A stretch of DNA of 64,000 nucleotides. Source: Candidatus Anstonella stagnisolia. Lineage in GTDB: Archaea > Micrarchaeota > Micrarchaeia > Anstonellales > Anstonellaceae. Each line of letters opens with the position of its first letter. The first letter of the stretch is position 1. A program made the translations under genes and the position numbers. The DNA lies in the NCBI GenBank assembly GCA_902384585.1, contig CABMCJ010000004.1, positions 322,086 through 386,085 of the forward strand, in the 5' to 3' direction. The notes below the pieces were generated by a model, which saw only the letters and a list, made by a program, of their open reading frames with translations, ran no database searches and was not told the origin of the DNA. Shown piece after piece: positions 1 through 64,000 of this stretch.

Positions 1-356
1 TGGCTGGAATCGCTGAAATCGCAGAGCCTGGAAAATGCGAGCGTGTTGTTCCGTATGAGCGCGCAGCTGAAGAGGCTTTTATTCGAGGAGGGGTGCACTG
101 TGACCTCCTTTATGCCAACCGAGGAGAAAAATGAGAGCTGCTCAAGCGCATTTTGTATGTGGAAGGGGGAAGCCTTGGAAAAATCGCATTTCCAGTGAAG
201 ATGGCCTTTTGAGGGAAAATCAGATAGTGCCGCTTCTAAAGCACGCCGCCCTATGCGCGCAACATCTGCGCCAGGAACATACGTTACTTCTACAAAATCA
301 AAGTTTTCTTTTGCAAATTCTATTTCGCATAGGAGGTTTTCAGACGCGGAAGGCAT
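1..356 (-). CDS. hypothetical protein, C-terminal part runs off the window edge (118 codons visible)
   Basis: Hand translation of the minus strand from ATG 356..354 stays open to position 1 (MPSASENLLCEIEFAKENFDFVEVTYVPGADV...IKEVTVHPSSNK). It is absent from the ORF track because it has no stop in the window. The overlapping + ORF 131..484 looks like a shadow frame. Alternative in-frame ATG at 371..369. Confidence 0.35.
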   Translation of the reverse strand, partial: MPSASENLLCEIEFAKENFDFVEVTYVPGADVARIGRRALEAALSDFPSKGHLHWKCDFSKASPFHIQNALEQLSFFSSVGIKEVTVHPSSNKSLFSCALIRNNTLAFSRLCDFSDSS

Positions 357-489
357 GTACCCGAACCGCATGTACATATTTGGGCATTTTGAGGTATATA
401 AGGGTTGGCGGAAAGGCGTATAAAGGGACTAAAATGGGAAGGATGTGGGGCAAAAATGCCTTAAAAAGGTTGCGAAAGGCATAAAAAGG

Positions 490-972
490 CTAGAATGGCA
501 CGAACTCCCAGCTGTCCTTTATCACGTTCAGTATAACGTGCGTGTTTGTGCGCTCTACAAGGGGCTCGTGAAGGATTTTCTTTATCATGCGCGAAAACTC
601 CGCGCGGCTTTTGCATGCGACTATTGCGACCGCGTCGTATTCGCCCGTAACGTCGTATATCGCAAGTATCTGGGGGAGCGCGCGGATTTTCTGCTCCACC
701 TCAAGTAGGTGCCCTTTTGAGATGCGTATGTCTATGAGGGCCATGAACTCGTAGCCGAGAGCAAGCAAATCCAGGTTCGTGCCGAAATTGAGGATTATTT
801 TCTCCCGCTGCAAATGCTCCACGCGCTTTATCACTGTTGCGGGGTGGAGTTTGAGGCGCTTTGCAATTTCGCGGAAAGACTGGCGGGAGTCCGAGCGCAA
901 TTGCGCGATTATCGCCGTGTCTATTTTGTCCAGCTCCCGTGACATTTGTTCACCTTTTTCAATGTTTTGCAT
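490..972 (-). CDS. Lrp/AsnC family transcriptional regulator
   Basis: 160 aa. N-terminal HTH (SFREIAKRLKLHPATVIKRVEHL) plus a C-terminal ligand-binding AsnC-type domain. Divergent from glnA. Confidence 0.85.
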   Translation of the reverse strand: MQNIEKGEQMSRELDKIDTAIIAQLRSDSRQSFREIAKRLKLHPATVIKRVEHLQREKIILNFGTNLDLLALGYEFMALIDIRISKGHLLEVEQKIRALPQILAIYDVTGEYDAVAIVACKSRAEFSRMIKKILHEPLVERTNTHVILNVIKDSWEFVPF

Positions 973-1088
973 GCTGTGTGTAGAAGTTTGTATAGTTTTT
1001 TGTGTTTTTTATGTATGAATGTATGGTATAACAACTAGTGGATATTTATATGTATCGCTGGCAAGCATGGGAATTGGAGGGGAATTAG

Positions 1089-1523
1089 ATGCTAGACCAA
1101 ATAAGCGAGGGGGAGAAACAAAGGGTGCTTGATGATGTTAAGGAGAAGGGGATACAGTTCATTGACCTGGAATTCGTGGACGTGCTTGGAAATCCCAAGA
1201 TGTGCGAGATAACGTCGAAGATGCTCGAGCACGCGCTTGAGGAGGGGCTGTGGTTTGACGGCTCTTCCATAGAGGGGTTTGCGAGGATATTTGAGAGCGA
1301 CATGTTCTTGGTGCCGGACACGAAGACGTATGCACCCCTGCCCTGGACGGGCGGGAAGGTCGCAAGGATAATATGCGACGTGCACCATGACGAGAAAACG
1401 GTTTTTGAGGGCGACCCGAGATATGTCCTGAAGAAACAATTGGAAAAGGCAAAAGAAATGGGATTTGAGCTCAAGGTCGGGCCTGAGCTTGAGTTTTTCG
1501 TATTCAAGGCGGGAAACGGGTGA
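1089..1523 (+). CDS. glnA: glutamine synthetase, N-terminal (beta-grasp) part, ending at an in-frame TGA
   Basis: MLDQISEGEKQRVLDDVKEKGIQFIDLEFVDVLG...GPELEFFVF is typical of the GS type I N-domain. It is in the same frame as ORF 1548..2444, and only the TGA at 1521..1523 separates them. Confidence 0.85.
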   Translation: MLDQISEGEKQRVLDDVKEKGIQFIDLEFVDVLGNPKMCEITSKMLEHALEEGLWFDGSSIEGFARIFESDMFLVPDTKTYAPLPWTGGKVARIICDVHHDEKTVFEGDPRYVLKKQLEKAKEMGFELKVGPELEFFVFKAGNG

Positions 1524-1547
1524 GGGATAGAGCCCCAGACCGCGGTT

Positions 1548-2444
1548 GTGCATGATGATGCGGGGTATTTTGACTTGGCGACCAAGGACATGGCAGTGGA
1601 CTTGAGAAGGGAAATCGTGCCTGCGCTTGAGGCAATGGGGCTGAAAATCGAGATGGGGCACCACGAGGTTGCGCCAGGGCAGCACGAGATTGATTTTAGG
1701 TACGGGGAGGCGCTCTCAATTGCGGACAGCGTGCTCACGTACAAGACGACTGTGAAAACATTGGCAAGAAAGTACGGGCTGCACGCATCCTTCATGCCAA
1801 AGCCGGTTTTCGGGATAAACGGCTCAGGGATGCACGTGCACCAGTCGCTTTGGAAAAACGGGGAAAATGCGTTCTACGATGCGAATGATGCATATTTGCT
1901 CTCGCAAACTGCGAGGCACTACATTGCGGGCATATTGCACCATGCAAGGGCATTGAGCGCAATTACAAACCCCACTGTGAACTCGTACAAGAGGCTTGTG
2001 CCTGGGTATGAGGCGCCGGTGTACGTGTGCTGGGGCAGGATAAACCGAAGCGCGCTCATAAGGATTCCAAGGGCGCTTGCAGGAAAGCCGGGCGGGACAA
2101 GGGCGGAAGTGCGCTTCCCTGACCCGTCTGCAAACCCGTACCTTGCGTTTGCCGCGATGCTTGCGGCAGGGCTGGACGGGATTGCGAAAAAAATGGAGCC
2201 GCCAAAGCCCATTGAGGAGAACGTGTACCATTTTGATGACAGGAAGCTTTCGGAAATGTACATAAAGACGCTGCCGGGCTCCCTAAAAGAGGCAATGGAC
2301 GAGCTTGCGAAGGATGAGGTCGTGAAGGGGGCGCTTGGGAAGCACGTATATGAGAGCCTTACTACAGTGCAGCAGGCGGACTGGGATGAATATAGGCTTT
2401 CAGTAAGTGACTGGGAGAAAAAGAGATACTTCCCTGTCCTGTAG
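1548..2444 (+). CDS. glnA: glutamine synthetase, catalytic part (reading frame continuous from 1524)
   Basis: GS motifs HHEVAPGQHEIDF, NGSGMHVHQSL, NSYKRLVPGYEAP and SALIRIP. Together with 1089..1523 it gives about 451 codons, the normal GS-I length. Confidence 0.9.
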   Translation: MHDDAGYFDLATKDMAVDLRREIVPALEAMGLKIEMGHHEVAPGQHEIDFRYGEALSIADSVLTYKTTVKTLARKYGLHASFMPKPVFGINGSGMHVHQSLWKNGENAFYDANDAYLLSQTARHYIAGILHHARALSAITNPTVNSYKRLVPGYEAPVYVCWGRINRSALIRIPRALAGKPGGTRAEVRFPDPSANPYLAFAAMLAAGLDGIAKKMEPPKPIEENVYHFDDRKLSEMYIKTLPGSLKEAMDELAKDEVVKGALGKHVYESLTTVQQADWDEYRLSVSDWEKKRYFPVL

Positions 2445-2471
2445 CGATGCAGGGGGGAGGGTCAGGATTAA

Positions 2472-2514
2472 ACCTAAAACTGGGGAGGGGGCTTGCCCCC
2501 TCCGCGGTTTAGGT
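2472..2514 (+). terminator. 19-bp GC-cored hairpin between the two glnA 3' copies (terminator-like)
   Basis: Hand fold: ACCUAAA-a-CUG-g-GGAGGGGGC-UU-GCCCCCUCC-g-CGG-UUUAGGU. It ends directly before ATG 2515. A role in termination is inferred from position only. Confidence 0.45.
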
Positions 2515-2664
2515 ATGGACGAGCTTGCGAAGGATGAGGTCGTGAAGGGGGCGCTTGGAAAGCACGTGTACGAGAGCTTGACTGCTGTACAACAAGCAGA
2601 CTGGGACGAATACCGGCTCTCTGTGAGCGACTGGGAGAAAAAGAGATATTTTCCAGTACTGTAG
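2515..2664 (+). pseudogene. orphan duplicate of the last 49 codons of glnA
   Basis: Collinear with 2295..2444, no indels, 22 nt differences. The encoded peptide is identical except T to A (MDELAKDEVVKGALGKHVYESLTAVQQADWDEYRLSVSDWEKKRYFPVL). Confidence 0.9.
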
Positions 2665-2689
2665 CGAACGAAAAAACAAGTAATTTAAA

Positions 2690-3892
2690 TTGCAAGGGAA
2701 TAAGGAATGCATGAGAAGCATGAATTCCCTTGCAGTTTTGCTTTCTTTTGCTATTTTATTTGCTTTGCTTTTTGGGTGCACAATGCCCTGGGAGCAGCCT
2801 GCGCCAACGCAGCCAACTGAGCAGCCTGCGCAGAACACAACGCAGGTGGAAAACCAAAGCAGCACGCCGGTTGTGAATGAGACGGTTGCGAACGAAACGC
2901 AGGAGCCGGGGATTGACTGGGGCGAAGTTGCGGGAAACGAAACGCAGGGGCAACTCCCTGTTGAAAATGTTACGCAGGAAAACAATGTTACCCTGCCACA
3001 AGAAAACGGAACAAACGCCACAGAGAATGGCACGATTGACCTGAAAACTCCCTTTAGCAGGCCCAAGGACTCGCACGACATCGCAAACGGGACTTTCGGG
3101 CTCGTGCAAACACCGGATGCGGCGCTCAACGTGTATTTCATAGACGTGGGCTTTGGGAACTCGGTGCTTGTGAACAAGGGCACGTTCAACATGCTTATTG
3201 ATGCCGGGCCGGCTTCGCAGGGGGGCAAAGTGGCGTCATTTGTAAGCGCGCACGGGATAAGCGGGCTTGACGTTGTTGTTGCAACGCACGATGATGTGAA
3301 CAGCATTGGCGGGATTCCGACAGTGCTCGCAAGCATCCCGACGCAGGAAGTGTGGACGAACAATGTGAGCTCCAACAGCACGCAGTACAATGCGCTTATG
3401 AATGCGATAAATTCCCAGGAGAGGCCCGTGAAATACCCTGTTGCAAAGCAAACGCTTTTTGTGAACGGGCTTAATATCTCCATAATGAACCCGCAAAAGG
3501 ACAAGTTGAGGGGAAGCTCGGAATCAGACGCGATAATAATGAGGCTTGAATACGGGGACTTCTGCATCGTGCTCCTTGACCCCACAGTGCATGAGATTGA
3601 GCCGGCGCTGCTTTCAAGTGGCGTTCCGGTCGGGAAATGCCAGGTCGTGCAATACTTTAACAGGGGCGAGGGAAGGGGCGGCATGGAAGGCTATTCCACG
3701 CTTGTGGAGGGGAACATGAACTCGCTTAAGGACGTTGTGATAAGCGTGGGCCCAAGCCAGTACGACTTGCCAAGCCCGACAACGCTGGACAGGTTTGAGA
3801 TACACGGATGGAACGTGTACCGCACGGACACGGGCGGGACAATTACGGTAAGTTCTGACGGGAAGAATTATACCATAAGCAAGGAGAAATAA
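2690..3892 (+). CDS. secreted/lipoprotein-like metallo-beta-lactamase-fold protein (ComEC C-terminal-domain-like), metal motif degenerate
   Basis: Signal/lipobox-like N-terminus (LLSFAILFALLFGC). Asn-rich NxT/S tract. MBL-like core VYFIDVGFGNSVLV...MLIDAGP...VVVATHDDVNSIGG. The start may be M8 or M11 of the ORF. Confidence 0.65.
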   Translation: MQGNKECMRSMNSLAVLLSFAILFALLFGCTMPWEQPAPTQPTEQPAQNTTQVENQSSTPVVNETVANETQEPGIDWGEVAGNETQGQLPVENVTQENNVTLPQENGTNATENGTIDLKTPFSRPKDSHDIANGTFGLVQTPDAALNVYFIDVGFGNSVLVNKGTFNMLIDAGPASQGGKVASFVSAHGISGLDVVVATHDDVNSIGGIPTVLASIPTQEVWTNNVSSNSTQYNALMNAINSQERPVKYPVAKQTLFVNGLNISIMNPQKDKLRGSSESDAIIMRLEYGDFCIVLLDPTVHEIEPALLSSGVPVGKCQVVQYFNRGEGRGGMEGYSTLVEGNMNSLKDVVISVGPSQYDLPSPTTLDRFEIHGWNVYRTDTGGTITVSSDGKNYTISKEK

Positions 3893-3907
3893 AAAGAAGA
3901 AGCAAGC

Positions 3908-6900
3908 CTAGTTTTCAGGGACTTTTTTTATTTTTGCGATGTTTGTTGCGGTTGTGAGCTGTATGCCCACTATTTTTGAGCCCTCGTCGGTTTTCATCAC
4001 GCCTAGCGCAATGTCGGAGGAGGAGAGGATTGCATCGTTGTGGCTCACCACTACGAACTGCGTGTTGGAGGAGAGCTGGCGAAGCAGCCCTGCGAGCTTG
4101 CGCGAATTCTCCTTGTCAAGGGCAGCATCCGCCTCGTCAAGTATGTAGAAGGGGGATGCCTTGTGCATCTGTATTGAGAATATGAAGAGGAGCGCAAGGA
4201 GCGACTTTTCCCCTCCGGACATGGAATCTATGTAGCGCTCGTGCAATGCATCGCGCACCTTTATCTGCAAGCCTGAGTTGAACGGGTCTGAGGGCTGCTC
4301 AAGCAGGAGCGAGCCTTCGCCCTTGAACACAAGGTTGAATAGCTTCTTGAAGTTTGCGGCTATGCCGTTGAAAGTGGAAAGGAAAATGTCGCGCTTCTTT
4401 GCATCTATCTCCTCTATCATGTGCAGCACTGCGGTCTTTTCGTCTGCAAGAAGGGCGAGCTTGGACTGCACTTCTGCAATGTCCTTTTTCTTTTCCTCGT
4501 AAAGTTCGGGCGCTTTCAGGTTCACTGCGCCAAGGGAAGTTATTTTCAGGTCGGATTCCTTTATGATGTCCTCAAGCTGCGCCTTGGGCGCATCCATGAG
4601 GGCGGGCGGGCTTGCGCCAAAGCTCTCAAGCTCAACCTTGTAGTCCGCAAGCTTGCTTTCAAGTATGGACTTCTTTGCCTCAAGGTCTGAGAGCTGGCGC
4701 GAAAGGGTATCTGAGGAAAACTGGAGCTTGCCGCGCTCTGCGGAAAAGCCGGAGAGCTCCTCTTCAAGGGACTTTAGCTGCGCAAAGAGCTTTTGCATTG
4801 AGGCGCTCAGGTGCGTGAGCTCTTCCTCCTTTTGGGATAAGAGCTTGGAATTTTTCTCGCTCTGTGCGGTGAGCTCCTCTGCCTGCTTTTTGGAAGAGGC
4901 TTGCTCGGAAAGAAGGCCCTTGCGCTCTGTTTCAAGCTCGCTGTCCTGCTCGCGAAGCAGGGAAAGCTCGCCCTCTTTTGTTTTTATGGAAGAATCAAGC
5001 TCTGAGCGGGTTTCAAGGAAGGAACGCAGCTCCTGTGCGTGCGCATCCTCCTGCTTTTGCTCGGTTTGCTCCTCTGTTGCGATGGAGGCGGAAATGGACT
5101 CGCGCTCCTGCTGCATCTTTTCTATCTGCGAGTTTAAGGAGAGAAGCTCCTTTTCCTTTTGGGAAATCTGCTGCCTTAGGGAATCCGAGCCTGTTTGGAC
5201 TGATGCAATCTTTTCCTTCATGGACTCTATGGACTTGCGCTGGGCTGCCATGCTGTCTATTTCAAGCTCTATGCCTTTTGACTTGAGCTCAAGCTCTGCC
5301 TTTTCCCTGCGCTTCTTTGAAATGCTCTCGCGTATGGAATAGAGTTCGCTGTATGCGCCCTCGCGCTCTTTTTTGAGGTCCTCTATGTCGGACTCAAGCT
5401 TTTGGAGCGCGCTCTTTGAGAGTATGCTGGACTTTGCGCTGCCGCCGGTTATTATGCCGGAGCGCTCAAGCAGCTCGCCATCAAGGGTGGACATGCGCGC
5501 TTTCCCTATGCCGACTTTCTTTGCGGACTCAACGTCCTTTACGAGGAGCGTGTCGCCAAACACGTAGGACATTGCAGAAAAATATTTGCGGTCGCAGGAA
5601 ACGTAGTCAAGAACGAGCCCAAGGGAGCTTGGGGACTTTGAGGCTGCATTGGATTCTGCGGAAATCGCGCTTTGGGGGCGGTCAAGGGGAATGAAAGTGC
5701 ACCTGCCTGCCTTTTGGGACTTGAGCCTCTCTATTGCGGCTGTTGCAACGTCAAGGGACTCCACTATCACGTAGGTGAGGCGGTTTCCCGCGCACGCCTC
5801 TATTGCGCGCGAGTATTCCGGCTCGAATTTTATGAGGTCTGCGACAGTGCCGTAAATGCCCTTTATGGAAGAGCGCATTTCAAGCACGGATGAGATTGCG
5901 GGATTTGTTGCGGATGCCGAGACGCTTGCGCGCAGTATCGCGTGCTTTTCCTTGAGCTCAAGCATGCGCCTGTCAAGGAGAGGGATGCTCTTGTTCAGGT
6001 CCTTTTCCTTTGAGAAGAATTTGTCTATTTCCTTTGCAAGCGAATCTATGTCGGAAGAGATGTTGCCCTTTTCCCCCTCGAGCTTTTCGTTTGAGAGTTT
6101 GGGAAGCGAAGAGGTAAGGGACTGTATTTCGGAAAGGCGCATTGTGAGCATTTCCTTGCTCTTTGAAATGTCCGAAGAAAGGGAGGCGCGGGATTCGCGG
6201 GACTGCTGCAAGGAAGATACAAGGGAATCGAGCTTGGAGCGTATTGTGGAAAGCTTGGAGCTCTCGGACTTTTGCTGCTCGCCTTCCAGGGAAGATATTT
6301 TTGCGTTGAGGTCCTTTAGCTGCGTTTTTAGTTTTGAGATTTCGCCTGAAAGCTGCTGCACCTTCTTTTTTTGCAAGTCTTTTTTTCCTGCAAGCTCCTT
6401 GAGGCGGGCGTCTATGCGCGTGAGGTCCTTTTTCCTCTCCGTAAGGGAGGCTGCTGCTGCGGAAATCTCCACCTTGAGCTGCTCTATTTGCTTAAGCGTG
6501 CCATCGCGGGCGTTTTGCGCGTTTGCCTTTGCGGAAAGCTCTGCGCGCCTTGCCTCAAGTGCAGTTACTTTTGAGTCCAGCGTTGAGAGGCCCTCTGCGA
6601 GCTTTTCGCGCTCTGCCTTTGCTGCAATGTATTTTTGGGAAACTTCTGTGTGCTGCCTGCTCTGGTGCTCATGCTCGCGCTTTACGATTGTGTAGCGCGC
6701 GCCCTTTCTTTTTTCCGTTGCATCGTTGTATGCAAGGGCTGCGTCGCGCTCCTTTTCAAGCTCGCCCAAATATGCAACACGCTCTGAGAGCACGATGTTG
6801 GAATCCGAGATTTTGCGCTCGACTTTCTCAAGCTCGTTCATTGCCTCTTTCTTTTTCTCCTCAAACTCGGAAATGCCTGCGACAGTGTCTATTATTTCGC

Positions 6901-7339
6901 GGCGCTCCTTTGCATTGAGCTCTATTATGTGCTGCACCTGCCCCTGCGCGATTATGTTGTGCGAGCCGACCTCAAGGGCAAGCGGGCGCAGCGCCTCGAG
7001 CACGGAAGTGCGCGTAGCGCGCTTTCCATTTATGCGGTAAATGCACTTGCCGTTTTTCCCATCGTCCTTTATTGCGCGCTTTAGCTCCATTTTCTTGTCG
7101 CCATCTATGTAAAGAGTCACTTCAGCGTGTTTTGAGGACGTGTTAATGAGTTCGGAAACTTTTTTTGCGCGAAGCGAGCGCAAGGCGCTCTCTCCCAGCG
7201 CAAAGCGTATTGCGTCCGTTACGTTGGATTTTCCTGAGCCGTTGGGGCCTGCGAGGCAGATGAAGCCCCTTGAGAGGGCAATATCGGCGTTTTTGAAAGA
7301 CTTGAAACCGCGCAATCGAATCCTTGAGAGAAATATCAT
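3908..7339 (-). CDS. smc: chromosome segregation ATPase SMC
   Basis: 1143 aa. Walker A GPNGSGKSN at the N-terminus, long coiled coils, a central hinge, and C-terminal LSGGEKSLLALLFIFS...YILDEADAALD. Confidence 0.93.
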   Translation of the reverse strand: MIFLSRIRLRGFKSFKNADIALSRGFICLAGPNGSGKSNVTDAIRFALGESALRSLRAKKVSELINTSSKHAEVTLYIDGDKKMELKRAIKDDGKNGKCIYRINGKRATRTSVLEALRPLALEVGSHNIIAQGQVQHIIELNAKERREIIDTVAGISEFEEKKKEAMNELEKVERKISDSNIVLSERVAYLGELEKERDAALAYNDATEKRKGARYTIVKREHEHQSRQHTEVSQKYIAAKAEREKLAEGLSTLDSKVTALEARRAELSAKANAQNARDGTLKQIEQLKVEISAAAASLTERKKDLTRIDARLKELAGKKDLQKKKVQQLSGEISKLKTQLKDLNAKISSLEGEQQKSESSKLSTIRSKLDSLVSSLQQSRESRASLSSDISKSKEMLTMRLSEIQSLTSSLPKLSNEKLEGEKGNISSDIDSLAKEIDKFFSKEKDLNKSIPLLDRRMLELKEKHAILRASVSASATNPAISSVLEMRSSIKGIYGTVADLIKFEPEYSRAIEACAGNRLTYVIVESLDVATAAIERLKSQKAGRCTFIPLDRPQSAISAESNAASKSPSSLGLVLDYVSCDRKYFSAMSYVFGDTLLVKDVESAKKVGIGKARMSTLDGELLERSGIITGGSAKSSILSKSALQKLESDIEDLKKEREGAYSELYSIRESISKKRREKAELELKSKGIELEIDSMAAQRKSIESMKEKIASVQTGSDSLRQQISQKEKELLSLNSQIEKMQQERESISASIATEEQTEQKQEDAHAQELRSFLETRSELDSSIKTKEGELSLLREQDSELETERKGLLSEQASSKKQAEELTAQSEKNSKLLSQKEEELTHLSASMQKLFAQLKSLEEELSGFSAERGKLQFSSDTLSRQLSDLEAKKSILESKLADYKVELESFGASPPALMDAPKAQLEDIIKESDLKITSLGAVNLKAPELYEEKKKDIAEVQSKLALLADEKTAVLHMIEEIDAKKRDIFLSTFNGIAANFKKLFNLVFKGEGSLLLEQPSDPFNSGLQIKVRDALHERYIDSMSGGEKSLLALLFIFSIQMHKASPFYILDEADAALDKENSRKLAGLLRQLSSNTQFVVVSHNDAILSSSDIALGVMKTDEGSKIVGIQLTTATNIAKIKKVPEN

Positions 7340-7497
7340 TGCTCAACCCTGCCGCTGTGTGCTGATCGCCAGACGCATTACGAGTAAAAGCATTAAAAGC
7401 GTTTGGGTGTTTGCAGCGACGATGGGACGGCATCGGGGCGTTTGAGTGCCTGTGGTAAAGTTATAAAGTTTGGCAAGCAAATAATGGCGGTGGTGGG

Positions 7498-8124
7498 ATG
7501 CAGAGAACCGATAATTCTAATCTACGAAAAGCTATTGTAAGGGAAGCCTTTAAGCCGGAGCACAGCGTAGGAAATGCGATTTTTTCATTAAAACAACTGA
7601 GGCATCCGGAGAATGCGATTAGGGCGCTGGGAGTGAGGGGGCGCAGGCTGGAATGGGAAGCCGAGCGGGAGCACAGGGAAACATTGAATCACATTGATGA
7701 GATTGCGGAAAAACACAATGAGATTTTTGATCTTTTGATTCAGAAAATAATTACAGATGGCTCACATGGAGCAAGAATAGACCAGTTGCGCAAAGCTGCG
7801 GATTCCCTAAGCATGGCAGAGAGGATAAGTGGCGCGGCTGGGATTGCTTCTTCTGGGTTGCATTCGAATGCAGAAGTCAGGATTGCGGCCAAAATAACAA
7901 CGGGCAGTTATGATTTGAAGCAAAGAAGCAATGAGTTCAGCAAGTTGGGTGACGAGGTATCCAGCATTATGCACGGCGTAAGGGAACTGGGCCACGGCGG
8001 GTTTTTGATAAACAGGGTAGGAGATTTGATTTCAGGCAGGATGGGCCCGCGCAAATTCCTAAGTGAAGTAAAGGAAGAGCTATTTGACTGGGGGCGCGAC
8101 ATCAGGTTAAGTTTAAGAGACTGA
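7498..8124 (+). CDS. hypothetical protein
   Basis: 208-aa ORF filling an otherwise empty interval. No motif recognised. Confidence 0.45.
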   Translation: MQRTDNSNLRKAIVREAFKPEHSVGNAIFSLKQLRHPENAIRALGVRGRRLEWEAEREHRETLNHIDEIAEKHNEIFDLLIQKIITDGSHGARIDQLRKAADSLSMAERISGAAGIASSGLHSNAEVRIAAKITTGSYDLKQRSNEFSKLGDEVSSIMHGVRELGHGGFLINRVGDLISGRMGPRKFLSEVKEELFDWGRDIRLSLRD

Positions 8125-8127
8125 GAA

Positions 8128-8625
8128 TTAGGAGGCTTGCTGCACGTTTGCAACTACCCTTCCGGAGGTTGTGTATTCTCCACTTGTGCCTGAGCAGTCT
8201 GCAGCGCTTGCGGACATGCAGTTAACGTAGAAAAGCTGCACGTAAAGGGTTTGCTGCGAACCGCGCGGAAGCGGGGAGGCAAAATTTATTTTAACGTCGT
8301 ATTTTTCGCCATCCTGCACTATGCTAGCCGGCGCAGTTACTGCTGCCTGCGGGGTTTGGCCGGAGGCAAAGGAAACGTTCACGTTTGTGAATTTTATCGG
8401 GAAGCCGAGGCCGTTTCGCACCGAGAACTGGAGGGTGGATGCGGTTTCGCTTGAGTACAGTATGTAAGGCGAGCATGCGAGGTTGGGCTGGAAATTGCAC
8501 TCCTCGAAAATGAAGTGGGATGCAGAGAAAATCCCAGAGGAAACAAGCGCTACGAGCACTACGAGAAGGGCAAGAAGTGCCCATCCGTAAGTCACTAAGT
8601 ATTCCATGGCTGCTTGCCCTTTCAT
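8128..8625 (-). CDS. archaeal type IV pilin-like protein (class III signal peptide)
   Basis: N-terminus MKGQAAMEYLVTYGWALLALLVVLVALV: a short charged leader followed by a hydrophobic helix, typical of archaeal prepilins. Confidence 0.7.
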   Translation of the reverse strand: MKGQAAMEYLVTYGWALLALLVVLVALVSSGIFSASHFIFEECNFQPNLACSPYILYSSETASTLQFSVRNGLGFPIKFTNVNVSFASGQTPQAAVTAPASIVQDGEKYDVKINFASPLPRGSQQTLYVQLFYVNCMSASAADCSGTSGEYTTSGRVVANVQQAS

Positions 8626-8669
8626 GCAAGTAAAACAAATGCAAGTAATATAAAAGTGAGTGGGGATGT

Positions 8670-8999
8670 ATGCTTATCAAAGGATTGCGAGATGGTAATA
8701 TGGCAGAAGAAAAATCCCCCATGGGGATTGTGAAGACGAAAATACCGCTTTATAACAGCGGGTTCAACGAATCCGGGCACATACTTTTGTGCGAAAACGG
8801 GATTTGCCTTAGGACTGAAGAGGAAAGCGTGAAAGTCCCGTACAGCTACGTGCAATCCATTGACAGGATAAAGGACTTGCCGCTTGCAAAAGTGCTCGTG
8901 GGAATTTCACTGTACGACCAGATCGGGGCAAAAGTGAACGTCGAGGTCGGGATGGCGGACATGCACTACAACGAGCTCAAGAGGGTGTGCGGGAAGTAA
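8670..8999 (+). CDS. hypothetical protein
   Basis: 109-aa ORF. The start may be M11. No motif recognised. Confidence 0.4.
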   Translation: MLIKGLRDGNMAEEKSPMGIVKTKIPLYNSGFNESGHILLCENGICLRTEEESVKVPYSYVQSIDRIKDLPLAKVLVGISLYDQIGAKVNVEVGMADMHYNELKRVCGK

Positions 9000-9799
9000 G
9001 GGGATGCGTGCCTTTTTTCTATTTCCCTTAGAAGCCGGGGGGAAGCATCCATAAGATTTATGTGATGGACTTCCTCGATAGCGCAGAACGCATCAATGAG
9101 AAAGTTACGGAATGCAAAGGGATGCAGCCCTGTTGTCTGGGACGCCTTTTCCGTTGATGCTGCTGCAATTGCCGCCATTATGGGCAGGTTTGCATTTAAA
9201 GAATAAAACAGGCATCCGTCTTTTTTGGGTTCGGCATTACCGTTGAGCGCGTCCATGCGCTCCAAAAAGTGCTTTACGGACAGCTGTATCAGTTGAACCG
9301 GCACTGAATCCGAATCATCATCAAGGAGGGAACCAAAATCCTCTGCTGAATAGTGCGTGCCCTTGTACAATGTAGCCGCTTCTTCGTACTGGAGCATGAA
9401 GGAATCGAGGGTGCGGCTTAAGGATTCGAGATCGCTGCGCCTTTTGTCCCCGTTCGCTTTTTCAGCTACTGCCCTGAGGGATTGGAAAAAATTTGAAGCG
9501 TGCTCGCGGTTTGGGTCGCACAAAAATCCATCCTGCAATAGCTGCAGGATTTCTTCGCCTATGCGCCCAAGCTCGTCCAGGGATTTCCTATCCTCTGCAA
9601 GGAACTCATGCCATGCGGAATTTATCCCTGATTTTTGCGCTTTAAGCAGATTGGTGCGTTCATGGGAAATTGGTTCGATTAGAGGGAACTCGGGTTCCTT
9701 ATGGCTGTTGCTGCCGTTATTTCCAGGAGATAGTGCTGGAGTTTCCCTGGGATTTAGGGCAAGCTGTTTTTGTGGTGCTGGTGCTTGGGCTCCTGGCAT
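8966..9799 (-). CDS. hypothetical protein
   Basis: 277-aa ORF, convergent with and slightly overlapping 8670..8999. No motif recognised. Confidence 0.45.
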   Translation of the reverse strand: MPGAQAPAPQKQLALNPRETPALSPGNNGSNSHKEPEFPLIEPISHERTNLLKAQKSGINSAWHEFLAEDRKSLDELGRIGEEILQLLQDGFLCDPNREHASNFFQSLRAVAEKANGDKRRSDLESLSRTLDSFMLQYEEAATLYKGTHYSAEDFGSLLDDDSDSVPVQLIQLSVKHFLERMDALNGNAEPKKDGCLFYSLNANLPIMAAIAAASTEKASQTTGLHPFAFRNFLIDAFCAIEEVHHINLMDASPRLLREIEKRHASPYFPHTLLSSL

Positions 9800-9871
9800 G
9801 CTAAGACCATAGGAAAATATGTAAAAAGATGAATTTAATAGTATGTGTTATACTGGAATTTGCAAGGGCAA

Positions 9872-10837
9872 TCAGGCAAGGGTTGCCTGCATTGCAATTT
9901 GCTCACCTATTTGTGAATCTGCGATTGCGTTGTAGCCAAGCTTTTGCAAGTGCGCTGCCATTTCCTCCCCCCTTCCAAGCGCGCACACGATTTTTTTCGG
10001 GTTCGCTGCATCTATGTATTGGAGGATTTCGGAAAAGTCAGCATGGTCGGAGAGGGGGAAGGCGCGGTCAAGGGGAAGCTGCGCATTGAGTGCCCAGCCG
10101 GTTGCGGCTGCAGTGAGCACGTTCATGTTGTAGGCTTCCGAGAGGGAGTGCGCGAGCGAAAAATTCACGGAATTCATGGGCATTATTGCGACAAATGGGT
10201 CGCGCAGCATTTCTGCGCTCTCTGCGCTGCCGCTTCGCACGCGGGAAAGGCGCACCCCTAAGGATTCGTATTTTTTGCACACGTCGTCTATGCGGCTGCT
10301 TACTATAGGGGTTATGCCACAGGAATCGTTTAGGAATTTTGTAATCTCTTGGGCTTTTCCGATTGTGTATGCGCCGAAAATAAGCGAGCTTTGGGAATTG
10401 TTTTTCCTTACCCAGTTTTCCATTTGGGAAAGTATTTCTTCGCGCGCGGGAAAGCGCATTTTCGGGTCGCCGTACGTGCTTTCCATCACAAGAGTGTCGC
10501 ACTCCTTGACTTTTGCGCCTGCGCACGTGAAGCTTTGGGAGAGCTTGAAATCGCCGGTGTATGTGAGGGTGGAGCCGTCAAGCTGCGCGTGGAGCTGGGA
10601 AGCTCCAAGCATGTGTCCTGCAGGGAGAAGGGAAATGCCTTTTGGGATTGGATGCGCGTTCTTTGCGCCCGCAAGATGCAGGGTTTCCCCCGTCGCGAAA
10701 ACGTTTTTCCTTGCGCGCACTGCCGCAGTGTGGTCGGAATGCGCGTGGGACACAAAGCACAGATTGGCCTTTGCGTGGTCGAGCGCGATTTCGTGCTCGA
10801 GGCCGGGAAGCCGAATTTTCATGTTGGGCAGAAGCAT
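9872..10837 (-). CDS. metallo-beta-lactamase / beta-CASP family nuclease (COG1236-like)
   Basis: HxHxDH motif (VSHAHSDHTAA) and a C-terminal beta-CASP-type motif (PLSDHADFSEILQYI). 321 aa. Confidence 0.75.
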   Translation of the reverse strand: MLLPNMKIRLPGLEHEIALDHAKANLCFVSHAHSDHTAAVRARKNVFATGETLHLAGAKNAHPIPKGISLLPAGHMLGASQLHAQLDGSTLTYTGDFKLSQSFTCAGAKVKECDTLVMESTYGDPKMRFPAREEILSQMENWVRKNNSQSSLIFGAYTIGKAQEITKFLNDSCGITPIVSSRIDDVCKKYESLGVRLSRVRSGSAESAEMLRDPFVAIMPMNSVNFSLAHSLSEAYNMNVLTAAATGWALNAQLPLDRAFPLSDHADFSEILQYIDAANPKKIVCALGRGEEMAAHLQKLGYNAIADSQIGEQIAMQATLA

Positions 10838-10894
10838 AGTGGTCGCAGGAAAGAAAGGGAGATAAGGTATAAAAGGGGTTGCTATGCGCGAAAA

Positions 10895-12091
10895 TCATTC
10901 CGTGCGCAGCGCCTCTATCGGGACCATTTCCGCCGCATTTTTCGCAGGGAAATACCCGGCGACTATTCCGATAAGGAAGGAAAAGAGCAGGCAGAAGCCT
11001 GCAAGTTCCGCGCTTGGGGAAACCGGGACCCCGAAGAAGGAGAGGATTTCTATGAGCACCAGGCCCACTACTATGCCTATTGCGCCGCCCACTATGCCTA
11101 TTATGCCGCTTTCAAAAAGGAAAATTTTCAGGATGTCGGGCTTGCGCGCGCCAACTGCCTTTAGGATGCCGATTTCAGAGTAGCGCTCAAGCACTGCCAT
11201 GAACATGGTGTTTGCGATTGTAACGCCGCCTACTACGAGGGAGATTGCGGCAATGCCGCCAAGGAAGGCGGTGAGAAGGCCGGTTATTATGCCCAGTTGC
11301 TCGGAAATGAACGCGGAGGTTATCACTGAGAAATCCTCGTTGCCCTCAAGAAGGCCGCGCCTTGCGCGCAGCGTGGATTTTATTTCCTGCGCGACTTCCT
11401 CCGCATTGTATTCGCTGTTTGCAATTATGTAAATCCCGTGTATCTCGTCCTTTGCAAGCTGGTTTCCAAGAACCTCGCGCACGTCGTCTATGGGCGCATA
11501 AATAGTTGTGTCGGTGTCGTCAAGGGTGCCACCTGTCGCCTTCATTATGCCAATCACGCGGTAGCTTTTTCCCCCGATTGTGACAACGCTGTTCACTGCA
11601 AGGTCCTTCTTGAAATAATTCTTTGCAATCTTGTCGCCAATCACTAGCACCTGCCTGTCTCCCTCTTTGAGGAACCGCCCGTCCGCGATTTCTATTGTGG
11701 AAACTGCCTTTTGGAAATTCTGGGGCTCTATCCCGATTACGGTTGCGGATAGCTGCTCGCCCTTGTAGTCCATTGCGATGCGGCCGTAAAGGTAGGGGGT
11801 GAGTATGTCGATGCCACCCGCGCGCTCAATCCATTTCATGTCCTGTATGAAAAACCTGCCGCTTTGCGGCGCGCCCGTGCCCATTGCGGAGAGCTTTCCC
11901 GGGGTGATTATTATTGTGTGCGAGCCGAAAGCATCAAGCTCCTTGTTCACGCTTGCGGAAATGCCCTGCCCTATTGAAATGAGGATGAACACGGAACAGA
12001 TGCCTATCACTACGCCAAGTATTGTGAGATAGGAACGCAGGGAACGCTGCATAAGCGCGCGCAGCGCGTACAGGAAAAGGTCCTTTTGCAT
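10895..12091 (-). CDS. ABC transporter permease, FtsX/MacB-like
   Basis: 398 aa. N-terminal TM helix, a large extracytoplasmic domain, and a C-terminal FtsX-type 3-TM bundle (SEIGILKAVGARKPDILKIFLFES). No ATPase partner is adjacent. Confidence 0.85.
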   Translation of the reverse strand: MQKDLFLYALRALMQRSLRSYLTILGVVIGICSVFILISIGQGISASVNKELDAFGSHTIIITPGKLSAMGTGAPQSGRFFIQDMKWIERAGGIDILTPYLYGRIAMDYKGEQLSATVIGIEPQNFQKAVSTIEIADGRFLKEGDRQVLVIGDKIAKNYFKKDLAVNSVVTIGGKSYRVIGIMKATGGTLDDTDTTIYAPIDDVREVLGNQLAKDEIHGIYIIANSEYNAEEVAQEIKSTLRARRGLLEGNEDFSVITSAFISEQLGIITGLLTAFLGGIAAISLVVGGVTIANTMFMAVLERYSEIGILKAVGARKPDILKIFLFESGIIGIVGGAIGIVVGLVLIEILSFFGVPVSPSAELAGFCLLFSFLIGIVAGYFPAKNAAEMVPIEALRTE

Positions 12092-12116
12092 CTTAACCCT
12101 TGGTGCGTTGGATTAT

Positions 12117-12644
12117 TTAGTCGTCCGAGCGGTGCGAGGAAAGCTCGTGCTCGAGCTTGTCAAGCTGGCGCGAGATGCGCTCCATTACCTGGCGGATGCC
12201 CGCAACCTCGTGCTTTATGCTCTGCAGGTATACCTTGTCAAATACGATTGTGGGCTTTGGAAGCGGCACCTCCTGCATGTGCGGCTGCGATGAAAGCTTG
12301 AGCTCGTTCACGGAATTCTCAACTGCGTGCGAGATTTCAGGGATTGGGATGGGTGCGGGCCTAAGCTCTGCGTGGAACTCCTCCTTTGCGCGCGAGGGCT
12401 TTGCCTTTGCGGCTTTTGAAGGCTTTGCCTTTTTCCCCTCTGCCTTTTCCGCACGCTTGAGCTCCATGCGCGCCCCCTTTATCCACTTCTTTATGTTGGA
12501 GAAGGGCGCGAACTTGTTGCTCTTTGTCTTCTTGTAAACTTCGTCGCGGATTTCCTTGAGCTTGTCCTCGTTTATAACTTGGCCTTCCCACCTTTTGAGC
12601 TTCGCGCTTACAATCGAGAGTATTTTTTCGTCCATTAATATCAC
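12117..12644 (-). CDS. hypothetical Lys-rich protein
   Basis: 175-aa ORF with a KAxK-rich central tract. No motif recognised. Confidence 0.45.
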   Translation of the reverse strand: MILMDEKILSIVSAKLKRWEGQVINEDKLKEIRDEVYKKTKSNKFAPFSNIKKWIKGARMELKRAEKAEGKKAKPSKAAKAKPSRAKEEFHAELRPAPIPIPEISHAVENSVNELKLSSQPHMQEVPLPKPTIVFDKVYLQSIKHEVAGIRQVMERISRQLDKLEHELSSHRSDD

Positions 12645-12772
12645 CTTGTATTTTTTTGGTCTTTTTTAGAATAAGATTTCCATAAGTGTACTGCATTGGG
12701 GATAGGTTGTTTATATAGATATATCAGGAAAAATAATGAAAAAATACGAAATAACACAGAAACAATGGAATG

Positions 12773-13279
12773 CTACTTTATCGTGATGCTGTCCGCAAAG
12801 GGGAGGGAGCGCAGCTTTCTTATCACAACCGGGCTGAGCTTGCCGTCTATTATTATGGTGAGCACGGGGTCTGGAAAGATGTAGGGGTCGTCTGTTACGA
12901 TTTGGCGGATAAGTATGCCGTTTTCCGATAGGACCTTTGTTGCTGTTGAAACTATGTTCTTGCTCTTTGCGTCCGCGCGTATTTCTACGGAGTCGCAGCC
13001 AAGCGCACGCGCAGCGTCTGCCAAGAAAGCGCGGGGCTGCAGGCGGCAGAATATCTGCAGGAGCCGGGGGTCTTTTGAAATGTCCTTTGCGGTTTCTATC
13101 ACAACGCGGCGGTCTATGTTGAGCGCACGTGCGATTTTTGCAGGCTGCACCTCTATATTGCCAAAGTATATTGTGCCCTCCTTGTCCACGCGCATCCCAA
13201 GCTTGAGCATTTCAGTTGCAACAAGCTTGCGCCCGTATGCGCGCGCAAAAAAGTCCTCCAAAAGCCTAAGCATGCACAC
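12773..13279 (-). CDS. ACT-domain regulator of amino-acid metabolism (COG2150-like)
   Basis: 168 aa. The N-terminal HTH-like part plus C-terminal ACT-like part resembles the conserved archaeal family. Assigned from memory of the family, not from a search. Confidence 0.6.
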   Translation of the reverse strand: MCMLRLLEDFFARAYGRKLVATEMLKLGMRVDKEGTIYFGNIEVQPAKIARALNIDRRVVIETAKDISKDPRLLQIFCRLQPRAFLADAARALGCDSVEIRADAKSKNIVSTATKVLSENGILIRQIVTDDPYIFPDPVLTIIIDGKLSPVVIRKLRSLPFADSITIK

Positions 13280-13316
13280 TTTTGTGCATTTAGGTTAAAA
13301 AGTGTTTTGGTCAGGA

Positions 13317-13346
13317 TTAGTCTTCGCCTTCCTTGTAAAGGGTTGG
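13317..13346 (-). repeat. relic copy of the XPF gene tail, directly after the glyoxalase stop
   Basis: Minus strand CCAACCCTTTACAAGGAAGGCGAAGACTAA versus the XPF end ACAACACTTTACAAAGAAGAGGAGGACGGCTAA. 24 of 30 aligned nt are identical, with one 3-nt gap. Encoded tails are PTLYKEGED* versus TTLYKEEEDG*. Confidence 0.6.
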
Positions 13347-13730
13347 TTATTTTGGTTCGTAAAGCTCAATTGGAATCCCGTCAGGGTCGCGCAGGAAACA
13401 GAACCATGCGCATGTTGTGCCCTTTACGGGTTTGTCTATGTCAATGCCCTTTCTTTTCAATTCCGCGTATTTTTCCTTAACGCTATTGACTTGGATGCTT
13501 ATGTGCCTAAGCCCGATTAGCTTGAGGTTCGAGCAATCGTCTTTGCCTTTTATTGAACTCTTGAATTGGAAAATCTCCAGCTGCATGCCTTCCAGTTGCA
13601 TGATGGTTGCGCTGCCGTCCCAATCGGGTTTTGTGAAAGTGCGGATTTGCGAAAACCCAAAATTTTCCTTATAGAAAGTGGCTGTTGTTTTTGCGTCCTT
13701 TACGGTAATTGCGATGTGGTGCACTCTCAT
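13347..13730 (-). CDS. VOC/glyoxalase-family protein
   Basis: 127 aa. MRVHHIAITVKDAKTTATFYKENFGF is a typical glyoxalase/bleomycin-resistance fold start. The ATG lies 1 nt after the XPF stop. Confidence 0.8.
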   Translation of the reverse strand: MRVHHIAITVKDAKTTATFYKENFGFSQIRTFTKPDWDGSATIMQLEGMQLEIFQFKSSIKGKDDCSNLKLIGLRHISIQVNSVKEKYAELKRKGIDIDKPVKGTTCAWFCFLRDPDGIPIELYEPK

Positions 13731-13731
13731 T

Positions 13732-14397
13732 TTAGCCGTCCTCCTCTTCTTTGTAAAGTGTTGTGAGTATTTTTCTTATTTCTTTCGCTTTCTTTTCTCC
13801 CATCTTTTCCACTTGTGCGAGTTCGCTTTCAGGCGCGGTTACCACGTTCTCTATTGTGTAGAAATACTTGAGTAGGGATTTTGCGAGCGTGGGGCCAACC
13901 CCTGGGAGGGACTCTATTATGCCCCGCTGCGCCTGCGCGGAAGTGAAGGCTTTCTTTTTTGCGAATACGCGCAGGGTGGATTTTCTTGCGAGCTGCTCGT
14001 GCTTTGCGAGCGCGAATACGAGTTCTGCGGTTGCGTCAAGGGAGCGCGTGAAGAAGAGCGAGCAGCCGTAATCCGTCATTATTGCGGAGTATGTGCCTAA
14101 GAGGGCTGCTCTGGAAAGGCGGGTTTCCTTGGGTGCATCGCCCTCTATGATGACAATTGCGCATTCGTAGTTTTGCTTCATTTGGGAGAGCTGGGAGAAT
14201 AGGCGTCCGTCTAGAATAGAGCTCTCGAAATCGCTCCTTGTTTTCCGTTCTATGCATGTGCGTTCCGAGGTAAGGAAATCCCCTATTTCGAGGGTGCGCA
14301 CTTCCACTATTGCATTTAGGGAAGAAAGCTGCTCTTTTACGCCGGAGCGCTCCCTTTCGTCCACTACAATATGTGGGTAATCTTGTTGGGCAGGCAT
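13732..14397 (-). CDS. short archaeal XPF/ERCC4-type structure-specific nuclease with C-terminal HhH2
   Basis: ERCC4 core VVDERERSG...LEIGDF...IERKTRSDF...GRLFSQ and an HhH region LPGVGPTLAKSLLKYF. Confidence 0.85.
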   Translation of the reverse strand: MPAQQDYPHIVVDERERSGVKEQLSSLNAIVEVRTLEIGDFLTSERTCIERKTRSDFESSILDGRLFSQLSQMKQNYECAIVIIEGDAPKETRLSRAALLGTYSAIMTDYGCSLFFTRSLDATAELVFALAKHEQLARKSTLRVFAKKKAFTSAQAQRGIIESLPGVGPTLAKSLLKYFYTIENVVTAPESELAQVEKMGEKKAKEIRKILTTLYKEEEDG

Positions 14398-14467
14398 ATT
14401 ATCACTGTTGCAAAAAATGATTTTAAGAAGGGAAAAGTTGGGTTGGATTTACGTCGGATGAACATAT

Positions 14468-14481
14468 GTATTTATAAATAC
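14468..14481. promoter_or_regulatory. perfectly palindromic TATA-like element in a divergent intergenic region
   Basis: GTATTTATAAATAC is its own reverse complement. It sits between XPF (minus) and the wHTH gene (plus). Confidence 0.4.
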
Positions 14482-14585
14482 TAGCATGACTAAGTCATGA
14501 TAGTACATTGACATCATCGCGAAACAAACGCGCTCGCGATGGAAAACTGCGATACACCCATATCAAGTCACACAAGTGAAAATGC

Positions 14586-15095
14586 TTGGATGAGTTTATG
14601 CAAAACGAAGAGAATGCTTATAAAACAGATGCAAATGAGGCAGCCTACAAGCTCGTTGGGGACACGCGGGAGGAGATAAAGAGGGAAGCCCTCTCAATGG
14701 CGGAAAAGCTCAACGACCCGGTAATACTGGGCGCTCTCATGTACCGCACGGTGCAGGAGAAGGAGAATGCGAACCGGTTGCTCAAGAGCATACTTGAGAA
14801 GATTGATGCAAAGTTTGCACAGATGGATGAGAGGATTGGAAGGCTGGAAGAGAAGCTGAAGACGGAAAATCGGATGGAAACTGAAATGGCAGGGGAAGAG
14901 ATTCTCCTTCCAAAGCAGGATGAGGACATACTCGGGCTGGTAAGAAGGAAAGGGCACGTGTGCGCGGAAGAAGTGAGGAAGGAATTCGGGTATAAGGGGC
15001 CCAACGCCGCAAGCGCAAGGCTCTCAAAACTGTACCAGATGGGCTTGCTGCAAAAGCAGCAGGTCGGAAGGAGAGTGTATTACAAAATGAAATGA
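14586..15095 (+). CDS. coiled-coil plus winged-helix DNA-binding protein
   Basis: The C-terminus (ILGLVRRKGHVCAEEVRKEFGYKGPNAASARLSKLYQMGLLQKQQVGRRVYYK) looks like a MarR/ArsR-type wHTH. The track start is TTG. The first ATG is at 14598. Confidence 0.6.
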   Translation: MDEFMQNEENAYKTDANEAAYKLVGDTREEIKREALSMAEKLNDPVILGALMYRTVQEKENANRLLKSILEKIDAKFAQMDERIGRLEEKLKTENRMETEMAGEEILLPKQDEDILGLVRRKGHVCAEEVRKEFGYKGPNAASARLSKLYQMGLLQKQQVGRRVYYKMK

Positions 15096-15130
15096 ATCAC
15101 GCTTGCAAAGTGTGCAAGGCGACCAAACAC

Positions 15131-15196
15131 TTATTTTGGAGGGGCGGCTGCCATAATTCACCTCCCACCTATTTTTAGCCGCCCCTCCTAAAATAA
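15131..15196 (+). terminator. long inverted repeat (19 bp with one bulge, 27-nt loop) downstream of the wHTH gene
   Basis: TTATTTTGGAGGGGCGGCT ... AGCCGCCCCTCC-T-AAAATAA. The function (terminator or ncRNA) is not established. Confidence 0.35.
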
Positions 15197-15229
15197 TTGT
15201 AAAAGTGTTGGAGCCAAATCGGTGGGAAA

Positions 15230-16240
15230 ATGAAAATCGTATTTTTTGAGGCAGACAAGCTGGAAAGGGATTACATAAGCGCGAATTTTCCCTCTAAAGG
15301 GAACACAGTAATTTTTGAGAAAAAGCAGATTAGCGTCTTTGCTGCAAAAAAATATTCGGATGCGCAGATTATTTCGGTTTTTGCATTTTCAAGGGTGGGG
15401 GCGGACGAGCTGGATGCGCTTCCTAAATTGAAGGCGATATGCACGCGCTCAACAGGGTTTGACCATATTGATGTTGCGGAATGCAAAAGGCGGGGCATTA
15501 GCGTGCACAACGTGCCCACTTACGGGGAGGAAACCGTTGCGGAGTTCACTTTTGCGCTCATACTTTCGCTTTCAAGGAAGATTGTAAAAGCAAATGAACG
15601 GGTGAGGCGCGCGGACTATGAGCTTAAGGGGCTGCGCGGGTTTGACTTGGAAGGGAAGACGCTGGGAGTGATTGGGGCTGGGCATATTGGACAGAATGTG
15701 GTGAGGATTGCGCACGGGTTTGGGATGAAGGTGCTTGTGCACGACCCGTTTGCGGAAAAAACGCTTGCAAAGAAATTGAAATTTGAGATTGTTGGACTGG
15801 ACAAATTGCTCTCAAGCTCCGACATAATCTCCCTGCATGCGCCCTACAACAAGGGAACGCACCATATAATAGGGATGCAAAACATACGCAAGGTGAAGAA
15901 GGGCGCGCTTCTCATAAATACTTCAAGGGGGCCTCTTCTGGAAACTGATGCTGTCCTTTACGGGCTGCAAAATGGGATACTTGGGGGCGCAGGATTGGAC
16001 GTAATTGAAGAGGAGAAATTCATGCGCGAAAGCTGCTCTGTGCTTTCCTCTTCAAGAGCTGCAAACGAATGCAGCCTGAGGAACGCGGTAATAGACCATG
16101 TGCTGCGCGAGCGGGAGGACGTGATAATGACGCCGCACTGCGCGTTTGATACAACGGATGCGATGCTGAGGATTGTGCACACTACGATTGAGAACATAAA
16201 GGCGGTTTCAAAAGGAAAGAAAATTAATGTTGTAAATTAA
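15230..16240 (+). CDS. D-isomer-specific 2-hydroxyacid dehydrogenase (NAD-binding)
   Basis: Rossmann motif GVIGAGHIGQNV. Catalytic-domain pattern SRGPLLETDAV...GAGLDV...TPH. Confidence 0.88.
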   Translation: MKIVFFEADKLERDYISANFPSKGNTVIFEKKQISVFAAKKYSDAQIISVFAFSRVGADELDALPKLKAICTRSTGFDHIDVAECKRRGISVHNVPTYGEETVAEFTFALILSLSRKIVKANERVRRADYELKGLRGFDLEGKTLGVIGAGHIGQNVVRIAHGFGMKVLVHDPFAEKTLAKKLKFEIVGLDKLLSSSDIISLHAPYNKGTHHIIGMQNIRKVKKGALLINTSRGPLLETDAVLYGLQNGILGGAGLDVIEEEKFMRESCSVLSSSRAANECSLRNAVIDHVLREREDVIMTPHCAFDTTDAMLRIVHTTIENIKAVSKGKKINVVN

Positions 16241-16287
16241 AGAAATCCAGAACTAATTTAAAAGTTCTTGGAGAATAGAGGCGTGGG

Positions 16288-17175
16288 TTGGACATGAGCG
16301 AGGAAACTATAATAATTACGAACCGCGAGCTTGTTGATTTTACGGTGCTGAGCAGGAAGAAGACTGAGAATGAATTTAGGCGCGACTTTTTGATGCGAAA
16401 CGGCGCAAAAGAGGATGATTTCCATGTGCGCGCAGTATCAGACCTTGTTGGGGAAATAGAGGCAAAATTGAAACCAATACGCGCAAAGCTGGAAGTTGTT
16501 GACCTTGCGACGGTTGTACCAAGGAGAAAAGAGATTGATGCCATTACTGCGGAAATAAATTCACATTCAAAAGCAGAGCTTGATGATGCGATTACGAAGA
16601 AGGCGGGCCCTGTGTACGAGAAAATGAAGCAGAGGGCAGTGCTTACAAAAGGTAATTTTGACAGGAGGGAGGATATTGCACGCCTCACTGTGCTTGCGAA
16701 TTCGCTTCCACGACAGGACTGCGAAGCGCTTTGCAGGATGGTGGAGAGCAATGAAGGAGAGGCAGTGGACGTTGGGATGCTCTCGGAAGGGAAAAGAAAG
16801 GAGATTACGGTGCTTGCTGCACGGCTTGGATGCCACCTGAATGTGGATGGGACAAGGCTTGTGAGGGAGGAAAGGCCAAAGGAGAGTTCTGAAACCGAGA
16901 GGACGATTATGGGCAAGGGATGCGTGTGGATTGCAAACGAGAAGCTCTCGGAATTTGACGAGAACGAGAAGAAAATCGCACTTTTTGGAAGGCAGATGCA
17001 GGAAAGGACTGCGCAAAGGCAGGTTCGCACGTTTGAAGGGGAAGAGCAGAAAGCGTTTGATGAGCTGCAAAGAGGGTACATTGAGGCGCTAAATGCACGA
17101 AGCGCGTTCCTTGAGAGCGCGGAAGAGAAAGTCGTGATGGCGAAGAGGGGGGACGGGATACAGAAACTGCTTTAG
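16288..17175 (+). CDS. hypothetical protein
   Basis: 295-aa ORF. The track start is TTG and the first ATG is at 16294. The long antisense ORF 16224..17081 is Ser-rich and judged a shadow frame. Confidence 0.5.
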   Translation: MDMSEETIIITNRELVDFTVLSRKKTENEFRRDFLMRNGAKEDDFHVRAVSDLVGEIEAKLKPIRAKLEVVDLATVVPRRKEIDAITAEINSHSKAELDDAITKKAGPVYEKMKQRAVLTKGNFDRREDIARLTVLANSLPRQDCEALCRMVESNEGEAVDVGMLSEGKRKEITVLAARLGCHLNVDGTRLVREERPKESSETERTIMGKGCVWIANEKLSEFDENEKKIALFGRQMQERTAQRQVRTFEGEEQKAFDELQRGYIEALNARSAFLESAEEKVVMAKRGDGIQKLL

Positions 17176-17196
17176 GGATGCGCATTTTTGCAAGAC

Positions 17197-18054
17197 TCAA
17201 CGCATTAATGGAGTATTTATACAAATAAGGGCAGGATTTGTTGCTTTTCTCATTACCTGTTTTCTTTGTGCCCTGAATACTTTTTCCCTGTGCAATGAAC
17301 GGAGGATTGCTGCCTTGCTGCTGCGGTCTTCAATGAGAGCCCTAGCATTTTTAGCCTCGGAAAGTTGGGCGCTTTCCCTTCCTGTCCTGTATGCTCGTTC
17401 AAATTCAAGCCAAAGCCCCCTGTCCAAAGAAAGCAGTTTCCAACCTTGTATTTGATAATTCAAGGCGCGCTCGAGGCCATATCCGCGAACCATCTCAAAA
17501 AATCTTTGTGCAGGGCCTGAGCATGAAAACTCAGTTTCTTCGCCCGCTTTGGAAAACATGAAATTTAGGGCACGCATTTTTATCGCCCTTTGCCCGGAGA
17601 CTAATCCTGAATCGCTTATGTGGCCTTTTTCGATGCATGGATAAATTGACATTTTTACATCGTTGCCATTTATTTTTTCTGAAAGCCCGCGAATCATCTC
17701 ATCGATGTGTTTTTTTCCAAGTTCTCCGCTTAAATCCGCATCTATAGTGATGAGTATGTCTGCTTTGTTCCTTGCGCAATAGAGCGCGCCCTGCAAAAAG
17801 GCATTGCCCTTGCCCTGCTTTTGCGCAATTTCAAGCACATTTGCCCCGCATTCTTTTGCGACTGCCGCGGTGTCGTCAGTAGAGCCATCGTTTATTACCA
17901 GAAAGCCTGAAATTGCGCCTTCTTTCAGGAGCCTTAGCCCACTTTGGGCTATCCGCGCGATTGTTTTTTCTTCATTGTAAGCAGGGACTATGAGCATTAT
18001 TTTTGGGTTTGGAGTTGCGGGCGTGATGAATTCTTCTGCGGAGGGAGTCGACAT
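17197..18054 (-). CDS. family 2 glycosyltransferase
   Basis: MLIVPAYNEEKTI...VINDGSTDDT...IDADL is the classic GT2 DxD-type core. GC is visibly lower than in neighbouring genes. Confidence 0.85.
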   Translation of the reverse strand: MSTPSAEEFITPATPNPKIMLIVPAYNEEKTIARIAQSGLRLLKEGAISGFLVINDGSTDDTAAVAKECGANVLEIAQKQGKGNAFLQGALYCARNKADILITIDADLSGELGKKHIDEMIRGLSEKINGNDVKMSIYPCIEKGHISDSGLVSGQRAIKMRALNFMFSKAGEETEFSCSGPAQRFFEMVRGYGLERALNYQIQGWKLLSLDRGLWLEFERAYRTGRESAQLSEAKNARALIEDRSSKAAILRSLHREKVFRAQRKQVMRKATNPALICINTPLMR

Positions 18055-18151
18055 GTTATATAGTATGAAGAAACGTATATTTAAAATATACGGATGCAGA
18101 GAACAAACACTTTTAAGCTCTTTTTCCGTATATTAATGACCAGCCGCTTAG

Positions 18152-18258
18152 GGGCCGATAGCTTAGCCTGGTTGGAGCGTTCGACTGATAAATTTTTGCC
18201 CTCAGGGGCGAAAACTTTTGAAATCGAAAGGTCGGGAGTTCAAATCTCCTTCGGCCCA
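18152..18258 (+). tRNA. tRNA-Ile (anticodon GAU) with a 32-nt intron at 37/38
   Basis: Hand fold: acceptor GGGCCGA/TCGGCCC, D stem GCTT/GAGC, anticodon stem TTCGA/TCGAA with loop CTGATAA, T arm GGGAG-TTCAAAT-CTCCT, discriminator A. Intron about 18191..18222. No encoded CCA. Confidence 0.9.
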
Positions 18259-18263
18259 TAGAC

Positions 18264-18300
18264 AAACCTCATAGGGGGGCTAGCGCCCCCCTTGCGGTTT
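18264..18300 (+). terminator. AAACC...GGGGGGC/GCCCCCC...GGTTT hairpin followed by a T-run, 6 nt after tRNA-Ile
   Basis: 7-bp G/C core (18274..18280 with 18285..18291), a 4-nt loop, an AAACC/GGTTT base, then TTTTT. Confidence 0.45.
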
Positions 18301-18341
18301 TTCCTTGATTTCCCCTTCACCCCCCTCAAAGAAGGTTAGCC

Positions 18342-18461
18342 ATGGACAACGACGATGTTTACAAGCCGTGCCCGCAGTGCGATACCATGATGAATGCAAT
18401 TAGGGGCAGCAAGAATGCGAAGTGCCCAAACTGCGGATTCAAGGACTCGTGCTGTTTCTAG
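18342..18461 (+). CDS. small Zn-ribbon protein (39 aa), below the ORF-track cutoff
   Basis: MDNDDVYKPCPQCDTMMNAIRGSKNAKCPNCGFKDSCCF has two CxxC pairs. AAGGT lies 5 nt upstream of the ATG. Confidence 0.5.
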   Translation: MDNDDVYKPCPQCDTMMNAIRGSKNAKCPNCGFKDSCCF

Positions 18462-18489
18462 ATGGAAAAGCGCGCCCGGATTGCTGTTT

Positions 18490-19062
18490 CTAGATGAAGT
18501 ATCCGCCCAAGTAGAAGCCAGTATAGGCGATAAAGAGGTACTTTACTATTTTTCCCGCGATTGTTGCAAGCAGGAATTTCCAGAGCGGCATTTTTATTGC
18601 GCCTGCCGCAATCCCTGCAATATCCAGCACGGGATTTGGAAGCGCAGAGAGGACGAAAATTGCGGGCATTCCGTATTTTTGCAATCCTTTCTTGTGCTGC
18701 AGATAGATTTTTGTGTGCGAAACCTTGCTGCTGCCGGAATATCCTACGAGGTAGCTTGTGAGTTCGCCTATTCCTGAGCCAACACCTGCAACAAAGCCCA
18801 CAAGCAGCGGGTTGAGGAATGCGCTCATTGCAAAAATTATTGCAAACCCTGGGGCTGGGAGGAACATTGTTGCACTGGAAACGAGTGCGATTATGAAAAC
18901 TCCAGGATATCCGAGCTGTATGAATAGTTCTGAATTCTTGGAAAATTCCGAGGAAAGCACGAATGCGCCAATTGAGATGCCGATTGCAAAAAGTAGCGTG
19001 AAAAGGCTTTTTGCATTTTCAAGCGTGAGGAGGCTTTTCTTTTTCATGCTGTTCTTTTTCAT
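18490..19062 (-). CDS. DedA/VTT-domain (SNARE-associated) membrane protein
   Basis: Start moved to MKKNSMKKKS (19062), because the upstream 99 codons of the track ORF overlap proS on the other strand. Multi-TM protein with motif GIGELTSYLVGYSG...LSALPNPVLDIAGIAAG. Confidence 0.78.
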   Translation of the reverse strand: MKKNSMKKKSLLTLENAKSLFTLLFAIGISIGAFVLSSEFSKNSELFIQLGYPGVFIIALVSSATMFLPAPGFAIIFAMSAFLNPLLVGFVAGVGSGIGELTSYLVGYSGSSKVSHTKIYLQHKKGLQKYGMPAIFVLSALPNPVLDIAGIAAGAIKMPLWKFLLATIAGKIVKYLFIAYTGFYLGGYFI

Positions 19063-19113
19063 ATGAGGGGAGTTTGCACGGCAAGGTTTTAAAGAATTGC
19101 AAGCAAATCGAGT

Positions 19114-20568
19114 GTGATAGATATGAGAGTCAAAAAAGATGCGAATTTCTCTGAATGGTATACTGAGCTCATAAAGGAGGCAGAGCTTGCGGACATACGC
19201 TACAATGTGAAGGGGTTTGTTGTTTTCCAGCCGTGGTCTGTAATGAGCATGATGAAGATGTACCGCATGTATGAGGCTGAGCTTGAGGGCACGGGGCACT
19301 TGCCTGCGTGGTTTCCTGCACTCATTCCTGAAGGGAATTTTCTTAAGGAAGGCGAGCACGTGAAGGGGTTTGCGCCTGATGTTTTCTGGGTTACGGAGGC
19401 TGGAGGAAATCCCCTTGAGGAGAAACTTGCAATGCGCCCGACTTCGGAAACCTCAATGTACCAGATGTATTCGCTCTGGATACAGGGGAAAAAGGACTTG
19501 CCGCTTAAAATTTACCATTCCTCGCAGGTGTGGAGGCATGAAACAAAAGCAACGCGGCCGTTCATAAGAAGCCGTGAGTTTTACTGGATAGAGGCGCACG
19601 ATGCATTTGCTACTTATGAGGAAAGCGTTGCGCAAGTGAAAGAGGACATGGAAATGGCGCAGAACGTCATACACGGGAAATTCGGGGTGCCTTTTGTATT
19701 TTTCTGCCGCCCTCAGTGGGACAAGTTCCCTGGGGCGCTGAACACTTATGCTGCTGACTGCATGATGCCGGATGGGAAAGTGCTGCAGTTGCCCTCTACG
19801 CATTTGCTTGGGCAGAACTTTGCGAAAGCGTTTGATGTGAAATATCAGGATGAGAGCGGAACTTATGTACATTGCTGGCAGACGTGCTACGGGCCCGCGA
19901 TTTCGAGAATATATGCTGCGATAATATCCACGCACGGAGACGACAAGGGGCTTGTGCTTCCATTTGAGCTTGCACCTGTGCAGGTTGTTGTTGTGCCCAT
20001 TCCTAAGAAAGGAGAGAAGAATGAGAACCTTGACAAGAAGGCGGATGAGATTGGGAAGAAACTCAAAGAGCACGGGCTGCGCGTTGCAGTGGACAAGAGC
20101 GACAACACTCCGGGATTCAAGTACAACCACTGGGAGCTCAAAGGCGCGTGCGTGCGCGTTGAGGTTGGAATGCGCGAGCTTGAGAGCAATGAGTTTGTAG
20201 TTGCAAATAGAGTTACAGGAGAAAAATTGACCGTGAAAGCGGACAAGCTGGCTGGTGAAATAGAAAAGATGGGAACTCATATGATTTCTCTTCTTAAGAA
20301 GAAAGCTGATGAGAAATTTGCAGCAACGCTTGCAAGCGCAGAGAGGATGAGCGAGCTTGAGAAGGCGCTTAAGGCTGGAAAGCTTGTGAAAGTCGCATTC
20401 TGCACAATGGAAATGCAAGGGAAAGCATGCGCGGATGAGGTAAAGAGCAAGACTGCAGGAGATGTGCGGGGAACCCGGTATGATGCGCACGAGAAGCCGA
20501 AAGAGAAGCGGTGCATTGTGTGCGGCAAGCCTGCGGCTGAGTACGTGTATGTTGCAAGACAGTACTAA
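19114..20568 (+). CDS. proS: prolyl-tRNA synthetase, archaeal/eukaryotic type
   Basis: 484 aa. FSEWYTELIKEAELADIRYNVKGFVVFQPW at the N-terminus, class II motifs, and the C-terminal Zn-binding domain ending ...YVYVARQY. The first ATG is at 19123. Confidence 0.93.
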   Translation: MIDMRVKKDANFSEWYTELIKEAELADIRYNVKGFVVFQPWSVMSMMKMYRMYEAELEGTGHLPAWFPALIPEGNFLKEGEHVKGFAPDVFWVTEAGGNPLEEKLAMRPTSETSMYQMYSLWIQGKKDLPLKIYHSSQVWRHETKATRPFIRSREFYWIEAHDAFATYEESVAQVKEDMEMAQNVIHGKFGVPFVFFCRPQWDKFPGALNTYAADCMMPDGKVLQLPSTHLLGQNFAKAFDVKYQDESGTYVHCWQTCYGPAISRIYAAIISTHGDDKGLVLPFELAPVQVVVVPIPKKGEKNENLDKKADEIGKKLKEHGLRVAVDKSDNTPGFKYNHWELKGACVRVEVGMRELESNEFVVANRVTGEKLTVKADKLAGEIEKMGTHMISLLKKKADEKFAATLASAERMSELEKALKAGKLVKVAFCTMEMQGKACADEVKSKTAGDVRGTRYDAHEKPKEKRCIVCGKPAAEYVYVARQY

Positions 20569-20618
20569 AAGTAGGGTTTGATTTTTAAGGTCTTTATTTC
20601 ATATCTTTAGTGTACGCT

Positions 20619-20776
20619 AGCCCCGTCGTCTAGCGGCCAAGGACACTGGGCTTTGAACAACCCTTTTTGCGCCTCCAGATGGGCACGGCGCAAAAAGCGT
20701 TGACGGAAACGTCAACAGAAGATGAAAAGGGTTGCGAAGAAACCCAGTTACAGCAGTTCGAATCTGCTCGGGGCTA
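20619..20776 (+). tRNA. tRNA-Gln (anticodon UUG) with an 85-nt intron at 37/38
   Basis: Hand fold: acceptor AGCCCCG/CGGGGCT, D stem GTCT/GGAC, anticodon stem CTGGG/CCCAG with loop CTTTGA-[intron 20657..20741]-A, T arm AGCAG-TTCGAAT-CTGCT, discriminator A. A relaxed bulge-helix-bulge can be drawn (CUUU/GAAG central helix with GAA and AAA bulges). Confidence 0.88.
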
Positions 20777-20786
20777 TTCTTTTTCT

Positions 20787-21353
20787 TTAGTTAGGAGGAT
20801 TTGGCGGAAGGTCTGCTTGCACGCATTTTGGAGGCATCTGGCAGCCGTGCGAATCAACGCCGCCGGAAACTATTTTCCCGTTTGTGCAGAAGTCTGGTGA
20901 GGGTGGCATTAGTTGCGGGCAGTTGTATGCTGGCTCCTGCGCTTCCTTCCAGCCAAGGGAAAGCATTTTTTGAGAGTCTTTTGCATAAATCTTCGCACTT
21001 ATCGTGTCTCCGCGCGGACAGTTGCATGCTGCGCACACCATTTCATTGTTTTCCTTTGATGAGTAGTTGAGTATTTGCACGTCATAAATTTGTGAGTAGT
21101 AAGCAGTGAGAATTTCTTTTTCAGTTGGAGCGCGTATGTATACTCTGCCGCTGTTTGCTTCCCATATTTCCCACGTGTTTTGCTTGCATTGGATTGGGGA
21201 GTAGGAAAGCCAGACTGTCTTGTTTATTGTTTGGTTAATTGTATCGTTGGCGCCGATTGGAGGGTTTGGGGGCGAGGGCGTTGAAACGCAGCCTGCGAAG
21301 AGTAATAGTAATGCGAATGCGCCGAGTAATAAGTAATTTTTCATTGGAACCAC
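20787..21353 (-). CDS. secreted/lipoprotein-like Cys-containing hypothetical protein
   Basis: Signal plus lipobox-like LLLFAGC. NxT sequons. Pro-rich ends (PPNPP at both termini). Confidence 0.6.
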   Translation of the reverse strand: MVPMKNYLLLGAFALLLLFAGCVSTPSPPNPPIGANDTINQTINKTVWLSYSPIQCKQNTWEIWEANSGRVYIRAPTEKEILTAYYSQIYDVQILNYSSKENNEMVCAACNCPRGDTISAKIYAKDSQKMLSLGWKEAQEPAYNCPQLMPPSPDFCTNGKIVSGGVDSHGCQMPPKCVQADLPPNPPN

Positions 21354-21422
21354 TAAGGAGATATGGAAATTTGTCCTTTTTAAAGGGAAGGTTTTTGTTT
21401 GGGAGGAACCTGCCGAACAAAG

Positions 21423-21554
21423 CTAATCCAGTTCTTTTCCATCCGAGCATTCGGAGCACGTGCACATGCAGCTTAAGTCCTTCTCGTTTTTTATTGTGGG
21501 CTTTATGCCGCCGCAGAATGGGCAGATAACTGGCTTTTCAAAGTCCAAGTCCAT
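21423..21554 (-). CDS. small Cys-rich protein (43 aa), below the ORF-track cutoff
   Basis: MDLDFEKPVICPFCGGIKPTIKNEKDLSCMCTCSECSDGKELD. AAGGT lies 6 nt upstream of the ATG. Confidence 0.4.
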   Translation of the reverse strand: MDLDFEKPVICPFCGGIKPTIKNEKDLSCMCTCSECSDGKELD

Positions 21555-21565
21555 AGGAAAACCTT

Positions 21566-21592
21566 AAAAGAAGAAATTAAAAAAGAAAAAAA
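21566..21592 (-). terminator. oligo-T tract (22 T in 27 nt on the minus strand) after the atp operon
   Basis: The minus strand reads TTTTTTTCTTTTTTAATTTCTTCTTTT immediately after the stop of the 40-aa ORF. Oligo-T is the usual archaeal termination signal. Confidence 0.5.
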
Positions 21593-21715
21593 TCAATCCT
21601 TGCAGTCGCAGTCGCATTTGCACATGTTCTCTTGTATGCGCTTCTTTGCTTTTTTCTTGCCTGCTGCAACGCGCTTGCGCGACTGATGCCTGAGTGCACT
21701 TTTTCCTTTTCTCAT
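21593..21715 (-). CDS. small basic protein with a C-terminal CxCxCxC motif (40 aa), appended to the atp operon
   Basis: MRKGKSALRHQSRKRVAAGKKKAKKRIQENMCKCDCDCKD. The minus strand reads atpD-TAA-AAGGTGA-TATTA-ATG, so a strong SD lies 5 nt upstream and the gap to atpD is 12 nt. Confidence 0.5.
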   Translation of the reverse strand: MRKGKSALRHQSRKRVAAGKKKAKKRIQENMCKCDCDCKD

Positions 21716-21727
21716 TAATATCACCTT

Positions 21728-22378
21728 TTAGTTCGTTTCTTTGGCATTCTGGTTGTTATTAAGCTTTCGTTTTATCATCTTGAGCATCACGAAGGAGTCC
21801 CTTTCCATCTCCTGCAAGCGGAAGGAAATGAGCGTTGCCTGCGATTCAAGGCGGGGCAATACTACGAATTCGAGTGCGTTCACACGCCTTTTTGTCTTTT
21901 CTATTTCGCGTATTAGCTTGCGGATTGCGTTTTCGGTTTCTGCCAACTGCACTACAAGCGCGAAAGCTGCCTCAAAGTTCTCCGCAACGTCGTCTATTTT
22001 TGCGCTTGTGCCTATTATGGAGTAGCCGCGCGTAAGGAGCGTCTTTGCCTGCACAGAGGACTGGATTTGCGGGATTTTCACGCCCATGATGTTGCGAACC
22101 TGTATGTTTACCCCGGATGCCTTGTGCACGGAAAGCGCGGCATTTTCTACCTCGTAAATCCCGTGGTACGCCTGCGCAACTGCGAGCGAGGAGTAACACT
22201 TTTGCATTTGCGTGTTAAGCTCCGCGCGCAAATCCTTTGCCTTTGAGAGTATCTTGAAGAACTCAAGGATGAGCGCGTCGCGCTTTTGCTTGAGGAGCTT
22301 GTGCCCTTTGCGCGCAAGCTTTATGCGGCTGCGCGCATTGAGCAGCTCCATTCGTGTCGGATTCGGGGTTTCTGCCAT
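21728..22378 (-). CDS. atpD: A-type ATP synthase subunit D
   Basis: 216 aa. PTRMELLNARSRIKLARKGHKLLKQKRDALI is typical of V/A-ATPase subunit D. It is the last gene of the operon. Confidence 0.93.
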   Translation of the reverse strand: MAETPNPTRMELLNARSRIKLARKGHKLLKQKRDALILEFFKILSKAKDLRAELNTQMQKCYSSLAVAQAYHGIYEVENAALSVHKASGVNIQVRNIMGVKIPQIQSSVQAKTLLTRGYSIIGTSAKIDDVAENFEAAFALVVQLAETENAIRKLIREIEKTKRRVNALEFVVLPRLESQATLISFRLQEMERDSFVMLKMIKRKLNNNQNAKETN

Positions 22379-22393
22379 TTTCTCACTGTTTTA

Positions 22394-23785
22394 TCACTGT
22401 TTGCGGTATTTCTTCCCGTATTTCTCTATGAACTCTTTCTTGAGCCTCTTAAGTTCGGTCTCAGGAAGCATTGAGAGAAGTTCCCAGCCAAGCTCAAGCG
22501 TCTGCTCGATTGTGCGGTCCTCGTGCGAGTCCTGCTTTATGAAGCGCTGCTCAAACACGTCTGCGAATTTGAGGTAGAGCTTGTCTGTGTCGGAAAGGGC
22601 TTCCTCTCCTACCACTGCGGAAAGCGAGCGGAGGTCGCGCCCTGTTGCATAGCCCGCGTAGAGCTGGTCTGCAATTCCTCTGTGGTCTTCACGAGTGCGC
22701 TCTTTCCCTATGCCGAGGTTCATAAGCCTTGACAAGCACGGAAGAACGTCTACTGGAGGGTAAATGTTTTTGCGGTGCAAGTCCCTTCCCAATACGATTT
22801 GTCCCTCTGTAATGTAGCCTGTAAGGTCTGCAATCGGGTGCGTGATATCGTCCCCGGGCATTGTGAGGATGGAGAGCTGCGTTACTGTGCCTTTCTTTCC
22901 TTTTATGCAGCCCGCGCGCTCGTATATTGTGGACAGGTCTGTGTACATGTATCCTGGGTAACCACGGCGTCCGGGAACCTCTTCGCGGGCAGATGCGATT
23001 TCACGAAGTGCCTCGCAATAGTTTGTCATGTCCGTGATGATGACGAGCACATGCATGTCCTTCTCATACGCAAGGTATTCTGCGGTTGTGAGCGCGAGAC
23101 GAGGGGTGATAATGCGCTCCACTGAGGGGTCGTCTGCAAGATTCAGGAAGAGAACTGCCCTCTCAAGTGCGCCTGTTTTTTCAAAGTCGCGCATAAAGAA
23201 GGAGCTTTCTTCGTGCGTAATGCCCACTGCTGCGAATACTACTGCGAACTTTTCGTTCTTTGAGGAGGCGACTTTTGCCTGCCTTGCAATTTGCACTGCG
23301 AGCGCGTTGTGCGGCAAGCCGCTTCCGGAAAAGATGGGCAGCTTTTGGCCGCGCACGAGCGTGTTCATGCCGTCTATTGTGGACACGCCGGTCTGAATAA
23401 AGTCGCGGGGCTCTGCGCGGGAGTATGGGTTAATTGCAGAACCGTTGATGTCGATGCGGGACTCTGGAATTATCTTGGGGCCCTTGTCGCGGGGCTCTCC
23501 GAGTCCGTTGAACACGCGACCAAGCATTTCTGTGGAAACGCCGAGCTTCATTGTCTCCCCAAGGAACTTTACGCGCGTCTCAGAAATGTTAAGACCTGCC
23601 GTGGAGCCGAAAATCTGCACCACTGCAATTCCCTTTGAGGTTTCGAGAACCTGCCCTTTCCTCTTTTCGCCTGAGGGCAGCGTTATTTCTACGATTTCGT
23701 TGTAGCCGATATCGTTCACGCCCTCAACGAACACGAGGGGCCCTGCGATTTTTGTAACTGTTTTGTATTCTTTCATCTTTATCAC
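22394..23785 (-). CDS. atpB: A-type ATP synthase subunit B
   Basis: 463 aa, [16 protein letters not shown]..., with the non-catalytic nucleotide-binding subunit pattern. Ends in TGA. Confidence 0.96.
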
Positions 23786-23806
23786 CTATTTGAACGCATT
23801 TTTTCC

Positions 23807-25549
23807 TTACTGCTTTCGTACGAGTGAGTCGAACTCGCCCTCTATTTCACCTGCAAGGTCTTCGAGGTGCTTGAGGTCTTTCTCCGGAACTTCCTTCATC
23901 CTGCCGATTTTTTCCTTTACCTTCATGTTGGACATGTGCTTAAGCTGCACGCCAAGGTCCACGGACGCGATTGCGCGCTCGTAGTACTTGAGGATGTTGC
24001 GAAGCATAAGGTACTGCTTCTTCATGCTGGAGTACGTGTCTATGTCGTGGAACGCGGACTGCTGTAGGAAGTCCTCGCGAATCATTTTTGTAACTGCGAG
24101 AATTGCCTGCTCTTTCTCCGGGAGAGCGTCCGGTCCTACGAGCTGCACGATTTCCTGCAACTCTGCCTCTTTTTGCAAGAGTGTCATTGCCTGCACGCGA
24201 AGCGTTGTCCAGTCTGAGGAAATGTTCGCATACCAGGAGTCAAGTGTGTCTGTGTAGAGCGAATAAGAGCGCAGCCAGTGGAATGCTGGGAAATGCCTGC
24301 GTTGTGCGAGAGATGCGTCAAGCGCAAGGAACACCTTTGTAACGCGAAGCGTGTTTTGGGAAACCGGCTCGTTGATGTCGCCTCCGGGAGGCGAGACTGC
24401 GCCAATTATTGTTACTGAACCTTTGCGGTCACCGCTGCCTAGGCATTGAATGCGACCTGCGCGCTCATAGAACTCTGCAAGGCGGCGCGCGAGATATGCG
24501 GGATAGCCTTCCTCTCCGGGCATTTCCTCAAGGCGGCCTCCTATTTCGCGCATTGCTTCTGCCCAGCGGGAGGTGGAGTCTGCCATAAGTGAAACATCGT
24601 AGCCCATGTCGCGGTAGTATTCTGCGATTGTAATGCCTGTGTATACGGATGCCTCACGGGCTGCCACAGGCATGTTGGACGTGTTTGCAATGAGCACTGT
24701 GCGCATCATAAGGGGTTTTTTTGTCTTGGGGTCCTCAAGGTGCGGGAATTCGGTAAGCACTTCTGCCATTTCGTTCCCGCGTTCTCCGCATCCTATGTAC
24801 ACCACGATTTGGGTGTCTGACCATTTTGCGAACTGGTGCTGCGTAACTGTTTTTCCTGAGCCGAAAGGCCCGGGAATGCACGCGGTGCCTCCCTTTGCGA
24901 TTGGGAAGAACATATCAACTATGCGCTGCCCGGTTACGAGGGGAATGTTGGGGTCGAACTTCTGGGCATAGGGGCGGGGTGAGCGCACGAAATGCCTGTG
25001 CATAAGGCAGAAGTCGTGCTTCTTTTTCCCGTCATCAATGCTGCCGACGTTTTCTGTTACAGTGTATTTGCCGGAAGAGATGGAGGAGATTGTGCCTGAA
25101 TGCTGCGCAAGGATGCGGTGCTCTACGACGTCTGTTTCCTGCACTGTGCCGAGGATGTCGCCTGCGTGTACCTTGTCTCCCTTTTTCATTTTTGCCTTGA
25201 ACTCCCATTTCTTTTTCCTGTCAAGGGGAGGAAGAGCAACTCCGCGGGGGATGAAGGCGCCATGCTTGTTTGCAATCCCATCAAGGGGGCGCTGGATGCC
25301 GTCGTAAATGGACTGGAGCAAGCCGGGACCGAGCTCCACTGAGAGGGGTTCGCCTGTGCTTTCTACTGGCTCGCCGGGCTTTAAGCCTGCGGTGTCTTCG
25401 TACACTTGTATTGTTGCCTGCTCGCCTACAAGGCGGATAATTTCGCCTACAAGGCGCTCGGTGCCTACTTTCACGACATCGTACATTTTTGCGCCTTTCA
25501 TGCCGCTTGCAACTACGACTGGACCAGAGATTTTGCTTAATGCTCCCAT
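23807..25549 (-). CDS. atpA: A-type ATP synthase catalytic subunit A
   Basis: Walker A GPFGSGKT. Start set at [17 protein letters not shown], with GAGGTG upstream. The 36 extra codons of the track ORF lie in the repeat spacer. Confidence 0.95.
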
Positions 25550-25672
25550 TTTAACACCTCTATGAATATTCTTTTTCATTTTCTTTCCGTTCATTTTTCT
25601 TGCGCATTTTCTTGCCAAATTTTCATAATCATTTTCTTGCTCATTTTTTCCGCTCATTTTTCATTTTCATGA
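25550..25672 (-). repeat. atpF-atpA intergenic spacer made of degenerate AAAAUGA repeats
   Basis: The minus strand has nine ATGs in about 100 nt, eight of them in the context AAAATGA (the + strand shows TCATTTT repeatedly). Confidence 0.8.
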
Positions 25673-26005
25673 TTACTTCTTCTTGTTCATCAGGTCAAAG
25701 CCCAGTGCGCGCTTTATGAGCACGCCGAGGGACTCGGACTGTTCAAGCGGTCCGCTTGGGGAAGGCACTGTAACTACGACGGGCTTTGCGATTGCCTCTA
25801 TGCGCCTCTTCAGGCGCCAGTCCGCGTTTTCAAGGATGCTTTCCTCAAGTATTATGATGCCGTATTGGGTGTCTCCCAAAAGCTGCACGAGCTTTTCCTC
25901 TGCGTCTTTTCCCTCAAGGGTGAAGAAATCCTGCAAGCCAGCGAGCTTAAAGCCGCTCACCATTGCGGAGTTTCCGATTACGGCGATTTTTTCGTTTAAT
26001 TCCAT
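25673..26005 (-). CDS. atpF: A-type ATP synthase subunit F
   Basis: 110 aa. IAVIGNSAMVSGFKLAGL... is typical of subunit F. The position in the operon agrees. Confidence 0.9.
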   Translation of the reverse strand: MELNEKIAVIGNSAMVSGFKLAGLQDFFTLEGKDAEEKLVQLLGDTQYGIIILEESILENADWRLKRRIEAIAKPVVVTVPSPSGPLEQSESLGVLIKRALGFDLMNKKK

Positions 26006-26094
26006 TTCATCACGTTCAACTGCGATTTATGCACTACAAACGCCGATTACTGCACCGGTTTTTGCGTTTGTTGTTTTCGTTTTCATAATTTTTC

Positions 26095-27201
26095 TTATGC
26101 GAATACTAGCATTTGTGTAATCTGCTCATTGGAAAGCCCGAGGGCTTTTCCCCTTGAAATTTTGCGGATGTTGTTCATCTCTTCTTCCTTGAGGAAGAGG
26201 TATCCTGCGATTGCGCCTACGGACATCATGGAAAAGGAAAGCGCGTGAAGGCTTGTGGATGCGAGCTTGGACTCAAGCTCGGTTTCAAGCGAGGAAAGAG
26301 AGGCGTTCTTTTGGGAAAGCCCGAACTTTGTGCGCGCAGTTGAGATTGCGCTTGGAAGGTCTTTTTCGTTTGCAAGGGACTCAAAGAAACCCTTTTGCAA
26401 ATTGCCAAACGTTACGAGGTGGGAAAGGATTTGAGCGGTTGTCATGCCTGCGCCCTTGCAGCGCAAGGTCGTGAGCGTGTTCTTTGCATCAGCTTCTGAA
26501 AGTATTATGGAGCGCAGAAGCGCGCTGTCGCGGTCTGAGCCGGTTATTGCGGCCGTTGCAGCCGAGTAGTAATAGGAGTCAAGCATGTGGAAGAGAATTT
26601 CATAGGAATCGCTTGAGGTTGAGGATACGGAGGCTTTTGCCTTTGCAAAGGACTGCGTTGCAAAAAGTTTCTGCCCGATTTCGCAGAAGCGCAGGTAGTT
26701 GAGCACGCTGAGCGCGTCGGGAAGTTCCCACATTGTCTTGAGGTCTGTAAAGGACAGCGAGCCTGCGCCTATTGTGAAGTGCGCCATTTCCTCGCCTTTC
26801 TTTCCGATGCGCTTTGAGAGAAGGATTGTCTTTATGTTCAGGATGTCGTAGCGCTCCATGAACGCAAGAAGCGCAGGGCGGCTCTGAAGAGGCGCGATGC
26901 GAAGGAGCTTTTGCGCGTTTGAGGCGAAATTCTGCCCGAGTGAAAGCTCAATGAGTTCCTCGTTTTTGAAACGGAGCGAAAGCGCGAGTATGCTATCCTT
27001 GTATGGGGAGTGCGAAAGCATCTCTATTATGCCGCTTTGGGTTTTTGCGCCAAGCAAATCAAGCACCTGGGATTTCTTGAGGAGTTCGCCCTTCATTGCG
27101 CGCGTGCGCGCATTCGCATAGCCGTACACGAGAGGCTTGAAAGTGAGCACGCTGGCAAAGAGCGAAAGAGGGTTGTATGCTTTCTTGTTCTGTTTTGCCA
27201 T
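26095..27201 (-). CDS. atpC: A-type ATP synthase subunit C
   Basis: 368 aa helical protein between atpE and atpF. YGYANARTRAMKGELL is typical of subunit C (d). Confidence 0.88.
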   Translation of the reverse strand: MAKQNKKAYNPLSLFASVLTFKPLVYGYANARTRAMKGELLKKSQVLDLLGAKTQSGIIEMLSHSPYKDSILALSLRFKNEELIELSLGQNFASNAQKLLRIAPLQSRPALLAFMERYDILNIKTILLSKRIGKKGEEMAHFTIGAGSLSFTDLKTMWELPDALSVLNYLRFCEIGQKLFATQSFAKAKASVSSTSSDSYEILFHMLDSYYYSAATAAITGSDRDSALLRSIILSEADAKNTLTTLRCKGAGMTTAQILSHLVTFGNLQKGFFESLANEKDLPSAISTARTKFGLSQKNASLSSLETELESKLASTSLHALSFSMMSVGAIAGYLFLKEEEMNNIRKISRGKALGLSNEQITQMLVFA

Positions 27202-27257
27202 TTCTTCACCTTACATAATTTACTGGTGCGCAAATTTGCGATGGAGCTTAGTTTCCA

Positions 27258-27824
27258 CTAAAACAACATTGCAAAGATGCGCTTGCGCAAGTCATCCTTT
27301 TTCTCCTCGAAGATTGATTCAAAGGTCTTGTCCACGCGCACGCTGCCGTCTTTCTTTTCTGCGACAACGCCGCCTGCGCATGTGATGGGCTCGCCAAGCT
27401 TGTACTTGCTTCCCGCGAAATGCTTGCGGTCCGCGGAATTTGTGAAGAGGAGCACGTTTGTTGTGCCCAGCTCTTCAACTGCGGATTGCGCGAGCGTGTG
27501 CAGGAGTTTCTTGTACGAGGGGGAGTTGCGCTCTTTTAGCATCTCTTCCCATACGAGCTCAAGCGAGTTCAGCATTGCCTGCTCCTTTGAATCTGCGATT
27601 ATCTTTGAGCAGGCAAGCTTTGCCGAGGTGAGCCTCTCTGCCTTCTCTGTTTCAAGGTAGGAGGACACTTCGCCTTTTGCCTGCGAGACCTTCTGCTTTG
27701 AGGCGGCCTGCGCGTCGGAAATTATTTTCTCCGCTGCGTTGTCCGCTTCGTGCAAAACCCTTTTTGCCTCGTCGGATGCCTTTTTTTCTATTTCGTGCGA
27801 GAGTGCGTCAAATCCCATTTTCAC
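27258..27824 (-). CDS. atpE: A-type ATP synthase subunit E
   Basis: 188 aa with an N-terminal long charged helix and a C-terminal globular part. The position in the operon agrees. Confidence 0.85.
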   Translation of the reverse strand: MKMGFDALSHEIEKKASDEAKRVLHEADNAAEKIISDAQAASKQKVSQAKGEVSSYLETEKAERLTSAKLACSKIIADSKEQAMLNSLELVWEEMLKERNSPSYKKLLHTLAQSAVEELGTTNVLLFTNSADRKHFAGSKYKLGEPITCAGGVVAEKKDGSVRVDKTFESIFEEKKDDLRKRIFAMLF

Positions 27825-28060
27825 ACCTTTGCTTCCATTTTGCCAATCAGCAGGAAGCTTACCACGAAACCAAGCAGCAATATCAGCTCTGGCAACGCCA
27901 TGTACACGATGAGCTTGAATGCCTGCTCCGGCTTCTCTGCGAGCACACCCATAATGGACGAGCCGATTGATGCCTGTGCCCAGCCTGTGCCTATTGCGCC
28001 GCCTACGAGCGCTATTCCTGCTGCGAGCGCGTACGCGCCGTTTCCTTCAAACAACACCAT
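27821..28060 (-). CDS. atpK: A-type ATP synthase proteolipid subunit K (c)
   Basis: 79 aa two-helix hairpin, GGAIGTGWAQ...ALPELILLLGF, with the conserved acidic residue in helix 2. Confidence 0.88.
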   Translation of the reverse strand: MVLFEGNGAYALAAGIALVGGAIGTGWAQASIGSSIMGVLAEKPEQAFKLIVYMALPELILLLGFVVSFLLIGKMEAKV

Positions 28061-28069
28061 TTTCTCACC

Positions 28070-30007
28070 TCAAATTTCTTTCTCTTTCTCTTTGGGGTTT
28101 TCCCCTTGAGTGGGATATGTGAAAGTCCGCTTTACGGAAAACGGGGCGAAGCGGAAGCCGTCGCCCTTGTAGAATTTCCCGAAAAACTCGACCACGTTAA
28201 GCCTTGCGCCATGTATGAGCGCCTCGAACATTGAGAGCGCGCACATTGCAAAATGCAAAAGCATGAAGAAACCGAGCGAAAATGCAAATATGAGTATTCC
28301 TCCAACGTTTGAGAAATCCGCATGCGGCAATGCAAGCTCGTTTATCACTTCCGCAAGTATGAGGCCCCCTACGCCAACTGCGGCAATTCGAAGGTAGGAC
28401 ATTATGTTGGATGCAATGCTTGGGACTTCGAACAGGAGGATGGGGCCCTCGAAAACCGCGATGCCGAGCATGCAAAGGAGCAGCAGTGCCGCGCCTGCAG
28501 GGCCTGCAAGGGCGCCAAATGCGCCGAACATGAAGCCTGCGACAGCGAAAATCCCGCCTATTTCCGCGCCAAGCCAGCAGAGCTTTGCATATGCGTGCTT
28601 TTTGTTGTGCCCAAGCTCCGTGAGGAAGCCGAGGAAAAAGCCAAGCCCGATGTGGATTGCGCCTATTATGATGGTTATCAGCAGGAGCAGCTGGATGTCG
28701 TGTATGCGGCTAAGAATGGGTGTGTAGAGCGGCCCCTGCGCAGTCCCGGTGAGCAACTCAAGGAGATGCTTGTGCGTGAAGCCCATGTACTCGTCAAATG
28801 CAATGCCGAATATGAGCGCGAAAAATGAGGAGAAAAGCCATATGCGCGAAACCTCGTAAAGGAGGTTGCCCTTTGAGGACATGCGCATCAGGAGAAGCGA
28901 GAAGATAATGGAGATTAGCGCATAGCCTGCATCCGCGACAATAAGGCCGTAGAGGATAGGGATTGTGAAGAACGTGATGAGCGTGGGGTCAAACTCGTGC
29001 GCGTTGGGCGTGGAAAGGAACTCGGTTAGGAACTGGAAGGGCGCTGCGATTTTCGGGTTGGAAAGGAGCGTCGGGGGCATCTCGTGGTCGTGCAGGGGCT
29101 GCACGAAAACTTTCTTTGAGAACTTATGCGAAATTTCCTCTTTGAGCGCGATGAATTTTTGTGCAGGGCACCAGCCCTCAAGGAAAAAGAGCTCGTTTGT
29201 GTTTGCGAAATCCATTGCCACCTTGCAGCGCTCTGCCTCTATTGAGAGCGCCTCTTCGAGGATTGTGCAAATTGGGTAGTATTTTGAGGAGAGCTCAAAG
29301 AGCCTGCCGTCCAGCGACGCAAGCTCGCCCTTAAGGGTGGAGAGCTCGAAAGAAAGGCGGTGATAAGCCTGCAGCGGCGTGCCCTCGAACTTGGGGATGT
29401 TGAGGATGCGCGCAAATGAAACATGCGATGGGAGGGACTCGTTTGTTGTTGCGACAAGCACAAGGGAGGGGGCTTGCTTTTTGCCCTCTTTTTGCTGCGC
29501 GATTGTGTAGGAATATTTTTGCGCGTGCGAGTGCAGCGAGCGGTAGAAGTGCGCTGACTCCTTTTCCTCCACCTCGAAGAAAAAGAAATGCAGGTTTGGG
29601 TCTGAGAGCCTTGAAACGTCTATTGGGACGGAAGTTATTTTGGAAAGCGAAAGGAGGTCGGACTCAAGGGAGGATATTTTTTTGCGAAGCTGCTCTTTTT
29701 TTGAGGAGATTTCAAGAAGCTCCGCGTCTATTGAGATTTCGGATGCGAGCTTGAGAGGGTTGTTTATTTCATAGGGGGGAATCTGGGAATCGTCCTGCGC
29801 CGGAAGGGAATTCTTTATGCTGCGCATGCGCACAAGCTGGGTGGAAACTTCATCGTAATTCGGAAGGGGGGAACCTTTTTGCAATTCTTCGGAAGACACG
29901 TGCTTTATGTGCAGCACGCCAGCTTCGTGCAGCAAGGAAATTAGAGAGGGGCATTCGTCCTTGAGCCCCATTATGCGCAGTTTCTGCATTTTCACTGGCT
30001 TGAACAT
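28070..30007 (-). CDS. atpI: A-type ATP synthase subunit I (a)
   Basis: Start set at MFKPVKMQKLRIMG (track ORF 28070..30052). Soluble N-terminal half plus a multi-TM C-terminal half with LRIAAVGVGG. Confidence 0.9.
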   Translation of the reverse strand: MFKPVKMQKLRIMGLKDECPSLISLLHEAGVLHIKHVSSEELQKGSPLPNYDEVSTQLVRMRSIKNSLPAQDDSQIPPYEINNPLKLASEISIDAELLEISSKKEQLRKKISSLESDLLSLSKITSVPIDVSRLSDPNLHFFFFEVEEKESAHFYRSLHSHAQKYSYTIAQQKEGKKQAPSLVLVATTNESLPSHVSFARILNIPKFEGTPLQAYHRLSFELSTLKGELASLDGRLFELSSKYYPICTILEEALSIEAERCKVAMDFANTNELFFLEGWCPAQKFIALKEEISHKFSKKVFVQPLHDHEMPPTLLSNPKIAAPFQFLTEFLSTPNAHEFDPTLITFFTIPILYGLIVADAGYALISIIFSLLLMRMSSKGNLLYEVSRIWLFSSFFALIFGIAFDEYMGFTHKHLLELLTGTAQGPLYTPILSRIHDIQLLLLITIIIGAIHIGLGFFLGFLTELGHNKKHAYAKLCWLGAEIGGIFAVAGFMFGAFGALAGPAGAALLLLCMLGIAVFEGPILLFEVPSIASNIMSYLRIAAVGVGGLILAEVINELALPHADFSNVGGILIFAFSLGFFMLLHFAMCALSMFEALIHGARLNVVEFFGKFYKGDGFRFAPFSVKRTFTYPTQGENPKEKEKEI

Positions 30008-30032
30008 TTGGAACCTCGTAAGTATAAGGTAA

Positions 30033-30374
30033 TTAGAACACGCCCTCTGCAAGCGTTTGCGCAGAGTGCTTGTCTATTGAGCGCGAGCTTATTTTCTTGC
30101 CTTCAGCTTCTGCCTTTGCAAGCATTGAGGAAATCTGCTTGTCAACGTCCTTCCTGCCTTTTGAGATTGCGGCGTTCTTTGCATCAACTGCGGAGTCGGA
30201 CGCCTTGCTTTGGATATTCACTGCTTTTTCCTTTGCATCCTTGAGGATTTTTTCCGCGCCTGCTTTTGCGTCCTCTATTGCCTTCGCTGCCCTGCCTTCC
30301 GCTGCCTTGAGCGCAGTAATTTGTGAGATGAATTCGTGCGAGCTTTTTGCATCTTCATGCGTGTTTTCTTCCAT
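30033..30374 (-). CDS. atpH: A-type ATP synthase subunit H
   Basis: 113 aa Ala/Lys/Glu-rich helical protein, the first gene of the operon. Assigned mainly by position. Confidence 0.7.
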   Translation of the reverse strand: MEENTHEDAKSSHEFISQITALKAAEGRAAKAIEDAKAGAEKILKDAKEKAVNIQSKASDSAVDAKNAAISKGRKDVDKQISSMLAKAEAEGKKISSRSIDKHSAQTLAEGVF

Positions 30375-30391
30375 CGGATAACCTCGCTTTT

Positions 30392-30429
30392 GCCAGTCTG
30401 CACTGGTTTTTTTACGCCAGTCTGCACTG
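30392..30429 (-). promoter_or_regulatory. two exact copies of a 14-nt motif in the atp operon leader
   Basis: GCCAGTCTGCACTG at 30392..30405 and 30416..30429 (CAGTGCAGACTGGC on the coding strand), 18 and 42 nt upstream of the atpH ATG. Each copy contains a small palindrome CAGT-N4-ACTG. Confidence 0.4.
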
Positions 30430-30500
30430 AGCCCTTAACCTCAAAAAGTAGTTGTAATTGGGCGAAAAAGAATTTAAATGTATGCGAATCTTCGGGAAGA

Positions 30501-31289
30501 TTAGCGCATGCGCCCCTCGTGCAAAACTTCGGAGGGAGTGTGCTTGGGCTTTTCGTGCGTGCGCGGAACGTGGAAGCCAATAAGGCTTGCGCCCTTCCTG
30601 AAGTCGGCGGGAATTTTTGATGATGGCGAGAATTCGTAAAGGATCTGGATTAATCGGTTGCACACCATGCCTATTGAACCAAGGGCGTAGAGAAGAATGT
30701 GCGTGTGGTGCTCTGTTTCAGGGGAATGCAAGGCGCTGGAAAAACTTTTGCTAAACTCGGCTTGCAAAAGGCCGATATTCCTGCGCATTGCATGAAGGAA
30801 ACCCAGGGAAGCGCGGATGTTTGTTGTGCGCAAGAGGGATTTCAATTCTTCATCTATATCGGGGCGCCCCAGATTTTTCTGGATAGCGAGCGTATCTGAT
30901 GGTGGCGCGCTGCCGTTTTTTATCGGGATTGAGAATGCTGCTTTTATTTTTTCTAAGTCGTGGAGATTGCGCATTCGCCTGCTTGCTGGCAGGCGGCGGT
31001 TTGTCTTGTTTATTATGTGCCTCGACATGTGGATGCACAGTATTGAATGCTGTTTGCGGGTGTTTGCCAGATGAGTGGCGCTATCCTGGCCGAAGAGCGC
31101 GCGCAAATTTGGATCCGGGCTTGTTTTGGTGGATGTGGGGATGGTTGTTATGCTGCAATCATATAGGTCTTCGAGCCTTTCCGGCCTGGCGGGAAATAGA
31201 TATTGGAGCCTTTGGGCAAAAGACATGCCTTTTGTGAGAACTGAGTGGGTAACTTCCGGGCAGGTTAATGTTTTGCGTCGCTGATGCAT
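30501..31289 (-). CDS. hypothetical protein
   Basis: The only long ORF (262 aa) in this interval. No motif recognised. Divergent from the HerA-like gene. Confidence 0.4.
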   Translation of the reverse strand: MHQRRKTLTCPEVTHSVLTKGMSFAQRLQYLFPARPERLEDLYDCSITTIPTSTKTSPDPNLRALFGQDSATHLANTRKQHSILCIHMSRHIINKTNRRLPASRRMRNLHDLEKIKAAFSIPIKNGSAPPSDTLAIQKNLGRPDIDEELKSLLRTTNIRASLGFLHAMRRNIGLLQAEFSKSFSSALHSPETEHHTHILLYALGSIGMVCNRLIQILYEFSPSSKIPADFRKGASLIGFHVPRTHEKPKHTPSEVLHEGRMR

Positions 31290-31385
31290 TCTGAGATTGT
31301 GGTATTAGGGATATTTATAGTTTTGCATGTTTGAGTGCGATGCAGCAGGGGGAACATTTAATAGATTTGCAAACGAAGTGGGCGC

Positions 31386-32903
31386 ATGGGAAGCGCGCTT
31401 GAGGAAATGGGCACGGTCATTTCGACTTTTGAGGGGCCAACTACGGTAGTTTTCTCTTTTGTAGTCGGAAGCAAGAACGTGCGCAAGGGGCAGTTCGTGC
31501 AGGTGGAAGCCGAAGACGGGCTTGTGCTGGGTTCCGTGAGCGAAATCACTAGGGCGAACCGGTATTTTGAGAGCGCGGAGAGCGTTGCGGAATACGAGAG
31601 GAGTTCCCCAATGAGCACGAACTTTCCTACAACTGACTGGGAATACATTATTGCGAACGTGCGCGTGCACGGGATGTTCAAGGGGGGCTTAATGATAAGG
31701 AGCACTTTCCCTGTTGCGCCTGGGATAAAGGTGCACTCTGCGGACGAGGAGCTTTTGAAGAAATTCCTGCATTTTGAGGAGAATGGATTGTTCCTTGGAA
31801 CGCTTGCGAACCACAAGCTTGAGGCAAAGGTGAATTTGAACAAATTGCTGCAAAAGCACCTGGCAATACTTGCGATGTCGGGAAGCGGAAAGTCCTACCT
31901 TGCGAGCGTGCTTATTGAGGAGCTCATGGAACGAAAAGCTGAGAAGGGAAGGATGGGCATTGTGATAATTGACTCGCACGGGGAGTACGCGGGATTCCGC
32001 AGTTCGCAGTACGGGAAAAGCGTGAGCATAGTTGATGGGAAGAAAATACGCATACCGCTTAGGAAAATTGCGCCTGCGCTCCTTTTCACATGGATGCCGG
32101 ATGCGAGCAGCCAGCAAAAAAGGGAGCTTGAGAAAATAATGCTGGAGCTGAAAAAAGACGGGGAGCAGACGCACAATTCTTATGGGCTATCAGAACTTGT
32201 GGAAAAAATAAATGCAAGCGAGAACCTTGACAAGAAGAGCAAGCCCGCACTTCTTGGGTGGGTTGGGGAAATACGCTCACTTAAGCTCGTTGGGAAAGAG
32301 GAGTACCCGAAAATAGGGGAGCTTGTGAAGCCGGGGTGCGCGTCCGTTGTGGACCTGAGCGGGATTGACGGGGAGAAAAAGAAGCAGGTAATTGTTTCGT
32401 ACGTTGCAAAGAAGCTCTTTTCCATGCGCAAGAAAGAGAAAATTGCGCCCTTTGTGCTCATGCTGGAAGAGGCGCACAACTATGCGCCTGAGAAAATGAC
32501 AAGGAAGGTTGCGCTTGCAAAGGGAGCGATTGAGACGATTGCAAGGGAAGGGAGGAAATTCGGGGCGTCGCTTTGCCTTATATCGCAGCGCCCCGTGCAT
32601 CTTTCTGTGACTGCGCTTTCGCAGTGCAACACGAACATCATATTGAGGGTAACAAACCCCAACGACATAAAGAGGATTGGGGAGAGCTGCGAGGGAATTG
32701 ATGATGCAATGCTTTCCTCCATCACTACATTGAGGGTTGGGGAGGCGCTCCTTGTGGGGGAAGCGACGGGCTCGCCTGTATTTATAAAAGTAAGGCAGAA
32801 AAAATCTTCATGGATTCCAAAGGGGCAGGACTTGGAAGAGATTGCACGGAAATTTGAAGAAGCAATCGTGAAGAAAAAAACGGAAGTGGAAGCGTTCCTG
32901 TAA
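31386..32903 (+). CDS. HerA-like (DUF87/FtsK-HerA superfamily) ATPase
   Basis: N-terminal barrel-like region, Walker A AMSGSGKSY and Walker B VLMLEEAH. 505 aa, typical of archaeal HerA. Confidence 0.82.
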   Translation: MGSALEEMGTVISTFEGPTTVVFSFVVGSKNVRKGQFVQVEAEDGLVLGSVSEITRANRYFESAESVAEYERSSPMSTNFPTTDWEYIIANVRVHGMFKGGLMIRSTFPVAPGIKVHSADEELLKKFLHFEENGLFLGTLANHKLEAKVNLNKLLQKHLAILAMSGSGKSYLASVLIEELMERKAEKGRMGIVIIDSHGEYAGFRSSQYGKSVSIVDGKKIRIPLRKIAPALLFTWMPDASSQQKRELEKIMLELKKDGEQTHNSYGLSELVEKINASENLDKKSKPALLGWVGEIRSLKLVGKEEYPKIGELVKPGCASVVDLSGIDGEKKKQVIVSYVAKKLFSMRKKEKIAPFVLMLEEAHNYAPEKMTRKVALAKGAIETIAREGRKFGASLCLISQRPVHLSVTALSQCNTNIILRVTNPNDIKRIGESCEGIDDAMLSSITTLRVGEALLVGEATGSPVFIKVRQKKSSWIPKGQDLEEIARKFEEAIVKKKTEVEAFL

Positions 32904-33033
32904 GAAAAAATTGCGTGGGAAGCAGGGAAACGAGACGGGAAGCGTTCCTGAAGAAAGTGCGGAAAGTTGAGGCGTTCCTGTGAAAAGCGCGGGAGCGGGA
33001 AGCAAGAAAACAAGTTTGGAGGCGTTCCTGTGA
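32888..33033 (+). repeat. four copies of the herA-tail / downstream-gene start junction motif (G[GA][AG]GCGTTCCTG + TAA/AAG/TGA/TGA)
   Basis: GCGTTCCTG at 32892, 32942, 32972 and 33022 (spacing 50, 30, 50). The two 50-nt units also align over their 3' 35 nt (27/35 by hand). Confidence 0.85.
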
Positions 33034-33938
33034 GTGATGATAAAAGCGAAGCGCGCACGGACGAGTTCGGGAATTGCGCAGTTATCACGCCGCACCGCGG
33101 GAAACGCCCTGAGGACTTTGCAACTGAGAGGCGCATGAAAACAACGCTTCCTTCAAAATGCTATTTTTGCCCGGGAAACGAGAAACTTACGCCACCTGAG
33201 ATAGACAGGACAGAGAAGAATGGGAAATGGGAAGTGCGCTGCTTTCCAAACAAGTTTGCGGCATTTAGGAAGGATTGCCCGAAAGCGTACGGAAGGCACG
33301 AGATAATTGTGGAAACGCCCAACCATTACAAGACGATTTCGGAGCTTGATGGGGAAAATATTTTGCACTACTTGCAGATGGTTGGAAAAAGGGTGAAGAG
33401 CGCATATTCGGACAAGAGGATAAAATACGTGCAGGTGTTCAAGAACGAGGGGCACGAGGGCGGGGCGTCCTTGGAGCACACGCACACGCAGCTTGTGGGG
33501 ATGCCTTTTGTGCCTGAGGATTTTGAGGCAAAAAGGAAATACGCGAGCGGGGAAAAATGCGCGCTTTGCAAGGTGAAGAGGAATGTGTTTGCGCAGAATT
33601 CGGAATTTATTGCATTTGTGCCGCATGCTGCACGGTTCCACTTTGAATTCTGGATTGCGCCTAAGAAGCACTCCATGAAAAGGCTTGGGGAAGGGCAGAT
33701 GAAGGAGCTTGCGGACATATTGAAAGTTTCCCTTTCAAAGCTTGACAAGCTCGTGAATTATCCGCCGTACAACATACTTTTCTTTGCGGCCCCTCCAAAT
33801 GAAAAGGACTTCCACTTCCATTTGTGCATTACGCCGCGGCTTGCAAAATGGGCGGGATTTGAGCATGCAACAGGTTGGGTAATGAACTCCGTTGTGCCGG
33901 AAGAGGCTGCAAAAGCGCTTAAGAATACGAAAATTTAG
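33030..33938 (+). CDS. galactose-1-phosphate uridylyltransferase-like (GalT branch of the HIT superfamily) nucleotidyltransferase
   Basis: CYFCPGNE Zn site and the HxHxQ active site (LEHTHTQL). Start proposed at GTG 33030, with GGAGG 7 nt upstream. The track ORF begins at TTG 32967. Confidence 0.78.
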   Translation: MSDDKSEARTDEFGNCAVITPHRGKRPEDFATERRMKTTLPSKCYFCPGNEKLTPPEIDRTEKNGKWEVRCFPNKFAAFRKDCPKAYGRHEIIVETPNHYKTISELDGENILHYLQMVGKRVKSAYSDKRIKYVQVFKNEGHEGGASLEHTHTQLVGMPFVPEDFEAKRKYASGEKCALCKVKRNVFAQNSEFIAFVPHAARFHFEFWIAPKKHSMKRLGEGQMKELADILKVSLSKLDKLVNYPPYNILFFAAPPNEKDFHFHLCITPRLAKWAGFEHATGWVMNSVVPEEAAKALKNTKI

Positions 33939-33975
33939 CATACTGGTTTTTTAAGGTGTAATGAGATAGTATATT

Positions 33976-34803
33976 ATGGGAACATTAGCAGCGCAACCAT
34001 GCGCGCCAAATTTTGCGGTTTTCAATGATGCCGCTTACCGCAAAATAATAGGCAGCCCTTCGGCAAGCAGGGAATATTTTGAAAGGTTCCACAAGCCGCT
34101 CCTTGAGGAGTTGCAGGGAGGGTGCTGCAAAAACGGCATGTGCACTGGAACTACGGGGAAAAAGGTTCTGCTTGATATCGCGTGCGGGCACGGGCATGAG
34201 CTGGAGTTTCTCAAAGATGGAAACAGGATAAAAATAATCGGGCTTGAACTGTCAAGGGATGTCCTGCTGGAATACACTAGAAAAAGTTTTCCTGATGCTT
34301 TTTTTGTTGCGGCGGACGTGCGGGCAAGCCCGCTTAAGCACGAATTTGCGGATGCTGCGATTGCGGCCAATGCGGTAATTTATGAGCAGTGGGAAATGTT
34401 GCAGGTGATTTTCAATTCGCTAAAAGAGGGAGCAAAGGCAGTTGTGAATTTTACGCTGCTGCGCGCAGAAGAGGAGCTTGGGAAAGGGTTGCTTGATACC
34501 GGCGCGGTAAGCACAGTTAAAGTGAATGCAAATGGCAGGGAATTTCGGCTTAGGGCGCTTGATTTTTCCCACGGGCATGCGGATGAGGGCAGGCTTGAGG
34601 GTTTTGTAAGGGCAAAAATTTTGGGGCCGAGCCTGAAAAGCGTGGGGACGCAGGTGCACTTTAGGAGCATAGAAGACGTGGAAGGGTTTGTGCAGCATGC
34701 AGGGTTTTTGATAGTGGGGCATGAAACTTTCCAGTATGCTAATGAGAGCGGAGTTAAGGAAACGGAAGTCTATACGCTGCAAAAGCCGCGCGCGCCGAGA
34801 TAG
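33976..34803 (+). CDS. class I SAM-dependent methyltransferase
   Basis: Motif I VLLDIACGHGHE followed by an acidic loop (GLELS) and motif ADVRASPL. 275 aa. Confidence 0.8.
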   Translation: MGTLAAQPCAPNFAVFNDAAYRKIIGSPSASREYFERFHKPLLEELQGGCCKNGMCTGTTGKKVLLDIACGHGHELEFLKDGNRIKIIGLELSRDVLLEYTRKSFPDAFFVAADVRASPLKHEFADAAIAANAVIYEQWEMLQVIFNSLKEGAKAVVNFTLLRAEEELGKGLLDTGAVSTVKVNANGREFRLRALDFSHGHADEGRLEGFVRAKILGPSLKSVGTQVHFRSIEDVEGFVQHAGFLIVGHETFQYANESGVKETEVYTLQKPRAPR

Positions 34804-34881
34804 CCTTGATTTTATCCGAAAGGGCAATAATTTTGTGACAAACCATTAAAAGAGCAAATCCCATATATAGGCGGGAGGCAT

Positions 34882-35850
34882 ATGAACATGAACCGAGCCT
34901 TAGTGCCAACTGCAAGAAATGCGAGAGCGCTAGAGCCAGCCCTGCTTTTTTTTAATGCGAGAAAGCCCCTTGCACTGAGGACGGATGTTGGGGCGCTTGC
35001 TTTCATGCAGCACAACAACCGCCTGCCTGATTCTTCAAAAAGGGTCCCGAGATTGGAGGCATGTGGCAGAGTGGAAAACGTTGTGTGGGAAAGGTATTCG
35101 CACGCGCTTTGCGAGAATGGAAAATGCGTTGTGCAGGCTGCTTATGATGAGAGGCACGTGAATGTCGGTACAGGCTTGCACAAAATGGAATTCGCGCACG
35201 GAAAAGTCGTGAGGACGCGCGCTGGAAATTATGCAGTGCGAAAGGTGCGCGATGTCGCTAGTGCAGTTGAGCTTCTTGGGATGCAAACTCCTATTGGGAT
35301 TGCAAAGGTTGCGGCAGTTGTGAAAACGCAAAAAGGGGAGGTTTATGCACTGTCGCACGTTGGAAAGCGAGGGCAGCTGGGGCAGGCCGAAATGTCTGAT
35401 GAAGCAGCGCGCTCGCTTGGGAAGACGTTTGCAAACGCGCACACAATGAAAATGCTTACTGGAGGGGCTACAGGCGAGAACGAGGTTTTCATAAATGAGG
35501 GAAGCGCTGTTGTAGCATCTGCATATGGAAAGGCTGAAAACTGGGAGGAATTGCCCAATGAGTTTTTCATAAGCGTTGCGTCGTTACTGAAGAAAGGGCT
35601 GATAAGCTGGGGGCAGGCACAAATCATTGTTGCCGAATATTTTGATGCGCATCCGACTCTGAGGCACCTTATTAATGAGGACAGGAGAGGCAGCAAGGAA
35701 GAGGTTTTTGCAATTCCGGTCAGCTGGGCGGACGGAAAGAGCGCAGGGCACATAATAAAGCCAAAAGACAGGAAAGTGAAAGTGCACACGCGCAAAGGAT
35801 ATCGGCAGCGCGCAATGGGAAGGGTGTGCGCGTATTTTAGGCTTCTCTAA
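34882..35850 (+). CDS. hypothetical protein
   Basis: 322-aa ORF. No confident motif. Its end overlaps the rad50 end by 4 nt (convergent). Confidence 0.5.
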   Translation: MNMNRALVPTARNARALEPALLFFNARKPLALRTDVGALAFMQHNNRLPDSSKRVPRLEACGRVENVVWERYSHALCENGKCVVQAAYDERHVNVGTGLHKMEFAHGKVVRTRAGNYAVRKVRDVASAVELLGMQTPIGIAKVAAVVKTQKGEVYALSHVGKRGQLGQAEMSDEAARSLGKTFANAHTMKMLTGGATGENEVFINEGSAVVASAYGKAENWEELPNEFFISVASLLKKGLISWGQAQIIVAEYFDAHPTLRHLINEDRRGSKEEVFAIPVSWADGKSAGHIIKPKDRKVKVHTRKGYRQRAMGRVCAYFRLL

Positions 35851-38141
35851 ATTTTCTCTACTAATGTGTCTTCTTGTTTTGCATTGTCGCGAATCAGGCG
35901 GTAGAAGGTTCCCTGCTGCGAGTCTACTAAAGCCTGCTCGTGCGTAATCACGAAGATTTGCTCTACGATGGAGGGAAGCTTTTCAGAGAGGGCGGATGCG
36001 AGCATGGAAACTGCCTGCGCATCAAGGTTGTGCGTGGGCTCGTCCAGGATGAGCCAGCTTATGTGGGGCGTAAGCACTGTTGCAAAAGAGACGCGAAGCG
36101 AAAGGGAAAGGCATGCGCGCTCTCCGCCGGATGCAAGTGAATACACGCTCTTCCAGCCGTTGTTTTCCATTTCTATTGAGTAGTCCTTTGCGTCCGCGAC
36201 CAGGCGGACACAGGTGCAATCGGAATATGGGTAGAGGATGGGCCAGATGTGCGAGAGTGCAGCGTTTATCTCCTCTATGAGGAGCGTGCGCACCTGGGAT
36301 TGCACTTGCAGCATGCAATTCTTGTATGCGAGCATTTCCTGCTCGCATTTGCGGTAGTAAGTTGCATCCTGCTGCAATTGGAGCAGGAGGGCAAGCTCCT
36401 TTTTGCAGGAAGAGTGCATTTGGGAAAGTGAAAGGATTTGCTGCTGCAATGAGGAGAGCTTTGCCTTTGAAACCTCTATTTTGGACTTGTTGCTTTCAAC
36501 AAGCGTGCGCAGGAAATCAAATTCCTCCTCCTTGAAATTGAGCGAGGAGAGTTCGGCTTGCGCGGATTGGAGAAGCGCACGCGTCTTTTCAAGCTCGTCT
36601 TTTTTTGAGGCAAGCTCCCTGCATTGCTTTAGGAGCTGCACAAGCTGCTCGTGTTCCTTTTGGGAAAGGGAAATTGAGGCGCTTGTTGCATTGCGCTCGC
36701 GAATCTGGGAGCCAAGTTCCTTGTTTGCAGATTCAAGCTCTGCTGAGATAACTGATGCGTCGGGGAGGTTTTCCGAGAGCGCGCTTATGGACTGGGAGAG
36801 CGTTTGCGCCTCTTTTAGCTTTGCCTCAAGCTCGCGCATCTGGGCATCAAGGGATGAAATGTTTGCGGATGCGTCCTTGAGCTTTTGGGTGCCCTCCTGC
36901 AACTGCGCATTCTTTTCCTCGTGCAAATGCTTGGATTTTTCCTCCCCCAAGGGTGAGCCGCACACAGGGCAGTCTGCGCCTGCGATTTGCAAGGCGGAAA
37001 CCGCCTTTTCAACCTCCGCGATTGTTGCCATGAGGGCTGCGCGCTGCGCTTGCAGGCTGCGCTGGGATTCCTGCATGGAGGAGAGCTGCTGCTGCAGGGA
37101 TGCGAGGGGCGTGTCGCCAATGCATTGAAAGAGGCGCGCCTGCTGTGAGGTTATTTTTTGCGAGCGCACCTGCGCGTCCTTTAATTGCGAGGAGAGCGTG
37201 CCAACCTTTTGGGAAATGGAATCGCAGAGCTTTTGCAATCCCGCAAAGGAAAGCAACAGGGAATCTATGCTCTGTTTTGAGGAAGATATTTTTTCCTGAA
37301 CCTGCTGCTCTGTCGGGTATTTTTCTGCAGAGGAAATTTCCTGTTCAAGGTGTTCGCATATTATGCCAAGGCGGGTTTTTTGCAATGTGAGGGAGGCGTA
37401 TTTTTCCTTTAGGGGGGAAAGCCCTGCGAGTTTTTTTGTGTTGTCTTCGAGTATGGAATTTGCAGTGGAAAGGAAAGAGTTTTCCCCCTCAAGCTGCGCT
37501 TGAATGAGCCCGCTTTCCTTTTCAAGGCTTTCGCACTTTTTTTCAAGAGCCTGCAGGTCTGCGGTCTTGAGTGTTTCCTCTGCCTGCGAATATAAGTCAA
37601 GAAACCTGTTTGCTGCGAAAACCGCGCCAGAGCGGGCTGCCTCAAAATGGTCGAGCCCGAGCAGCTCGTCTATTTGGGCCTTTCTTTCCTTTGGGGAGAG
37701 CCACAAGAGGGAATCAATTTTATTTTGCTCGGAATACACTGCGCGCACAAAGCTGTCGAAATCTATTGAGAGGAGCTTGCAGGCAGCATCCGTTACTGCC
37801 TTGGGGCCTTTTTCAAAGAGTTTTTCGTTTTTTGAAATTGAAGCAGACGGGGAGGAGAGATGCGAAAATGAGCGGGAGATTTTGTAAGTGTCTGAATTCT
37901 TTTTGAAAGTTATTTCTACGGAGCAGGTTGCGCTCTTGTTGCGGAAGTTTATTGTGTCTGCGAGCGTTGTCTCTTTTCTTGCGAGCTTTGGGAAAGTCCC
38001 AAAGAGCGCAAAGCAGAGTGCATCCATAACGGAAGACTTGCCTGCGCCCATTTTCCCCACGAGGATGTTTGTGCCTTTTGAGAAGGTGAAACTGGAGCTT
38101 GAGTGCGAGCGCCAGTTGGTGAGAGTGAGAGAAAGAAGCAT
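35847..38141 (-). CDS. rad50: Rad50 DNA double-strand-break repair ATPase
   Basis: Walker A GKMGAGKSS, coiled coils, zinc hook CPVCGSPL in the middle, and C-terminal signature SGGERACLSLSLRV with Walker B WLILDEPTHNLD. Confidence 0.9.
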   Translation of the reverse strand: MLLSLTLTNWRSHSSSSFTFSKGTNILVGKMGAGKSSVMDALCFALFGTFPKLARKETTLADTINFRNKSATCSVEITFKKNSDTYKISRSFSHLSSPSASISKNEKLFEKGPKAVTDAACKLLSIDFDSFVRAVYSEQNKIDSLLWLSPKERKAQIDELLGLDHFEAARSGAVFAANRFLDLYSQAEETLKTADLQALEKKCESLEKESGLIQAQLEGENSFLSTANSILEDNTKKLAGLSPLKEKYASLTLQKTRLGIICEHLEQEISSAEKYPTEQQVQEKISSSKQSIDSLLLSFAGLQKLCDSISQKVGTLSSQLKDAQVRSQKITSQQARLFQCIGDTPLASLQQQLSSMQESQRSLQAQRAALMATIAEVEKAVSALQIAGADCPVCGSPLGEEKSKHLHEEKNAQLQEGTQKLKDASANISSLDAQMRELEAKLKEAQTLSQSISALSENLPDASVISAELESANKELGSQIRERNATSASISLSQKEHEQLVQLLKQCRELASKKDELEKTRALLQSAQAELSSLNFKEEEFDFLRTLVESNKSKIEVSKAKLSSLQQQILSLSQMHSSCKKELALLLQLQQDATYYRKCEQEMLAYKNCMLQVQSQVRTLLIEEINAALSHIWPILYPYSDCTCVRLVADAKDYSIEMENNGWKSVYSLASGGERACLSLSLRVSFATVLTPHISWLILDEPTHNLDAQAVSMLASALSEKLPSIVEQIFVITHEQALVDSQQGTFYRLIRDNAKQEDTLVEKI

Positions 38142-38175
38142 GAGTCGCTATCTGCGGCAAATAATAAAAGGCGAA

Positions 38176-38454
38176 CTACTCGCTTTCTTTCTCTGCTTCT
38201 TTTTTTGCTTCGGGGAGGGTGAGCACTTCCTGTATCGCGTCTGTGCGCGCCTTGTACACTTCTATGTATCCTTCAAATTCCTTGAAAAATTCATCTGCTG
38301 CTGCTTCGGAGGAATCCTCCACTATGATGACGGATTTTGTGCGCCAGGGGTAGGTGGAAATCTTTGAGCGCTTTAGGCGGTAGTAGAATCTTCGCTTGAG
38401 CGTGTTGTAGGGGTTCAGGCCCTTTATCTTTATGTCGTAGAAGTAAATGAGCAT
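38176..38454 (-). CDS. small alpha/beta hypothetical protein
   Basis: 92 aa. The beta-alpha-beta pattern (MLIYFYDI...KRRFYYRLKR...KSVIIVED...) recalls a Cas2/VapD-type ferredoxin fold. No family assignment is claimed. Confidence 0.45.
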   Translation of the reverse strand: MLIYFYDIKIKGLNPYNTLKRRFYYRLKRSKISTYPWRTKSVIIVEDSSEAAADEFFKEFEGYIEVYKARTDAIQEVLTLPEAKKEAEKESE

Positions 38455-38483
38455 GAAGGGAGTATTGCAGCAAGCAATAAAAG

Positions 38484-39359
38484 TTAGCCTGCCACTATCG
38501 TAGTTTTAACCCAGTTGTGGAATGTTCCTTTCTGCAATTGCCAGAGTCGTGTTGTTGTTTCGTCCAAGCCCACCCGTTCGCTCGTGAAATTGAAGAAAAG
38601 CTCGTTGCCTGAGTAGCGGTGCGGCTTGCCGTCTTCCTTTACAAGTTTTAGGAGAAGGATGCGCGGGGCAGTGTAGAGCATTGCCTTGCCATTTTCAAGC
38701 GTTATGCACAAATTGAAGCCGAGCTCATCGCCAAAGGGCTTGCTGCGGGCGTCTATGTGCTGGCTTGCAATAGCTTCTGAAAATCTGGAGGCAAATGATT
38801 CAACATTCGCGCGCAATGCTGCATGCAATTCTGTGAAGGAGGTTTTTATCGCATCAAGGACTGCAGGGGGATTGCTTAAATCTATCTCGGTTTCGGCTGC
38901 GAAGGGGTATTTGCCTGAAGGGCTCAATTTTGCGGCGATTATAAGTTCCCGTGCTATTGGGTCCTCAAGGGATTGCCGCAATTGCACTTGATGGGCTGTT
39001 GGAAAATCAGGAGTAGGCGGCTCAAGCACGTGCAGATGGGAATGATGCTCTTGCGTGCTGCCTGCCAGCCTGCGCTCGTTTGCAAGCACAGCTAGTTTAT
39101 TGTCAGTGCTAAGCAACGCATCAATGAAAAAGCACGTTTGCGCCATTGCGCCTTTGTCAAGGGCGCCCAGGGAAGTTGCATGCTCTTTTGGCACTATGAG
39201 CACATGCTTGTGGACGTATGGGAAAGCTGCCGCAAGCACGTTTGCGTTCCTGCCTGCGAATATGGGCTGCTCGTCCAATGGGCAAAAGGCGCATGCTTTT
39301 TTCTGCCTGCCAGCTGGAGTTGGGATAGCGGGTGAGCTAATGAATAGATGGGTGGGCAT
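38484..39359 (-). CDS. HIT-family (histidine triad) protein with a C-terminal extension
   Basis: CAFCP... then the triad HHSHLHVL. About 150 aa of unassigned C-terminal sequence. Confidence 0.68.
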   Translation of the reverse strand: MPTHLFISSPAIPTPAGRQKKACAFCPLDEQPIFAGRNANVLAAAFPYVHKHVLIVPKEHATSLGALDKGAMAQTCFFIDALLSTDNKLAVLANERRLAGSTQEHHSHLHVLEPPTPDFPTAHQVQLRQSLEDPIARELIIAAKLSPSGKYPFAAETEIDLSNPPAVLDAIKTSFTELHAALRANVESFASRFSEAIASQHIDARSKPFGDELGFNLCITLENGKAMLYTAPRILLLKLVKEDGKPHRYSGNELFFNFTSERVGLDETTTRLWQLQKGTFHNWVKTTIVAG

Positions 39360-39390
39360 GGATATGCTGTGGTAAAAAGAGCTTAAAAAG

Positions 39391-39660
39391 TTATAGCCTG
39401 TCCACGCTAGTTATCTCGACTTGGGAAACTCCCTGTATTTTGGATGCCTTTTCCTCAAGCGAATCTGAGCCGCCTGGGGCGTCGTCTATTATGATGAGAA
39501 GGGTGATTGCCTTCAAACCGAATGCGATGGGCTCTTCCGAGATTTTTGAGGGCGCGAGGGTGTCAAAGATTTTTTTCTTGAGCGCCTCGAAGTTGTCCAT
39601 GTTCTCTGGAAGGATTTTCATTTCTACTGCTACTTTGCCCATAAGTTTCACCTTTTGCAA
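39391..39660 (-). CDS. translation elongation factor aEF-1 beta
   Basis: 89 aa. GKVAVEMKILPE...AFGLKAITLLIIIDDAPGGSD...VSQVEITSVDRL is the typical aEF-1beta pattern. Confidence 0.85.
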   Translation of the reverse strand: MQKVKLMGKVAVEMKILPENMDNFEALKKKIFDTLAPSKISEEPIAFGLKAITLLIIIDDAPGGSDSLEEKASKIQGVSQVEITSVDRL

Positions 39661-39813
39661 TTAAGGCCCTTCGACGCCGCACTTGTGGCATTTGTAAGGG
39701 TTTGAGATAAGCCTGCAGTGCTGGCATCGGGCGAGTTTTGTCCCGCAGCCTGGGCAGGCGAACTCTGAGAATGTTTTTGTCTGCTTGCCGCATGTAACGC
39801 AATTTTTCAGCAT
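39661..39813 (-). CDS. Zn-ribbon RNA-binding protein (COG2888-like, 50 aa), below the ORF-track cutoff
   Basis: MLKNCVTCGKQTKTFSEFACPGCGTKLARCQHCRLISNPYKCHKCGVEGP has four CxxC pairs and occupies the conserved archaeal position immediately upstream of aEF-1beta. Confidence 0.7.
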   Translation of the reverse strand: MLKNCVTCGKQTKTFSEFACPGCGTKLARCQHCRLISNPYKCHKCGVEGP

Positions 39814-39919
39814 GTAAAATCACCTGTAATGGGATAATATTGGAGGAGGGGTATTTTAACCATTTCTATCTGCTTGCCTGCGGCAGGAATAAATACCTTA
39901 ATGGGCAGAATACTCTTGC

Positions 39920-39993
39920 GCCCTCGTAGTCTAACCTGGATAGGACACAAGCTTGCGGAGCTTGGGATCCGAGTTCAAATCTTGGCGAGGGCG
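39920..39993 (+). tRNA. tRNA-Arg (anticodon GCG), no intron
   Basis: Hand fold: acceptor GCCCTCG/CGAGGGC, D stem GTCT/GGAC, anticodon stem CAAGC/GCTTG with loop TTGCGGA, T arm CCGAG-TTCAAAT-CTTGG, discriminator G. 74 nt. Confidence 0.92.
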
Positions 39994-40004
39994 TTTTGCT
40001 TCTT

Positions 40005-40940
40005 TTAAATTCTTCCAACTGCCGCAAGCTTAAGGAGAAGGACCTGCTTTTCAAGCTCGCCAAGGCGCACTTTTTCCTGATAAACGTTGAAATTCTTGCG
40101 CTCTATTTTTTGGAGGACCTCGTGGTATACGCCGCCCATCACTACGGTTGCAAAGCGGGAATCGTCAGTGAAGTTCTTCATCCCGCAGAAAGCCTTTTGG
40201 TAGTAGGAATGTGCGCGCCTTGCCTGGAATTTCATCAGTGAATAGTATGAGGAGTTCATAACGCCGCGAAGAAGCTCGCTTTCGGAATAGCCGAAGCGCT
40301 CAAGCTCTTCAAGCGGGATGTATATGCGCCCTTTTTTCGCATCCTCCCCGACGTCGCGCAGGATGTTTGTAAGCTGCAATGCGATTGAGAGGTAACGCCC
40401 GTATTTCTTTGCATTCGGGCTGTTGCAGCCAAAAATGTGAAGGGAGATGCTGCTTATCGTGGTTGCAACAAGCTCGCAGTATGTGAGCAGCTCCTGGAAA
40501 TTCTTGTAGCGGGAAATCGTGAGGTCCATCTTGCAGCCGCGTATCAGGCCCAGGTAGGGCGCTTTTGGGATGTTGTAGCGGTGCACTGCGTCCGAAAGCG
40601 CAATCATTATGGGGTGCGTCGCCTTGTTTTTGTATGCGGAATGCAAATCCGCTTCCCAGCGCGAGAGAAGCCAGTGCACGCCTTTCCCTTTTTGCTCGTC
40701 CACTATGTCGTCTGCATAGCGGCAGAATGCGTAGGAAGCGTACACTGCGTTGCGCTTTTCCTCTGGGAGGAACTGGAAGCCGAGGTAAAAGTTCGTGTCG
40801 CACTTCTTTGTAACTTCGTGGCAGTAGGAATAGGCTTTCTTGAGAACCTCGGATGGAAAGTGCTGCGCATAGGCGCGCTCTTTTGCTTTTGTAGTGATTA
40901 TCTTTGAAGACACCATTCGCACCTTGCTCCGTGTTTGCAC
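40005..40940 (-). CDS. squalene/phytoene synthase family prenyltransferase
   Basis: First Asp-rich motif YAFCRYADDIVDE and second motif NILRDVGEDAKKGRIYIP. Confidence 0.88.
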   Translation of the reverse strand: MQTRSKVRMVSSKIITTKAKERAYAQHFPSEVLKKAYSYCHEVTKKCDTNFYLGFQFLPEEKRNAVYASYAFCRYADDIVDEQKGKGVHWLLSRWEADLHSAYKNKATHPIMIALSDAVHRYNIPKAPYLGLIRGCKMDLTISRYKNFQELLTYCELVATTISSISLHIFGCNSPNAKKYGRYLSIALQLTNILRDVGEDAKKGRIYIPLEELERFGYSESELLRGVMNSSYYSLMKFQARRAHSYYQKAFCGMKNFTDDSRFATVVMGGVYHEVLQKIERKNFNVYQEKVRLGELEKQVLLLKLAAVGRI

Positions 40941-41998
40941 TTTTTGTTCCGCTTTGCTCCCATTGCAATTGAGGCGAGAGAATTTTTAAGCATTGAGGGG
41001 GCGTAAAGGGAAGAAAGGTATTGCTGGAAATCCTTTTTTGGGGGGGAGGAAAGGAAATGCGAAATTCCCCGCTCGCCTGCAGCTTCAAGCGCTATTCGCA
41101 GCAGGGCCGCGGTTTTGAATTTTTCAAGGAACTCGTTTTTCCAGAGCGGGTCAAACTCCACGTTGTGCAGTATGCTCTGTGCCGCGAGCATTCCGCTTCT
41201 TATGCAATAGCGCAAGCCTATCCCAAGGGAAAGGTCCTGGAAGCCCGCAGCCTCCCCTATGTAGAGCTTTTCGTTTTCCTGCGCGGTTTTGGGAAGGAAA
41301 AAATTCACGTAGCTTGCCTTTGTTTCGCCTTTTTCAAGCGCGCTTTCCTTAAGGAAGAATTCGCGTGCGAAAAGCGAGGTTGCTTTTCTGTGGTAGGATG
41401 CAAGGTTGGGCAAATCGGCGGTTATTGCGGTGCCAAGGGTAACGCGGCCGCCGTCGGAAAGGATGTATGCATAACCTCCGCTTGGCGCGATTTTATTGCC
41501 AAGAATTACGGCGCAAATATCTTTTCCCAAATCCGCATCAAAAGAGGTCTCCATTGCAGAACCATCTATGCTGGATGGGCCGGTTGCGAATATGTCTGTT
41601 TGCTCGTAGGGAAGCGTGCTTGAGAAATGCACCTGCGCGCCAAAGTGCTGCGCGCTTTTGAGAAGGGCGGAATCAAGCGAATCTGGTTCCCTTCCCCTGC
41701 GGATAAGGTGCCAGTAGGGCTTTTTGCTTTTGAACTCCGCGCATCGCATTTTCTCGTCGTACGCGAGGAAAGAATGCTGCGGCTTGCAAAAGAAATCCGA
41801 GGATATGCCTGCTGCTTTCAGTTGCTCTGGGAAAGGGGTTTGCCCTGTCCAGTTCTCAAGCACCTGGAAGGAATTTGTGAAACGCGGCGAAAGTACGGGT
41901 GCGCGCTCGTGCACGTGGGATTCTATGCCGTCTTTTGCAAGCATTGCCGCGCATGCAAGCGCGGATGGGCCTCCGCCTGCGATTTGTATTTGCGTCAC
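40898..41998 (-). CDS. FAD-dependent oxidoreductase (geranylgeranyl-reductase / desaturase-like)
   Basis: N-terminal dinucleotide-binding motif IQIAGGGPSALACAAMLAKDG. 366 aa. Overlaps the start of the synthase gene, so they are probably co-transcribed. Confidence 0.78.
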   Translation of the reverse strand: MTQIQIAGGGPSALACAAMLAKDGIESHVHERAPVLSPRFTNSFQVLENWTGQTPFPEQLKAAGISSDFFCKPQHSFLAYDEKMRCAEFKSKKPYWHLIRRGREPDSLDSALLKSAQHFGAQVHFSSTLPYEQTDIFATGPSSIDGSAMETSFDADLGKDICAVILGNKIAPSGGYAYILSDGGRVTLGTAITADLPNLASYHRKATSLFAREFFLKESALEKGETKASYVNFFLPKTAQENEKLYIGEAAGFQDLSLGIGLRYCIRSGMLAAQSILHNVEFDPLWKNEFLEKFKTAALLRIALEAAGERGISHFLSSPPKKDFQQYLSSLYAPSMLKNSLASIAMGAKRNKKCKHGARCEWCLQR

Positions 41999-42106
41999 AG
42001 GGGAGAATTGCAGAGCAGGTTATTATTTTGTTGCCCTCTGGTAGATATTTATATATTTTCGTGGTCATATAACGCGTTATATAATTGGCGGTTAGGGGAT
42101 GTAATA

Positions 42107-42844
42107 ATGGATTATAAGCCTGATTCTTTAGCATTTGGAAGCATTGCTGCGCCTTTAACACGAAACACCTGCCCGGGGGCAGGCATGCTGGCTTTGTCTG
42201 CTGTGGCAGAGAGGAAATTGACCCGGTTCAGGAATGCGCTTTTGGAGATGGAAGAAGGCGGGAGGGGTTTGAAAAACCAGAGTGAAATGCTTAAGCGCAT
42301 AGGGGAAGCAATGGATAATGCGATTGCGGAACATGGAAAACGTGCCGGTTCGCTCGCTTTTTATACCGCGCTGAAGATGGGGGCAGGCACTGATGACGCT
42401 TATAAGCTGTTCTGGTGCGGACTCCTGCATGATGCATGCAAAATGTTTGTGAACGGGAATTTTATTGAAAAGCCCCACAAGCTTGAACAGGAGGAAATGG
42501 AAGAAGTGAGAATGCACGTAAGGATAGTGCATCTTGTTGCAGACAGGGTTAAGTGGCTTGCAGGGGTTGAGGACGCAATGAGGTACCACCATGAGAATTG
42601 GGACGGAAGCGGATATCCAAATGGCTTGAAAGGGGAGGAAATACCGCTTGCGGCAAGGATAGTGGGAGTGGTGGATGCGTTTGATGCGATGGTGGATGGG
42701 AAAAGGGAATACAAAAAACCCCTAGATTATGATGAGGCTATTGCGGAACTGGAAAGAGCTTCTGGGACGCAGTTTGACCCGAATGTTGTCCGGGCGTTTG
42801 TAGAAATGTTCGGGGAACGCAATGAAGCGCAAAAGGCGGAATAG
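42107..42844 (+). CDS. HD-GYP-type HD-domain phosphohydrolase
   Basis: GLLHDACK...HHENWDGSGYPNGLKGEEIPLAARIVGVVDAFDAM. Start moved to ATG 42107, because the upstream part of track ORF 41627..42844 overlaps the oxidoreductase on the other strand. Confidence 0.83.
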   Translation: MDYKPDSLAFGSIAAPLTRNTCPGAGMLALSAVAERKLTRFRNALLEMEEGGRGLKNQSEMLKRIGEAMDNAIAEHGKRAGSLAFYTALKMGAGTDDAYKLFWCGLLHDACKMFVNGNFIEKPHKLEQEEMEEVRMHVRIVHLVADRVKWLAGVEDAMRYHHENWDGSGYPNGLKGEEIPLAARIVGVVDAFDAMVDGKREYKKPLDYDEAIAELERASGTQFDPNVVRAFVEMFGERNEAQKAE

Positions 42845-42847
42845 GGA

Positions 42848-43705
42848 TTATTGCAGCTCGTCAAGTATTTTGCTTATGTCCACGTTTTCTATTGGGCGCT
42901 TGCACGTTGGCATCTCGGAAAGGTGCGGGATGCCGTCCTCGTAAGTGGGCTTATCCTCCTTGTAGAAAACCCCGATTGGGATTTTGTCGCCCCACTCAAA
43001 AGTTTTTGCAAATGCAGCCTGCTTGTCCTCCGCATTGTGGTTCTTTTCATCAAGCTTGTACACGCGCTGCATGAAGTATTGGTAGGTATTTAACTTGTTG
43101 AAAGTGACGCAGGGCTGCAGCACGTCTATGAGGGAAAAGCCCTTGTGATTTATGCCGCCGAGTATTGTATTTACCATGTGGGGCAAATCCCCTGAGAAGG
43201 TGCGCGCAACGTAAGTAGCGCCCGAGGAAATCGCAAGCGCCAGCGGGTTCACAGGGTCTTCAAGCACCCCGTGCGGCGTGCTCTTGGATTTGTAGCCTTT
43301 TTCGCTTGTGGGCGAAGTCTGCCCTGTTGTAAGCCCGTACACCTGGTTGTCGTGCACTATGTAAGTGATGTCCAGGTTGCGGCGCATTGAATGTATGAAA
43401 TGCCCCATCCCGATTCCGTATCCGTCGCCGTCGCCTCCGACTGCGATTACTGTGAGGAGATGGTTGCCCAGCTTAACGCCGGTTGCGACTGGAAGCGAGC
43501 GGCCGTGCAGGGACTCGTATGCATACGTTTTCATGAAATGCGGGAGCTTTCCGGAACAGCCTACTCCGGAAACAACTACTGTGTCCTTTGGGTCTATCTC
43601 GCTTTTTGCAAGCGCGTTCTTTAGGGATATCAGGATTGGGAAATTCCCGCAGCCTGGGCACCATTCGGGCGCGTGGCCGCTTTCGTATTGTTGGACTGTT
43701 GCCAT
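42848..43705 (-). CDS. korB: 2-oxoacid:ferredoxin oxidoreductase beta subunit (TPP-binding)
   Basis: MATVQQYESGHAPEWCPGCGNFPIL...GVGCSG...GGDGDGYGIG. Start at ATG 43705. The 21 extra codons of the track ORF lie in the insert. Confidence 0.92.
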   Translation of the reverse strand: MATVQQYESGHAPEWCPGCGNFPILISLKNALAKSEIDPKDTVVVSGVGCSGKLPHFMKTYAYESLHGRSLPVATGVKLGNHLLTVIAVGGDGDGYGIGMGHFIHSMRRNLDITYIVHDNQVYGLTTGQTSPTSEKGYKSKSTPHGVLEDPVNPLALAISSGATYVARTFSGDLPHMVNTILGGINHKGFSLIDVLQPCVTFNKLNTYQYFMQRVYKLDEKNHNAEDKQAAFAKTFEWGDKIPIGVFYKEDKPTYEDGIPHLSEMPTCKRPIENVDISKILDELQ

Positions 43706-43778
43706 AAGATTACCTACTGATATAATTTCCGTCAACGCTTTTTGCGCCGTACCCGCCTGGAGGCGCAAAAAGGGTTGT
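43706..43778 (-). other. 73-nt insert in the korB start region; its first 53 nt (43778..43726) are homologous to the tRNA-Gln intron
   Basis: Minus strand ACAACCCTTTTTGCGCCTCCAGGCGGGTACGGCGCAAAAAGCGTTGACGGAAA versus intron 20657..20709, which differs at 3 positions, all in the loop between CTTTTTGCGCC and GGCGCAAAAAG. Confidence 0.85.
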
Positions 43779-43826
43779 GCACCATTCTGGCGCGTGGCCG
43801 CTTTCGTATTGTTGGACTGTTGCCAT
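43779..43826 (-). repeat. upstream duplicate of the first 48 nt of korB (opens a 38-codon uORF)
   Basis: Identical to 43658..43705 except for one synonymous position (CCA versus CCC). It starts 8 nt after the korA stop, which is the expected natural korB start position. Confidence 0.9.
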
Positions 43827-43834
43827 ATTATCGC

Positions 43835-45574
43835 CTATTGCCATCCTGCCATTTTCTTTATCCTGCCCACCACATCTGAAACTATGAAGGGCCTGCCGTC
43901 GTATTTGAGGTAGGTGTGCTCTATTAGGATGCCGGTTTTCTCACGGATGAGGTTGTGCATCTGCCCGGTGCTGTTGAGCTCAATCACCATGCATTTTTCA
44001 ATCCCGTTCAATGCTGCCTTCACTTCCTTGTCCGGGAAGGGGGATGCCCAGAGTATTTGTATTGCCTTGAGCTTTTTCCCTTCTTTGCGAAGCACCTTGA
44101 GCGCCTCAAGCGCGGCGCCTTTTGTTGAGCCCCAGAAAACAATTGCGGCCTTTGCATCCGCATCCCCGTATATTTTGGGCGCGATTAGGGAGCGGGGGAT
44201 GTTTGCGAGCTTTCGAGCCCGCTTGTCAACCTGGTTTGTGCGGTCCTGGGCACGCTCGCTTGTAAAGCCTGTTTCGTCGTGCTCGTAAGAGGAGGCAACG
44301 TGCAGCCCGTTTGGCTGCCCGGGGAAGCAGCGCGGCGAGATGCCATCGGACGCCAATTCGTGCCTCTTGAAATTTTCAGCATTTTGCATTTGGGAATCCT
44401 GCATTATTTTTCCGCGCAGTATTTTCACTTTTGAATCGTCAAACCTGCCCGTTGTCACGATTTGCTCTGCCAAGTGCTTGTCTGAGAGCATTATTGCGGG
44501 GGTTTGGGCTATTTCAGCCCAGTTGAGCATGTCTATTGCGCCAAAGAAGCACTCGTCAATATCGCCTGGGCAGAATACGAGCCTTGGGAATTCCCCCTGG
44601 GATGCGTGCAGCGCGAACTGGAGGTCTGCCTGCTCAGTGTAAGTGGGCATGCAAGTTGAAGGGCCGGGGCGCATTACGTCCACTATCAGGACCGGCTGCT
44701 CGCTTAGGCCCGCAAGCCCGAGCGCCTCTGTCATGAGGCTGAAGCCGCCGCCGGAGGTTGCAGTCATTGCGCGGCAGCCCGTGAACGCTGCGCCGCACAG
44801 CATGTTTGCGGCTGCGATTTCGTCCTCCGCGTGCTTTACAACCATTTTGTATTCGCGCTCGTGCGCTGCCATGTAGTGCAGCACCGATGAGGAGGGGCTC
44901 ATGGGGTACTCTGCAACGAACTTGCAGCCGCCCTTTAATGCGCCGATGCAGATTGCCTCGTTGCCGTTAAGGAGTATTTGGTTTTTTGAAGGCAAGCGCT
45001 TTGCGAGGAAAGGGATTTGGGCTTTTGAATCCCTTGCATTGTCAAAGCCGCACCTGCCTGCTGAAATGTTCTTCTTTATGATGTCGTCGCCCTTCTTTGA
45101 GAAGAGTTTCTTTAGTACGTCCTCAAGCACCACGAAATCAACGCCAAGCAGGGAAAGGGCTGCGCCAACCGCGACTGTGTTGAGGAAAACTTCGCCCCCG
45201 GTTTTCTGCGCGCAGGAGTACATCGGGATGGGGACGTATTTCACATCCTTGCGGAGCTTGGACACGTCCACTTTTGTTTTTTCAGAATCGTATATTATTG
45301 CGCCATCCTGCGCAACCTCGCCTGCGTGCAGCGTTATTGTCTCGTCGTTGAGAGCGATTAGAACGCTAATCCCGCCATCAAGCGCATAAATTTTTTGTGC
45401 GCTTGCGCGCACTGCAAAAGTATTGTGCCCGCCGCGTATGAGGGATGGGTAGTCGTTCTCGCCAAAAACGTTCAGGCCCAGGTGCTGGAGGCATTTTCCG
45501 AGCATTAAGCCTATTGTCATAACGCCGGAGCCTGCCTCGCCGCCCACTTTCAACGTGAATTCGTTTTCCTGCAT
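43835..45574 (-). CDS. korA: 2-oxoacid:ferredoxin oxidoreductase alpha subunit (fused gamma-alpha type)
   Basis: 579 aa with an N-terminal gamma-like domain (KVGGEAGSGVMT) followed by alpha domains. Adjacent to korB. Confidence 0.92.
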   Translation of the reverse strand: MQENEFTLKVGGEAGSGVMTIGLMLGKCLQHLGLNVFGENDYPSLIRGGHNTFAVRASAQKIYALDGGISVLIALNDETITLHAGEVAQDGAIIYDSEKTKVDVSKLRKDVKYVPIPMYSCAQKTGGEVFLNTVAVGAALSLLGVDFVVLEDVLKKLFSKKGDDIIKKNISAGRCGFDNARDSKAQIPFLAKRLPSKNQILLNGNEAICIGALKGGCKFVAEYPMSPSSSVLHYMAAHEREYKMVVKHAEDEIAAANMLCGAAFTGCRAMTATSGGGFSLMTEALGLAGLSEQPVLIVDVMRPGPSTCMPTYTEQADLQFALHASQGEFPRLVFCPGDIDECFFGAIDMLNWAEIAQTPAIMLSDKHLAEQIVTTGRFDDSKVKILRGKIMQDSQMQNAENFKRHELASDGISPRCFPGQPNGLHVASSYEHDETGFTSERAQDRTNQVDKRARKLANIPRSLIAPKIYGDADAKAAIVFWGSTKGAALEALKVLRKEGKKLKAIQILWASPFPDKEVKAALNGIEKCMVIELNSTGQMHNLIREKTGILIEHTYLKYDGRPFIVSDVVGRIKKMAGWQ

Positions 45575-45709
45575 GGGATATGCACCGCTTGGATTTTTTC
45601 GATTTTCAGTTCCTTCTTGGTCGCCTGCTTGTTTTGCTATGCAAAAAGAAGATATTTAAATTAAACGGAGTGCGCTTCGGAAATTGACGAAGTGGAATTT
45701 CCGTTATCA

Positions 45710-46666
45710 TCAGAAAGGCCCCCATACTACGACGTATTCCTTTGTGATTGTGGAAATGTCGCATCCGCTGCATTTTGAAGAGAATTTTTCCTTGAAAGAG
45801 TCCAGCATTTGCTGGAGCTGCGCATTGCTTTGCACGTGCAATTCTATTGTGAGGTCGTATTTGCCCATGCTCTCTATTGCAAACAGGCAGCGGTTTGTGG
45901 AGTTGAAATGGGAAATTATCTGGCGGCTTGCTGTGGGGTCGCTTAGGGAAATGTTCAGCTGCACGAACTGCAAGCCCAGCTTCTCAAAATTCGGCGCGGT
46001 CACGTATGTGAGCATTATGTTGTCTTTCTCCAGTCTTTTCAGGCGGTATTGGGCGGTTTTTGCGTCTATGCCTGCTTGCTTTGCGATTTCAACTATGGGA
46101 AGGCGGGCGCTTGAGGAAATGGATTTGAGGATTTTTGAGTCTATTGCATCCAGTTTGTAATTTCCTATTTCATAAGCATAGTGCCAGTCTTTTTGCGCCC
46201 CTCCATCGTAAAGGAACTTCTGGTTCAGGCGGTGCGTGGAGAGGAAAGTGGAAATTTCGCGCTCTTTTATGTGCATGCCGTAGAGATTCATGAAGGGGCG
46301 CAGGAATTCCATGAGGTCAAGGGGGCTTCTTGCCATTATGAGGAAAACAGCGTCGTAGTAACCCTCCATGCTCGCAAGGTATGCAATGCGCGGCTGCCGC
46401 GCTATGTATTCGAGAATTTCTTTTTCTTTTGCAGGAGGCATGCTGTTGAGCTTGAGGTAAATCTTGTAGTAGAAAAAGCCGAGCTTTGAGGTGTTGAACA
46501 CCGCGTAAAAGCCCTTGAGGAATTTGTTTTCAAGCAGGCGGTTTATGCGGAAATTCACCGTCTCCTTGCTTTTCCTTAGTTTCTTTGCAAGCATGGAGGC
46601 TGGGATGCGCGCATTGAGGTCTAGCTCGTACAGGATGCGCCGATCCAGTAGGTCTAAATCTTGCAT
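45710..46666 (-). CDS. tandem (double) Lrp/AsnC-type regulator
   Basis: Two HTH modules (LDRRILYELDLNARIPASMLAKKL... and IDSKILKSISSSARLPIVEIAKQAG...), each followed by an AsnC-type effector domain. 318 aa. Confidence 0.8.
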   Translation of the reverse strand: MQDLDLLDRRILYELDLNARIPASMLAKKLRKSKETVNFRINRLLENKFLKGFYAVFNTSKLGFFYYKIYLKLNSMPPAKEKEILEYIARQPRIAYLASMEGYYDAVFLIMARSPLDLMEFLRPFMNLYGMHIKEREISTFLSTHRLNQKFLYDGGAQKDWHYAYEIGNYKLDAIDSKILKSISSSARLPIVEIAKQAGIDAKTAQYRLKRLEKDNIMLTYVTAPNFEKLGLQFVQLNISLSDPTASRQIISHFNSTNRCLFAIESMGKYDLTIELHVQSNAQLQQMLDSFKEKFSSKCSGCDISTITKEYVVVWGPF

Positions 46667-46764
46667 ATTATTAATTTAAATGATAATATTTATATCTATT
46701 TTCTCTTTTTGTGCAATTTTTTGTGCTGCTTATTTAATATGCATTTGATGTTATATGAATTGGC

Positions 46765-48375
46765 ATGGCAGGCAATTCACCAGTGTACGAGGAGCTCAAC
46801 CGGAAGTGGAAATCCACGTGCAGGGTTCTTCTTGGGGAGGAAATAGGGGAGCTTTCGGAATACAGGGAATATTTGTGCGAGCTTGGGTATTCCGAGCCGC
46901 TTATACACCGCAAATCCTCTGTTTCTGGAAAGGAGATTACATATGCAACGCCGCATTATTGCAAGGGCGCAAAATGGGTGGGGCTTTCCGAAGTGGATTT
47001 CCAGAAGAAATTCGAGGCGCTTTCAATAAACGAGGTAAAGGACATTGATTCCATAGTCTCGGCTGTGCAGGAAAGGGCGTATTATTGCGGGGACGTAATA
47101 CTTGGGAACTCGAAATTCATAGAAAAAAGCTCGAACGTGTCTGACAGCTTTTATGTATATGAGTGCGGGAAAGTGTCGGACACAAAATATGCGGCATATT
47201 CGGACTGGCCCAAGATGTGCGAGTGCGTTTTTGGCTCAAGCGCGCCTGGTGAATCCTCATTTTTGATACGATGCAATGATACATTCCGTGACAAGCGGTG
47301 CTTTGAGCTTTGGGGCAGCCTGAATTCCTCGGACTGCTATTATGTCATGGGGCTGAACAGCTGCTCAAACTGCTTTTTCTGCTTCAATGCGAGGGGGATA
47401 AAGAATGCTGTCGGGAACCTTGAGCTGCCTGCGGACAAATTTTCCATCCTTAAGGAAAAGCTGCTTGGGGAAATACGCGAAAAATTGAAAAAAGACAAGA
47501 AGCTTCCCTCCGTTGCGCAGATAATGGGGCGGTGCAAGGACTATTCCGGGGAAGTGAAAGAGCTTCTAAAGGGAAGGGTGGAATACGAGGAGAAAAGCAC
47601 GGACATGAAACCCATAGAAAATGCATTTTCAAAAACGTGCGAGGTTGTGCTGGGTAAAAAGCTCGGCGGGCTTGCAAACTATTCAGGGTGGCTTGAGGGG
47701 CATTCAAAAGGGCTTAGGACATGCAGGTCTGTTGCAAGCGGGAAGCCCGTGTATCAGGGGTGCTATGCGCACTATTCGGACATACCGCAAGATAGGCTGC
47801 TTGTGGAAAAGGAGGCCCTTGAGCTTTTGAAAGTTTCAAAGCTTGAGGAAAAGGATGTCCTTGGGATAAATTTGGAAAATGCGCACGAGATAATAGGGAA
47901 AATCGCATACGTATCAATAGATTATCATGACGGGACAAACGTGAACATAATTGAATGCCCGACATACGGGTATTCCTCGCACGTGCTGCGCACATTCCCT
48001 GTCGTGTATACTAAATATACTGCATACACGTTCTGGGCAAGGAGTTCGGAATACGTATTTGGGGGCGGGCAGCTCTTTGATTCCAATTTCTGCATGAATT
48101 GTTACAACTCAAACCGCTTGCAAAGGTGCCTTGAGGTGGATTCTTCGCGCGACTGCTCGGACTTGTATTTTTCACACAACTGCGAGAATGTCAGGGACTC
48201 CATGTTCTGCTTCAATGCGAAGAATTTGCAGAATGCGGTTGGGAATGCGCAGCTTGGGAAGGAGAAATATGCGCCGCTCAAGGAGAAGATTGTTGGGGAG
48301 ATGCGCGCTGAGCTTGAGAAAGGGAAGAAGCTGCAGTGGGACATTTTCAATATCGGGTGCGCGGGAAAACAATAA
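46765..48375 (+). CDS. Cys-rich protein of unknown function with an internal duplication
   Basis: Both halves end with ...S(S/R)DC...NC...FCFNA(R/K)...KNAVGN..L....(F/Y)..LKEK..GE.R.L.K.KKL. Confidence 0.6.
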   Translation: MAGNSPVYEELNRKWKSTCRVLLGEEIGELSEYREYLCELGYSEPLIHRKSSVSGKEITYATPHYCKGAKWVGLSEVDFQKKFEALSINEVKDIDSIVSAVQERAYYCGDVILGNSKFIEKSSNVSDSFYVYECGKVSDTKYAAYSDWPKMCECVFGSSAPGESSFLIRCNDTFRDKRCFELWGSLNSSDCYYVMGLNSCSNCFFCFNARGIKNAVGNLELPADKFSILKEKLLGEIREKLKKDKKLPSVAQIMGRCKDYSGEVKELLKGRVEYEEKSTDMKPIENAFSKTCEVVLGKKLGGLANYSGWLEGHSKGLRTCRSVASGKPVYQGCYAHYSDIPQDRLLVEKEALELLKVSKLEEKDVLGINLENAHEIIGKIAYVSIDYHDGTNVNIIECPTYGYSSHVLRTFPVVYTKYTAYTFWARSSEYVFGGGQLFDSNFCMNCYNSNRLQRCLEVDSSRDCSDLYFSHNCENVRDSMFCFNAKNLQNAVGNAQLGKEKYAPLKEKIVGEMRAELEKGKKLQWDIFNIGCAGKQ

Positions 48376-48377
48376 TC

Positions 48378-48641
48378 CTATTTTAAAAATTCGTAAACTT
48401 CGTCCCTGCCTTTGTAAAGCAATAAGCCTATTTTGTTTTCCTTTTCAAGTATTTGGTAGACCAGGCGTTTGTTTCCGATGCGCTCTGAAAAGATGTTGCC
48501 CAGATGCCTTAGCGGCTTGCCCTTGTCCGGGGCGAATTGTATTTTTTCAAGCATTTTCCTCAGGAGAGTTTTCTCATTGGCATCAAGTTTCTTTATGTCC
48601 TTTTCAAACTCCTTTGACCTGAGGAAGTCCATGCTAACCAA
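48378..48641 (-). CDS. RelE/ParE-superfamily toxin
   Basis: 87 aa. The pattern FEKDIKKL...GKPLRHLGNIFSERIGNKRLVYQI...IGLLLYKGRDEVY is typical of RelE/YoeB-like toxins. It overlaps the upstream antitoxin gene by 8 nt. Confidence 0.72.
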   Translation of the reverse strand: MVSMDFLRSKEFEKDIKKLDANEKTLLRKMLEKIQFAPDKGKPLRHLGNIFSERIGNKRLVYQILEKENKIGLLLYKGRDEVYEFLK

Positions 48642-48879
48642 GCTCGCTTAGGGAGAATTTGCGCATTTTTGTTTTTCCTGAGGAAATGGAAGATAGGACT
48701 TTTTCTGCTGCCTTTTCGTAAAGCTGGTCGTCTGTGAGGCTGTGCAGCTGGTCAAACTGGAAAAGCGCAAGGCGCACTGCCTCTGTTTTTGTCTTTGCGT
48801 ATCCGCGCGCTATCATGCTGCGCATCACGTCATCTATGTAACCTGTGAGTTCTATGTTTATGTTTGCCATACGAGACAC
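48634..48879 (-). CDS. ribbon-helix-helix antitoxin
   Basis: 81 aa. NINIEL (beta strand) followed by two helices (IDDVMRSMIARGY, TKTEAVRLALFQF). Operon partner of the toxin. AAGGTG lies upstream of the ATG. Confidence 0.62.
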   Translation of the reverse strand: MSRMANINIELTGYIDDVMRSMIARGYAKTKTEAVRLALFQFDQLHSLTDDQLYEKAAEKVLSSISSGKTKMRKFSLSELG

Positions 48880-49031
48880 CTTATACTATTTTAATAAGAA
48901 AAGCTTATAAATATATTATGAAAAATATATGCGATGGCAACCAAGGCAAACGCAGGATATTTGAAAAAACTGGGAAAAATGCGCAAAGGAAAATTCGTAA
49001 AAGTTACCGATTTTTCTAAAAGATATGGGAT

Positions 49032-50231
49032 TTAGGCAAGCTTTGCAATCTTTTGCAAGGTGTCCTTGAAAATTTGCACTTCTTCTTTTGTGTTGTATAT
49101 GTAAAGCGATGCGCGTACTGCGCCCTTGGGTGCGCCCATGTGCTCCATTGCGGGCTGTGCGCAGAATAAGCCTGAGCGCAATGCGATTTGGGAAAGTGAG
49201 TCGGACATGAGCGCTACCTGGTGCGCGGAAATATTTTTGAGGTTGAAGGAGAGGAGCGCGCTTCTTGCTTTTGAAGAGGTATTTCCGTATATTGTGGAGT
49301 CAGGTACGGATTGGACTGCTGCAAGAAGTTCTGCAAAAAGCTCGTGCTCGTATTTTTCAATGTTTTCCATTCCTATTTTCATGAGGTAGTTTGCGACTGC
49401 TGCCATTCCGAGCATGCCTGAGTAGTTTTGTATGCCTGCCTCAAAGCGGTCTGGAAGAGAGTGCAATTTCATTTCGGAAAGGGAGACTGTTTCTATTGTG
49501 CCCCCGCCGAGCATAAAGGGGTTGAGCTTTTCCAGGAGATGCTCTTTTCCAACCAAGCAGCCTATTCCGGTTGGTCCGAGCATCTTGTGCCCAGAGAATG
49601 CGAGGAAATCAAAGTCTTCCTTTTTGAAATCTATTTTGTGGTGCGGAGCGCCCTGCGCTGCGTCTATGAGGATGAGTGCGCCATTTTCGTGCGCGATTTT
49701 TGTAATTTCTTTTAGGGGAGCAGTGCAGCCGGTTGAGTTTGTTGTGTGGTGCACTACTACGAGTGCGGTTTCCTTGTCTACTGCGTTTGTGAAAGCGTCG
49801 GAAGAAAATGAGCCGTCCTTTCCTGCAAGTGCAAACTCCGTTTTTATCTTTCCGCTTTTTGCGAGGTGCATAAATGGTAGTAATGCGGAGTGGTGCTCCA
49901 TATTCGTGAGAACGACTTTTTTCTTTTGGGAAAAATCAAAGGAGTGTGCAACGAGGTTTATTGCCTCGCTTGTATTTTTTGTCCAAATTAATTCGTTTGC
50001 CTTTGCGCCAACGAACTTTGCAACCGTTTCGCGGGATTTTGCGGTTTCCTCGTCTACTTTTTTGCTTAGGTGGTGTGCTGAGCGACCTGCGCATGCGCTA
50101 TATGTTGAATAGTATTCGGTCTGCGCATCTATTACCTGCCTTGGCTTGAGCGTGGTGCAGGCATTGTCAAAGTAAATGAGCTTTCCGCCCTGCAATAGGG
50201 GGAAGTCTGAGCGTACCTTTTGGATGTCCAT
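49032..50231 (-). CDS. sufS: cysteine desulfurase, SufS/CsdA-like class V aminotransferase
   Basis: IYFDNACTTLKP, PLP-Lys motif SGHKMLGPTGIG, catalytic-Cys region RSGLFCAQP, and C-terminal RASLYIYNTKEEV. Confidence 0.88.
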   Translation of the reverse strand: MDIQKVRSDFPLLQGGKLIYFDNACTTLKPRQVIDAQTEYYSTYSACAGRSAHHLSKKVDEETAKSRETVAKFVGAKANELIWTKNTSEAINLVAHSFDFSQKKKVVLTNMEHHSALLPFMHLAKSGKIKTEFALAGKDGSFSSDAFTNAVDKETALVVVHHTTNSTGCTAPLKEITKIAHENGALILIDAAQGAPHHKIDFKKEDFDFLAFSGHKMLGPTGIGCLVGKEHLLEKLNPFMLGGGTIETVSLSEMKLHSLPDRFEAGIQNYSGMLGMAAVANYLMKIGMENIEKYEHELFAELLAAVQSVPDSTIYGNTSSKARSALLSFNLKNISAHQVALMSDSLSQIALRSGLFCAQPAMEHMGAPKGAVRASLYIYNTKEEVQIFKDTLQKIAKLA

Positions 50232-50277
50232 GAAGTAGTTTTGGGCAAGGATATTTTAATGGATTTGGTTGCGGCAG

Positions 50278-51579
50278 CTAAAGAATGGGCGAAGTTGAGC
50301 AGCGGTGTGCGCCCTCTGCCTTTGTAACTTCGGACAGGTTTACAGGGTACACGGTTGCGTCAAGGGTATGGAAAAGCGGGACTGGCGAGCGGGTTGCGTT
50401 TGGGTCGCTTTTGGGCGCGATGTTGGGCGTGCTGTTTGTGGGCAGGACGTATGCCGCAGGGTCCTCAAGGTTAAGCATTGAAGCTGAGACAAAAAGATTG
50501 AGGTCGGAGGACGAATCTTTTCGATGCACAGATATGAGGTTTGCAAGCAGGAATTTTGCCTGGTGCTCATTAAGAAGAGTGAGGCGATTGTAGAGCTTGA
50601 GGAGCAATTCTGCGTCCTTGGGATTCTCAAGCGCGCCAGGATAGAGCATTTGGCCCACACGGCTGAATGCACAGTCAAGGTGGAGCACGCCTTCTTTTGT
50701 GTGGATGGGAAGCACTTCGTAGCTGCTGCCCGCTACGTGCTGCACCCATTTTGCGCCTTCCATGTTTGTGCGGTCGCCCACGCCAAGGAGTATTGCTCCT
50801 TTTGGCTTGTCCAAAAACAGGTTGCCCCACTCCACTTTTGCTTCGGGGGGCGGGACAAGCGCATTTTTTACATACTCCTGCTCGTTCTGGCGGATTGGCG
50901 CGACCATGCCTGCGCGCAGGATTTTTCCATCAACTGCGATAAGGATGTCCCTTGTGAAAACGCCTTCCGGGCAATTTTCGCTTGGCCTTAGGAGGATTAT
51001 TTTTGCCCCGTATCCTACAAGCGCGTGGATAAAGAAAATGTGCTGCATTACTGCAAGGAAGCGGTCGGGCTTGTTGCCCATGTTTGCCTTTTCTTCCTTG
51101 TTTATGGGCTCGCCCCAGTCAAGGTAGGTGGGAAGGGACATTACTATTGTTTTGTAGCCCCACTCGTCCTGCCTCCATGCCCGATAGTTTGCCGCATCTA
51201 TGTAGTCAACAACCTGCAGGTTTGGGTGTGAGTAAAGGGTTGCGAGAAGGCACCCGAGGCTAAGTTTTGTATCGAGTTCAAACTCACTATCAATGATGTT
51301 GAATGGAAAAAGCTTGAGGGAGTGCAGGTATTTTTCGCCGTCGCCTGAGAAAAGATATTTAAGCAGGGAGTCCAGCCCGTCGGGATTTTTGTGCGCCATG
51401 CCGAATTTTTCGCCCACTTCGCGAAGCTGCTTGTATTTTGTGTTTTGCACTGAGTCAAGGAAAAAATCCGTGAGCGCGATTGCGCGCTCGTCAAGTGGGC
51501 GAAAGCCCGATGGGCGGATAATTGTTGGGGCGCGCGCTGGGGATGAGGGAGAAGTCCTTTGAAAAGCGGTAGCGTGCAT
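50278..51579 (-). CDS. guanidino-group-modifying enzyme (arginine deiminase / amidinotransferase fold), paralog 2
   Basis: VFTRD, VGDRTN, LHLDC and C-terminal GAHRCSTSPIL (catalytic Cys). Start set at MHATAF (the track ORF extends to 51654 and would overlap the upstream paralog). Confidence 0.7.
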   Translation of the reverse strand: MHATAFQRTSPSSPARAPTIIRPSGFRPLDERAIALTDFFLDSVQNTKYKQLREVGEKFGMAHKNPDGLDSLLKYLFSGDGEKYLHSLKLFPFNIIDSEFELDTKLSLGCLLATLYSHPNLQVVDYIDAANYRAWRQDEWGYKTIVMSLPTYLDWGEPINKEEKANMGNKPDRFLAVMQHIFFIHALVGYGAKIILLRPSENCPEGVFTRDILIAVDGKILRAGMVAPIRQNEQEYVKNALVPPPEAKVEWGNLFLDKPKGAILLGVGDRTNMEGAKWVQHVAGSSYEVLPIHTKEGVLHLDCAFSRVGQMLYPGALENPKDAELLLKLYNRLTLLNEHQAKFLLANLISVHRKDSSSDLNLFVSASMLNLEDPAAYVLPTNSTPNIAPKSDPNATRSPVPLFHTLDATVYPVNLSEVTKAEGAHRCSTSPIL

Positions 51580-51595
51580 CCAAATTTCACCTATT

Positions 51596-52774
51596 TTACA
51601 GGAGCGGGGCGGTTGAGCAGCGGTGTGCGCCGTCTGCCTTTGTGATTTCGCCAAGGTCTATTGTCCGAAGCGCCATTTCTGCGACTGGATAGAAATTGCC
51701 AAGCCTGTCTATTAGCCATTCGTTTGGCGAAACGTAGAGCGCCTTGTGTATTGAGATTAGGTTTCCAAGAAGCATTTTTGCATTGGCTGCATCAAGTATG
51801 GAAAGCGGGCCGTAGAGCTTTTGAAGAAGTGCAACATCTTCCTGGCGCACAAATGCATCAGGGTATATGAGCCTGCCTATTTGGCTGAAAACGCAGTCAA
51901 GGTGCAGGATGTCTTTCTTTAGATGTATTGGGATTACGTTCAAATCGCTGCCAACTATGGATTGGAGCCACTCGACTGCAGCCATGTTTGTCCGGTCGCC
52001 CACGCCTACAATGATGAAATTGCCTGCTTTGTCCTCAAGGAAAACGTTCCCGAATTCAAGCTGCACTTCGGGTGGCGGCTCTATTGCATTTTTTATCAGT
52101 GCCTGCTCGTTTTTGCGCACGTCTGCAACCATGTTGCCCCGTATTGCCTTGTTATGCAGCGCAAGCAGGACGTCCCTTGTGAACACCATTTCAGGGCAGT
52201 CTTCCCTTGGGCGGAGCAGGAAAACGTGCATGCCGGATTTCACGAGGGAATGTATGAACAGTATGTGCTGCATTACTGCGAGGAAGCGGTCGGGCTTGTT
52301 GCCCATGTTTGCCTGCTCTTTTGCGTTTATGGCAGTTGCCCAGTCCAAATCAGTTGGAAGGGAAACTACTGCGGATTTGTATTGCCATTCGTTTGTGCGC
52401 CATATGTGGAGCTTTGAAACGTCTATTTCGTCTACGACGGTTATGTTTGGGCAAATGGAAATTTTCTCAAGCGCATCTGCAAGGAATCGGGCTGCGTGCG
52501 TTGAAAGGTATCTTTCCCCTTCGCCTGAAAAAATGCTTTCCAGCATGGGCTGGAGGTTCGGGTTTCTTTTTTCCGGGTTCAGCATGCCAAGGAACTTGCG
52601 GTTGTAGCCGTCTTTGTAGGCATCTTTTTGGGTAGTTTCTATGGAATCAAGAAAATATTTTGTAAGTTCCCTTGCGCGTGCATCGGGTGCGCGCCAGCCA
52701 TTGCCTGGGAGAATTATGCCGGGAGCCTGGACTAGCTTTGTTGAAGAAGGTTTTTGCAAAGCGGTAGTACCCAT
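51596..52774 (-). CDS. guanidino-group-modifying enzyme (arginine deiminase / amidinotransferase fold), paralog 1
   Basis: Same motif set: VFTRD, VGDRTN, LHLDC, GAHRCSTAPLL. Collinear with the downstream paralog. Confidence 0.72.
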   Translation of the reverse strand: MGTTALQKPSSTKLVQAPGIILPGNGWRAPDARARELTKYFLDSIETTQKDAYKDGYNRKFLGMLNPEKRNPNLQPMLESIFSGEGERYLSTHAARFLADALEKISICPNITVVDEIDVSKLHIWRTNEWQYKSAVVSLPTDLDWATAINAKEQANMGNKPDRFLAVMQHILFIHSLVKSGMHVFLLRPREDCPEMVFTRDVLLALHNKAIRGNMVADVRKNEQALIKNAIEPPPEVQLEFGNVFLEDKAGNFIIVGVGDRTNMAAVEWLQSIVGSDLNVIPIHLKKDILHLDCVFSQIGRLIYPDAFVRQEDVALLQKLYGPLSILDAANAKMLLGNLISIHKALYVSPNEWLIDRLGNFYPVAEMALRTIDLGEITKADGAHRCSTAPLL

Positions 52775-52880
52775 TCTATATCTCCTCTATACTGTGTGGT
52801 ATATTATAGGTCTTAGTGTTTAAAAGGCTTTGCTATAGGGCTGTTGGAAAAAAGAAAAGAATTGGATGGAAAAATTGGGC

Positions 52881-53384
52881 TCAAAGCGGTTTTTGAGCCA
52901 TAATGAAACTGTCAGGTTTTGCTGTCTCGCCCAGCACAGTTGCCATTTGTTCCAGCCCAGATGCCAGTTCCTTTCTTGCTTTTTTGAAGGCATCCGGAGC
53001 TGTCGTCCGGGTTATTTTTGCACTTGCAAGCACCAGGTAAGCGCCTTTAGTTGCAATGTGCATATTTCTTAGCGCTGCTTCCCATGGCGTGTTGAGGCTG
53101 TCTGGGGACTGGGCAAGTATTGACAAACGGGTCGAATTGATGTTCTCACACAGTTCGTTAAGTGCTGATACAAACGATGCTGCATCTGCGCGTGCGAGCT
53201 TTTTTCCGCCTACCAATGGGTATTTATTTGTGGAGGCAGAGGCAAGCTGACTAAGGAGGGAGGTAAATACGTGATTATGGTCCATGAATTTATCCATGCC
53301 CCTAGTTTGAGAAGATGAAAGTACATTAGACTTAACCTGCCTGTCTCCCTGAACAAGTAAAGTATTCGATGACATTGAAAGCAC
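52881..53384 (-). CDS. hypothetical protein
   Basis: 167-aa ORF. No motif recognised. Confidence 0.42.
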   Translation of the reverse strand: MLSMSSNTLLVQGDRQVKSNVLSSSQTRGMDKFMDHNHVFTSLLSQLASASTNKYPLVGGKKLARADAASFVSALNELCENINSTRLSILAQSPDSLNTPWEAALRNMHIATKGAYLVLASAKITRTTAPDAFKKARKELASGLEQMATVLGETAKPDSFIMAQKPL

Positions 53385-53449
53385 CTCTAGTTATAGTTAG
53401 TGTACAAACGTTTTATAAAGCCTTATGCTCGAGGATGGGAAGATATGTC

Positions 53450-54352
53450 TTATTTTGCATTTGCAAGCGCATCCCGCACGGGGTTTGCAAGCTCGTCGTA
53501 GGTTGCAGGCGCAACAAGGGGCTTGCCGTTCACAAAGAAAGTGGGCGTGCCGTATATGTTGGAGGAGTGCCCCTCTGCAGCCTGGGCATCAAGCTCTGCC
53601 TTGTGGGTCGCGTTTATGAAGCAGGAGGAGAAGTGCTGCAAATTAAGCGAGGATGCTATTGAGTAGAACGTAACGTTGCCGTTTGCGCGGAATTCGTCCT
53701 GCCTTTCAAAGAGAGCCGCACGGTATTCCCAGTATTTGCCCTCGTCATTCGCGCACATTGCAGCGAGTGCGGCATTGTAGGAATTGTTGTGCGTTGGAAG
53801 CGGGAAGTGCTTGTATACGTACAGGATGCTGCTGTTGAAATCGGAAAGGAGCTTTTGAACGTTTGGCTCTGCCTCTTTTGTATAGGGGCAGGAATAGCAG
53901 CCGAATTCAACTACTGTTACTTTTGCGCCGCTGCTGCCTTTTTGTATGCCTGCAAGCGTGGTGGGTGAGATGAGCTGGGAGGGGTTGCTTGCGCCTGAGC
54001 CGAATATGTCCTTGTATATGCAGAAGCCCGTGGAATTCGGGCCGTTGCAGTCACCGTAGTAAAGGTAATTCACAATTCCAAGGAGGGTGAATGCAATGCT
54101 TGCGAACATGAGAAGCGTGAATGCCCAGGAGATTGCCTCCCAGTGGGTGTTGAGGATTTTCGCTGCGCCTGCGTGCTTGGAAAGCACTGCCGCAACTGTT
54201 TTGCTTTTCACTTCCTCCTCAAGAGTTGTATTGCAGGGGCGGAGAGTGAGGCGGCGGAACGTGCAGTCAAAAGCCTGCTTTGCGAACGGGCGGTATTTCG
54301 CGCTGAAAATAGAGAGCACGCCGAATACGAAAAGTGCAATGAAACAAATCAT
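53450..54352 (-). CDS. membrane-anchored DsbA/thioredoxin-fold thiol-disulfide oxidoreductase
   Basis: N-terminal TM segments, then a thioredoxin-like domain with the CxxC motif VVEFGCYSCPYTKE and the DsbA-like tail GTPTFFVNG. Confidence 0.75.
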   Translation of the reverse strand: MICFIALFVFGVLSIFSAKYRPFAKQAFDCTFRRLTLRPCNTTLEEEVKSKTVAAVLSKHAGAAKILNTHWEAISWAFTLLMFASIAFTLLGIVNYLYYGDCNGPNSTGFCIYKDIFGSGASNPSQLISPTTLAGIQKGSSGAKVTVVEFGCYSCPYTKEAEPNVQKLLSDFNSSILYVYKHFPLPTHNNSYNAALAAMCANDEGKYWEYRAALFERQDEFRANGNVTFYSIASSLNLQHFSSCFINATHKAELDAQAAEGHSSNIYGTPTFFVNGKPLVAPATYDELANPVRDALANAK

Positions 54353-54377
54353 ATTAGACGCCTCTTAAGCTGGAAAA

Positions 54378-55481
54378 TTACCAACCTCGAACATCCATTG
54401 CCTCGCGCACGCGCTCCTTTGCGATTTTGAGAGCCGCATCCCGTGTGTTAAGGTCTTTTGTGTGCGAGAGCACAAGCGATGTGTTCGCGGTTACCTTGTC
54501 TTTCACGATTGTGAACATTTGCGAAGGCGTTGCGCCTATGTGCTCGCAGTAGGAGGAAATCACGCCGCCTGCGTTTGCAACAAAGTCGGGAATTACGAGA
54601 ACGCCCCTCTTTGCAAGCTGCCTTTCCATGTCATGCGTCATGGGGATGTTTGCAGCCTCTATTACGACCTTTGCCTTTATGGAAGAGACGTTTTGCGCCG
54701 TAATAACGTTGGGGCGCGCGCCTGGGATAAGGATGTCTGCCTGCGTTGTGAAAAGGTCTGCTGCAGGGAGCACTTTTGCGCCAGGGTATGCGGTTATTGT
54801 TCCCTTGGAGGATTTTGTTTCCATTGCTTTGTTGTAGTCCATTCCGCCTGCAACGTATGCGGTTCCCTTGGAGTCTGAAATCGCAACAACTTTTGCGCCC
54901 ATCTCTTCAAGGTGCTTCATTGCGAACGTGCCCACGTTCCCAAATCCCTCAAGCGCTACTGTTGCGCCGGAAATGGAAATCTTTGCGTGCTCAAGCGCGA
55001 CCTTTGTGCTCAGTGCAACTCCAAAGCCGGTTGAGCCAAGCTCGTGCGGCAAGCCCCCTATTACAGAGGGTTTTCCTGTGGAAGCCTTGAGGTCGCCTAT
55101 TTCGTCCGCAAACGCTGCCATCTCTTTCTCTGTTGTGTTCATGTCGGGCCCTGCGATATATACGGAAGGCACAAGCTGTGAAACTTTGCTTGCGAATGCG
55201 CGCATAACCGCGATTTTATTGCAGGTTTTCGGGTCTGCCTTTATGCCCGCCTTTGCGCCGCCAAAGGGGATGTCTGCGAGGGCGTTCTTCCAGGTCATTG
55301 CCTGCGCAAGACCCATCACTTCCTCTGTTGTGATGTCTGGGACGAGGCGGATTCCGCCCTTTCCGGGGCCGCGGGCGGTGTTGTGCACCACGAGCACGCC
55401 GTGCATTTTTGTTTTTGGGTCGTAAACCTCAAGTATGCGCTCTGGCCCGTATTCGTCATGGTTAGTTTGCATTTTATCCAC
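54378..55481 (-). CDS. Glu/Leu/Phe/Val dehydrogenase family amino-acid dehydrogenase
   Basis: GGIRLVPD...MTWKNALADIPFGGAKAGI (catalytic Lys region) and the Rossmann motif LEGFGNVG. 367 aa. Confidence 0.88.
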   Translation of the reverse strand: MDKMQTNHDEYGPERILEVYDPKTKMHGVLVVHNTARGPGKGGIRLVPDITTEEVMGLAQAMTWKNALADIPFGGAKAGIKADPKTCNKIAVMRAFASKVSQLVPSVYIAGPDMNTTEKEMAAFADEIGDLKASTGKPSVIGGLPHELGSTGFGVALSTKVALEHAKISISGATVALEGFGNVGTFAMKHLEEMGAKVVAISDSKGTAYVAGGMDYNKAMETKSSKGTITAYPGAKVLPAADLFTTQADILIPGARPNVITAQNVSSIKAKVVIEAANIPMTHDMERQLAKRGVLVIPDFVANAGGVISSYCEHIGATPSQMFTIVKDKVTANTSLVLSHTKDLNTRDAALKIAKERVREAMDVRGW

Positions 55482-55594
55482 CTTTGTTATTCGTATTCTT
55501 GCTGTCCCTAGAATAAGGAGTAGCGCAAGCTATACTGCAAAAAAGTATTTATATCTTGGCTAAAACGAAACCAAAAAAGATAAAAGAAAAATAT

Positions 55595-56614
55595 CTAGCT
55601 GCCCCTGCAGCGGTTTGTCTCTATGTCGCACGTTGAGCCAGGGCAGTCGGAATTGCCTGTGCACGCAAGCGTGATGCAGCGGTAGAGGGTTGGCGAATTC
55701 TGCCTCAGGTCGCAGCGCTCGTTGTACTTGCAGTTCTGGTTGCTTGTGCAGAAGCCTACGCGGGTCTCGCATGCGTGGTTCTTGCTGCACGTCTGCCACT
55801 GCCCGCACTCCGTGTCGTCCGAGCATGAGCCCGGGCGGGAGATGCACCTTTGCTTGGATGGGTCGCATATCTGCCATGGTTGGCAGTCGCCAAGGGAATT
55901 GCACAGGTCGCGCTTTGCCTGGCATTTGTGCGCAGTGTAATTGCAAAGCTGCCAGCTTGAGCAGTCCTCTTCCTTTGCGCAAAAGCCCGAGCCGGTTATG
56001 CAGCGGTGGAGCTCTGAAGAGCACACCTGCCAGCGCGAGCAGTCAAGGTCGTTGTTGCAGAAATCAGGGCGAAGCGCGCAAACGTGCGAAGATGTGTTGC
56101 ACGTCTGCCAGCCCCGGCAGTCAATGTCAAGTGCGCACTTGCCATCCAGCGGGTAGCACGTGCGGCTTGTCACGTTGCACTGCTGCCAGCTGTCGCAGTC
56201 AAATTGCGTGTAGCAGCTTCCGGGCTTTGGCACGCACGTGTGCTTTGACTGGCTGCACACCTCAAATGAGGAGGGGCACATTGAATCGGAATCGCAGAAG
56301 CCCGCCTTCGGGCGGCACGTGTTTGCTGAAACCTGGCAGGACTGCCAGCTTTCGCAGTCTGGGTTTGCGCGGCACTTGTTGAACTGGAACGTGCACATGC
56401 TTGTTTTTGAGTCGCAGAACTTGAGGGTGTCGTTGCATGCGGCGTCGTTGGTGCAGTAGCCCTCGCGTGGCACGCACTGCTTTTTCGCAACGTCGCAGAA
56501 TTGGTAGGACTTGCAGTTCTTGTCAGATGTGCAGCTTGTGGTTGAAGTGCATCCGAAGAGCACCATAAAGCCTGCGATAAAAAGCATCCCGAGCGCGAAA
56601 AGTTTCCAATTCAT
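55595..56614 (-). CDS. lipoprotein-like Cys-rich tandem-repeat protein
   Basis: Start set at MNWKLFALGMLFIAGFMVLFGC. About 12 repeats of roughly 25 aa of the form C-x(3-5)-DC-xx-WQ-x-C-x(6-7)-C. Confidence 0.7.
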   Translation of the reverse strand: MNWKLFALGMLFIAGFMVLFGCTSTTSCTSDKNCKSYQFCDVAKKQCVPREGYCTNDAACNDTLKFCDSKTSMCTFQFNKCRANPDCESWQSCQVSANTCRPKAGFCDSDSMCPSSFEVCSQSKHTCVPKPGSCYTQFDCDSWQQCNVTSRTCYPLDGKCALDIDCRGWQTCNTSSHVCALRPDFCNNDLDCSRWQVCSSELHRCITGSGFCAKEEDCSSWQLCNYTAHKCQAKRDLCNSLGDCQPWQICDPSKQRCISRPGSCSDDTECGQWQTCSKNHACETRVGFCTSNQNCKYNERCDLRQNSPTLYRCITLACTGNSDCPGSTCDIETNRCRGS

Positions 56615-56672
56615 AGTACCACGTTGTTTTCCAATTTGCCTATATATATTAATATTGATTTCGCTGCTGCGG

Positions 56673-57452
56673 CTAGAGCAGGGTTGAAAGGGAAGAGGAT
56701 GCGACAGCGCAAAAGAGCGCAAGCATCACGAGCGTGAAGAGCAGGAGCGCAACCTGCAAAAGCGAGATTGCCTGCGAGATTTTCCCCTTTGAGTCCGACA
56801 GGTTTTCCTTTATTGTGCCGATGTCGGCTGAGAGGGCGCGTGCGCTTGCACTAACGCCTGCGAGCGAGGCGCCTGAGGAGCCTATGCCAGATGCCGCCGT
56901 GGAGAAAGAGGCGGATGCGTCGCGAAGCTTCTTTGCGGAATCCGTGAAGGAGGCGGACGAGCCGCTTATTGCGGAGAGCGCGCCAAGGGAGGAAGAAAGG
57001 GACTGCAGGGAATCCGCTGTTTGCGAGGAAAAAGAAGCGTAGCTGGAAAGCGCAAAGGAAACGTTGGAGGCTGCGGGCGCAGCCGTGTCAAGCGCGTCCG
57101 CCGCGTACGAGGTGCCGCTTTGCAGGTCCCCCACCGCGACTATTATGCCGTCAATCTGCGCAGAGCTTGTCTGCTGCGCAATCGAGAGCACGGAATTCAT
57201 TGTCAAAAATGCCGCGAGCGTTATCAGCATGCCCGCAACGCTTAGGAGTATTGCTATTACTGAGAGGGCAAGCCTGCCTGCTTTGCGCAAGTTCTGCGGA
57301 ATCTGGGGAAGCTGCAAATCAGGGCCGGATGCACCCCTTGTGCCTGAATCCGCGGATTGGGCGCCTGCCTTTTGGGCAGGGGTTGCAAATTGCTGCCCGC
57401 TTGCCTGCTTTTTTGCATTTGAGTTTTCCGAATCCTTGTCCATCCGAATCAC
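56673..57452 (-). CDS. Ser/Ala-rich membrane protein
   Basis: 259 aa with TM helices near both ends and a low-complexity S/A-rich middle. Confidence 0.5.
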   Translation of the reverse strand: MIRMDKDSENSNAKKQASGQQFATPAQKAGAQSADSGTRGASGPDLQLPQIPQNLRKAGRLALSVIAILLSVAGMLITLAAFLTMNSVLSIAQQTSSAQIDGIIVAVGDLQSGTSYAADALDTAAPAASNVSFALSSYASFSSQTADSLQSLSSSLGALSAISGSSASFTDSAKKLRDASASFSTAASGIGSSGASLAGVSASARALSADIGTIKENLSDSKGKISQAISLLQVALLLFTLVMLALFCAVASSSLSTLL

Positions 57453-57488
57453 ACTATGAGTTCATGCTGGCTGAAAGCCCAAAACTCC

Positions 57489-59423
57489 CTAAAGCCCCTT
57501 GTGCCTTCTCTTGTGAAGGTACCAGACAACTATGCCTGCAACAAGAAGCACAATTATGGCGAGCCCGCCCACTGCGATTGCGATGTAGCTCAGGGTGCGG
57601 GCATTGCTTGCCTCGCGCGTTGCGGAATCAACAGCCTCTATTGCAAGCGAGCTTGCCTTGTCTGGGTCAGTGGGTGCAGCGTCAGATGCCTGCGAAAGCA
57701 GGGTGCGCGCCGGCTGCGTGTTGGGGTAGAAGATGAGCTTCTCGCCCTCAATCTTCTGCACCTGCGCCTGCGAGCGGTTTATTGCGTCAAATGCGACGGA
57801 TGCCGCGGATATTTTCTGCTCAAGGCCGGCTGAAAGGCTTGCAAGCTGCGTTGACACCTGCTCAAGTGCCGCATCCGCATCCGCAAAGCTTGAGCTTTGG
57901 GCCTGCGACCTTGCAAGGTCAAGGAGCGAGGATATTTGGGAGGAGTCAAGGGGCTGCCTGTTCGCAGCAGCCTTTGCAGAAAGCTCGGTGAGGGAAGCGC
58001 GCTTTGCGGCTATGCGGGAATAGTATTCCTGCTGCTGCGCGCTGGCTGCGTTGTTTTGCTCCGCAGCCACTGCCCCGCCTGCTGCTGAAACGAACGAGCT
58101 TGAGAGCGAAGGGAGCTGGAGCGCAACGTCCGCGGCATTTTGGAAATCCCCTATTGAGATTGAGGTCTCGACCTGCGAAACCTTTGAAGCAAGCGCCGTG
58201 CGGTTTGGCGCAAGGGATTCCGGAGTGGAGCTTTCGGTGTATTGCGCGAGCGCACCGGTTGCGTTTGCCTCAAGCTTGCGCAGGCTTATTGTGACCTGCT
58301 GCGAAAGCGTTGGGTACTGGGTGTCGGCTGCCTGCTTTGCCGAGCGCGCCTGGTCTGATGCGTCCGAATACTGGAAATTCGAATATGATGCTGATGCGCT
58401 TTCAAGCAGCGGGGCTGCGGTATTTTGCACCCCGATGCCAAGCGTTGCTGCAACGGAAATCAGGGACTGCAGTTTTGCAACTGACGCGTTTGCGTCGCTT
58501 ATCTGCGCAAGCACGGTCTGGTTGCCTTCGGGCCGGGTTATGCCGTAAACTTTCACGACTGAATTGCCAGTGTCCGCAACGTAGAGCATCCCGTTTGCGA
58601 TGGCAAGGTCGGTCGGATTATTCAATGCGCCGCCATCTGATGCAGAGAACGTTTCAAGGGGGTAGCCGTCAAGTGAGAACACCGCTATGCGGTTGTTTGA
58701 GCTGTCGGAAACGTAAAGCAGGCTGTTGTCAACGTACAAGCCCTTGGGGTGCCAAAGCTGCACGCCTCCCTTGCCAATGCCTATGCTTTGCAGGAACGTG
58801 AAGTTGGAATCGAACACCGCGACTCTGTTGTTGTCCGTGTCCGCCACATAGAACCTCCCGTTGTAAAGCGCAAGGTCGCTGGGGTTCGAAAGCGCGTCGT
58901 TGCCGCCTCCTGCGAAAGTCCAGTAATTCAGGGTGACGCCGCGCGACTTTGACAATTCGGATATTTTCGAGGAATGCATGTCAAGCACGAAAATCGAGTC
59001 GCCTGAAAACACAAGCGAGGTTGGGCTTGGGAATTCGTTCAGCTTGCCCAGGTTCTCAAACTGCGAGGATGAGAGGGCGATGCGCACGTTTGAGCCGCGG
59101 AAATCAGCCACGTATGTTTTTCCTGATGCCTCGTCATAGCGTATGCCCCTTGGGCCGTCAAGCAGGCCGCTTCCGCCCGAGCGCGTCACCACGGTGTTGT
59201 TTGAGAGCACGTAAATGAACTTGTTGGATTCGTCGGCAACGTAGAGGTAGCCGTTGTAATAGTCAAGCCCCGTGGGCTCCGTGAAATTGTTTGAATACGC
59301 CGTGCCTGTCGGCCCCATGCCGTCCAGGGTCTGCACGTACGTGAAAGTTGCAAACGTGCATGCGAAAAGGGACAACAATGCGAATAATGCAAATAACTGC
59401 CTTGCCATAAATACACCCCGCAA
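57489..59423 (-). CDS. NHL-repeat beta-propeller surface protein with a C-terminal membrane anchor
   Basis: Signal peptide. Repeated LYVAD..NN(R/F)I.V(F/L) units (YVADESNKFIYV, FYVADTDNNRVAVF, LYVSDSSNNRIAVF, LYVADTGNSVVKVY). An Ala/Ser/Gln-rich stalk, then a TM helix plus a KRRHKG tail. Confidence 0.8.
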   Translation of the reverse strand: MRGVFMARQLFALFALLSLFACTFATFTYVQTLDGMGPTGTAYSNNFTEPTGLDYYNGYLYVADESNKFIYVLSNNTVVTRSGGSGLLDGPRGIRYDEASGKTYVADFRGSNVRIALSSSQFENLGKLNEFPSPTSLVFSGDSIFVLDMHSSKISELSKSRGVTLNYWTFAGGGNDALSNPSDLALYNGRFYVADTDNNRVAVFDSNFTFLQSIGIGKGGVQLWHPKGLYVDNSLLYVSDSSNNRIAVFSLDGYPLETFSASDGGALNNPTDLAIANGMLYVADTGNSVVKVYGITRPEGNQTVLAQISDANASVAKLQSLISVAATLGIGVQNTAAPLLESASASYSNFQYSDASDQARSAKQAADTQYPTLSQQVTISLRKLEANATGALAQYTESSTPESLAPNRTALASKVSQVETSISIGDFQNAADVALQLPSLSSSFVSAAGGAVAAEQNNAASAQQQEYYSRIAAKRASLTELSAKAAANRQPLDSSQISSLLDLARSQAQSSSFADADAALEQVSTQLASLSAGLEQKISAASVAFDAINRSQAQVQKIEGEKLIFYPNTQPARTLLSQASDAAPTDPDKASSLAIEAVDSATREASNARTLSYIAIAVGGLAIIVLLVAGIVVWYLHKRRHKGL

Positions 59424-59470
59424 TAGAAGGAAATCAGGATAATATAAACGTTAGCTTTTCTTTTTTCCCT

Positions 59471-60319
59471 ATGGGCGTTAGGTTTTTAGATGCAGCCATT
59501 GGAAATGTGCCTATGGGGAAAAAAGCAGTGCTTTTTGACATGGACGGGGTCGTGTTCATAGGGAACACGCCGGTTTTGGGAGTGAGGAAGGCTGTTGAAG
59601 AATTGCGCTCAAAAGGCGTGTGCGTGCTCTTTGTCACGAACAATGCGACAAAGACAAGGGAAATGTTCGTTGAGAAACTGGGGAAGATGGGAATTGGGGC
59701 TGCACGGGACGAGATAATGTGCGCGGCGTTTGGGGTTACTCAATATTTGCGCGGGAAGTATGGGAGGAGGAAGGCAAGGGCGTTTGTGGTCGGGGAGAAG
59801 GGGCTCTTTGAGGAGATAAGGAAAGCCGGCTTTGAAATCGTGAATGGGAAAAATATGGCTTCAGATTTTGTTGTGTGCGGGCTGGACAGGGAATTCACTT
59901 ATTTGAAGGCTGCTGCCGCGCTGTCGCATTTGAAAAACGGGGCTGAACTTTTTGGGGCAAACGCGGATGCGACTTACCCTACTGAGAAAGGGATTATGCC
60001 GGGAAGCGGCTCCATACTTGCGATGCTGGAAAAGGCATCCGGAAAAAAAGCGTTTGTGCTGGGCAAGCCCAATTCTTATTTGCTTGAGGAGCATTTGAAA
60101 CTGCACAATGTGGAAAAAAAGGACGCGGTTTTTGTGGGGGACAGGCTGGACATTGACATTGCGGTTGCGAACAAGTGCGGCATATATTCCGTGCTTGTGC
60201 TGAGCGGGATTGCGAGCGCGCAAGACGCCAAGCGCGCGCCTTTTGAATGGAAGCCAAAAGAAACCATACGCAGCGCTGCGCAAATCGGGAAAGTGCTGGA
60301 AAAATTAGGCTGGATTTAA
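59471..60319 (+). CDS. HAD-superfamily subfamily IIA phosphatase (NagD-like)
   Basis: LFDMDGVVF (motif I), VTNN (motif II region), GKP and VGDRLDIDI (motifs III/IV). Confidence 0.85.
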   Translation: MGVRFLDAAIGNVPMGKKAVLFDMDGVVFIGNTPVLGVRKAVEELRSKGVCVLFVTNNATKTREMFVEKLGKMGIGAARDEIMCAAFGVTQYLRGKYGRRKARAFVVGEKGLFEEIRKAGFEIVNGKNMASDFVVCGLDREFTYLKAAAALSHLKNGAELFGANADATYPTEKGIMPGSGSILAMLEKASGKKAFVLGKPNSYLLEEHLKLHNVEKKDAVFVGDRLDIDIAVANKCGIYSVLVLSGIASAQDAKRAPFEWKPKETIRSAAQIGKVLEKLGWI

Positions 60320-60331
60320 ATTAGGGGGTGA

Positions 60332-60374
60332 AACCTCAGGGGGCGCTTGGGAAATGCTTCGTGCCCCCTAGGTT
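60332..60374. terminator. AACCU-c-A-GGGGGC ... GCCCCC-U-AGGUU hairpin between convergent genes
   Basis: Hand fold with a 5-bp base and a 7-bp G/C core. It shares the AAACCTCA-GGGGGC 5' arm with the hairpin after tRNA-Ile. Confidence 0.4.
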
Positions 60375-60705
60375 AGAACGGGCTCTTGAATATTTCCCGT
60401 ATCGCGGTGTCCACGTTCTCCTCCACCTGCGCGTCGTGTATCGCGTCCTGCGCATTTGCGGAGGATGAGGATGAAGAGGAGGAATTCTCTGAGAGCACCT
60501 GCTGCACATCCTGCGAAGTTTGCGAAGGCTGCGGCAACTGCTGCTGCCCTCCGGAAAGAAGCGAGCTTATTGTGATTTGTATCCCTGCGGAACACGAGGG
60601 GCACTTTGCACAAATCGTGAGGTCTTCCACGGACATGTCCGAAGAGAAATCAAAGGAATTGTTTGCGCCGCATTTGCACGGGACGTATTTTTTTAATGAG
60701 ACCAT
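60373..60705 (-). CDS. hypothetical protein with an N-terminal Cys cluster and a Ser/Gln-rich tail
   Basis: CKCG...CAKCPSC could be a Zn ribbon, followed by low complexity (SSSSSSSS). 110 aa. Confidence 0.45.
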   Translation of the reverse strand: MVSLKKYVPCKCGANNSFDFSSDMSVEDLTICAKCPSCSAGIQITISSLLSGGQQQLPQPSQTSQDVQQVLSENSSSSSSSSANAQDAIHDAQVEENVDTAIREIFKSPF

Positions 60706-60722
60706 TTTTCCACCTCTTAGTT

Positions 60723-62504
60723 TTACTCAACTGTCACGGACTTCGCAAGGTTGCGCGGCTTGTCTGGGTCCTTGTCTAGTTTAATTGCCATATGATATGC
60801 TAGAAGTTGCAGAGGAATTGTGTATGCGATTGCTTCGAATAAAGTAGGGCAATCTGGCATCTTGAATTTTAGATTACATTCTTCGAGAACTGCATCAGAG
60901 TCAGAAATACCTACAATAAACGCTCCTCTCGCATTGCATTCTTTTATGCTTGAGATTATCTTGAAAACGTTGCCTGCATTTTGAGGCGCTATTACAATTA
61001 CGGGAATTCCTTCTTCAAGAAGAGATAATGGACCATGTTTGAGCTCGCCTGCTGCGTATGCTTCTGCATGTAAATAGGTAATTTCCTTGAGTTTGAGGGC
61101 ACCTTCCATTGCTACAGGGTGTGCTGCGCCCCTGCCTATGAAAAAGAAATCTTCGTGCTTCGAAAGTTCTGCTGAAATGTCATTTATTTCCTTGTCTTTT
61201 GATATAACTGCTTCGATAACTGCCGACAAATCCCTGATTTTTTCCTTTATTTCATTTATATTTTCACCTGCGCAGACTGCTGCCAGCATATACAAAATTG
61301 CGACTTGAGAGGTAAAACTCTTTGTAGCTACCACTGAGATTTCTGGACCCGCCCCGGTGTAGATGCACGAATCCGCTTCTCTTGAAAGAGAACTGCCAAT
61401 TACATTGGTTATTCCTATTATGCGAGCTCCTTTTGTTTTTGCAAACCTTACGGCAGAAAGAGTATCTGCTGTTTCTCCAGATTGGCTTATTGCTACAACT
61501 ACAGTGTTCTTATCGACAACTTGCGCCTGCAATGAACCGGGTGGCGTTGAATACTCGGAGCCTATTACTACGTCTGACCTAAATCCATAATTTGCAAGGC
61601 GTAATTTGAAAAGCAATGCCGCATGGTAAGATGTACCACATGCGATTATTGATATGTATTTTGACTTTTTCAACAGTTTTGCTGCAGAAGTAACGTCTGT
61701 TGCGAGCACGTTGCGTATGGAATTCTGCTGCTCTGAAATTTCCTTTATCATGAAGTGCGCGTACCCTTCCTTCTGCGCCATTTGGGGGGTCCAGTCAACG
61801 TGCGTCGGGGCGCGGGAGATTTTTGCGCCGGAGAGGGAATAGATTTCGTACCCTTCTTTTGTAATTTCTGCCGCCTCGTTCTCTTGGAGGAAAACAAAAT
61901 CGCGCGTGTGCGAAAGCACTGCGGGCATGTCGGATGCGAAAAACATTTCATTCTTTCCAACGCCGATTATGAGGGGGGAGCTTTTGCGTGCGCCGTAAAG
62001 CTTTTGCTCGCCCTTGTGCATCACTACAAAGGAGAAGGAGCCCTCTATTTTTTGCAGTGCCGAGAGGAATGCGCCCTTGAAATCTTTTGCTTTTTTTAGT
62101 TCAAGGGAAATGAGGTGCGCCATGAGCTCCGTGTCGGTTTCAGAACGGAACTTGCAGCCTGCTTTTTGGAGCTTTTCGCGAAGCGTTTGGAAATTCTCTA
62201 TTATGCCGTTGTGCACTAGGCAGATTTCGCCGGACTCGTCAGTGTGCGGGTGCGCGTTCATGGAATTCACGCCACCATGCGTTGCCCAGCGCGTGTGACC
62301 CATCCCGATAGTGCCCTCCAGGGAAGAGAAATTGTGCTTTTTTTCTATTTCTGCGAGCTTTCCTACGTCTTTTATTATCTGTATGGAAGAATTCAGCACT
62401 GCTATGCCTGCAGAGTCGTAGCCTCTGTACTCGACGTTTTTGAGCGCCTCAAGAACAACGAGGGAGGCTTTTTTGTTTCCTATGTAACCTACTATGCCGC
62501 ACAT
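60723..62504 (-). CDS. glmS: glutamine--fructose-6-phosphate aminotransferase
   Basis: MCGIVGYIG (N-terminal nucleophile Cys), two SIS domains, and C-terminal ...LAKSVTVE. 593 aa. Confidence 0.95.
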   Translation of the reverse strand: MCGIVGYIGNKKASLVVLEALKNVEYRGYDSAGIAVLNSSIQIIKDVGKLAEIEKKHNFSSLEGTIGMGHTRWATHGGVNSMNAHPHTDESGEICLVHNGIIENFQTLREKLQKAGCKFRSETDTELMAHLISLELKKAKDFKGAFLSALQKIEGSFSFVVMHKGEQKLYGARKSSPLIIGVGKNEMFFASDMPAVLSHTRDFVFLQENEAAEITKEGYEIYSLSGAKISRAPTHVDWTPQMAQKEGYAHFMIKEISEQQNSIRNVLATDVTSAAKLLKKSKYISIIACGTSYHAALLFKLRLANYGFRSDVVIGSEYSTPPGSLQAQVVDKNTVVVAISQSGETADTLSAVRFAKTKGARIIGITNVIGSSLSREADSCIYTGAGPEISVVATKSFTSQVAILYMLAAVCAGENINEIKEKIRDLSAVIEAVISKDKEINDISAELSKHEDFFFIGRGAAHPVAMEGALKLKEITYLHAEAYAAGELKHGPLSLLEEGIPVIVIAPQNAGNVFKIISSIKECNARGAFIVGISDSDAVLEECNLKFKMPDCPTLFEAIAYTIPLQLLAYHMAIKLDKDPDKPRNLAKSVTVE

Positions 62505-62524
62505 AAAAATGCCTTTTTGGAAAA

Positions 62525-62746
62525 TTATACTTTTTCGCCGATTGCAAAGGTGCGTTTTAGGGCAGTTATTTTCACCTTTATTTTTTCGCCCACCCGCGCG
62601 CCCGCAATGAAAATCACGAAGCCCTCGACATGCGCAATGCCGTCCCCTTTTGCGCCCTGCGCGTCTATCGTAACCTCGTACTCCTTGCCTTCCTCAACGG
62701 GCCGATTTATGCCGTCCATGCTCCCACCCCTTATGGGAAAATACAA
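62525..62746 (-). CDS. TRAM-domain protein
   Basis: 73 aa. GKEYEVTIDAQGAKGDGIAHVEGFVIFIAGARVGEKIKVKI is the standard TRAM pattern. Confidence 0.8.
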   Translation of the reverse strand: MYFPIRGGSMDGINRPVEEGKEYEVTIDAQGAKGDGIAHVEGFVIFIAGARVGEKIKVKITALKRTFAIGEKV

Positions 62747-62855
62747 AGGGGAAATTAATAAAATGCACTATTTCGGGACGGGATGGGAGGGATGAAAACA
62801 CACGTGAGAGGACTTGAAATAACTTTAAATATTCTTTGTGAGATAGCATAACAAA

Positions 62856-63350
62856 ATGGAGAGGTGGATTCATATGAACAAGGTAGTAGCGTTAAAGGAG
62901 TTAAGTGTAGATGCCGTTAGGAAAGCAGAAAAGAAAGGGACTGGGCAGAAACTGTGCACATTTGGGACGGCACGCCGTGGAATGAGCGCTGCAAATAAAT
63001 TGCTTGAAAGCGGGAAATCTGTACCTGCACAGGCAAGCGAACCGGGGCAGCGGGCTGCAGAAACTGAAGGGAAGTTTGGCTTGGAAGAGAAGAGGACGAT
63101 TGCAGAAGCGTATGTTACTCTGTACGATGCAGGGCGCATACCAAAGAACAGGAAAAACGACCAGATGCGCGCTGAACTTGATGGGGCGCTTGCAGGGATT
63201 GCACACGAAGGCGACTACTCGCCAATAGTAGAAATGCAAAAAGATGATGGCTGGTGGGCAAGCGCAAAAAACAAAGTGAGCGAAGCCACGCCGATTGTGC
63301 TCAAGGCAGGCTTGCCAAAAGAAGTTGCAGCCGAAGCAGGAAAAATCTGA
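62856..63350 (+). CDS. hypothetical protein
   Basis: 164-aa ORF. No motif recognised. Confidence 0.42.
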   Translation: MERWIHMNKVVALKELSVDAVRKAEKKGTGQKLCTFGTARRGMSAANKLLESGKSVPAQASEPGQRAAETEGKFGLEEKRTIAEAYVTLYDAGRIPKNRKNDQMRAELDGALAGIAHEGDYSPIVEMQKDDGWWASAKNKVSEATPIVLKAGLPKEVAAEAGKI

Positions 63351-63368
63351 ACGGACTGCTCTGCTTTT

Positions 63369-64000
63369 TTATTTCCCCTTTATTTTTTTCAGTATCCTTC
63401 CCATTCCCTCAAACATGTCTATTGGAATGGGTATTATCACCGTATTTGAGGGAGTCGGGCCAAGTCCGTCTAAGGTTTGCAATACACGAAGCTGCAAGGC
63501 TCCGGGGCTTGCTGCCATTGTTTTTGCGGCTGATGCGAGGTTTATTGCAGCCTCCTTGTCGCCTTCTGCCTTTATTATGGTGGCGCGCTTTTCGCGCTCT
63601 GCTGCTGCCTGGCGGGACATGAGGCGCTTTAGGTCGTCGGGCACTTCGACGTCCTGCAATTTTATTGCGGTTACGTCCAAGCCCCAGTTCTCGGTTTCCT
63701 TGTCAACAAGCTTGCGTATCTCGTCCCCTGCCTGCTGCCTTTCTGCGAGCACGCCGTCAAGGGACATTCCGCCTATTACATCGCGAAGCGCTGTCTGGGA
63801 ATATTGGGAAATTGCATAGTAGTAGTCTTCGACCTTTATCACTGCGATTTCGGGCTTCTCCACCTTGAAGAAGACAACGCCGTTCACGGATACGGGCACG
63901 TTGTCCTTTGTCATCACCTGCTGGCGGGGAATGTCAATTGTGCGTATGCGCATGTCTATTTTGCGCATTTCCTGTATTATTGGGACTATGAAGGTGATGC
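63369..64000 (-). CDS. SPFH/band-7 (stomatin/prohibitin-like) protein, N-terminus beyond the window edge
   Basis: IDIPRQQVMTKDNVPVSVNGVVFFKV...ALRDVIG...RQAAAEREKRA. The frame stays open upstream of the track start to the window end (...ITFIVPIIQEMRKID...). Confidence 0.88.
   Translation of the reverse strand, partial: ITFIVPIIQEMRKIDMRIRTIDIPRQQVMTKDNVPVSVNGVVFFKVEKPEIAVIKVEDYYYAISQYSQTALRDVIGGMSLDGVLAERQQAGDEIRKLVDKETENWGLDVTAIKLQDVEVPDDLKRLMSRQAAAEREKRATIIKAEGDKEAAINLASAAKTMAASPGALQLRVLQTLDGLGPTPSNTVIIPIPIDMFEGMGRILKKIKGK

Follow-up and report, generated by a model that had tools for sequence, protein, structure and literature searches.

The window, as we call the whole 64,000-nucleotide stretch analysed here, carries near the start of korB, which encodes the beta subunit of 2-oxoglutarate:ferredoxin oxidoreductase, a copy of what its sequence identifies as a widespread archaeal hairpin element. 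The explanation that we consider fairly likely as a whole is that a propagating hairpin element entered korB together with a long target duplication, that this duplication regenerated the korB start, that the element stays unspliced in the mRNA, and that a short upstream open reading frame (uORF) relays ribosomes to korB.

Layout of the korA-korB junction

All features of the junction lie on the minus strand, and the order given in the original prediction (korA stop, 8 nt, 48 nt of korB, a 73-nt insert, and the 48 nt again) proved exact in every coordinate. The korA product is 579 aa long and its gene ends at a TAG codon (43835..43837), the usual TGG-TAA end reading TGG-CAA-TAG here. An 8-nt spacer, GCGATAAT (43827..43834), provides an SD-like AGGCGAT ahead of the first copy of the korB start (ATG plus 45 nt; 43779..43826), which has become codons 1-16 of the uORF. 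The uORF (43710..43826) crosses the element and comprises 38 codons and a TAA (43712..43710) located 4 nt ahead of the downstream ATG, as had been claimed. The 73-nt insert (43706..43778) separates the first copy from the second, real start (43658..43705), which runs on into the remainder of korB (42848..43705).

Two parts can be distinguished in the insert. The first 53 nt (43726..43778) are the hairpin element, ACAACCCTTTTTGCGCC-loop-GGCGCAAAAAGCGTTGACGGAAA, and the last 20 nt (43706..43725), TTATATCAGTAGGTAATCTT, form a leader with an SD-like AGGTAAT and the uORF TAA at -7; the sequence directly before the downstream korB ATG is TAGGTAAT. The earlier description of the whole insert as foreign to korB is demonstrated for the element copy only; the leader is of uncertain origin. 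The element lies between korB codons 16 (TGC) and 17 (CCA), within the conserved W-C-P-G-C-G motif.

The two copies of the korB start agree over 48 nt (49 nt with the preceding T) apart from one mismatch, CCA against CCC, both encoding proline. With 98% identity and a BLAST E value of 1e-20 in the 64-kb window, a repeat of this length cannot have arisen by chance. A simple tandem duplication was ruled out, in line with the original prediction, as korA precedes copy 1 and korB continues after copy 2. KorB homologues are uniformly about 285 aa long, so that the downstream ATG, which gives a protein of 285 aa, is by this comparison the true korB start. Gene callers mis-start korB here, and a 306-aa call from a TTG codon is possible.

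The hairpin element family

A second copy of the element lies 23 kb from the korB copy, in a tRNA-Gln(UUG) gene (20619..20776, plus strand) with an 85-nt intron at the canonical position 37/38 (20657..20741, plus strand). The intron has a strict hBHBh' motif (h = 6, h' = 12) and its removal leaves a clean 73-nt tRNA-Gln(ttg); it is an archaeal BHB intron, and 20657 is its exact first nucleotide. The first 53 nt of the intron (20657..20709) are 94% identical to the first 53 nt of the korB insert, which confirms that the left edge of the insert coincides with the start of the tRNA-Gln intron, as had been noted earlier. This intron-bearing tRNA-Gln gene was missed by gene callers.

An exact-pattern scan of DPANN and other archaeal assemblies with CAACCCTTTT - variable hairpin - AAAAGCGTTGACGGAAA(A) gave 62 distinct copies (30 genome loci and 32 metagenome loci), several genomes having more than one; the conserved flanks of these copies are set by the search pattern itself, and conservation within the family is therefore overstated. 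Because the flanks are invariant by construction, a mismatch-tolerant search was preferred over a covariance model. In the diverged copies that it found, the outermost stem pair covaries (C:G, U:A, G:C and A:U). The stem, CAAC-C-CTTTT / AAAAG-C-GTTG, forms terminal inverted repeats with this covarying outer pair, and a 3' tail of 7-8 nt, ACGGAAA(A), lies outside them. AAA follows GACGG in 54/54 copies, which is more than the pattern demanded. The interior is a hairpin whose sequence is unrelated between nearly all copies.

Most copies occupy the 5' part of tRNA introns, and these have no flanking duplication; others are found inside the genes for RNase P RNA and SRP RNA, at the 3' end of a 5S rRNA and at other gene ends. 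The element is in sense orientation in all 16 element-bearing tRNAs (16:0). Folding energies of the hairpin are equal for the two strands, and G:U pairs number 40 versus 21. No Rfam covariance model matched at the gathering threshold, and the Ocean-V RNA family was rejected as a relative, its weak match (16.8 bits, E 1.8) being absent from 17 other loci. Literature searches turned up no prior description of such an element family, in agreement with the earlier statement that no element of this behaviour had been described. The korB insert is no one-off event but one member of a large family with the same behaviour at other gene ends.

The korB site in related Micrarchaeota

The same korB site is filled in four related Micrarchaeota lineages besides the window, with a duplication of either 48 nt or 18 nt. 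Assemblies L069 and L068 have the 48-nt duplication and the same junction as the window, GGTGC|ACAACCC; L001 (= L024, L071, L073) and L076-78 have the 18-nt duplication. The empty site that had been anticipated in related genomes is present in the close relative L070, in which korA leads through TAA-tcct-ATG directly into korB. Empty and filled states of the kind seen with MITE-type elements therefore occur at korB (L070 empty; the window, L068, L069, L001 and L076 filled), the one site that this comparison covers. L076 was also considered as a gross recombinant between clusters, which was ruled out by korA identity.

Between lineages, the korB coding sequences share 82-87% identity. Within a genome, the two copies of the korB start show 0-1 differences in 48 positions and have lineage-specific substitutions in common, and in the 18-nt form they may differ at 2 of 18 positions. 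This pattern shows two sequences that evolve in concert. Since the two copies of each genome carry that genome's own substitutions, the new start was not imported. The original prediction had left it open whether the insertion brought or generated a replacement start; generation, by target duplication, fits these data, and import does not.

The leader before copy 2 has no significant similarity to the korA end of its own genome (p = 0.78, 0.63 and 0.19), and its derivation as a decayed copy of that end was rejected. In the window the end of the leader, GGTAATCTT, is the native korA-stop/spacer junction of the relative L069 (p = 0.004 among 12 tests).

An assembly artefact, in which a de Bruijn graph loop or a strain chimera made the second copy, has to be weighed against the same comparisons. 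Contigs break in or beside the repeat in L068, L074 and L075, and the 48-nt form of the window rests on a single assembly. However, one base distinguishes the two copies in the window, and likewise in L069. The architecture is present in five lineages assembled by different groups with different tools, with details specific to each lineage; the four besides the window come from independent assemblies of different sources (NCBI, ENA, JGI and Logan). Furthermore, assemblies from ENA, NCBI and Logan give one and the same sequence for L001, L024, L071 and L073. An artefact appears unlikely on this evidence, to the point that we give it almost no weight.

Duplications at other gene ends and origin of the insertion

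At least five other element copies are flanked by duplications of 18 to ~60 nt that regenerate a gene end. They were found at tRNA-Arg (18 nt, L013), tRNA-Ser (22 nt, L014), a hexapeptide transferase (24 nt, L044), fibrillarin (29 nt, L010) and SecY (~60 nt, L009). Overall, the duplication lengths are 18, 18, 22, 24, 29, 34, 48 and ~60 nt, several duplications start with AAA(A), and a few extra nucleotides often lie between repeat and element. Reading back from these end products, we infer that the duplication arose at insertion and is a target-site duplication. We know of no transposase that yields such a spread of lengths, from 18 to ~60 nt.

In the history that we favour, the element would have entered korB between codons 16 and 17 in an ancestor of the Anstonella-like Micrarchaeota clade, accompanied by a long direct target duplication of at least 48 nt that possibly reached back over the korA stop. 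The duplication would have rebuilt a complete korB start and leader downstream of the element, and the insertion would have been tolerated in a core enzyme gene because the start was regenerated in full. The orphaned upstream copy, keeping its ATG near the korA stop, would open a short reading frame through the hairpin that ends 4-10 nt before the true ATG. Gene conversion may keep the 48-nt copies alike, and recombination between them could remove the element precisely. A duplication long enough to rebuild the start or end of a gene would be a simple way to make an insertion harmless in an essential gene.

The junctions can also be read as the product of a one-off replication accident, through fork stalling and template switching or microhomology-mediated break-induced replication, in which no mobile element took part and the nascent strand departed from korB behind codon 16, was extended by 53 nt templated on the tRNA-Gln intron and annealed again farther upstream. 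Template switching classically leaves a templated insert beside a duplication whose length varies, ACAA microhomology is present at the junction of the 18-nt form, and the hairpin, together with the mirror-repeat purine tails of some copies, could stall forks. We nevertheless regard such an accident as unlikely. The same 50-nt element is the inserted piece at no fewer than five gene ends that are unrelated to one another and lie in unrelated genomes, and it is a common module of introns in many different tRNAs, whereas a random donor would not recur. The GGTGC|ACAACCC junction shows no microhomology, and two 99%-identical strains hold different variants of the element at the same korB site. 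Two element variants share the korB site in the material from the Ga0172369/Ga0172370 location.

The tRNA 3'-end duplications in L013 and L014 look like att sites, integrative elements of archaea rebuild gene ends by duplicating 15-60 nt of target sequence, and a published model attributes tRNA disruption to such elements (PMC3293823). The 48-nt copies might accordingly be attL and attR of a larger integrase-bearing element of the SSV or pNOB8 type, which carried a copy of the korB start and was later deleted to 73 nt. In all cases, however, only 57-121 nt lie between the repeats, with neither an integrase gene nor a kilobase-scale element among them, and what remains there is in each case the same small hairpin element. 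The substitutions of each genome in both its copies argue against an imported start, and the element had no match on viral contigs, and we regard this origin as very improbable.

Splicing of the korB copy

The crenarchaeal cbf5 gene is known to have an mRNA with a BHB intron. By analogy, the 121 nt made up of the insert and one repeat copy could be a BHB intron of the korAB mRNA that is removed by tRNA splicing endonuclease and RtcB ligase, so that korB would be translated from the upstream ATG. The korB insert and the genuine BHB intron of the same genome begin at the same nucleotide, excision of any 121-nt period restores the gene, and Micrarchaeota have a broad-specificity epsilon2 endonuclease (PMC3239211). 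The direct repeat, however, forces a palindromic central tetramer, and in the window the candidates (TATG, GGCC, CGCG, GCGC and GTGC) are flanked by helices of 0-1 bp; the palindromic candidates in L001 are equally weak.

No BHB motif was found around any period-length excision or around the korB element copies, in a search in which the tRNA-Gln control scored strongly. The best bracket around the korB copies had an outer helix of 2 bp, with every shuffled control equal or better, compared with 5-8 bp for real tRNA introns in the same scoring. Excision is also unnecessary for the korB frame, as the downstream copy, equipped with an ATG and a leader of its own, gives the full 285-aa KorB and is where the homologues begin. 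A BHB intron in korB was ruled out by the missing bracketing motif and by the completeness of the gene without excision, and the loss of 121 nt from the transcript, which the original prediction had raised as a possibility, is left with no BHB motif to direct it. We rate such an intron as extremely improbable, and the motif comparison indicates that the element is not spliced out of the korAB mRNA.

Comparison with known mobile elements

The gain and spread of archaeal tRNA introns is a long-standing open question, and to our knowledge the case for their transposition has so far relied on sequence similarity between introns alone. The hairpin family places a tRNA-intron module outside RNA genes, where it has left footprints (long duplications, defined 5' and 3' ends and extra junction bases). 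The korB site adds a matching empty site and a polymorphism between 99%-identical strains, and because these three are combined the mechanism becomes testable.

Transposition of BHB tRNA introns has been reported for the Thermoproteales, according to work cited in PMC3239211. Like those introns, members of the hairpin family include near-identical introns shared by separate tRNA genes of the same genome, in canonical as well as non-canonical positions, their host lineages have broad-specificity splicing endonucleases, and the tRNA-Gln copy is a textbook BHB intron. Unlike them, the family has a defined 50-nt module common to several phyla, extends beyond tRNAs to protein-coding operons and to the genes for RNase P RNA and SRP RNA, and has long flanking duplications but no splice motif outside RNA genes. 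Our literature searches found no description of these traits for the transposing BHB tRNA introns.

The element resembles MITEs and non-autonomous DNA transposons in being small and non-coding, in having a stem that serves as terminal inverted repeat, and in its several copies per genome, target direct repeats, and empty and filled sites. A fixed short target duplication, which in MITEs is 2-10 nt, is not seen; its duplications vary from 18 to ~60 nt and are often separated from the element by extra nucleotides. Unlike MITEs, the element is also strictly sense inside RNA genes and has no known autonomous partner or transposase. The duplication of a long stretch of target is shared with Cas1-Cas2, which duplicates CRISPR repeats of 24-48 nt, and with casposons, which duplicate 14-15 nt and often integrate at the 3' ends of tRNAs or other genes. 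In both of these systems the length is fixed by the integrase, whereas for this element the duplication length is variable and the insert is one conserved hairpin.

The combination of an A-rich 3' end with target duplications of variable length is found in SINE/non-LTR retroposition by target-primed reverse transcription. The likeness extends to a 5' end fixed at an RNA processing site (here the intron 5' splice site), to duplications that are sometimes long and in several cases begin with A-runs, to heterogeneous 5' junctions, and to the sense orientation in transcribed RNA genes. Unlike that of SINEs, the A-tract measures just 3-9 nt and belongs to a conserved box, and we know of no SINE/non-LTR-type retroposition in archaea. 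We suggest tentatively, as a rather doubtful possibility, that excised DPANN tRNA-intron RNAs are copied back into DNA, with the 5' splice end setting the 5' end, A-tract priming setting the 3' end, and chimeric or target-primed cDNA synthesis giving the long duplications. If this is true, retrocopied introns would constitute a SINE-like mobile BHB-intron family that gives rise to new introns and expanded helices in the genes for tRNA, RNase P RNA and SRP RNA, and that could insert at the ends of essential protein genes without destroying them.

Translation of korB

In the five filled lineages the uORF has 38, 34, 50, 24 and 24 codons and stops at -7, -13, -13, -7 and -8 of the korB ATG, leaving a gap of 4-10 nt, so that a stop within a few nucleotides of the korB start is conserved. 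The native korA stop in the empty site is at -7. The stop 4 nt before the ATG that drew attention in the original prediction is exact as geometry but not new, since it reproduces the native korA-stop arrangement (TAA-tcct-ATG in L070). Three length changes that occurred independently (6 nt, 48 nt, and 34 + 2 nt) all left the uORF in frame, an argument worth only about 1 in 27. A conserved uORF peptide was ruled out, since the frame in which the element is read differs between the 48-nt and 18-nt forms. A promoter in the insert seems unlikely, as TTATAT is not conserved in the other lineages and is poorly positioned.

Ribosomes are probably relayed from korA through the uORF, which is predicted to be translated, to korB by termination-reinitiation. 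As in prokaryotic coupling of this kind, the gaps are short (2-8 nt from korA to the uORF and 4-10 nt from the uORF to korB), the native TAA-N4-ATG junction is kept, and SD-like sequences precede both starts. Such coupling does not usually run through a uORF of 24-50 codons derived from an element, and the putative relay would be a natural archaeal example between two subunits of a core enzyme. The uORF ATG lies close behind the korA stop in all lineages, but reads AGG in assembly L072, which is left without a uORF start. Because of this substitution, and because korB has its own SD-like leader, the relay may be dispensable.

The korA-korB junction

On the minus strand of the window, korA (579 aa) ends at a TAG stop (43837..43835) and is followed by an 8-nt spacer (GCGATAAT), a first copy of the korB start (copy 1, ATG plus 45 nt, 43826..43779), a 73-nt insert (43778..43706) and copy 2, the same 48 nt (43705..43658), which is continuous with a full korB of 285 aa. 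The original prediction described this layout and all of its coordinates were confirmed; its description was correct, its interpretation only in part. The copies differ at one base (CCA/CCC). KorB homologues (the named ones are from Micrarchaeota/Anstonellales) have a uniform length of about 285 aa, which identifies the downstream ATG as the true korB start. The insertion with its duplicated start is a real and unusual feature. The GC content of the window (50.3%) equals the published value for Ca. Anstonella stagnisolia (PMC8561730).

The korA end of the window (43827..43840, minus strand) reads TGG-CAA-TAG followed by GCGATAAT, where relatives have TGG-TAA and 2-4 nt; the stop is displaced by a single codon, and an SD-like AGGCGAT has arisen in the spacer. 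A TTG-started ORF of 306 aa (42848..43768, minus strand) extends korB upstream from inside the 53-nt hairpin part of the insert. This wrong start may be reported by automatic gene callers, and a 300-aa JGI call in the related locus L068 has the same problem.

Relationship to a tRNA intron

The insert opens with a 53-nt hairpin (43726..43778, minus strand; ACAACCC...GACGGAAA), here called the element, with a 94% match to 20657..20709 on the plus strand; these are the only two copies in the window. The second belongs to a tRNA-Gln(UUG) gene that neither ARAGORN with default settings nor Rfam picked up. Its 85-nt intron, at 37/38, is flanked by a strict hBHBh' splice motif (an outer helix of 6 bp, CTTT/GAAG at the centre, GAA and AAA as bulges, and an inner helix of 12 bp), and excision of 20657..20741 leaves a clean 73-nt tRNA-Gln(ttg). 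The korB insert therefore begins exactly at the nucleotide after the predicted 5' splice cut, which bears out the claim that its left edge is the first nucleotide of the intron homology. The match breaks off within the GAAA loop of the third intron helix; the distal parts of the intron are absent from the korB copy.

The korB copy was itself considered as a bulge-helix-bulge (BHB) intron and rejected, no adequate splice motif being found for period-length excision or around the element. In a direct repeat, BHB-flanked excision of one period requires a palindromic tetramer as the central helix. The window korB repeat does contain such tetramers, but the flanking helices are 0-1 bp, and the related locus L001 is equally weak. 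A relaxed scan around the element gave an outer helix of 2 bp for the korB copies of the window, L068 and L069, which the shuffled controls all equalled or beat; genuine tRNA introns of the family have 5-8 bp. The korB insert is not spliceable.

At 398..414 (plus strand), ATAAGGGTTGGCGGAAA weakly resembles the 3' box of the element (3 mismatches), with no 5' box nearby; the resemblance is probably due to chance, 0.25 such matches being expected per shuffle. The tRNA-Ile(GAT) gene at 18152..18258 (plus strand) has an intron of another kind, with a T-run/GC/loop/GC/A-run hairpin (TTTTTGCCCTCAGGGGCGAAAA) and neither the CAACCC nor the GCGTTGACGG box; this intron may be related to the element, distantly or in decayed form.

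The korB site in relatives

Relatives were taken from the loci of the closest KorB cluster. An empty site, which the original prediction had proposed to seek in related korAB loci, was found in L070 (...tggTAAtcctATGGCAAC...). L069 has the GGTGC/ACAACCC junction and 48-nt duplication of the window, and its element is the same (53/53) save that the loop carries a nested insert of exactly 48 nt. In L068, whose korB is 99% identical to that of L069, the same site and duplication hold another stem variant (GCTCGC type). L001, L024, L071 and L073 are alike in having an 18-nt duplication, derivable from the 48-nt form via a 34-nt deletion between two ACAA; L076-L078 have the 18-nt form with 2 mismatches between copies. 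The more distant L002-L004 have ordinary korA-korB junctions (17-nt spacer or TGATG overlap). The korB site is polymorphic; where filled, it holds a member of an element family between duplicated stretches of host sequence.

The korB coding sequences form two clusters, {window, L068/L069, L076} and {L001, L070}, with 81-87% identity between lineages. The element occurs in both and may have been gained independently in different lineages; the simplest history is one ancestral gain and then precise loss in L070 via the flanking repeats.

Compared across lineages, the 48 nt show as many as 7 differences, most of them synonymous. Within one genome copies 1 and 2 differ at 0-1 positions, and a lineage's own substitutions are common to both; in the 18-nt form the copies can diverge (2/18 in L076). 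This pattern fits homology-dependent gene conversion. The element is identical in the window and L069 despite 86% korB identity (P about 4e-4 under equal rates) and is another variant in L068; it is therefore constrained or exchanged between loci.

L068 and L069 (JGI Ga0172369/Ga0172370) share site, duplication and leader (the ~20 nt between element and true ATG), and their variant difference reflects either replacement by conversion from another locus or re-insertion. The nested insert of L069 (208..255), in the apical loop, is made up of a pair of small hairpins (GCAACCtttGGTTGC and GCAGACGtttGCGTCTGC), keeps the reading frame of the upstream ORF and has no further copy among the sequences compared.

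The upstream open reading frame

As predicted, the copy 1 ATG opens an upstream ORF (uORF) of 38 codons that runs through the insert to a TAA at 43712..43710, 4 nt before the downstream ATG. Its stop lies at -7 relative to the true ATG; the corresponding stops are at -13 in L068 (34 codons) and L069 (50 codons), -7 in L001 and -8 in L076 (24 codons each), and the native korA stop in the empty site is at -7. The frame meeting the leader stop is kept through three independent length changes (a 6-nt leader indel, the 48-nt nested insert, and 34 + 2 nt), with a chance of about 1 in 27. Read in phase with korB, the sequence contains no stop and would yield a KorB extended at its N-terminus. Each of the two ATGs follows an SD-like motif. 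Evidence against a strict need for the uORF is that korB has its own leader and that L072 (ENA ERZ27254845, ~522), an independent assembly of the L001-type junction, has AGG in place of the uORF ATG, either a natural variant without the uORF start or a sequencing error.

The last 9 bases of the window leader (GGTAATCTT) are identical to the korA-stop/spacer junction native to L069 (p = 0.004 among 12 tests), a match which suggests that the duplication once reached over the korA stop. The remaining leaders, compared for korA-end similarity, gave no significant signal.

A family of elements

An exact scan for CAACCCTTTT-N20-40-AAAAGCGTTGACGG, a pattern that itself imposes the conserved flanks, found 30 loci in one-per-species genomes and 32 in metagenomes, 62 distinct copies in total, and no element in viral contigs. 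Hosts among the genomes include Iainarchaeum, Micrarchaeota, Aenigmatarchaeota, Altiarchaeia and Bathyarchaeota, often with 2-4 copies per genome. In nearly all copies the interior, which the pattern does not impose, is a hairpin whose sequence is unrelated to the others (mean z = -1.7 vs shuffles), and AAA follows GACGG in 54/54 copies although the search did not demand it. Likewise not fixed by the pattern, the outermost stem pair of diverged copies varies by compensatory changes (CAAC/GTTG, TAAC/GTTA, GAAC/GTTC, AAAC/GTTT). No Rfam family matches the element, and literature searches found no published description; the family to which the korB case belongs is widespread and apparently undescribed.

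AT-rich copies form a subgroup in which, again independently of the pattern, the tail following GACGG is a mirror image of the purine stem arm. Such mirror-repeat purine tails were seen in the element 3' flanks of L006, L008, L009, L012, L030, L034, L035 and L067; the tail is the parallel complement of the CCTTTT... arm and might engage in base triples or minor-groove docking. In one sediment lineage (L037-L040, L057) the element is one component of a larger composite repeat that also contains a second hairpin (GGGGGAC...GTCCCCC), in short arrays adjoining tRNA-Tyr.

Genomic contexts and movement

Intron-aware ARAGORN found 16 tRNAs containing the element, all in sense orientation; further copies, identified by eye, occupy D-arm and T-loop positions. 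L055 (308..632) has the element in the P3 loop of archaeal RNase P RNA as a 78-nt insert without a splice bracket, therefore probably a helix expansion, and L018 (1553..1926) has it within an SRP RNA gene (123-nt insert). Some copies lie directly 3' of 5S rRNA or tRNA ends.

A third class has direct duplications of host sequence on both flanks: 24 nt covering the final codons and the stop of a hexapeptide transferase (L044), 29 nt of the fibrillarin 3' end (L010), ~60 nt of the SecY 3' end (L009), 18 nt of a tRNA-Arg 3' end (L013), 22 nt of a tRNA-Ser 3' end (L014), 34 nt of the flank of a second, different element copy (L057) and, in a tandem array, 23 nt in the T-loop of a tRNA (L061). In all gene-end cases including korB (6/6, a small sample), the element's GACGGAAAA side faces the intact gene and its CAACCC side the orphan copy. 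We infer that the duplication arose together with the insertion and that gene ends can tolerate insertions owing to its length.

The korB case is the clearest footprint of how the family moves. The 5' end fixed at the splice site, the A-rich 3' end, the variable duplications (several starting with A-runs), the few extra bases at 5' junctions and the strict sense orientation in RNA genes point to a putative RNA intermediate. The hairpin itself shows no clear strand preference, and template switching at structured sequence or a putative DNA-level enzyme may be responsible instead.

The element abuts the 5S rRNA 3' end in sense orientation in L067 (1047..1208) and in L008, which has the same flank. 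L013 and L014 are two contigs of a bacterial (Sulfurovum) bin (JAIVYC01) with the archaeal element beside tRNA genes, and look like mis-binned DPANN contigs.
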